The notes under the pieces were generated by a model, which ran no database searches, was not told where the DNA came from, and saw only the letters and a program-made list of their open reading frames with translations. Shown here piece by piece: positions 1 through 24,856 of a DNA stretch of 24,856 bases. The position numbers were made by a program, and so were the translations under genes. Numbering within the stretch: the stretch's first letter is position 1; each line of letters begins with the position of its first letter. Source of the stretch: an uncultured Bdellovibrionales bacterium (GTDB lineage Bacteria; Pseudomonadota; Alphaproteobacteria; Micavibrionales; SZUA-601); the NCBI GenBank assembly GCA_964426595.1, contig CAYRRF010000001.1, positions 16,553 to 41,408 of the forward strand, written 5' to 3'.

Positions 1-592
1 CGCCTTGGATATGTTCCAAACGTTTGGGGAATGTATCGACACCGCGCCATGCTTCCAGATACATTTGCACTTTATCGATATCCTTGACCAGCTGGGCAGG
101 ACGGCTATTACCAAATTCAGCTTCATCCCACAGAGCCAGACGCTCAGGATAATCTTCAAAAATGGCGCGAATGCCCAGTCGTTCCAGATTGTTCTTTTCT
201 TCTTTGGAAATGGTGTCAAACGGAGTGAAATCGCCGACAATAGGTTCTCCAATATCATGATCGTGCGCCATTTGCTGTGAAATGGTCAACTCCTGGCCTG
301 TGACTTTCATGTCATGTTCCAGCATGCTCATCATCTCGTCGGTATGCTGTGCAACCGTTTCGCATTCACCTGACTTGCTACCCGTACGTACCCATCCAGC
401 GCGATCGAGTTTTTCTTGTTCTTTACGTGCATAGTCGGGTCGATCTTTGGGCGCAACGGCGAGTAGAGCATTAAATTTCTCGATGATCTTCTTGTCAGTG
501 AAACGCGCGTCCAAACCGCAGATGAAAGCAAACTCTTCCGGTGGGAAATAATCCTTTAAAGCAGCGCTTGGTACGGAAATAGTAGACGACAC
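1..592 (-). CDS. HD-domain phosphohydrolase, HDDC2/YfbR-like 5'-deoxynucleotidase (3' end runs off the window)
   Basis: Not in the ORF track; translated by hand. The frame is open from GTG at 592 (AAGGG upstream) to base 1: ...QEKLDRAGWVRTG...ETVAQH...MAHDHDIGEPIVGDFTP...EEK...LWDEAEFGNS..AQLVKDIDKVQMYLEA. This has the R-x-GW, H, HD and D motifs of the HD_3 family. The start codon is uncertain. Confidence 0.85.
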   Translation of the reverse strand, partial: MSSTISVPSAALKDYFPPEEFAFICGLDARFTDKKIIEKFNALLAVAPKDRPDYARKEQEKLDRAGWVRTGSKSGECETVAQHTDEMMSMLEHDMKVTGQELTISQQMAHDHDIGEPIVGDFTPFDTISKEEKNNLERLGIRAIFEDYPERLALWDEAEFGNSRPAQLVKDIDKVQMYLEAWRGVDTFPKRLEHIQG

Positions 593-687
593 GATATAGC
601 CCTTGAAAATTATGAACTGACTATAAGGTAATATATACCTATGTGCTAAGTCAAGCTACAAGCGTGTGAAGATTTAATATGCTGTTT

Positions 688-2073
688 TTAAATGTGAATC
701 GCAGATCCGCTCACAGCTAAAGCGGCTTCCTTGACTGTTTCATTCAAGGTGGGATGGGCGTGACAGGTACGGGCTAAATCTTCCGCCGAACCGCCGAATT
801 CCATCAGCACCGCGACTTCGTGAATCAGCGCTCCGGCCTCGGGGCCGACGATATGCGCGCCTAATACCTTGTCGGTTTTGGCGTCAGCGATAATTTTCAC
901 AAAACCTTCGGTGCTGTTCATCGCACGGGCGCGGCCATTCGCCATGAAAGGAAACTTGCCGACTTTAATAGCAACGCCTGCTTTTTTCAGATCATCTTCG
1001 GTTTTGCCGATGCTTGCAGCTTCCGGTGCGGTGTAAACAACACCCGGTACCAGATTGTAATCGATATGGCCTGATTGTCCGGCCAGCATCTCGGCAAGGA
1101 TAACACCTTCTTCTTCGGCTTTGTGTGCCAGCATCGGGCCGGCAATAACATCGCCGATCGCATAAATGCCTTCGACCGAGGATTCAAATGTTTCGTCCAC
1201 AACCACGCGGCCGCGCTCGTCGGTCTTGACGCCGACCTTGTCCAGGCCCAAGCCTTCGGTATAGGCACGGCGGCCAACAGCCACCAATACGACATCGGCA
1301 TTTAGGTTTTCCGCCTTGCCGCCCGCGGCGGGTTCCACGGTCAAGGCCACGCCTTTTTTATCCGTTTTCGCCGAAGTGACTTTGCTGGCCAGCTTAAAGG
1401 TCAGGCCTTGTTTGGTCAGAATTTTTTGCATTTCCTTGGCCACATCGCCATCCATGCCGGGCAAGATACGGTCCAGATATTCAATAACGGTCACGTTTGT
1501 TCCAAGGCGCGACCAGACAGACGCCATCTCCAGGCCGATGACACCGCCGCCGATCACGACCATCGAAGCCGGCAGGGTTGAAAGCTCCAAGGCGCCGGTC
1601 GAAGTGACGATTTGTTTTTCATCGACTTTGACATTGGGGATATCGATGGATGCTGAACCGGTAGCAATCACGATATATTTCGTTTGTAATTCCTGCTTGC
1701 CATCAACAAGCACAACTCCCGGTGCTTTGATCGAACCCGTACCAACAATACGTTCGATCTTGTTTTTCTTCATAAGGAAGTCGATGCCTTTGGTATTGGC
1801 GTCAACGACATCGCTTTTGAATTTCATCATTTGTGGCAAATTCACTTTCGGCGCCGACACAGTAATCCCAAAGGTTTCAAATTCGTGCGCGGCCTTGTGG
1901 AATTCATGGCTGGCCGACAACAGCGCCTTGGAAGGGATGCAACCGACATTTAAACAGGTGCCGCCCAAGGTGGGACGCTTTTCCACCAGGGCCACTTTTT
2001 TACCCAGTTGCGCCGCACGAATAGCGTGCACATAGCCGCCGGGACCGCCGCCGATAACGATGATGTCGTACAT
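688..2073 (-). CDS. lpdA: Dihydrolipoamide dehydrogenase (E3)
   Basis: GGGPGG FAD-binding motif, GGTCLNVGCIPSK redox disulfide, GGGVIGLE NAD-binding motif and C-terminal HAHPTLNE. The SD GGAGGTG lies in the end of sucB. Confidence 0.98.
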   Translation of the reverse strand: MYDIIVIGGGPGGYVHAIRAAQLGKKVALVEKRPTLGGTCLNVGCIPSKALLSASHEFHKAAHEFETFGITVSAPKVNLPQMMKFKSDVVDANTKGIDFLMKKNKIERIVGTGSIKAPGVVLVDGKQELQTKYIVIATGSASIDIPNVKVDEKQIVTSTGALELSTLPASMVVIGGGVIGLEMASVWSRLGTNVTVIEYLDRILPGMDGDVAKEMQKILTKQGLTFKLASKVTSAKTDKKGVALTVEPAAGGKAENLNADVVLVAVGRRAYTEGLGLDKVGVKTDERGRVVVDETFESSVEGIYAIGDVIAGPMLAHKAEEEGVILAEMLAGQSGHIDYNLVPGVVYTAPEAASIGKTEDDLKKAGVAIKVGKFPFMANGRARAMNSTEGFVKIIADAKTDKVLGAHIVGPEAGALIHEVAVLMEFGGSAEDLARTCHAHPTLNETVKEAALAVSGSAIHI

Positions 2074-2075
2074 GA

Positions 2076-3299
2076 TTACACCTCCAACAACAAACGTTGT
2101 GGATCTTCAATGGCATCTTTGATGCGCACCAGGAACGACACGGCTTCGCGGCCATCGATGATGCGGTGATCATAGGACAGAGCGATATACATCATCGGGC
2201 GAATAACGATCTGGCCATTTACGACGACAGGGCGCTCTTTGATGCTGTGCATCCCCAGAATGCCGGACTGTGGCGCATTCAAAATCGGCGTGGACATCAG
2301 TGAGCCGAATACCCCGCCGTTGGTGATGGTAAAGGTACCGCCTTGCATTTCGGCCATGCCGAGCTTGCCTTCGCCGGCGCGTTTGCCTAAATCAACGATG
2401 GTGTTCTCGATATCGGCAAAGGATTTTCCTTCGGCATCGCGCAAGACCGGAACCACCAGACCGTTCGGCGTGCTGACCGCAACGCCGATATCATAGTAGT
2501 TCTTGTAAATGATATCGTCGCCATCGATCTCGGCATTCACCGCCGGGAATTCTTTAAGCGCTTTGACCGCAGCTTTGACAAAGAAGGACATGAAGCCAAG
2601 GCGGGCTTTGTGTTTCTTCTCGAAGGCGTCTTTATATTGATTACGCAACGCCATTACGGCCGACATATCGACCTCGTTAAAGGTTGTCAGCATGGCGGCG
2701 GTGTTTTGGGCTTCTTTCAAACGGCGCGCAATGGTCTGGCGTAGTTTCGTCATGCGGACGCGCTCTTCCCGCGGGCTATCGACGCGCGGCGCACGAGGGG
2801 CGGCAGCAACGGACGCTGGGGCTGCAGTGGGAGCTTTTGCCAGGTAATTTTGTACATCTTCTTTGGTCAAACGGCCGTCTTTGCCACTGGCGGGGATTGA
2901 TGCGGGATTCAAATTGTTATCCGCAATCATCTTGCGTACAGCCGGAGAAAGATCATGCGATGAAGCGGCTGCGGCTATCGGTGCAGCGGGGGTAGGGGCT
3001 GCAACGGGAGTGGCTGCTTTGGGAGCTTCGGCTGTTTTTGCAGGAGCTGCAACAGCGCCTTTGGCACCGGCTTCGATCTCGCCCAAAACAGCGCCGACAG
3101 CCACGGTCGAGCCTTGCTTGGCTGTAATCGTTTTAAGAACACCTGCGGTCGGTGCATTCACTTCCAAGGTAACTTTGTCTGTTTCCAGTTCGCACACGGG
3201 CTGATCCGCTGCAACAGCCGCCCCTTCGGCCACAAGCCATTTTGCAATGGTGGCTTCGGTAACGGATTCGCCGAGGGGAGGGACGGTAATGGTGGCCAT
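2076..3299 (-). CDS. sucB: 2-oxoglutarate dehydrogenase E2 (dihydrolipoyllysine succinyltransferase)
   Basis: Lipoyl domain ([12 protein letters not shown]...[11 protein letters not shown]), E3-binding domain (SPAVRKM...[12 protein letters not shown]) and catalytic [11 protein letters not shown]. Start moved from 3383 to ATG 3299 (MATITVP). Confidence 0.97.
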
Positions 3300-3340
3300 G
3301 GGAAATGTTCCTATTTTGAGAATATATGATAGACTCTCAA

Positions 3341-3368
3341 ACAATACCCGCTTTCCAAAGGCTTGCAA
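3341..3368 (-). promoter_or_regulatory. Candidate sigma70 promoter for sucB-lpdA
   Basis: The minus strand reads TTGCAA-N16-TATTGT, 42 nt upstream of the sucB ATG. Confidence 0.35.
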
Positions 3369-3404
3369 GAGGGCTGCTGCCACACAAAGTTATGCGAATC
3401 GTGC

Positions 3405-3433
3405 TTGACAATAATCGGAAAATGGGTTATTTT
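3405..3433 (+). promoter_or_regulatory. Sigma70-type promoter of the orphan ORF pair
   Basis: TTGACA (3405-3410)-N17-TATTTT (3428-3433), followed by AGGAG and ATG at 3465. Confidence 0.6.
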
Positions 3434-3464
3434 GTTTCTTAATTTAACAAAAAGGAGTAATAAA

Positions 3465-3851
3465 ATGCCATTTCCATTTGCACAAGAAGTTGTCGTTGAT
3501 GATAGAAAAGAATATTGTTTTGACGAGGTTATTGTTCGCTACACACCCCGTAGTGTAGCACATGTTGGCGTCGATCCCACCAGTATCCATTATATGGATA
3601 AAATTGGTAATGCAGATATGCCGGAGGAATTACTTGAAAAACCTGCAGTGCCAGAAGCGGATCAAACAACTGAAGAATGTGTTGAGCAATCCGAAGGAAA
3701 CTTGACGGAAGGGCACTGGGGAAACCCACTAAGCGGTAGATCGCGAATTCATTCGACGTTGCATTCTTTCCATCAAAATAATGTGCAATATATAGGTGCC
3801 GCATTAGAGAATGATGGCGTACGTAAAAAATCTTTGTCATTCAACTCATAA
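3465..3851 (+). CDS. Hypothetical protein, 128 aa, acidic middle region, no recognised family
   Basis: Strong SD (AAAGGAG) 8 nt before ATG 3465, an upstream promoter, and it fills an otherwise empty interval. Start moved from 3363. Confidence 0.65.
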   Translation: MPFPFAQEVVVDDRKEYCFDEVIVRYTPRSVAHVGVDPTSIHYMDKIGNADMPEELLEKPAVPEADQTTEECVEQSEGNLTEGHWGNPLSGRSRIHSTLHSFHQNNVQYIGAALENDGVRKKSLSFNS

Positions 3852-3863
3852 GGTCAGTAACTG

Positions 3864-4070
3864 ATGAGCGCCGAAGATAAATCATCGTCACATGATGTTT
3901 ATCGTAGAATACACGAAGAGATCTTCGACATGTTTGGTGATTGCTCGAATGAGGGACAGAAAGATTATTATTCGTTGGTTGTCAAGCTGGATTTGACCGA
4001 ATTGGATCTTTTAAAAAACAAACCCATTGCCAAGCCTTCCCGTCGAAAAAGTTCTTTCAATAACGACTAG
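3864..4070 (+). CDS. Hypothetical protein, 68 aa
   Basis: TAAGG overlaps the upstream stop and lies ahead of ATG 3864. Its stop overlaps the gpmI stop (CTAG). No family recognised. Confidence 0.45.
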   Translation: MSAEDKSSSHDVYRRIHEEIFDMFGDCSNEGQKDYYSLVVKLDLTELDLLKNKPIAKPSRRKSSFNND

Positions 4071-5590
4071 GCTTTAATCAAGCTTTTACCGGTCATCGCG
4101 GCGGGTTGAGGTAAATTCAAAAGCTGCAGCATGGTGGGGGCAATATCCCCCAGCACTCCTCCTTCGCGCAAAGCATGCACGGTCTCGCAACCCGCAACAA
4201 TAAACGGTACAGGATTCGTTGTATGTGCGGTGTGCGGTTGACCGGTCTTGGGATCGATCATCTGATCGGCGTTACCATGATCGGCGGTGACCAAGAGAAT
4301 ACCTTCGCGCTCGCTGACAGCAGCGGCAATACGCCCCAGACATTGATCGACGGTTTCCACGGCCCGTACCGCGGCATGCAGATCACCGGTATGGCCGACC
4401 ATATCGGCATTGGCGTAGTTTAAAATCACGACATCCACATCCTCCAGCTTTTTGATAAGTTGATCGGTAAGGGGAATGGCCGACATTTCCGGCTGCATAT
4501 CATAGGTTGCCACGCGTGGCGATGGGACCAGGAGACGTTCTTCATTGGCAAAAACATCTTCGCGCCCGCCGTTAAAGAAAAAAGTGACATGCGGATATTT
4601 CTCGGTTTCGGCGGCGCGTAATTGTTTCAACCCGGCGTTGGCGATGACTTCCCCGAAAAGGTCGGTCAAAGCCTCGGGAGGAAATAAAATCGGTATGTAA
4701 GGATTCAAATCATCCGCATAGCTGACCATGCCAAGGATATTTGCCAGTGGGCGGTAAACGCCGCGGTCAAAGCTGTTAAATTGTGGCAAGACAAGGGCGC
4801 GCAGAATTTGACGCGCGCGATCACTGCGGAAATTGGCCATCAACAGACCATCCCCCAGTTGCAAACCTTCATATCCGGCAAGGACAGTTGGTTTGATGAA
4901 TTCATCCAGCTCGTGACGTACATAGCTTTGTTGGATAGCGCTTAAAGCATTCGCGGATTGCAGGCCTTTGGCATGTACGATGGCCTGCCACGCGGCCTGC
5001 GTCCGGTTCCAGCGTGTATCGCGATCCATGGCATAGTAACGGCCCGAGACGGTGCCGATGCGCACCGACGGGGGCAGCTGTTGTACGAAATCACGAATCT
5101 GCACCAGCGCACTGTTGGGTGGGGTATCGCGGCCGTCGGTAAAAATATGCACGACGACATCCAGGCCGTGCGTATCCAAAATTTTAGCCAGGCTGAGAAT
5201 ATGCTCGCTATGCGCATGTACGCCACCATCGGACACCAATCCCATCAGATGCACAGCACCGCCCGAAATCTGCATTTTTTGAATGAATTTCAAGAGCTCG
5301 GGATTGTGTGCCAGCGTTCCGTCATGGCAGGCTTTAGAAATGCGCGGCAGATCCTGTAACACGACGCGTCCGGCGCCAATATTGGTGTGACCAACTTCGG
5401 AGTTTCCGAATTGTCCCTCCGGCAGTCCGACCGCCAGCCCGTCCGTCCGCAAGGTTGTGTGGGGGAAATACTTCCACAATTTGTCGAAATTGGGGGTCTT
5501 GGCCAAGGCAATGGCATTGTTTTCCGAGACAGGGTTCAAGCCCCAGCCATCCAAAATACACAAGACAAGAGGTTTACGTGGTGTGGTCAT
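4067..5590 (-). CDS. gpmI: 2,3-bisphosphoglycerate-independent phosphoglycerate mutase
   Basis: LCILDGWG, GNSEVGH (phosphoserine), NFRSDRARQ, ETEKYPHVTFFFNGG, DMVGHTG, TADHGN and HTAHTTNPVP motifs. Start set at ATG 5590. Confidence 0.97.
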   Translation of the reverse strand: MTTPRKPLVLCILDGWGLNPVSENNAIALAKTPNFDKLWKYFPHTTLRTDGLAVGLPEGQFGNSEVGHTNIGAGRVVLQDLPRISKACHDGTLAHNPELLKFIQKMQISGGAVHLMGLVSDGGVHAHSEHILSLAKILDTHGLDVVVHIFTDGRDTPPNSALVQIRDFVQQLPPSVRIGTVSGRYYAMDRDTRWNRTQAAWQAIVHAKGLQSANALSAIQQSYVRHELDEFIKPTVLAGYEGLQLGDGLLMANFRSDRARQILRALVLPQFNSFDRGVYRPLANILGMVSYADDLNPYIPILFPPEALTDLFGEVIANAGLKQLRAAETEKYPHVTFFFNGGREDVFANEERLLVPSPRVATYDMQPEMSAIPLTDQLIKKLEDVDVVILNYANADMVGHTGDLHAAVRAVETVDQCLGRIAAAVSEREGILLVTADHGNADQMIDPKTGQPHTAHTTNPVPFIVAGCETVHALREGGVLGDIAPTMLQLLNLPQPAAMTGKSLIKA

Positions 5591-5620
5591 AGACACCACT
5601 CTAGCAGGATTTTTAGAAGA

Positions 5621-6055
5621 TTATAGTACTTCGTTGAGTTTGAAATGGATCGGCAGCTTGTCCGAAATGCCTTGGACACCGACCGCCGAATAGGTCGGGC
5701 CGTCCATGACCGTTTGCTTGGCGGCGGTCATGATCAGGTTTACCATACGCTCGGTAACGTTCTTGGCAGCGACCAGAGCTTTTTGATTGGCTTCGGATGC
5801 TTTCAGATAGCGCTGATGCATGTTGCGAAGTTTGTCTTTCAGTGTTTCGTTTAAAGCATGCAGATGTGGCAGATCCGCTTCAAAAGCCAGTATCGCATCC
5901 TGGTATTGTTGTGCGAGCAGAATTTTCGTGTCTTGGATGGAAGCAAATGTCTGGTAATCAGCAGTTGCAAGGGCTTTGGTCTCGTATTCCAAAAACTGGC
6001 TGAAGTTTTCGACGGCATCAAGCGTATTAGCGACTTTGATTTCAAGCGTTGACAT
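5621..6055 (-). CDS. FlbY/FlgN-like helical flagellar accessory protein
   Basis: About 144 aa, predicted helical, third gene of the flgI-flgJ operon, with C-terminal PTYSAVG. Alphaproteobacteria carry a FlgN-like/FlbY gene at this position. The start is uncertain (6055 or 6085). Confidence 0.6.
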   Translation of the reverse strand: MSTLEIKVANTLDAVENFSQFLEYETKALATADYQTFASIQDTKILLAQQYQDAILAFEADLPHLHALNETLKDKLRNMHQRYLKASEANQKALVAAKNVTERMVNLIMTAAKQTVMDGPTYSAVGVQGISDKLPIHFKLNEVL

Positions 6056-6389
6056 GGGGAGCAGCTCCGGCGTGGGGATTGTCATGAAGTTCTTGGACGC
6101 GCAGCATTTCGCGGGTGAGGACTTTGGACAGGCCGGTTTGGCCCGAGGAAGCAATTTTTTGACCGTACTGTTCGATCATCAGGGAGCGGAAAATCTCTTC
6201 GCCGCGGCCGCCGCCAAAAGGTCCATCGGTTTCGATACCTTCGTACATATGGCCCAGCATTTCCGTCATAAACAGCGCCTCGAATTTTTTGGCAGCCTCA
6301 GCAAAGGGTTTCATGGGATCGCGTGCGTGCGCTTTGCCGGGTCCGCTGGCGAGTGCAAGAGGCGATACGGGTGAGGCCACAGACGTCAT
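6042..6389 (-). CDS. flgJ: Short FlgJ, rod-binding domain only (no muramidase domain)
   Basis: AAKKFEALFMTEML..MYEG...DGPFGGGRGEEIFRSLMIEQYG..IA..G..GL is the Rod-binding motif. The gene begins 2 nt after flgI. Confidence 0.88.
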   Translation of the reverse strand: MTSVASPVSPLALASGPGKAHARDPMKPFAEAAKKFEALFMTEMLGHMYEGIETDGPFGGGRGEEIFRSLMIEQYGQKIASSGQTGLSKVLTREMLRVQELHDNPHAGAAPHVNA

Positions 6390-6391
6390 GA

Positions 6392-7546
6392 TTAGATCAC
6401 CTGAATATCGGCTTGCAGGGCGCCGGCGGCTTTGATGGATTGCAGGATGGTTATCACATCGCGCGGTGTGACACCCAACGCATTCAGGCTGGCAACCAAT
6501 TCTTGCACACTGATACCCGACGGCATAACGGTAATCTTGTTGCCTTCGCCGGAGTTAACATCCACATTCGTGCGGGGAACGGTTGTTGTTGTGCCGCCCG
6601 ACGAGAAAGGCTGGGGCTGGGATACTTGTGGTGTTTCCGTGATTCGAATGGTCAGATTGCCTTGGGCGATCGCCACTTCCGAGATGCGGACGTCTTTACC
6701 CATGACGATCGTGCCGGATTTTTCATCGACGACGATTTTCGCCATCGAGTCCGGTACGACCTGGAGCTGTTCGATATCGGCCAGCAGGTCAAACATCTTG
6801 CCTTTGTAATCGGTCGGAACCGTCAAATGTACGGTATTGGGGTCGGTCGCCACAGCGCTGCTGACTTTAAGCGAGCGGTTGATCGTATCAGCGATACGAC
6901 GTGCTGTTGTGAAATCCGGGTTACGCAGACTGAGGCGTACTTTGTGCATGTCGTTTAATTTGAAATCCATCTCACGTTCAATGATCGCGCCATTCACGAT
7001 ACGACCGACGGTTGGAATGTTTTGTGTAACAGAAGAGCCCTGGCCGCCGGCCTGGAAAGCGTTCGTCGTGACGGCGCCTTGAGACACGGCATAGACTTCG
7101 CCATCTGCCCCTAAAAGCGGGGTCACGACCAATGTACCGCCGCGCAGGTCTTTGGCATCACCCAAGGTGGAAATGGTGACATCCAAACGGGCACCTTGTG
7201 CGGAAAACGGGGGCAATGTGGCTGTGACCATGACAGCTGCGACGTTACCGGTTTTAAAATTCTGATCCCGGATGCTGACGCCCAGACGTTCCAACATCCC
7301 GATGATACTTTGCTGGGTGAAAGGAGAATTGCTGATACTGTCCCCGGTGCCGTTCAGACCGACGACCAAGCCGTAACCTACCAACAGGTTATCGCGTACG
7401 CCTTCGATTTGGACGATGTCCTTGATACGGCTGGTGGCGGCATGTGCACCTAACGTGCTGATGGCCAACAACATAGCGGCAATGATTCCGAACCGAGTCA
7501 TATCGTTCAGAGTACGGCGGAGCGCTTTACGGTTTCTGGTAAGCAT
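6392..7546 (-). CDS. flgI: Flagellar P-ring protein
   Basis: Signal peptide, then RIKDI..IEGVRDNLLVGYGLVVGLNGTGD and C-terminal AGALQADIQVI. Start set at ATG 7546 (GAGG SD) because 7582 lies upstream of the predicted sigma54 start site. Confidence 0.97.
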   Translation of the reverse strand: MLTRNRKALRRTLNDMTRFGIIAAMLLAISTLGAHAATSRIKDIVQIEGVRDNLLVGYGLVVGLNGTGDSISNSPFTQQSIIGMLERLGVSIRDQNFKTGNVAAVMVTATLPPFSAQGARLDVTISTLGDAKDLRGGTLVVTPLLGADGEVYAVSQGAVTTNAFQAGGQGSSVTQNIPTVGRIVNGAIIEREMDFKLNDMHKVRLSLRNPDFTTARRIADTINRSLKVSSAVATDPNTVHLTVPTDYKGKMFDLLADIEQLQVVPDSMAKIVVDEKSGTIVMGKDVRISEVAIAQGNLTIRITETPQVSQPQPFSSGGTTTTVPRTNVDVNSGEGNKITVMPSGISVQELVASLNALGVTPRDVITILQSIKAAGALQADIQVI

Positions 7547-7585
7547 GATTGGGACCTCGTAAGTAGACGTTTCACCCCTCATGTA

Positions 7586-7601
7586 TGCACAAAACGTGCC
7601 A
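7586..7601 (-). promoter_or_regulatory. Sigma54 (-24/-12) promoter of flgI-flgJ-flbY
   Basis: The minus strand reads TGGCACGTTTTGTGCA, with GG-N10-GC spacing. Confidence 0.8.
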
Positions 7602-7611
7602 ATTCCAGAGG

Positions 7612-7637
7612 CGGCAAACCCTAGGCAAAACTTGCCG
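7612..7637. promoter_or_regulatory. ftr-like dyad (candidate FlbD site) between flgI and fliX
   Basis: Perfect inverted repeat GGCAA-AAC-TTGCC (7624-7636), plus a second half-site CGGCAAA (7612-7618), upstream of a sigma54 promoter. Confidence 0.5.
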
Positions 7638-7675
7638 ATTGCTTAACAGGGCCGAAATCCGTTAATCTGGCTTTT

Positions 7676-8098
7676 ATGAAGATAGAAGGACCCGGTAAAA
7701 CCAGTGCCACAGGCAAGACGGACAAGACCAAAAAGGCGGATTCCGTTGGGGGTAGCTCGTTTGCCGAGTTATTGACCGGGGCAGGGGATGTCGAGGCCAG
7801 CACGGCTCCGACGAATGTCGCCGGGGTCAGTATGTATGTCGCCCTGCAGGCAGCCGAGCATGCCACCGAACACGAGAATCGCCGCCGGGCCATTATCCAT
7901 GCCGGGGACCTGCTGGACGATCTGGAAGATCTGCGGATCGGGTTGTTGCTAGGTAGTTATACGAAAAATCAGCTGCACCAGCTGGCCGGGCGGGTGCGTC
8001 AGCAGCGGCTGGTGGTAAGCGATCCCAAGATTATGGCCCTCTTGGACGATATTGCATTGCGGGCGGCGGTAGAGCTAGCCAAATACGAGACCCTGTGA
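7676..8098 (+). CDS. fliX: Flagellar assembly regulator FliX
   Basis: MKIEGP start, RRRAI..AGDLLDDLEDLRIGLL.G and C-terminal LRAAVELAK. Divergent from flgI, as in Caulobacter. Confidence 0.93.
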   Translation: MKIEGPGKTSATGKTDKTKKADSVGGSSFAELLTGAGDVEASTAPTNVAGVSMYVALQAAEHATEHENRRRAIIHAGDLLDDLEDLRIGLLLGSYTKNQLHQLAGRVRQQRLVVSDPKIMALLDDIALRAAVELAKYETL

Positions 8099-8136
8099 TA
8101 CATTCCCCCGATATATGATTTTTGAGGAGATGTCCC

Positions 8137-8751
8137 TTGCCACCTAAAAAACCTGCTCCCCCTGCAAAGAAGAAAACGTCCGCTCCGGCAAAATCGACGC
8201 CTGCTAAAAAGGCAACGCCCGCGGCCAAAGCGACAGCTCCGGCGAAGAAAGCGCCCTCCAAGCCCATTCAGGTGATTAAAGCGGTCATGCAAAAGATTGC
8301 CTCGCCGCAAAAAGATATTTTGCCCAATACCACCATCGTTCCGCATAACTATGAGCCGACCGACAAAGAAGATTTCATGAACCCGGTAATGCGCGAATAT
8401 TTCCGCCGCCGCTTGCTCGAGTGGCGTGATGAGCTGCTGCGTGAGTCGGAAGAGACCCTGCACAACCTTCATGAAGAAGGTAATATGCAGAAACCGGACA
8501 TCACGGACCGCGCGTCCGAAGAAACGGATCTGGCGATCGAGTTTCGTACCCGTGACCGTGAGCGTAAACTGTTGAACAAAATCAACGAAGCAATCGATCG
8601 TATCGAGGACGGAACCTATGGTTTTTGTGAAGAAACCGGCGACCCGATCCCTGTCAAACGCCTGATTGCGCGGCCGACGGCCACTATGACTCTGGAAGCG
8701 CAAGAGCTGCACGAGCGCCGTGAGCGCACCCAGCGCGACCATTCGGAGTAA
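8137..8751 (+). CDS. dksA: RNA polymerase-binding factor DksA with Lys/Ala/Pro-rich N-terminal extension
   Basis: DITDRASEE coiled-coil tip, RDRERKLLNKI..AI.RIEDGTYGFCEETG and RLIARPTA motifs. TTG 8137 is in frame 7 nt after GAGGAG. Confidence 0.95.
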   Translation: MPPKKPAPPAKKKTSAPAKSTPAKKATPAAKATAPAKKAPSKPIQVIKAVMQKIASPQKDILPNTTIVPHNYEPTDKEDFMNPVMREYFRRRLLEWRDELLRESEETLHNLHEEGNMQKPDITDRASEETDLAIEFRTRDRERKLLNKINEAIDRIEDGTYGFCEETGDPIPVKRLIARPTATMTLEAQELHERRERTQRDHSE

Positions 8752-8765
8752 TCCAAAAGCAGTAC

Positions 8766-8798
8766 AAAAAAAGACCGGCGGATATAAAGTCCGCCGGT
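8766..8798. terminator. Intrinsic terminator between convergent dksA and flgH, probably bidirectional
   Basis: 9-bp stem ACCGGCGGA/TCCGCCGGT with a 7-nt loop. A7 at 8766-8772 gives the U-tract for the minus strand, and T-rich sequence follows on the plus strand. Confidence 0.85.
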
Positions 8799-8825
8799 AA
8801 GTTTATTCTTCAGGATGGAAGAGTG

Positions 8826-9581
8826 TTAGAAAGGCAGTAAGATGTCCATGAGCTCGTTGCCGTAGCGTGGACGGTTTGCATCGGTGATCATGCCGGCGCC
8901 GCCGTAGCTGATGCGCGCTTCAGCAATTTTCTCGTAACTGATGCTGTTATTCGTTGTAATATCTTCGGGTCGGATGATACCGGCGACTTCCAAGTCACGA
9001 CGCTCATTGCTGACACGTACCTGTTGACGACCATGGATAACCATGTTGCCGTTGGGAAGGATTTGAGTAACCACAGCGGCTACTTTCAAGTCAACTTCTT
9101 CCTTGCGTTCGATTTTGCCTTTACCGGTATCGCTGGTCGAACCGCTTGTGCTGACCAAGCTGCTGGGGTCGGTGGCTTCAGGAAGAACTTTGCTCAATTT
9201 ACCTTCTAAACCGAACATGTTGGGCATGCCCATGGCTTCGCTGGAATCTTTGGTTTTTTCCGATTTGTTTTCCAGCTTGGCCGTATCGGCAATGCTGACC
9301 ATGACGGTAAGAATGTCGCCAACCTGTCCGGCGCGTTGATCTTTGAAGAACGACTTACGGCCTGACATCCATAGCGAGTTGGCTTGTTTGGTTTCCAGAC
9401 GGTCGGCAGGCATTGGCATGCTTACCGGATGATAATTGGATTGAAGAACAGGGTTTTCAATGGCTGCCATTTTGGGATCCTGACCGACGCTGGACAGGCG
9501 ATCCATCGTGGTGCCACAGCCGGTCAAGCTGAGGATGAGGGCGACCCCCAGAAGCGTGTGTGTACAAGCGCGGATATTCAT
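8826..9581 (-). CDS. flgH: Flagellar L-ring lipoprotein
   Basis: Lipobox LSLTGC, FFKDQRA..VGDILTV, LPNGNMVIHGRQQVRV and EARISYGG motifs. Start at ATG 9581 with AGGAG SD. Confidence 0.97.
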   Translation of the reverse strand: MNIRACTHTLLGVALILSLTGCGTTMDRLSSVGQDPKMAAIENPVLQSNYHPVSMPMPADRLETKQANSLWMSGRKSFFKDQRAGQVGDILTVMVSIADTAKLENKSEKTKDSSEAMGMPNMFGLEGKLSKVLPEATDPSSLVSTSGSTSDTGKGKIERKEEVDLKVAAVVTQILPNGNMVIHGRQQVRVSNERRDLEVAGIIRPEDITTNNSISYEKIAEARISYGGAGMITDANRPRYGNELMDILLPF

Positions 9582-9598
9582 GGTGTGTCTCCTCACGA

Positions 9599-10300
9599 TT
9601 AGCTATTGGTTTCGACGATGGCTTCGGCCTGCGATGGGCCGGTAACGATCGCCTGGAAGGGTTTTTTGCTGGTCAAATTCATCAATGTGATCACATCGCC
9701 GTTCGAGGCGTTATCCATGGAACGGGCTTTGGTCGATAGATTGATCACGCCGTTTTTATAGCTGACCGTAATCAATTCATTGCGTTTAACCAAAAGAGGC
9801 GGGGTAATATCCGCTTGTTGCAGCGCTTGGCCTGCCAGAACCGTATGGCGCGTGACCATGCCGATCAAGTCTTCTTTTTTCAGAAGTGTCGTGGCTTGCA
9901 AAGCGTCACGGGCTACCGGAATTTCCGTCAGATCGCTGGCGCTGATGATGCTGTTGGGGGCCATCGGTGTTGCAAAAGCCGGTACCATGACGCTGGTAGG
10001 ATCGACATTTGGCACCAGTGATACACTGACGGGGCCTGCAGGTGCTTGCCAGTTCAGATGAAAATACGAGGCCACGCGTTGCAGATCTGCTTTGGATAAA
10101 ATCAGCGGTTTCAGGCGGGTCGGTGCAGGGGCAAGGACGTAAGCGGCATTTTCACCGGCATTCGTGAAAAGATCGCCTACCGTAACGTTCGCACCGTCAA
10201 TGGTGGTTTTGCCTGTCAGGGCGCTGGGCACGGCGTCGGCCGCAAAGCCGTTGCCGCACAGTCCCAGAAAGGCCAGAGTAAGTGAGATGTTACGTAGCAT
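9599..10300 (-). CDS. flgA: P-ring formation chaperone
   Basis: Signal peptide, SAF-like region and C-terminal PLLVKRNELITV...LSTKARSMDNASNGDVITLMNLTSKK. Lies between flgG and flgH. Confidence 0.9.
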   Translation of the reverse strand: MLRNISLTLAFLGLCGNGFAADAVPSALTGKTTIDGANVTVGDLFTNAGENAAYVLAPAPTRLKPLILSKADLQRVASYFHLNWQAPAGPVSVSLVPNVDPTSVMVPAFATPMAPNSIISASDLTEIPVARDALQATTLLKKEDLIGMVTRHTVLAGQALQQADITPPLLVKRNELITVSYKNGVINLSTKARSMDNASNGDVITLMNLTSKKPFQAIVTGPSQAEAIVETNS

Positions 10301-10315
10301 TTTTACAATCCTCTA

Positions 10316-11104
10316 TTAACGCATGTTACTGATGACGCCGAGCATATCATCGCTGGTTTTGATGACTTTCGAGTTCATTTCATAGGCACGTTGCGCGCTG
10401 ATCATCTTGGTCATTTCGTTGACGATATTGACGTTGGATGTTTCAAGAGCACCTTGTTGAATACCGCCGAAACCTTCGGCGCCAGGAATGCCTTCGACAG
10501 GGCTGCCGGAAGCCGGTGTTTCGCGCAACAGGTTTTTGCCCAAAGCCTCAAGGCCGTTCGGGTTGATGAATTTTGCCAGGTTAAGCTGACCGATATTTTG
10601 TGGGGTAATCTGTCCATCCAGTTTGACCCACACTTCACCGTTGTTGTTGACGGTGATCTGCGTTGCAGTCGGAGGAATAGTGATACCGGGGTTAAGCTGA
10701 TACCCTTCTTTGGTAACGATCAAGCCGTCGCCATTTAGCTGGAAACCACCATCACGCGTATAGCTGGTGGTGCCGTCTGGCATTTGGATCTGGAAGAAGC
10801 CGTCACCATTCACAGCCAGGTCCAACTGGCCATCGGTAATATCCATGGCGCCTTGTGTGTAGCTGCGGGCGATTGAATCCAGACGAACACCCGAACCAAG
10901 TTGCAAACCGCTAGGCAGCAAGGTGTTCGTGTCCGAGCTGCTGGCTCCGGGCGTGCGCAGGTTCTGATAGAGCAAATCCTGGAATTCGGCACGCTGGCGC
11001 TTAAAGCCTGTGGTGGTCATGTTGGCGATGTTGTTGGAAATGGTCTCAACGTTCATCTGTTGAGCGTACATACCGGTGGCACCGATTGAGAGGGAACGCA
11101 TCAT
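10316..11104 (-). CDS. flgG: Flagellar distal rod protein
   Basis: MMRSLSIGATGM.AQQ.NVETISNNIAN..TTGFK, YTRDGGF and LETSNVNIVNEM..MI.AQRAYEMNSK motifs; 262 aa. Confidence 0.98.
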   Translation of the reverse strand: MMRSLSIGATGMYAQQMNVETISNNIANMTTTGFKRQRAEFQDLLYQNLRTPGASSSDTNTLLPSGLQLGSGVRLDSIARSYTQGAMDITDGQLDLAVNGDGFFQIQMPDGTTSYTRDGGFQLNGDGLIVTKEGYQLNPGITIPPTATQITVNNNGEVWVKLDGQITPQNIGQLNLAKFINPNGLEALGKNLLRETPASGSPVEGIPGAEGFGGIQQGALETSNVNIVNEMTKMISAQRAYEMNSKVIKTSDDMLGVISNMR

Positions 11105-11115
11105 TGTATATCTCC

Positions 11116-11259
11116 TTAGGCAGCAAGGGTAGAAGAGGTTGTAGGTGTCAGCTTGTTCTTGGAACGACAGCTGGCAGGATGGTTATTCAAGATTAATTGG
11201 CGCGTGTCTTTAGCAGACAGACCTGATTTTGTGGGTTTTGCTTTGGCTGTTTTTTTCAT
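11116..11259 (-). CDS. Small Lys-rich protein, 47 aa (MKKTAKAKPTKSGLSAKDTRQLILNNHPASCRSKNKLTPTTSSTLAA)
   Basis: Below the ORF-track cutoff; translated by hand. The SD TAAGGAG overlaps the flgF stop, 6 nt before ATG. Its own TAA forms the TAAGGAG SD of flgG. Confidence 0.6.
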   Translation of the reverse strand: MKKTAKAKPTKSGLSAKDTRQLILNNHPASCRSKNKLTPTTSSTLAA

Positions 11260-11269
11260 GGCAAACTCC

Positions 11270-11992
11270 TTACATACGGCTTAAACGTTGGATCATGCTG
11301 CTTTCCAGATCAGTGCCCTTTTGCATGAGCTGGGCGGCTGATTCATAGCTGCGCATGACTTCGATCATATCGGTCATCTCCAATACGGCATTGACGTTCG
11401 AGCCTTCTAAAAGGCCTTGGTTGACGCTGGTTTTGCCGTTATCGGGAATGGGATCTTGTTTGGTTTCGTACAGGCTGTTGCCAACCGGTGTGATATCCAA
11501 AGGGTTTTCAAAGCGTACAACTTGTAATTGGCCAACACTGCCTTGCTCGGTCGATACGGTACCGTCTTTGGCAATGCGTACTTCCTTGGCTTCGCTGGGA
11601 ATGGCAATCGGTTGACCGCTGGAATTCACATACGGCATGCCGCTGCTATTTATCAGCTGGCCCAGATTATTTTTCTGCATACTGCCATTGCGTGTGAATT
11701 TGATATTACCTTCTGGGTCCTGTACGGCCAAAAAGCCATGACCTTCCAAAGCGACATCCAAAGGGTTGCCGGTTTGCTGGATCGGTCCGGGGTTGAAATC
11801 ACGGTAATTGCCCCGCTCCAATACCATTGAAAGAGGCTTGTCGCTGTTTTTGCTGACGACTTGTTCGCCAAAAAGCACATGCCCGGCTTTAAAGCCAGTG
11901 GTGTCGACGTTCGCAATGTTGTTGGCAATCATATCCATCTTGCGCTGAAGCGCCATCTGATGGCTGAGCCCGACATAGAGTGTGTTTTCCAT
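11270..11992 (-). CDS. flgF: Flagellar proximal rod protein
   Basis: MENTLYVGLSHQMALQRKMDMIANNIANVDTTGFK, TGNPLDVALEG.GF and LEGSNVNAVLEM motifs. Start moved from 12319 to ATG 11992 (AAGGAG SD). Confidence 0.96.
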   Translation of the reverse strand: MENTLYVGLSHQMALQRKMDMIANNIANVDTTGFKAGHVLFGEQVVSKNSDKPLSMVLERGNYRDFNPGPIQQTGNPLDVALEGHGFLAVQDPEGNIKFTRNGSMQKNNLGQLINSSGMPYVNSSGQPIAIPSEAKEVRIAKDGTVSTEQGSVGQLQVVRFENPLDITPVGNSLYETKQDPIPDNGKTSVNQGLLEGSNVNAVLEMTDMIEVMRSYESAAQLMQKGTDLESSMIQRLSRM

Positions 11993-12042
11993 CCTTATTC
12001 TCCTTCTAAGGGGTTGACCCCATTTATTTCTGTCCTTGGAAG

Positions 12043-12058
12043 TGCAAGAAGCATGCCA
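12043..12058 (-). promoter_or_regulatory. Sigma54 promoter of the flgF-sORF-flgG-flgA-flgH operon
   Basis: The minus strand reads TGGCATGCTTCTTGCA, a full match to TGGCAYG-N4-TTGCW. Confidence 0.9.
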
Positions 12059-12092
12059 AATGGCCGGCAGGGCTGTTGGAGGCGCTTTTTTC

Positions 12093-12121
12093 TTGCTTTT
12101 GGGGTCATACCATCGTATGGT
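12093..12121 (+). promoter_or_regulatory. Candidate sigma70 promoter of XRE-metK-trmB with an overlapping palindrome
   Basis: TTGCTT-N17-TATGGT. The palindrome ACCAT-CGT-ATGGT (12109-12121) covers the -10 element. Confidence 0.45.
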
Positions 12122-12131
12122 TGCAGGTATT

Positions 12132-12545
12132 ATGACTGAACCCATTGTAAAAAAAGGAAAAGCCACCGACCTAAGCAAGCATATTGCCGAGGTATTGATG
12201 CGCTTTCGCAACCATAAGCAGTTAAGCCAACGGCATATCGCCGACCTGATTGGCGTCAGTTTCCAGCAATACCAGAAGTATGAACGCGGCAAGGACCGAC
12301 TTTCCCTGGAACGGGCCATACTGTTATGCGAGCGCCTGGGGATGCCTTTGACGATGTTTTCGGGCGAGCCGGCGCCGCATCTGGCGGGATTTGCCGAAGA
12401 ACCTCAAACAGCCTACGGGCGTGTGGCCCCGCTGAGCGACGACGAAGAGGCGGTTTTGGCTATTTTTCGTCAGTTGCCGGTCAAATCCCGAAAAGATTTC
12501 ATTGAAATGATCAAACCAATCGCCAAAATGGTTGCAGACAAGTAA
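12132..12545 (+). CDS. XRE-family HTH transcriptional regulator
   Basis: [30 protein letters not shown] is the Cro/C1 HTH of the alphaproteobacterial SFQQ-QKYE type. Start moved from 12036 to ATG 12132. Confidence 0.9.
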
Positions 12546-12561
12546 CCAAAGGCCCATCTTT

Positions 12562-13719
12562 ATGAAAGACTATATTTTTGCAAGTGAGTCCGTTGCCGAG
12601 GGGCATCCGGATAAAATCTGTGACCAGCTTTCCGATACGATATTGGATGCGTACTTAGCCAAAGACCCCTATCAGCGTGTTGCGATTGAGTGCCTTGCGA
12701 CGACGAATTTCGTCGTGGTTGCCGGCGAGGTTAAAGGTAAAACGGCCTTGACCGAAAAAGATGTCGATCAACTGGTGCGAAATAAGATCGCAGCGATTGG
12801 TTACAAGCAAGAAGGTTTCGACTGGCAGAAATTGACGGTCATTAATCGTATTCATGCCCAGTCATCCGATATTGCGCGCGGCGTGGACAATCCCGAAGAA
12901 GGGGCCGGCGATCAGGGGATGATGTTCGGCTATGCCTGCCGTGAAACGCCGGAATTGATGCCCGCGCCCATTCACTATGCGCACCAAATCATGAAGGCCC
13001 TAGCGGACGATCGTCGGGCCGGAACTTTAGATATGCTGGGTCCGGATGCTAAAAGCCAGCTCAGTGTTATTTATCGTGATGGCAAGCCGGTGGGAACGCA
13101 CTCGATTGTTGTTTCAACCCAGCACCGCGAAGGATTATCCCAGGAAGATGTGCGTGCCATCGTGCGTCCGTATGTAGAACGTATCTTGCCTAAAGGCTGG
13201 ATGTGTCCCGAGGATCGTTTCTTTGTCAATCCGACCGGCCAGTTCATTATTGGCGGACCGGATGGAGATACAGGGCTGACGGGCCGCAAAATTATTGTGG
13301 ATACGTATGGCGGGGCCGCTCCGCATGGTGGAGGCGCTTTTTCCGGTAAAGACCCGACGAAAGTCGACCGTTCGGCGGCGTATGCGGCGCGGTACATCGC
13401 CAAAAACATTGTGGCCGCCGGCTTTGCCGAGCGTTGCACCTTTCAGGTAGCCTATGCGATCGGTGTGGCGCGTCCCGTATCGTTATTTATCGATACGCAC
13501 GGCACAGGGCAGGTGGATGAAGAAAAATTGTTACAGGTTATACCCGAGATTGTCGATCTGACACCGCGTGGCATTCGCACGCATCTGGGATTGAACAAGC
13601 CGATCTATGCGCGTACCGCCGCCTATGGCCACTTTGGACGAGCGCCAGAACAAGACGGCGGCTTTAGCTGGGAAAAAACGGATCTGGTTTCCGCCCTGAA
13701 AGGCGCGTTGCGTGCGTGA
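12562..13719 (+). CDS. metK: S-adenosylmethionine synthetase
   Basis: [35 protein letters not shown] and [15 protein letters not shown] motifs. Start moved to ATG 12562. Confidence 0.98.
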
Positions 13720-14359
13720 ACAAGGCCATTTTTATGGCCGTCGAAAAGGCAAGCCGCTCCGCGCAACCCGTAGCAAAATGCTGGAAGAAAGCCCTTATCT
13801 GTTGCGCGAAGGCGGCGCTGTGGATTTCTTATCGGGTTATAAGAAGCATACGCTTGAAATTGGTTTCGGCAATGGCGAGCATCTGGTCGCGCAGGCCCAA
13901 GCCCATCCCGAGACAGGCTTTATCGGCTGCGAGGCTTTTATCAACGGGGTAACAGCCTGCCTGCAACAGATCACCACCAGCAATATCCGCCTTTGGTCCG
14001 ATGATGCATTGCTCCTGCTTCAAGATCTTTCACAAGAATCCTTTGATCGCATTTATATTCTATTTCCCGATCCCTGGCCCAAGACACGCCATCATAAACG
14101 TCGTTTTATCCAACACGATACGGTGGAGCTGCTGGCGGGATTGCTAAAGCCTGCAGGGCTGCTGCGTATGGCCACAGACGATCACAATCTAGCGCAATGG
14201 ATGTTATTACATACCGTACAAAATCCGGCCATGCGGTGGACGACAGTTGAAAATGCTGAATGGAGAACACCGCCTCAGGACTGGGTCGAAACGCGGTATC
14301 AGCAAAAAGCGCTCGCGCAAGGACGCACGGCGTATTTTATTGATGCTGTAAAAAATTAG
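13712..14359 (+). CDS. trmB: tRNA (guanine-N7)-methyltransferase
   Basis: [34 protein letters not shown] and TRYQQKA motifs. The GTG start overlaps the metK end by 8 nt. Confidence 0.96.
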
Positions 14360-14763
14360 AAAGTGGCGCTGGTGGTTGCTTCGGAATAGGCCGGAGTTTC
14401 GGCAACGGTATCTGGACGCAGACCCGCCATGATGTTGCGGTTTACTTCGATCAAGGCATCCAGATCGCTCAGGCTGTCGATAACGGCATGCGTTTCACGC
14501 TCCACCCAGATAGACAAGGAAAGCAACGAAGCGCGCAGATCGCGTGGCAGGCGGTTATCATCGCTCAACAGGTCAACACGGAAAGCCGACCATATACGGC
14601 TATTCCACAGAACGGCATCTATTTTTGCTTTTAAATCTTGGGGGTTGTCACGGGCGTTCATCATCGCGGCCGTCACTTGCGCCAGCAAGCGATACTCGAC
14701 ATCGCGCGGGTCGTCCATCTTGTTCTGAACTGTTTTGTACGCGTTGTAACCGGTGGTAGGCAT
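14356..14763 (-). CDS. flaF: Flagellar biosynthesis regulator FlaF
   Basis: AY...Q..MDDPRDVEYRLL, WN.RIWS.F..DL....NRLP.DLRASLLSLSIWV and LIEVNRNIMAGL motifs. Confidence 0.92.
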   Translation of the reverse strand: MPTTGYNAYKTVQNKMDDPRDVEYRLLAQVTAAMMNARDNPQDLKAKIDAVLWNSRIWSAFRVDLLSDDNRLPRDLRASLLSLSIWVERETHAVIDSLSDLDALIEVNRNIMAGLRPDTVAETPAYSEATTSATF

Positions 14764-14787
14764 TTTTTAATCCTGGTCCTTAGTCTG

Positions 14788-14819
14788 ATTGTAACGGGAA
14801 GCTGTTAATTTTTATTGAA
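14788..14819 (-). promoter_or_regulatory. Candidate CtrA-dependent promoter of flaF
   Basis: The minus strand reads TTCA-N7-TTAAC (one mismatch to TTAA-N7-TTAAC), then N10, then TACAAT. Confidence 0.55.
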
Positions 14820-14833
14820 AATCCCTAGGGAAA

Positions 14834-14862
14834 GGGAGGGGTAGCCTCTCAGCGCCCCTCCC
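14834..14862 (-). terminator. GC-rich hairpin just after flgE, likely a terminator or stabilising stem
   Basis: 8-bp stem GGGAGGGG/CCCCTCCC with a 13-nt loop, 12 nt past the flgE stop. Only a short U3 follows on the minus strand. Confidence 0.6.
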
Positions 14863-14874
14863 GCCCTATGTGGA

Positions 14875-16836
14875 TTAACGAAGTTGTAACAACTCCTGCA
14901 ACATTTGGTCCGATGTACTGATGATCTTCGTCCCGGCCGAATAGGCACGCTGGGTGACGATCATCTTGGAAAACTCGTCCGCCAAGTCGACGTTGGAAGC
15001 TTCCAAAGTACCGCTTTCCACTGTACCGGCCGAGCCTTTTCCGGCTTCGCGCAAGTTGTAAACACCACTCTCGTTACTTTGCTGATAGATGTTACCGTTT
15101 TTAGCGGCAAGACCGTTAGCGTTCGAGAAAGTAGCGATCGGCAACTTGTACAGTTTTGTACTTTGACCGTTACTGAAACGAGCAACCACATAACCATCTT
15201 TGTCGATGGATACGCCGGTTCTCAATCCCAGCTCAGCACCGTTTTGGTTCGTGTAAACAGTGTTGTTTTCACTCGCAAACTGTGTGAAGTTGTTGATCTT
15301 GATGGAAATATCCTGTGGATCTGAACCGTTCCCCCAAATGATGTTGGTCAAATCAATTGTCGCAGGGTCGGTATTCGAGTTGATCTGACCTGTACCATCA
15401 AAGTTCAACATACCACTGGTCAACAGCAAACCGTTGGAGCCGGATAGCTCAACATGCCACCAGTTTTGCGGGTTAGCGGTCGTGCCCAGAGGTGTCAACA
15501 GGGTTGGTGTTGTCGGAGGGGTGTAGGTGCCGGCCGACAGACCAAGAGCAGCCAAACCAGCCGTGCTGATTTCGGGAGCTGCACCACCGACACCACCCAA
15601 GACCAGGTTTACACCCGATGCGTCAGCTGTGACAATGATCTTTCCGTCTTTGTCGAACTGGGCATTGATCCCCGAGAGCGCGTTGATTTTGGCAACGAGA
15701 TCTGCAGACGTGTCCCCTTCGTCAATGGTAACCGTTTGTGCGGCACTGGCACCTTCTTGTAACGTGAAAGTTTTCGAGTCACGCGGCTGGGTTGTGTATT
15801 GAATACCCAACAGGTTCAGGTTGGCTTCACTGATCTGGGGGCTACCACCGGCCTTGATTTCAATTGGGGTAGAACCTGTCAATACCAAGTTACCGCCTGA
15901 GGCCGCCGCCGGCGAACCCGAGAAGGCGTTGTTAATCGCCGTGACAAGGTTAGCCAATGTCCAGGTTGAGTCCAGAGCGATCGTTTGTGTTTCACCATTC
16001 ATTTTGATGACAAAACTTTCACCTGTGGTCATACCTGAAGCCAATGCACCCAAGGTACCGCCAATGTTGACGCTACTGGTATAGGTAGCTGTCGCCGAAA
16101 TGGCTGGGAACGAGTCAAACAATACCGGCGAGGTCAGGTCTTTTACGGCAACAGTTCCGGCCGCGGTAGCGGTTGGAGATGTTGTGTGGAAAAACTTGAT
16201 CTGCACGTCTTGCGCTTGGCCTAAGCTATCATAGACACGCAGCGAGCTTAAGGCTTGAGCGGTATTGGTCGTAGGAGCCGTCAAAGGATAAACGAAAGGT
16301 TCTTTACGTGCATCCAGGTTAAGACCGATATCGGCAGTGGTGGTAGCGCGTGACAAACCACCCAAGAAGGCGACGTCTACAGGCACCAAGCTACTCAAGT
16401 CACCGCTACTGGCCGGAATGGCGCCATCGGCATCAAGTGGCCAGCCCATCAGGTACTTACCGGCGGGGTTGACCAGGTTGCCCTGGTTATCTTCCGAGAA
16501 CTGACCGGCGCGGGTATAGAAAGCTTCTTGCAAACCGTCAGCGATACTGTCTTTGACGACGAAGAAACCGTTACCGGAAATGGCGATATCCGTACCGGAA
16601 CGCGATTGTTGCAAAATACCTTGTTGGTCAACGCGGGTTAAAGCGGCCGCGCGCACAGCACCCGGCGAGTAAGCCGTAGAACGGGTTTGTGCAGTAACCA
16701 AGCTTGAGAATGAAGCTTCCGTACGTTTGTAACCAACGGTGTTAACGTTGGCAATGTTGTCGGAAATCATACCCATTGCCTGGGATTGCGAGTTAAGCGC
16801 AGACACACCAGCAAAGAGGGCACCGTATAAACTCAT
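14875..16836 (-). CDS. flgE: Flagellar hook protein, long form (653 aa)
   Basis: N-terminal ISDNIANVNTVGYK, YTRAGQF, VYDSLG and C-terminal LEASNVDLADEFSKMIVTQRAYSA motifs; TAAGGAG SD. Confidence 0.97.
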   Translation of the reverse strand: MSLYGALFAGVSALNSQSQAMGMISDNIANVNTVGYKRTEASFSSLVTAQTRSTAYSPGAVRAAALTRVDQQGILQQSRSGTDIAISGNGFFVVKDSIADGLQEAFYTRAGQFSEDNQGNLVNPAGKYLMGWPLDADGAIPASSGDLSSLVPVDVAFLGGLSRATTTADIGLNLDARKEPFVYPLTAPTTNTAQALSSLRVYDSLGQAQDVQIKFFHTTSPTATAAGTVAVKDLTSPVLFDSFPAISATATYTSSVNIGGTLGALASGMTTGESFVIKMNGETQTIALDSTWTLANLVTAINNAFSGSPAAASGGNLVLTGSTPIEIKAGGSPQISEANLNLLGIQYTTQPRDSKTFTLQEGASAAQTVTIDEGDTSADLVAKINALSGINAQFDKDGKIIVTADASGVNLVLGGVGGAAPEISTAGLAALGLSAGTYTPPTTPTLLTPLGTTANPQNWWHVELSGSNGLLLTSGMLNFDGTGQINSNTDPATIDLTNIIWGNGSDPQDISIKINNFTQFASENNTVYTNQNGAELGLRTGVSIDKDGYVVARFSNGQSTKLYKLPIATFSNANGLAAKNGNIYQQSNESGVYNLREAGKGSAGTVESGTLEASNVDLADEFSKMIVTQRAYSAGTKIISTSDQMLQELLQLR

Positions 16837-16870
16837 GTAAAGTCTCCTTAGTTTCGGTTGTTAGAGAGGT

Positions 16871-17578
16871 TTATCCATTCTGTGGAGCAGTAGCAGGGGC
16901 CGCAACGAAAGCGGACTGTACAGCACTAATGGGGACCTTCTGGTCACCGATAATCAGCAATACTTGGCCATCGGCATTGGTATCGATGCCGGTCACAAGA
17001 CCAGGTACTACGGCAGTGGTTTTAAGGGCGGCTTGTGCTTGGTTTTGCACAGCAACGGCCAGGGTATAGCTGCCCGGAGGGACGGGTTGGCCTTGATTGT
17101 CTTTGCCATCCCATGTCATGGTGTGTTCGCCGGCAGAAAATGGCGCATCCGAACTCCAGACCACTTGATTGTCTTTATCAAGGATGCTGACTTTGCCTTT
17201 TATGCCGCCTTCATCTTGAACATTATATTTAAAGGTCGTTTTGAAGCCGTCGTAATGCATGAATTGATCGCCGACGTAATTAACATCCAAACCAATATAG
17301 TTTAGGGCCTGGTTGACCGCTGTGGCCTGGTTTAATTGCAGCAACTGGTCCATTTTGTCCGTTTGAGCGATTTGCTGTTCGGTATTGGCCATGGCAATCA
17401 ACTGGCTGGTAAAGTCTTTTGAATCCATCGGATTTAACGGATCCTGGTTTTTCAACTGTGTCGTCAACAGAGTCAAAAACTGGTTATAGGTCTGGGCAAG
17501 GCTTTTCTTAGCGGTTTCGGTTTTATCTGCCGAATTGCTGCTAAGGCCACCAAGAACAAGAGAGGATGAATCAAGCAT
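16871..17578 (-). CDS. flgD: Flagellar hook capping protein
   Basis: FLTLLTTQLKNQDPLNPMDSKDFTSQL and Ig-like GEHTMTWDGKDNQG..VPPGSYT motifs. Confidence 0.97.
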   Translation of the reverse strand: MLDSSSLVLGGLSSNSADKTETAKKSLAQTYNQFLTLLTTQLKNQDPLNPMDSKDFTSQLIAMANTEQQIAQTDKMDQLLQLNQATAVNQALNYIGLDVNYVGDQFMHYDGFKTTFKYNVQDEGGIKGKVSILDKDNQVVWSSDAPFSAGEHTMTWDGKDNQGQPVPPGSYTLAVAVQNQAQAALKTTAVVPGLVTGIDTNADGQVLLIIGDQKVPISAVQSAFVAAPATAPQNG

Positions 17579-17589
17579 TGCGTATCTCC

Positions 17590-19562
17590 TTAGGCGTGAT
17601 AATTCACGCGTGAGTTAGAGAAAACAGGGCCTTCGGCCGCAACGGCGACAGCCATGTCTTTAATTTTAATATCATCGTCGTCGCGCAGCTTGCGTTTGCG
17701 GCTTTCGGAAAAGCCTTGTTGAAATTGACGTTGCTCGCGCAAGTTAAAGCTCATATTTTCCTGATTAGCGTTCAGGCCCGCTCCAGATGAGCGGCATCTT
17801 TTTGCAACAGATTCAATGTTTCAGGGCGCTCTGCAGTGATGACAGTGCTGGTGACACCATCGGCTTTCACAGTTACACGTACATCTACACGGCCCAATTC
17901 AACCGGTGTCATTTGCAACGACATTTGGGTGGATCCCGTATTCAGTTTTTGCTGGATATGCACCATGACTTGTTGGGCGGCCGGCGAGGGCGGCAATTTG
18001 ATTGCTTGCGTGGCTACTGAAGCCGCGGTGCTCAGGCCAAAGCGCGGTGCAGCCGAATCCACTTGCAAAGCGCTGGGCGTTGCAGAGGCGGTTGTATTCG
18101 CAGCAGGCGCGGCGGGTTCCAATGTTTTGGCACCCGAAGCCAATGCTTGAAGCATATCGGTGCGGGGTGTTGCCGAAGCCGACGATGTATCCGAAGGCGC
18201 TACTATCGCGCGTTCCAGTCCGGCAACAGGCTTTTCAAATTTGGGTGCAGGCAAAGATTTATCCGATTTTGAAAATACGGGCACATCTTTGGCGTCGTCC
18301 GTTGTTTCACGAGAGCTATCGGAAAATACTTTGGAAACAGCAGGAGCGGCAGCGGCAAAGCTAGTTGCAACTGGCGTTGTTTTGTCTGCTAACACGGGTA
18401 CCGAAGCTTTTGCAACAGCAGCCGTTTTCTCGGTATCAGCCAGTAAATTGCTAAGTGGCAGACTCATGGAAGCGGCTTTAAGCAAAGCTTTTTCATCGCT
18501 GACTTGTTTGTCAGCACTGGCAACAGGTGCAGGCGTGGATGCAACAGGCGTTTCGACTTCTGCCGCAGGGGCAGCAGGGACCGCTTCTGTTGTACTGGCA
18601 ACAGGTGCAGTTTCTGGAACTGTTTCGGTGGCGGTTTCGGTTACAGCTACAGGTATGATCGTCTCAACGGGTAAAAGCGTAGCATGCGGCAATTCCGAAT
18701 CGCCATCAGTGGTTGTAACAGCCGTTGCAGAATCGTCTTCTGTAACGGCTTCTTCTTCATGATGACATTCATGAGGATGCGTGATGGCGCCTAATAAAAC
18801 ATGTTCCGGATCAATAGCGGAGATAAGCTCTTGTTTTTTATCGGCCAGGGAAGCCAAAACACTATGCTCGGATTTGTTTACCAGCGCTTTCAAGACGCGC
18901 AAAGCCTGTACCGTTGTAACGGGTTGGCCTTCCTGCGCATGTACGTGGACACCGATATCCTTTAAAGCGGATAAAATGTCTGCAGTCCAGACAACGGCAT
19001 TGTCATCAGCTTTTTTAGGTGTGGCGTTGACAAAGGCTTGTTTGAATCCGTCCATGATATCCCGCAACAGCAATGCGGCTTCACCGGCAGGCAATTCGGC
19101 CGGATCTTTTTGTATAAAGGCGTTTAGTTTTGTAACCAATGCCGGCGGCAGGGCGATGGCACCGCTTTCATTGGCTTTAAGCAGGAATTCCGCTACTTTT
19201 TTCAAAGCTTTCAATGGAGCCGGATCTTTGATTGGTGTTTGATCTTTGGCCATCACTTCGCGGATGCGGGCTTTGATGGTGTCTTTGAAATCGGTACGGG
19301 TTGTGTCGGTTGTGCTGACGGTTTTTGTATCGGAAATCTCATATTTTTCCGGAACGCCTACAGAAGTTCTGACAGCGCTTTTGAAAGTTCCTTTTACAGC
19401 CGTATCGTCATGGGAAAGAGATATATGTGTGACCATCAAGTCCATAAAGCCCAAGGCATTGCCTAAATCGGCGCCCATGGCTTCGTTAAAATTGCGTTTG
19501 ACATCCCCCGATAGAGCCGCGGTTGCAAGATTTGGTGCGGGAGTGGGGCGAAGATCGGCCAT
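17590..19562 (-). pseudogene. fliK: Hook-length control protein FliK, frameshifted near 17775-17785 as the sequence stands
   Basis: Ala/Thr/Pro-rich ruler, then QLNPxELGRVxV-type MTPVELGRVDVRV and AERPETLNLLQKDAAHLERA, ending at TGA 17772-17774. The -1 frame continues AGLNANQENMSFNLREQ...RVNYHA to TAA 17590-17592, which forms the flgD SD. Start set at ATG 19562. Confidence 0.8.
18516..18610 (-). repeat. 17-bp direct repeat in the FliK ruler region (APVAS units)
   Basis: ACTGGCAACAGGTGCAG occurs at 18516-18532 and 18594-18610, with a partial copy GCAACAGG at 18541. Confidence 0.7.
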
Positions 19563-19634
19563 GTATATACTCACTTGACGGTGTGTCTGAAAAGATTCTG
19601 GGTTGGACGGGATATTCTTTCCCATGCCTACAGA

Positions 19635-19650
19635 TGCAAACACTGTGCCA
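19635..19650 (-). promoter_or_regulatory. Sigma54 promoter of fliK-flgD-flgE
   Basis: The minus strand reads TGGCACAGTGTTTGCA, matching TGGCAC-N5-TTGCA. Confidence 0.9.
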
Positions 19651-19666
19651 AGCGCCAGGCGCTATT

Positions 19667-19679
19667 TAAGATCTTGTTT
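19667..19679 (-). promoter_or_regulatory. IHF-like site upstream of the fliK sigma54 promoter
   Basis: The minus strand reads AAACAA-GATC-TTA, one mismatch to WATCAA-N4-TTR, at about -43 to -55 in an AT-rich patch. Confidence 0.4.
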
Positions 19680-19692
19680 TAATGAGGTAATG

Positions 19693-19714
19693 AAAAAGGG
19701 TGAGGACCCATCCC
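19693..19714 (-). terminator. Weak candidate terminator after ftsX
   Basis: The minus strand reads GGGATGGGTCCTCACCC followed by TTTTT, a short imperfect stem with a U5 tract. Confidence 0.3.
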
Positions 19715-19732
19715 AGGGGTAAAATCGCCCGG

Positions 19733-20653
19733 TTAGGGCATTTCTTTCAGGGCACGCAGGACCGTAAAGCGGCTGGCGACCATCGCGATGCCACCGGCCA
19801 GAAGCGGTGTCGCCACCAGCAGAGCCCATTGCGCGACAGTCAAATCGACGCCGGGGATCAGGCCACCGCCGATTTTATTTTTGACAAGGGCGACCATGGC
19901 CATGGTCACAAGAGCCATCACAAGGCCCGCGGCGGCTCCTTCCGTGGCCAGACGAAAGGCCTGGCGCTGGAATTGTGTGGCAATATACGAGTCCGTGGCA
20001 CCAATGAGGTGCAGCAAGTCCACCTCTTCGCGGTGCAGCGCCAGACGCGTGCGCGCCGTTGCTGCAACCGTTATCGCAGCCGTAAGAGCCAGAATCAAAG
20101 CAATCGCTAACAGAATCATACGGATTGTTGTAGCAAGCTGAATGATATCTGCCAACCATTCTTGATGGGTGTCCAACGTGGCGCGGGGTACGATTTTTTG
20201 TGCCGTCTGTTCAATTAATGCGTCCGAAGCACTGATATCCTTCAGGCCTTCCAGACGTGTGATATCGATCAATATAGGCAAGGGCAACTCGGACAAGGCA
20301 ACGCCTGTACCCAGCCACGGGCTGACCAGTGCGGCGATATCTTCTTGCGTTAAAACATGGGCGCGAATATGCGACAATTTATTCAATTCCGCGAGCAGTG
20401 TTTTCTGAGTGTCTTCGGTGACAGGGCTGTCTTTTTGGTAAGCAATCTCAATCGTCATGCGGCCGATGATACCGCTGGTCCAATAATCCTGTATGTGATG
20501 CAGAGCAAAGGTAAGGACCAAAGAAAGTGTGGTCAAAAAGGTCATGACGCCGACAATCCACGTGACCAGCTTGCCGCCGCTGCCACGTTGAAGCGGCAGA
20601 TCATAGCGTTTGCGGCGCAAGTGCGGACGCTTTAGCAGCGCGGAAGAGGTCAT
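19733..20653 (-). CDS. ftsX: Cell division permease FtsX
   Basis: One N-terminal TM segment, a periplasmic loop (LVSPWLG...LPLPILID), three more TM segments and EVDLLHLIGAT..YIA.QF. ATGA overlap with ftsE. Confidence 0.93.
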   Translation of the reverse strand: MTSSALLKRPHLRRKRYDLPLQRGSGGKLVTWIVGVMTFLTTLSLVLTFALHHIQDYWTSGIIGRMTIEIAYQKDSPVTEDTQKTLLAELNKLSHIRAHVLTQEDIAALVSPWLGTGVALSELPLPILIDITRLEGLKDISASDALIEQTAQKIVPRATLDTHQEWLADIIQLATTIRMILLAIALILALTAAITVAATARTRLALHREEVDLLHLIGATDSYIATQFQRQAFRLATEGAAAGLVMALVTMAMVALVKNKIGGGLIPGVDLTVAQWALLVATPLLAGGIAMVASRFTVLRALKEMP

Positions 20654-21330
20654 GCCGCTTTCCTTTTGGTGCCTTGCAGAACTTGGACAGAACCGTTTTC
20701 AAGAAGGAGCTGCGGATGCCCAAATTGTTCGACCAGTCCCTGATTGTGTGTAGCAACGATAAGGGTGGTACCCATACGGTGTAACTCATCAAAAAGATGC
20801 ATCAGGCGCATGCCGATCTGATCGTCCAAGTTACCCGTCGGTTCGTCGGCCAGCAACAGGCGCGGATGGCTGATGACAGCACGGGCAATGGCGACACGCT
20901 GTTTTTGTCCGCCCGACAGGATTGGCGGCTTGGCATGCATATGATCGCCGAGGCCCACCCATTTGAGAAGGTCGGTGACATTGCTGCGAATTTCTTTTTC
21001 CTCGCGGTACGAAATGCGCAAGGGCAGGGCCACGTTGTCAAAGACCGACAGATGATCCAACAGACGGAAATCCTGGAAAACGACGCCGATCTCGCGGCGC
21101 AAGGGCATGATGCCTTCGCGGTTAAGGCGGTGAATATCCTGGCCAAAAATGCTCAATTTGCCGCGTGTCGGGCGCATGCCCAAATAGAGTAGGCGCAGCA
21201 GCGAGGATTTTCCAGCGCCCGACGGTCCGGTGAGAAAATGGAAAGAGCCGGGTGCCAGGGTGAAATCCAGATCATGCAAGATTTCCGGGCCTGTTCCATA
21301 GCGTAGCGCGACGTTTTCAAACTTTATCAT
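20650..21330 (-). CDS. ftsE: Cell division ATP-binding protein FtsE
   Basis: Walker [20 protein letters not shown], signature LSGGQKQR, Walker [12 protein letters not shown] and ATHN. Start moved from 21771 to ATG 21330. Confidence 0.96.
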
Positions 21331-21369
21331 AGGCCGAAGATAACGTCCCTTGAGAGGCTTGTCACCCCT

Positions 21370-21384
21370 GTAAATTAAGGTTAA
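21370..21384. promoter_or_regulatory. CtrA-like box in the divergent ftsE/alaS intergenic region
   Basis: GTAA-N7-TTAA (TTAA-N7-TTAC on the minus strand), one mismatch to consensus. Confidence 0.4.
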
Positions 21385-21414
21385 AATGCACAAAAACGGA
21401 AACCAGAGGGGCTC

Positions 21415-24072
21415 ATGAAAACAGTTTCGGCAACACGGCGCGCATTTTTGGATTATTTTGCCAAACAGGGGCATGTGGTATGCCCTTCGGCGCCACTCGT
21501 GCCCCAAAATGACCCAACCCTGATGTTCACAACAGCGGGGATGGTTCCGTTCAAGGATTATTTTACGGGCAAGGATACGCCTAAATTCAACCGTGCGACC
21601 TCGGCGCAAAAATGCGTGCGTGCAGGGGGCAAGCATAACGACCTCGAGAATGTCGGGTACACGGCGCGCCACCACACGTTTTTTGAAATGCTGGGAAATT
21701 TCTCCTTTGGCGATTATTTCAAAGAAGAAGCAATTTCGTATGCGTGGGAACTGGTAACGAAAATCTATCAACTGCCCAAAGAAAAATTACTGGTCACGGT
21801 GTATCATACCGATGATGAGGCGGCCAAGCTGTGGAAAAAGATAGCCGGGCTGCCAGAGGAAAAGATCATTCGTATCGCAACCTCTGATAATTTCTGGTCC
21901 ATGGGCGATACCGGCCCGTGTGGCCCGTGCACCGAGATCTTCTTTGATCATGGCGAAGAGGTGAAGGGCGGTCCTCCGGGAAGTGCGGATGAGGATGGCG
22001 ATCGCTTTATGGAGATCTGGAATCTGGTCTTCATGCAGTACGAGCAAATCGATAAAGACACGCGCACGAATTTGCCCAAGCCTTCGATCGATACCGGTAT
22101 GGGTCTTGAGCGTATCTCGGGTATTTTGCAAGGCAAGCGGGATAACTATGACACGGATCTGTTCCAGGCACTGATCCAGGCGACGTGCGATCTAACGGGC
22201 ACCAAGCAGGAAGGTGAGCACCGCATTTCGCAGCGTGTGATTGCCGATCACTTGCGCTCGGCGTCGTTCCTGATCGCGCAAGGTGTCGCCCCCAGTAACG
22301 AAGGGCGCGGCTATGTATTGCGCCGTATTATGCGCCGTGCGATGCGCCATGCCCACCTTTTAGGCGCTAAAGAGCCGTTGATGCACCGCGTCTTGCCGAC
22401 ATTGATCAATATGATGGGGCAAGACCATCACGAATTAATTGAACACGAAGCGCTTGTGCGGGAAACATTGTATCGCGAAGAAAACCGTTTCCGCGAGACA
22501 TTGGCCCGTGGCTTGAAATTATTGGAAGACGAAATTCAAAAACTTCCAGGCAAAGGCACATTGCCCGGCGATGTGGCGTTTAAACTCTATGATACGTTTG
22601 GCTTCCCGCTGGATCTGACCGAGGATATTCTGGTGCGTGGCGGCTATGCTTTGGATCATGCCGGCTTTGAAGCGTCGATGCAAAAGCAGCAAGACACGGC
22701 GCGCGCTTCATGGGTGGGCTCGGGGGACAAGACGACCGACAAAGTCTGGTTTGATGTCCAAGGCACGTTGGGTGGCTTCGAATTCCTGGGCTACACCACG
22801 ACCAAAGCACAAGGTGTGGTCAAAGCATTGGTCAAAGAGGGTGCAGTTGTTAAAACGGCTAAGGCTGGCGAAAAAGTCGCCGTGGTGCTTTCGCAGACGC
22901 CTTTTTACGCGGAAAGCGGCGGACAGATCGGGGATACGGGCGTTTTACGTGGCGAACAAGGACAGATTTTGCAGGTAACAGACACACAAAAACCGATTGG
23001 GACCTTTCATGTGCATTTTGTCACAGTGGAAAAAGGAACGATCACTGTCGGGGATGCGGTCGAGGCACAGGTGGATGCATCGCGCCGTCATAAATTGCAA
23101 CAGCATCACTCGGCCACGCATTTGTTACACGAAGCCTTGCGCCGCCATTTGGGCGATCATGTGGCGCAAAAAGGATCGCTGGTCGAGCCCAATCGCTTGC
23201 GCCTTGATTTTAGCCAGCCGGAAGCCTTGACCGATGCACAGTTGGAGCAAATTACGGAAGAAGTGCGGACTAAAATTCAAAATGCCACGGCGGTGAATAC
23301 ACGGGTAATGAGCCTGGAAGAAGCGAAACAAACCGGTGCGCGCGCCTTATTTGGTGAAAAATACGGGGATGAAGTGCGCGTGATCAGCATGGGGGATCTT
23401 GAAGCAGAGCGAAACCGTGTCTATTCGATCGAATTTTGCGGTGGGACGCATGTGAAGAATACAGCCGAAATCGGAGCCTTTCGTATCGTATCGGAAAGCA
23501 GCGTGTCTTCGGGTGTTCGCCGTATTCAGGCCGTCGTCGGGGTGGAAGCGGAAAAACTGGCCGAACAGGACCGTATGACGATTGAACACATTGCCCAGAT
23601 ATTCAAAGCCGCACCGGCAGAAGTGCTGGAGCGTGTCCAGAAACTGCAGCAGGAGAATCATCTTTTAAGCACTGAAGTCGGATCCTTGCGCAAGAAGCTA
23701 GCGATGGGCGGTGGCGGTTCGTCCTCCCAAGAGGTCGAGCAAGTCGGTAATGTCAAATTTATCGGCAAGACGTTCGACGATCTGCCGGCCAAAGATTTAA
23801 AGTCGCTGGCGGATCAGTTTAAAAAGCAGATCGGCTCGGGTGTGGTTGTTTTGATCACCAAAGCCGAAGGGCGTGCCTCGCTGGTCGCCGGGGTGACGGA
23901 CGATCTGGTTGCCAAGCTTAGCGCGGTAGATTTGGTGCGTGTCGGAGCAGAAGCTCTGGGTGGCAAGGGGGGCGGCGGCCGGCCGGATATGGCTCAGGCG
24001 GGTGGTCCCAACGCCGAAGACGCTCCGGTGGCGTTAGATCACATTAGGAAAACTCTTTCCAAGGTTGCCTAA
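21415..24072 (+). CDS. alaS: Alanine--tRNA ligase
   Basis: DPTLMFTTAGM, HHTFFEMLGNFSFGDYFK, IDTGMGLER, editing HSATHLLH and EFCGGTHV, and C-terminal GGKGGGRPDMAQAGG motifs. Confidence 0.99.
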   Translation: MKTVSATRRAFLDYFAKQGHVVCPSAPLVPQNDPTLMFTTAGMVPFKDYFTGKDTPKFNRATSAQKCVRAGGKHNDLENVGYTARHHTFFEMLGNFSFGDYFKEEAISYAWELVTKIYQLPKEKLLVTVYHTDDEAAKLWKKIAGLPEEKIIRIATSDNFWSMGDTGPCGPCTEIFFDHGEEVKGGPPGSADEDGDRFMEIWNLVFMQYEQIDKDTRTNLPKPSIDTGMGLERISGILQGKRDNYDTDLFQALIQATCDLTGTKQEGEHRISQRVIADHLRSASFLIAQGVAPSNEGRGYVLRRIMRRAMRHAHLLGAKEPLMHRVLPTLINMMGQDHHELIEHEALVRETLYREENRFRETLARGLKLLEDEIQKLPGKGTLPGDVAFKLYDTFGFPLDLTEDILVRGGYALDHAGFEASMQKQQDTARASWVGSGDKTTDKVWFDVQGTLGGFEFLGYTTTKAQGVVKALVKEGAVVKTAKAGEKVAVVLSQTPFYAESGGQIGDTGVLRGEQGQILQVTDTQKPIGTFHVHFVTVEKGTITVGDAVEAQVDASRRHKLQQHHSATHLLHEALRRHLGDHVAQKGSLVEPNRLRLDFSQPEALTDAQLEQITEEVRTKIQNATAVNTRVMSLEEAKQTGARALFGEKYGDEVRVISMGDLEAERNRVYSIEFCGGTHVKNTAEIGAFRIVSESSVSSGVRRIQAVVGVEAEKLAEQDRMTIEHIAQIFKAAPAEVLERVQKLQQENHLLSTEVGSLRKKLAMGGGGSSSQEVEQVGNVKFIGKTFDDLPAKDLKSLADQFKKQIGSGVVVLITKAEGRASLVAGVTDDLVAKLSAVDLVRVGAEALGGKGGGGRPDMAQAGGPNAEDAPVALDHIRKTLSKVA

Positions 24073-24148
24073 GGCCTAAATCTTATCCATCGATTAACGA
24101 GTCTATGCTGAACTAGGGCATGGTCCGTATCCGAACCTGGAGAATTAT

Positions 24149-24832
24149 GTGAGTAAAAAAGGCAAACGACGATTCCGAAAGCCCAGCCTTCGAACGCGCG
24201 CCGCGATCTATGCGTTGTTTACGGCCTCGGCCGTTTTGTGCGCTGTCAGCTATAAGCAATGGCAAGATGGTCAGCGGCGTTATTGGGAACAAATGCAACA
24301 CGTCGAGGCGATGAAACTGAACAAGTCGCTGTCCGGCAATTATCTGGCGGCGCGTTTTGCGGTGGCAGTGGATGATCTGCGTTCGGCCTCTCATTACTAT
24401 GATCGTTCACTGGAATACACGAAAGACAAGGATTTTATTATCCAGCGCGCTTTGCCTGCGGCTATTGGAGCAGGGGATATTAAAGAAGCGTTGCGTTTAT
24501 CACAAGGCATGGATTTAAAGCAGCCCAGCTTGAACGCGCAACTGGGTGTGATGGTGCAATTGATTGATGCGTTTAAACGTTCGGATGCTGCCAAGGTAGC
24601 TGAACTTTTGCCCCTCATGCGTGAAGAGGGTTTCGGACGCTTGTTGTCGCCTTTGATCATGACGTGGTCCGAGGCATTGAAACAAAAGCCTGCCGAAGCT
24701 GTGGCGCGTCTGGATCAGATGGAAAAAGAATATCCGACCGTCAAACCCTTGATAAATGCGCAAAAAGCAGTGGTTTATGAAGTTCAAAAGAAAAACGATC
24801 TAGCGGAAAAATATTTTCTCAAGATAATTTAG
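24149..24832 (+). CDS. Membrane-anchored TPR-like protein, probably only the N-terminal part
   Basis: GGAG SD and GTG start; basic N-terminus plus a hydrophobic segment; SLSGNYLAARFA...D...A..YY..L motif and helical repeats resembling alphaproteobacterial TPR proteins. Stops at TAG 24830-24832, 24 nt from the window end. Confidence 0.65.
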   Translation: MSKKGKRRFRKPSLRTRAAIYALFTASAVLCAVSYKQWQDGQRRYWEQMQHVEAMKLNKSLSGNYLAARFAVAVDDLRSASHYYDRSLEYTKDKDFIIQRALPAAIGAGDIKEALRLSQGMDLKQPSLNAQLGVMVQLIDAFKRSDAAKVAELLPLMREEGFGRLLSPLIMTWSEALKQKPAEAVARLDQMEKEYPTVKPLINAQKAVVYEVQKKNDLAEKYFLKII

Positions 24833-24856
24833 AAAAGGATTTTGTCATCCTAACTT

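Follow-up and report, generated by a model that had tools for sequence, protein, structure and literature searches.

The question raised by this locus is whether the fliK gene of the window (the whole stretch of 24,856 nt that was analysed) encodes a naturally short FliK followed by a small separate reading frame, or whether a once continuous gene has been broken, and in the latter case whether the break belongs to the organism or to its assembly. The MAG is a draft of 1.53 Mb in 180 contigs, one of which, 41.4 kb long, includes the window; its completeness is 85%, its N50 12.7 kb and its GC content 51.5%, and it contains 1881 N. The presence of FliX and FlaF suggests that the organism is an alphaproteobacterium, and a scan of genome contigs with FlgD returned only an unrelated fragment from Planctomycetota. 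The truncated fliK ORF occupies 17772-19643 on the minus strand and gives 623 aa when read from the GTG at 19643, which makes the longest ORF; the start is ambiguous, the other candidate being an ATG at 19562 (MADLRPTP...), which is the one fitted by the 596-aa fliK gene call in the protein collection. Both the ORF and its translation end in ...LQKDAAHLERA-TGA, the final minus-strand codons being CAT CTG GAG CGG GCC TGA (HLERA-stop), and this premature TGA (17774-17772) is a stop created by a frameshift. The -1 frame, followed through the codons at 17790, 17787 and onward, reads SSGAGLNANQENMSFNLREQRQFQQGFSESRKRKLRDDDDIKIKDMAVAVAAEGPVFSNSRVNYHA, and it continues as SSGAGLNANQENMSFNLREQRQF...SRVNYHA to a TAA at 17592-17590. 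The tail orphaned in this way (17590-17781, minus strand; AGLNANQENMSFNL...SRVNYHA) amounts to 63 aa plus the TAA and contains an ATG-started ORF of 54 aa (MSFNLREQ..., 17590-17754, minus strand), whose ATG at 17754 is preceded, at a distance of 4 nt, by a weak AGGA. The next gene is flgD, which encodes the hook cap (16871-17578, minus strand; Pfam FlgD and FlgD_ig), and its Shine-Dalgarno sequence AAGGAG (17591-17586) lies 7 nt ahead of the ATG at 17578 and overlaps the ancestral fliK stop TAA. Directly downstream of flgD is a 653-aa gene for a flgE-type hook protein (14875-16836, minus strand), named from its sequence and from the gene order fliK, flgD, flgE. An earlier note on this DNA had described a main frame ending HLERA-TGA at 17772 and a -1 frame running to SRVNYHA-TAA with its stop inside the flgD Shine-Dalgarno sequence, and reading of the minus-strand frames bears out both descriptions.

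Comparison with related genomes indicates which of the two layouts is the ancestral one. The FliK C-domain was matched in 36 of 40 such genomes, and in all 36 the frame containing it was 453-675 aa long and uninterrupted by stops. In the 19 relatives whose C-termini were read, the protein extended ~60-70 residues beyond LE[KR]xL in a single frame in every case, with the consensus LQKDxxxLExxLxxAG(L/I)xxxxxx(L/M)SFxL and a hydrophobic ending of the VNYHA or VNIMV type. The pattern LERALxxAGL..LxFxL, which the earlier note gives for alphaproteobacterial FliK, was thus recovered, the relatives reading LERALxxAGL..SFxL in one ORF; a natural ending at LERA, the alternative raised there, was found in none of the relatives read and the deletion reading stands. 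The closest other species found, represented by an ENA metagenome contig (L028) with 68% identity across the C-terminal half, reads HLERALQQAGLNANQENMSFNLREQRQ...RINYHA in a single frame, shares the stretch HLERALQQAGLNANQENMSFNL, and has a fliK TAA that runs into the ribosome-binding site of flgD just as in the window. Because the orphaned tail lines up, residue by residue, with the C-terminal ends of 13 relatives and of L028, it is not a chance open frame. Exactly three columns of that alignment are absent between LERA and AGLN, and three missing codons together with seven bases that are read twice (GCGGGCC) give 16 missing nt. A word-indexed protein search with the C-terminal half of FliK returned the 596-aa call of the organism itself and otherwise only distant relatives, which covered 29-67% of the query at 52-65% identity; no near-identical intact FliK protein was among its matches.

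The break falls within the domain that defines the C-terminal part of FliK. Pfam Flg_hook (PF02120) matches residues 563-622 of the truncated protein with 44.1 bits against a cut-off of 29.8, but the match covers only profile positions 4-62 of 85, whereas in intact relatives it reaches positions 73-81 of 85. A profile of the aligned C-domains matched the NMR structure of the Salmonella FliK C-domain (2RRL) with E = 1.5e-4 and the T3S4 domain of an injectisome ruler (5CUK) with E = 0.0023, the latter over the same helix-strand region. In the alignment with 2RRL the break sits inside the last helix (LPMLRTQLAESG) of the compact core, a placement that follows from the alignment of ...LLQKDAAHLERA|LQQAGL... 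in the window with ...ALEAALPMLRTQLAESGI... in Salmonella. The T3S4 core, in particular its last helix and final strand, is therefore incomplete in the main frame and its remainder, followed by the C-terminal tail, is encoded in the -1 frame. Altogether the truncated FliK is without its last 66 residues, comprising the end of the helix, the final strand (MSFNL), a disordered tail and the terminal VNYHA; the hydrophobic terminal motif ...RVNYHA, which is kept in the relatives, is found only in the orphaned frame. A search of the genome found no second Flg_hook gene besides fliK.

The missing bases themselves could be recovered from public sequencing runs. Thirteen runs, from five wastewater, activated-sludge and freshwater studies, hold 31-mers from the 2-kb stretch around the break, and the Logan contigs of four runs were compared with window positions 17000-19000. 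One bridging contig each in the wastewater or activated-sludge runs X1 and X3 (study P1) and X6 (study P3) carries a 16-nt insertion relative to the window and reads HLERALQQAGLN at the site; the coding strand in X1 is CAT CTG GAG CGC GCC TTA CAA CAG GCG GGC CTG AAC. This intact allele of the same species is translated in one frame as HLERALQQAGLNANQ and yields a FliK of 689 aa, or 662 aa if counted from the ATG that fits the 596-aa call, which contains HLERALQQAGLNANQENMSFNL and ends in RVNYHA. The sequence in X3 equals that in X1, and X6 represents a strain of ~97% identity with one synonymous difference inside the insert and, in the tail, a sole difference from the window, at 17731, where the change CAA to CAG leaves the residue of the tail frame as it is. 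When 16 nt are removed from the X1 allele the exact window sequence results, with four equivalent cut positions, so that the lost 16 bp on the coding strand are CGCCTTACAACAGGCG or one of three equivalent placements. Across the site the deletion allele reads GGAGCG|GGCCTG and the +16-nt allele GGAGCGCGCCTTACAACAGGCGGGCCTG, and a C>G listed at 17778 merely reflects the gap placement of the aligner. The junction (17778-17782, minus strand) has a 3-nt microhomology, GCG, at 17781-17779, within an imperfect 7-nt direct repeat GCGcGCC/GCGgGCC whose copies lie 16 nt apart. The earlier note had proposed a 16-nt deletion between AGCG microhomologies; the size is that of the insertion in X1, X3 and X6, but the microhomology is the shorter GCG.

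Over the 2 kb compared there was no further indel, and the contigs of X1 and of a fourth run, X2, are otherwise identical to the window in the parts that they cover. As X1 and X2 show no other difference and the tail difference in X6 is synonymous, the lesion is younger than any other divergence seen, in line with a very recent lesion, one of the options that the earlier note had drawn from the undecayed tail. Judged from these sequence comparisons, the 16-nt deletion is a strain-level and very recent lesion and not a feature of the lineage. The contig set of X2 has a hole precisely over the junction (17759-17786), the contigs ending 15 nt before and 9 nt after it; the idea that this hole signals two alleles at low depth was rejected, since two more holes of much the same size occur in X2 within the 2 kb.

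Whether the deletion is carried by cells or was introduced on the way to the assembly is the point on which the interpretation turns. The reading preferred here, which we consider reasonably probable, is that of a real and very recent strain-level loss-of-function allele of fliK. A precise loss of 16 nt with flanking microhomology is a signature of biological deletion and is atypical of short-read assemblers, which need the k-mers of a junction in the reads; to our knowledge, a de Bruijn (k-mer) assembler is unable to write a junction that is absent from them. Long-read errors are mostly of 1-3 nt and lie in homopolymers. Apart from fliK, 16 genes of the window matched Pfam, and their profiles were covered completely or almost completely (FlgI 1-343 of 343 and FlgH 2-172 of 172, with FliX, FlaF, FlgA, FlgG, FlgF, MetK, AlaRS and others likewise), which argues that the assembly is not generally prone to indels.

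The strongest rival, somewhat unlikely in our estimation but far from negligible, is that the source organism has the 689-aa fliK and that the gap arose in assembly, in polishing or from a rare aberrant read that entered the consensus. The MAG is a draft in 180 pieces with 85% completeness and 1881 N, and the deletion junction was not seen in any independent data: the three bridging contigs (X1, X3 and X6) all carry the intact allele, even that of X1, which agrees with the window everywhere else that it covers. No run was listed when public runs were queried with 60 nt that had the deletion in the middle, a query of only two sampled words (31-mers), and a pattern scan of JGI metagenome contigs for both alleles (16 + 15 fixed bases with a gap of 1-17) gave no matches. 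A look-up of exact products gave no record of the tail ORF of 54 aa or of the truncated 623-aa FliK, in a search that possibly did not cover the window's own genome. The organism is present in the listed runs at a word depth of 2-7x, at which one or two odd reads may decide a consensus, and the 41-kb contig could stem from a co-assembly or from a polished long-read assembly. Against an artefact stand the biological appearance of a 16-nt loss flanked by microhomology, the agreement of X1 and X2 with the window in every other covered position of the 2 kb, and the full length of the neighbouring genes. The choice that the earlier note had posed between a fresh lesion, a variant in the population and an assembly error is only narrowed by the intact allele in other samples. 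A stronger version of the population variant would be a maintained motility-off subpopulation, in which hook-only fliK-null cells are selected in flocs or against flagellotropic phages or grazers, alongside an intact allele that dominates in other samples; this we regard as improbable.

More doubtful still is a functional arrangement, either by programmed -1 frameshifting or as a split gene in which the 54-aa tail ORF from ATG 17754 acts in trans. The intact tail frame and the AGGA 4 nt ahead of the internal ATG might be taken to favour it, as might the fact that fliK of Caulobacter was long annotated as two overlapping genes (PMC8545394), but the Caulobacter split turned out to be a mis-annotation of one gene. 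No slippery heptamer of the form X_XXY_YYZ occurs in CTGGAGCGGGCCTGA at CTG GAG CGG GCC TGA, and a read-through product would still be short of five residues (the equivalent of LQQAG) that are present in all aligned relatives. The two-frame layout was found in none of the 36 matching relatives and the same species has a single-ORF allele. The identity of the tail to that of the intact allele is explained by the recency of the lesion and not by separate selection. The 54-aa ORF is a by-product of the frameshift; it is without the FliK N-terminus, which in other bacteria is required for export (PMC8545394). With no heptamer, no conservation and an intact allele in the same species, programmed frameshifting and a split gene were rejected as very improbable. 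The weakest alternative, loss of a single base in the GGGCC(C) run to give HLERALNANQ..., has next to no probability and was rejected, for although one added C restores the frame LERALNANQENMSFNL, the product is five residues shorter than in all the relatives, and X1, X3 and X6 show that the intact allele is longer by 16 bases, in agreement with the earlier note's preference for a 16-nt deletion over a 1-nt slip.

If the deletion is a real allele, its origin and effect may be pictured as follows. Sixteen bp would have been lost between the imperfect direct repeats GCGcGCC and GCGgGCC, by replication slippage or by microhomology-mediated deletion, and the resulting shift of frame would bring a TGA stop into play directly after LERA. 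It is with the part removed in this way that FliK acts on FlhB-C and so turns export from hook-type to filament-type substrates. The core of FliK-C has been described as binding FlhB-C and as changing the exported class from rod- and hook-type to filament-type substrates (PMC6972891), and in Salmonella polyhooks result when mutations block switching (PMC6972891; PMC8545394). Switching in other bacteria is reported to depend on the last five residues of FliK, and so is, in Caulobacter, the effect of FliK-C overexpression on motility and flagellin levels (PMC8545394). By analogy the export switch should be lost in the truncated FliK, and the Salmonella and Caulobacter work predicts that cells with the deletion allele would form polyhooks with few or no filaments and would be non-motile. 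A further and minor consequence might be that fliK translation, ending ~180 nt early, is coupled slightly less well into flgD, which carries a strong Shine-Dalgarno sequence of its own.

The flagellar cluster in the window comprises flgI, fliX, flgH, flgA, flgG, flgF, flaF, the flgE-type ORF, flgD and fliK, and both flhA and fliF are intact in the genome. The gene for FlhB, the partner of FliK, was not detected at full length (flhB, PF01312) in the 85%-complete MAG, in which there is only a 111-aa ORF resembling FlhB-C (C84:2272-2514); nine of ten relatives have both an FlhB of 353-375 aa and the short ORF, and as 15% of the genome is missing the lack of flhB is probably an assembly gap. Elsewhere in the genome there are four tandem flagellin genes (open frames of 279-282 aa) and one or two further Flagellin_N genes (C2:25751-29140 and C8:11163-13916), a large flagellin set for a genome of 1.5 Mb. 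Within the window four ORFs of 162-247 aa have no Pfam match at E <= 0.001 (5621-6154, minus; 7999-8742, minus; 3363-3851, plus; and 24149-24832, plus). Of these four, two belong to the flagellar cluster, where one lies downstream of flgI and the other separates fliX from flgH, and the ORF at 7999-8742 overlaps an alternative plus-strand ORF at 8122-8751. An ftsE-like ORF (20650-21771, minus) overlaps the start of alaS (21415-24072, plus) by ~350 nt, its ABC_tran match beginning at residue 165, and in the flgF ORF ~110 residues precede the first domain; the true starts of the ftsE-like and flgF ORFs are probably internal.

What is seen here is either a recent frameshift allele of a familiar gene or a mistake in the draft sequence of the MAG, and its kind is already known. 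Frameshift and C-terminal truncation alleles of fliK form a well-known class of mutants, and the deletion raises no new mechanistic question. Its main value is for annotation and quality control: the right label for the locus is fliK, frameshifted (pseudogene or assembly error), and not a short FliK next to a hypothetical protein of 54 aa, and the FliK proper to the species is the protein of 689 aa read in one frame. Should the allele be real, it would be a modest case of standing variation towards loss of motility, generated by microhomology-mediated deletion in an uncultured bacterium of activated sludge. The locus also illustrates that the size and place of a deletion, as predicted in the earlier note without database searches, can prove exactly correct.

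Among known systems the nearest counterparts are the frameshift and C-terminal truncation alleles of Salmonella enterica fliK, the polyhook mutants, which belong to the same family as judged from Flg_hook (PF02120) and the profile match to 2RRL and which have the same kind of lesion, in that the switch domain lacks its C-terminal part and the tail is missing. The window allele differs from these in being natural, in belonging to an uncultured wastewater bacterium, probably an alphaproteobacterium, with a 1.5-Mb genome and in being known here from sequence alone, and the N-terminal and linker regions of its FliK are unrelated in sequence to those of Salmonella FliK. Injectisome rulers with a T3S4 domain (5CUK, deposited as 'Ruler protein') are distant homologues from a different secretion system, and the comparison with them is useful only for placing the cut within the fold. 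FliK of Caulobacter crescentus (CCNA_00944 + motD) likewise carries a Flg_hook domain in its C-terminal part, with a tail behind it that ends in LDIRI where that of the window ends in VNYHA, and it too was once read as two ORFs (PMC8545394). The Caulobacter split was an annotation error in a continuous gene, whereas the two frames of the window are truly separated, in the assembly, by a 16-bp deletion.
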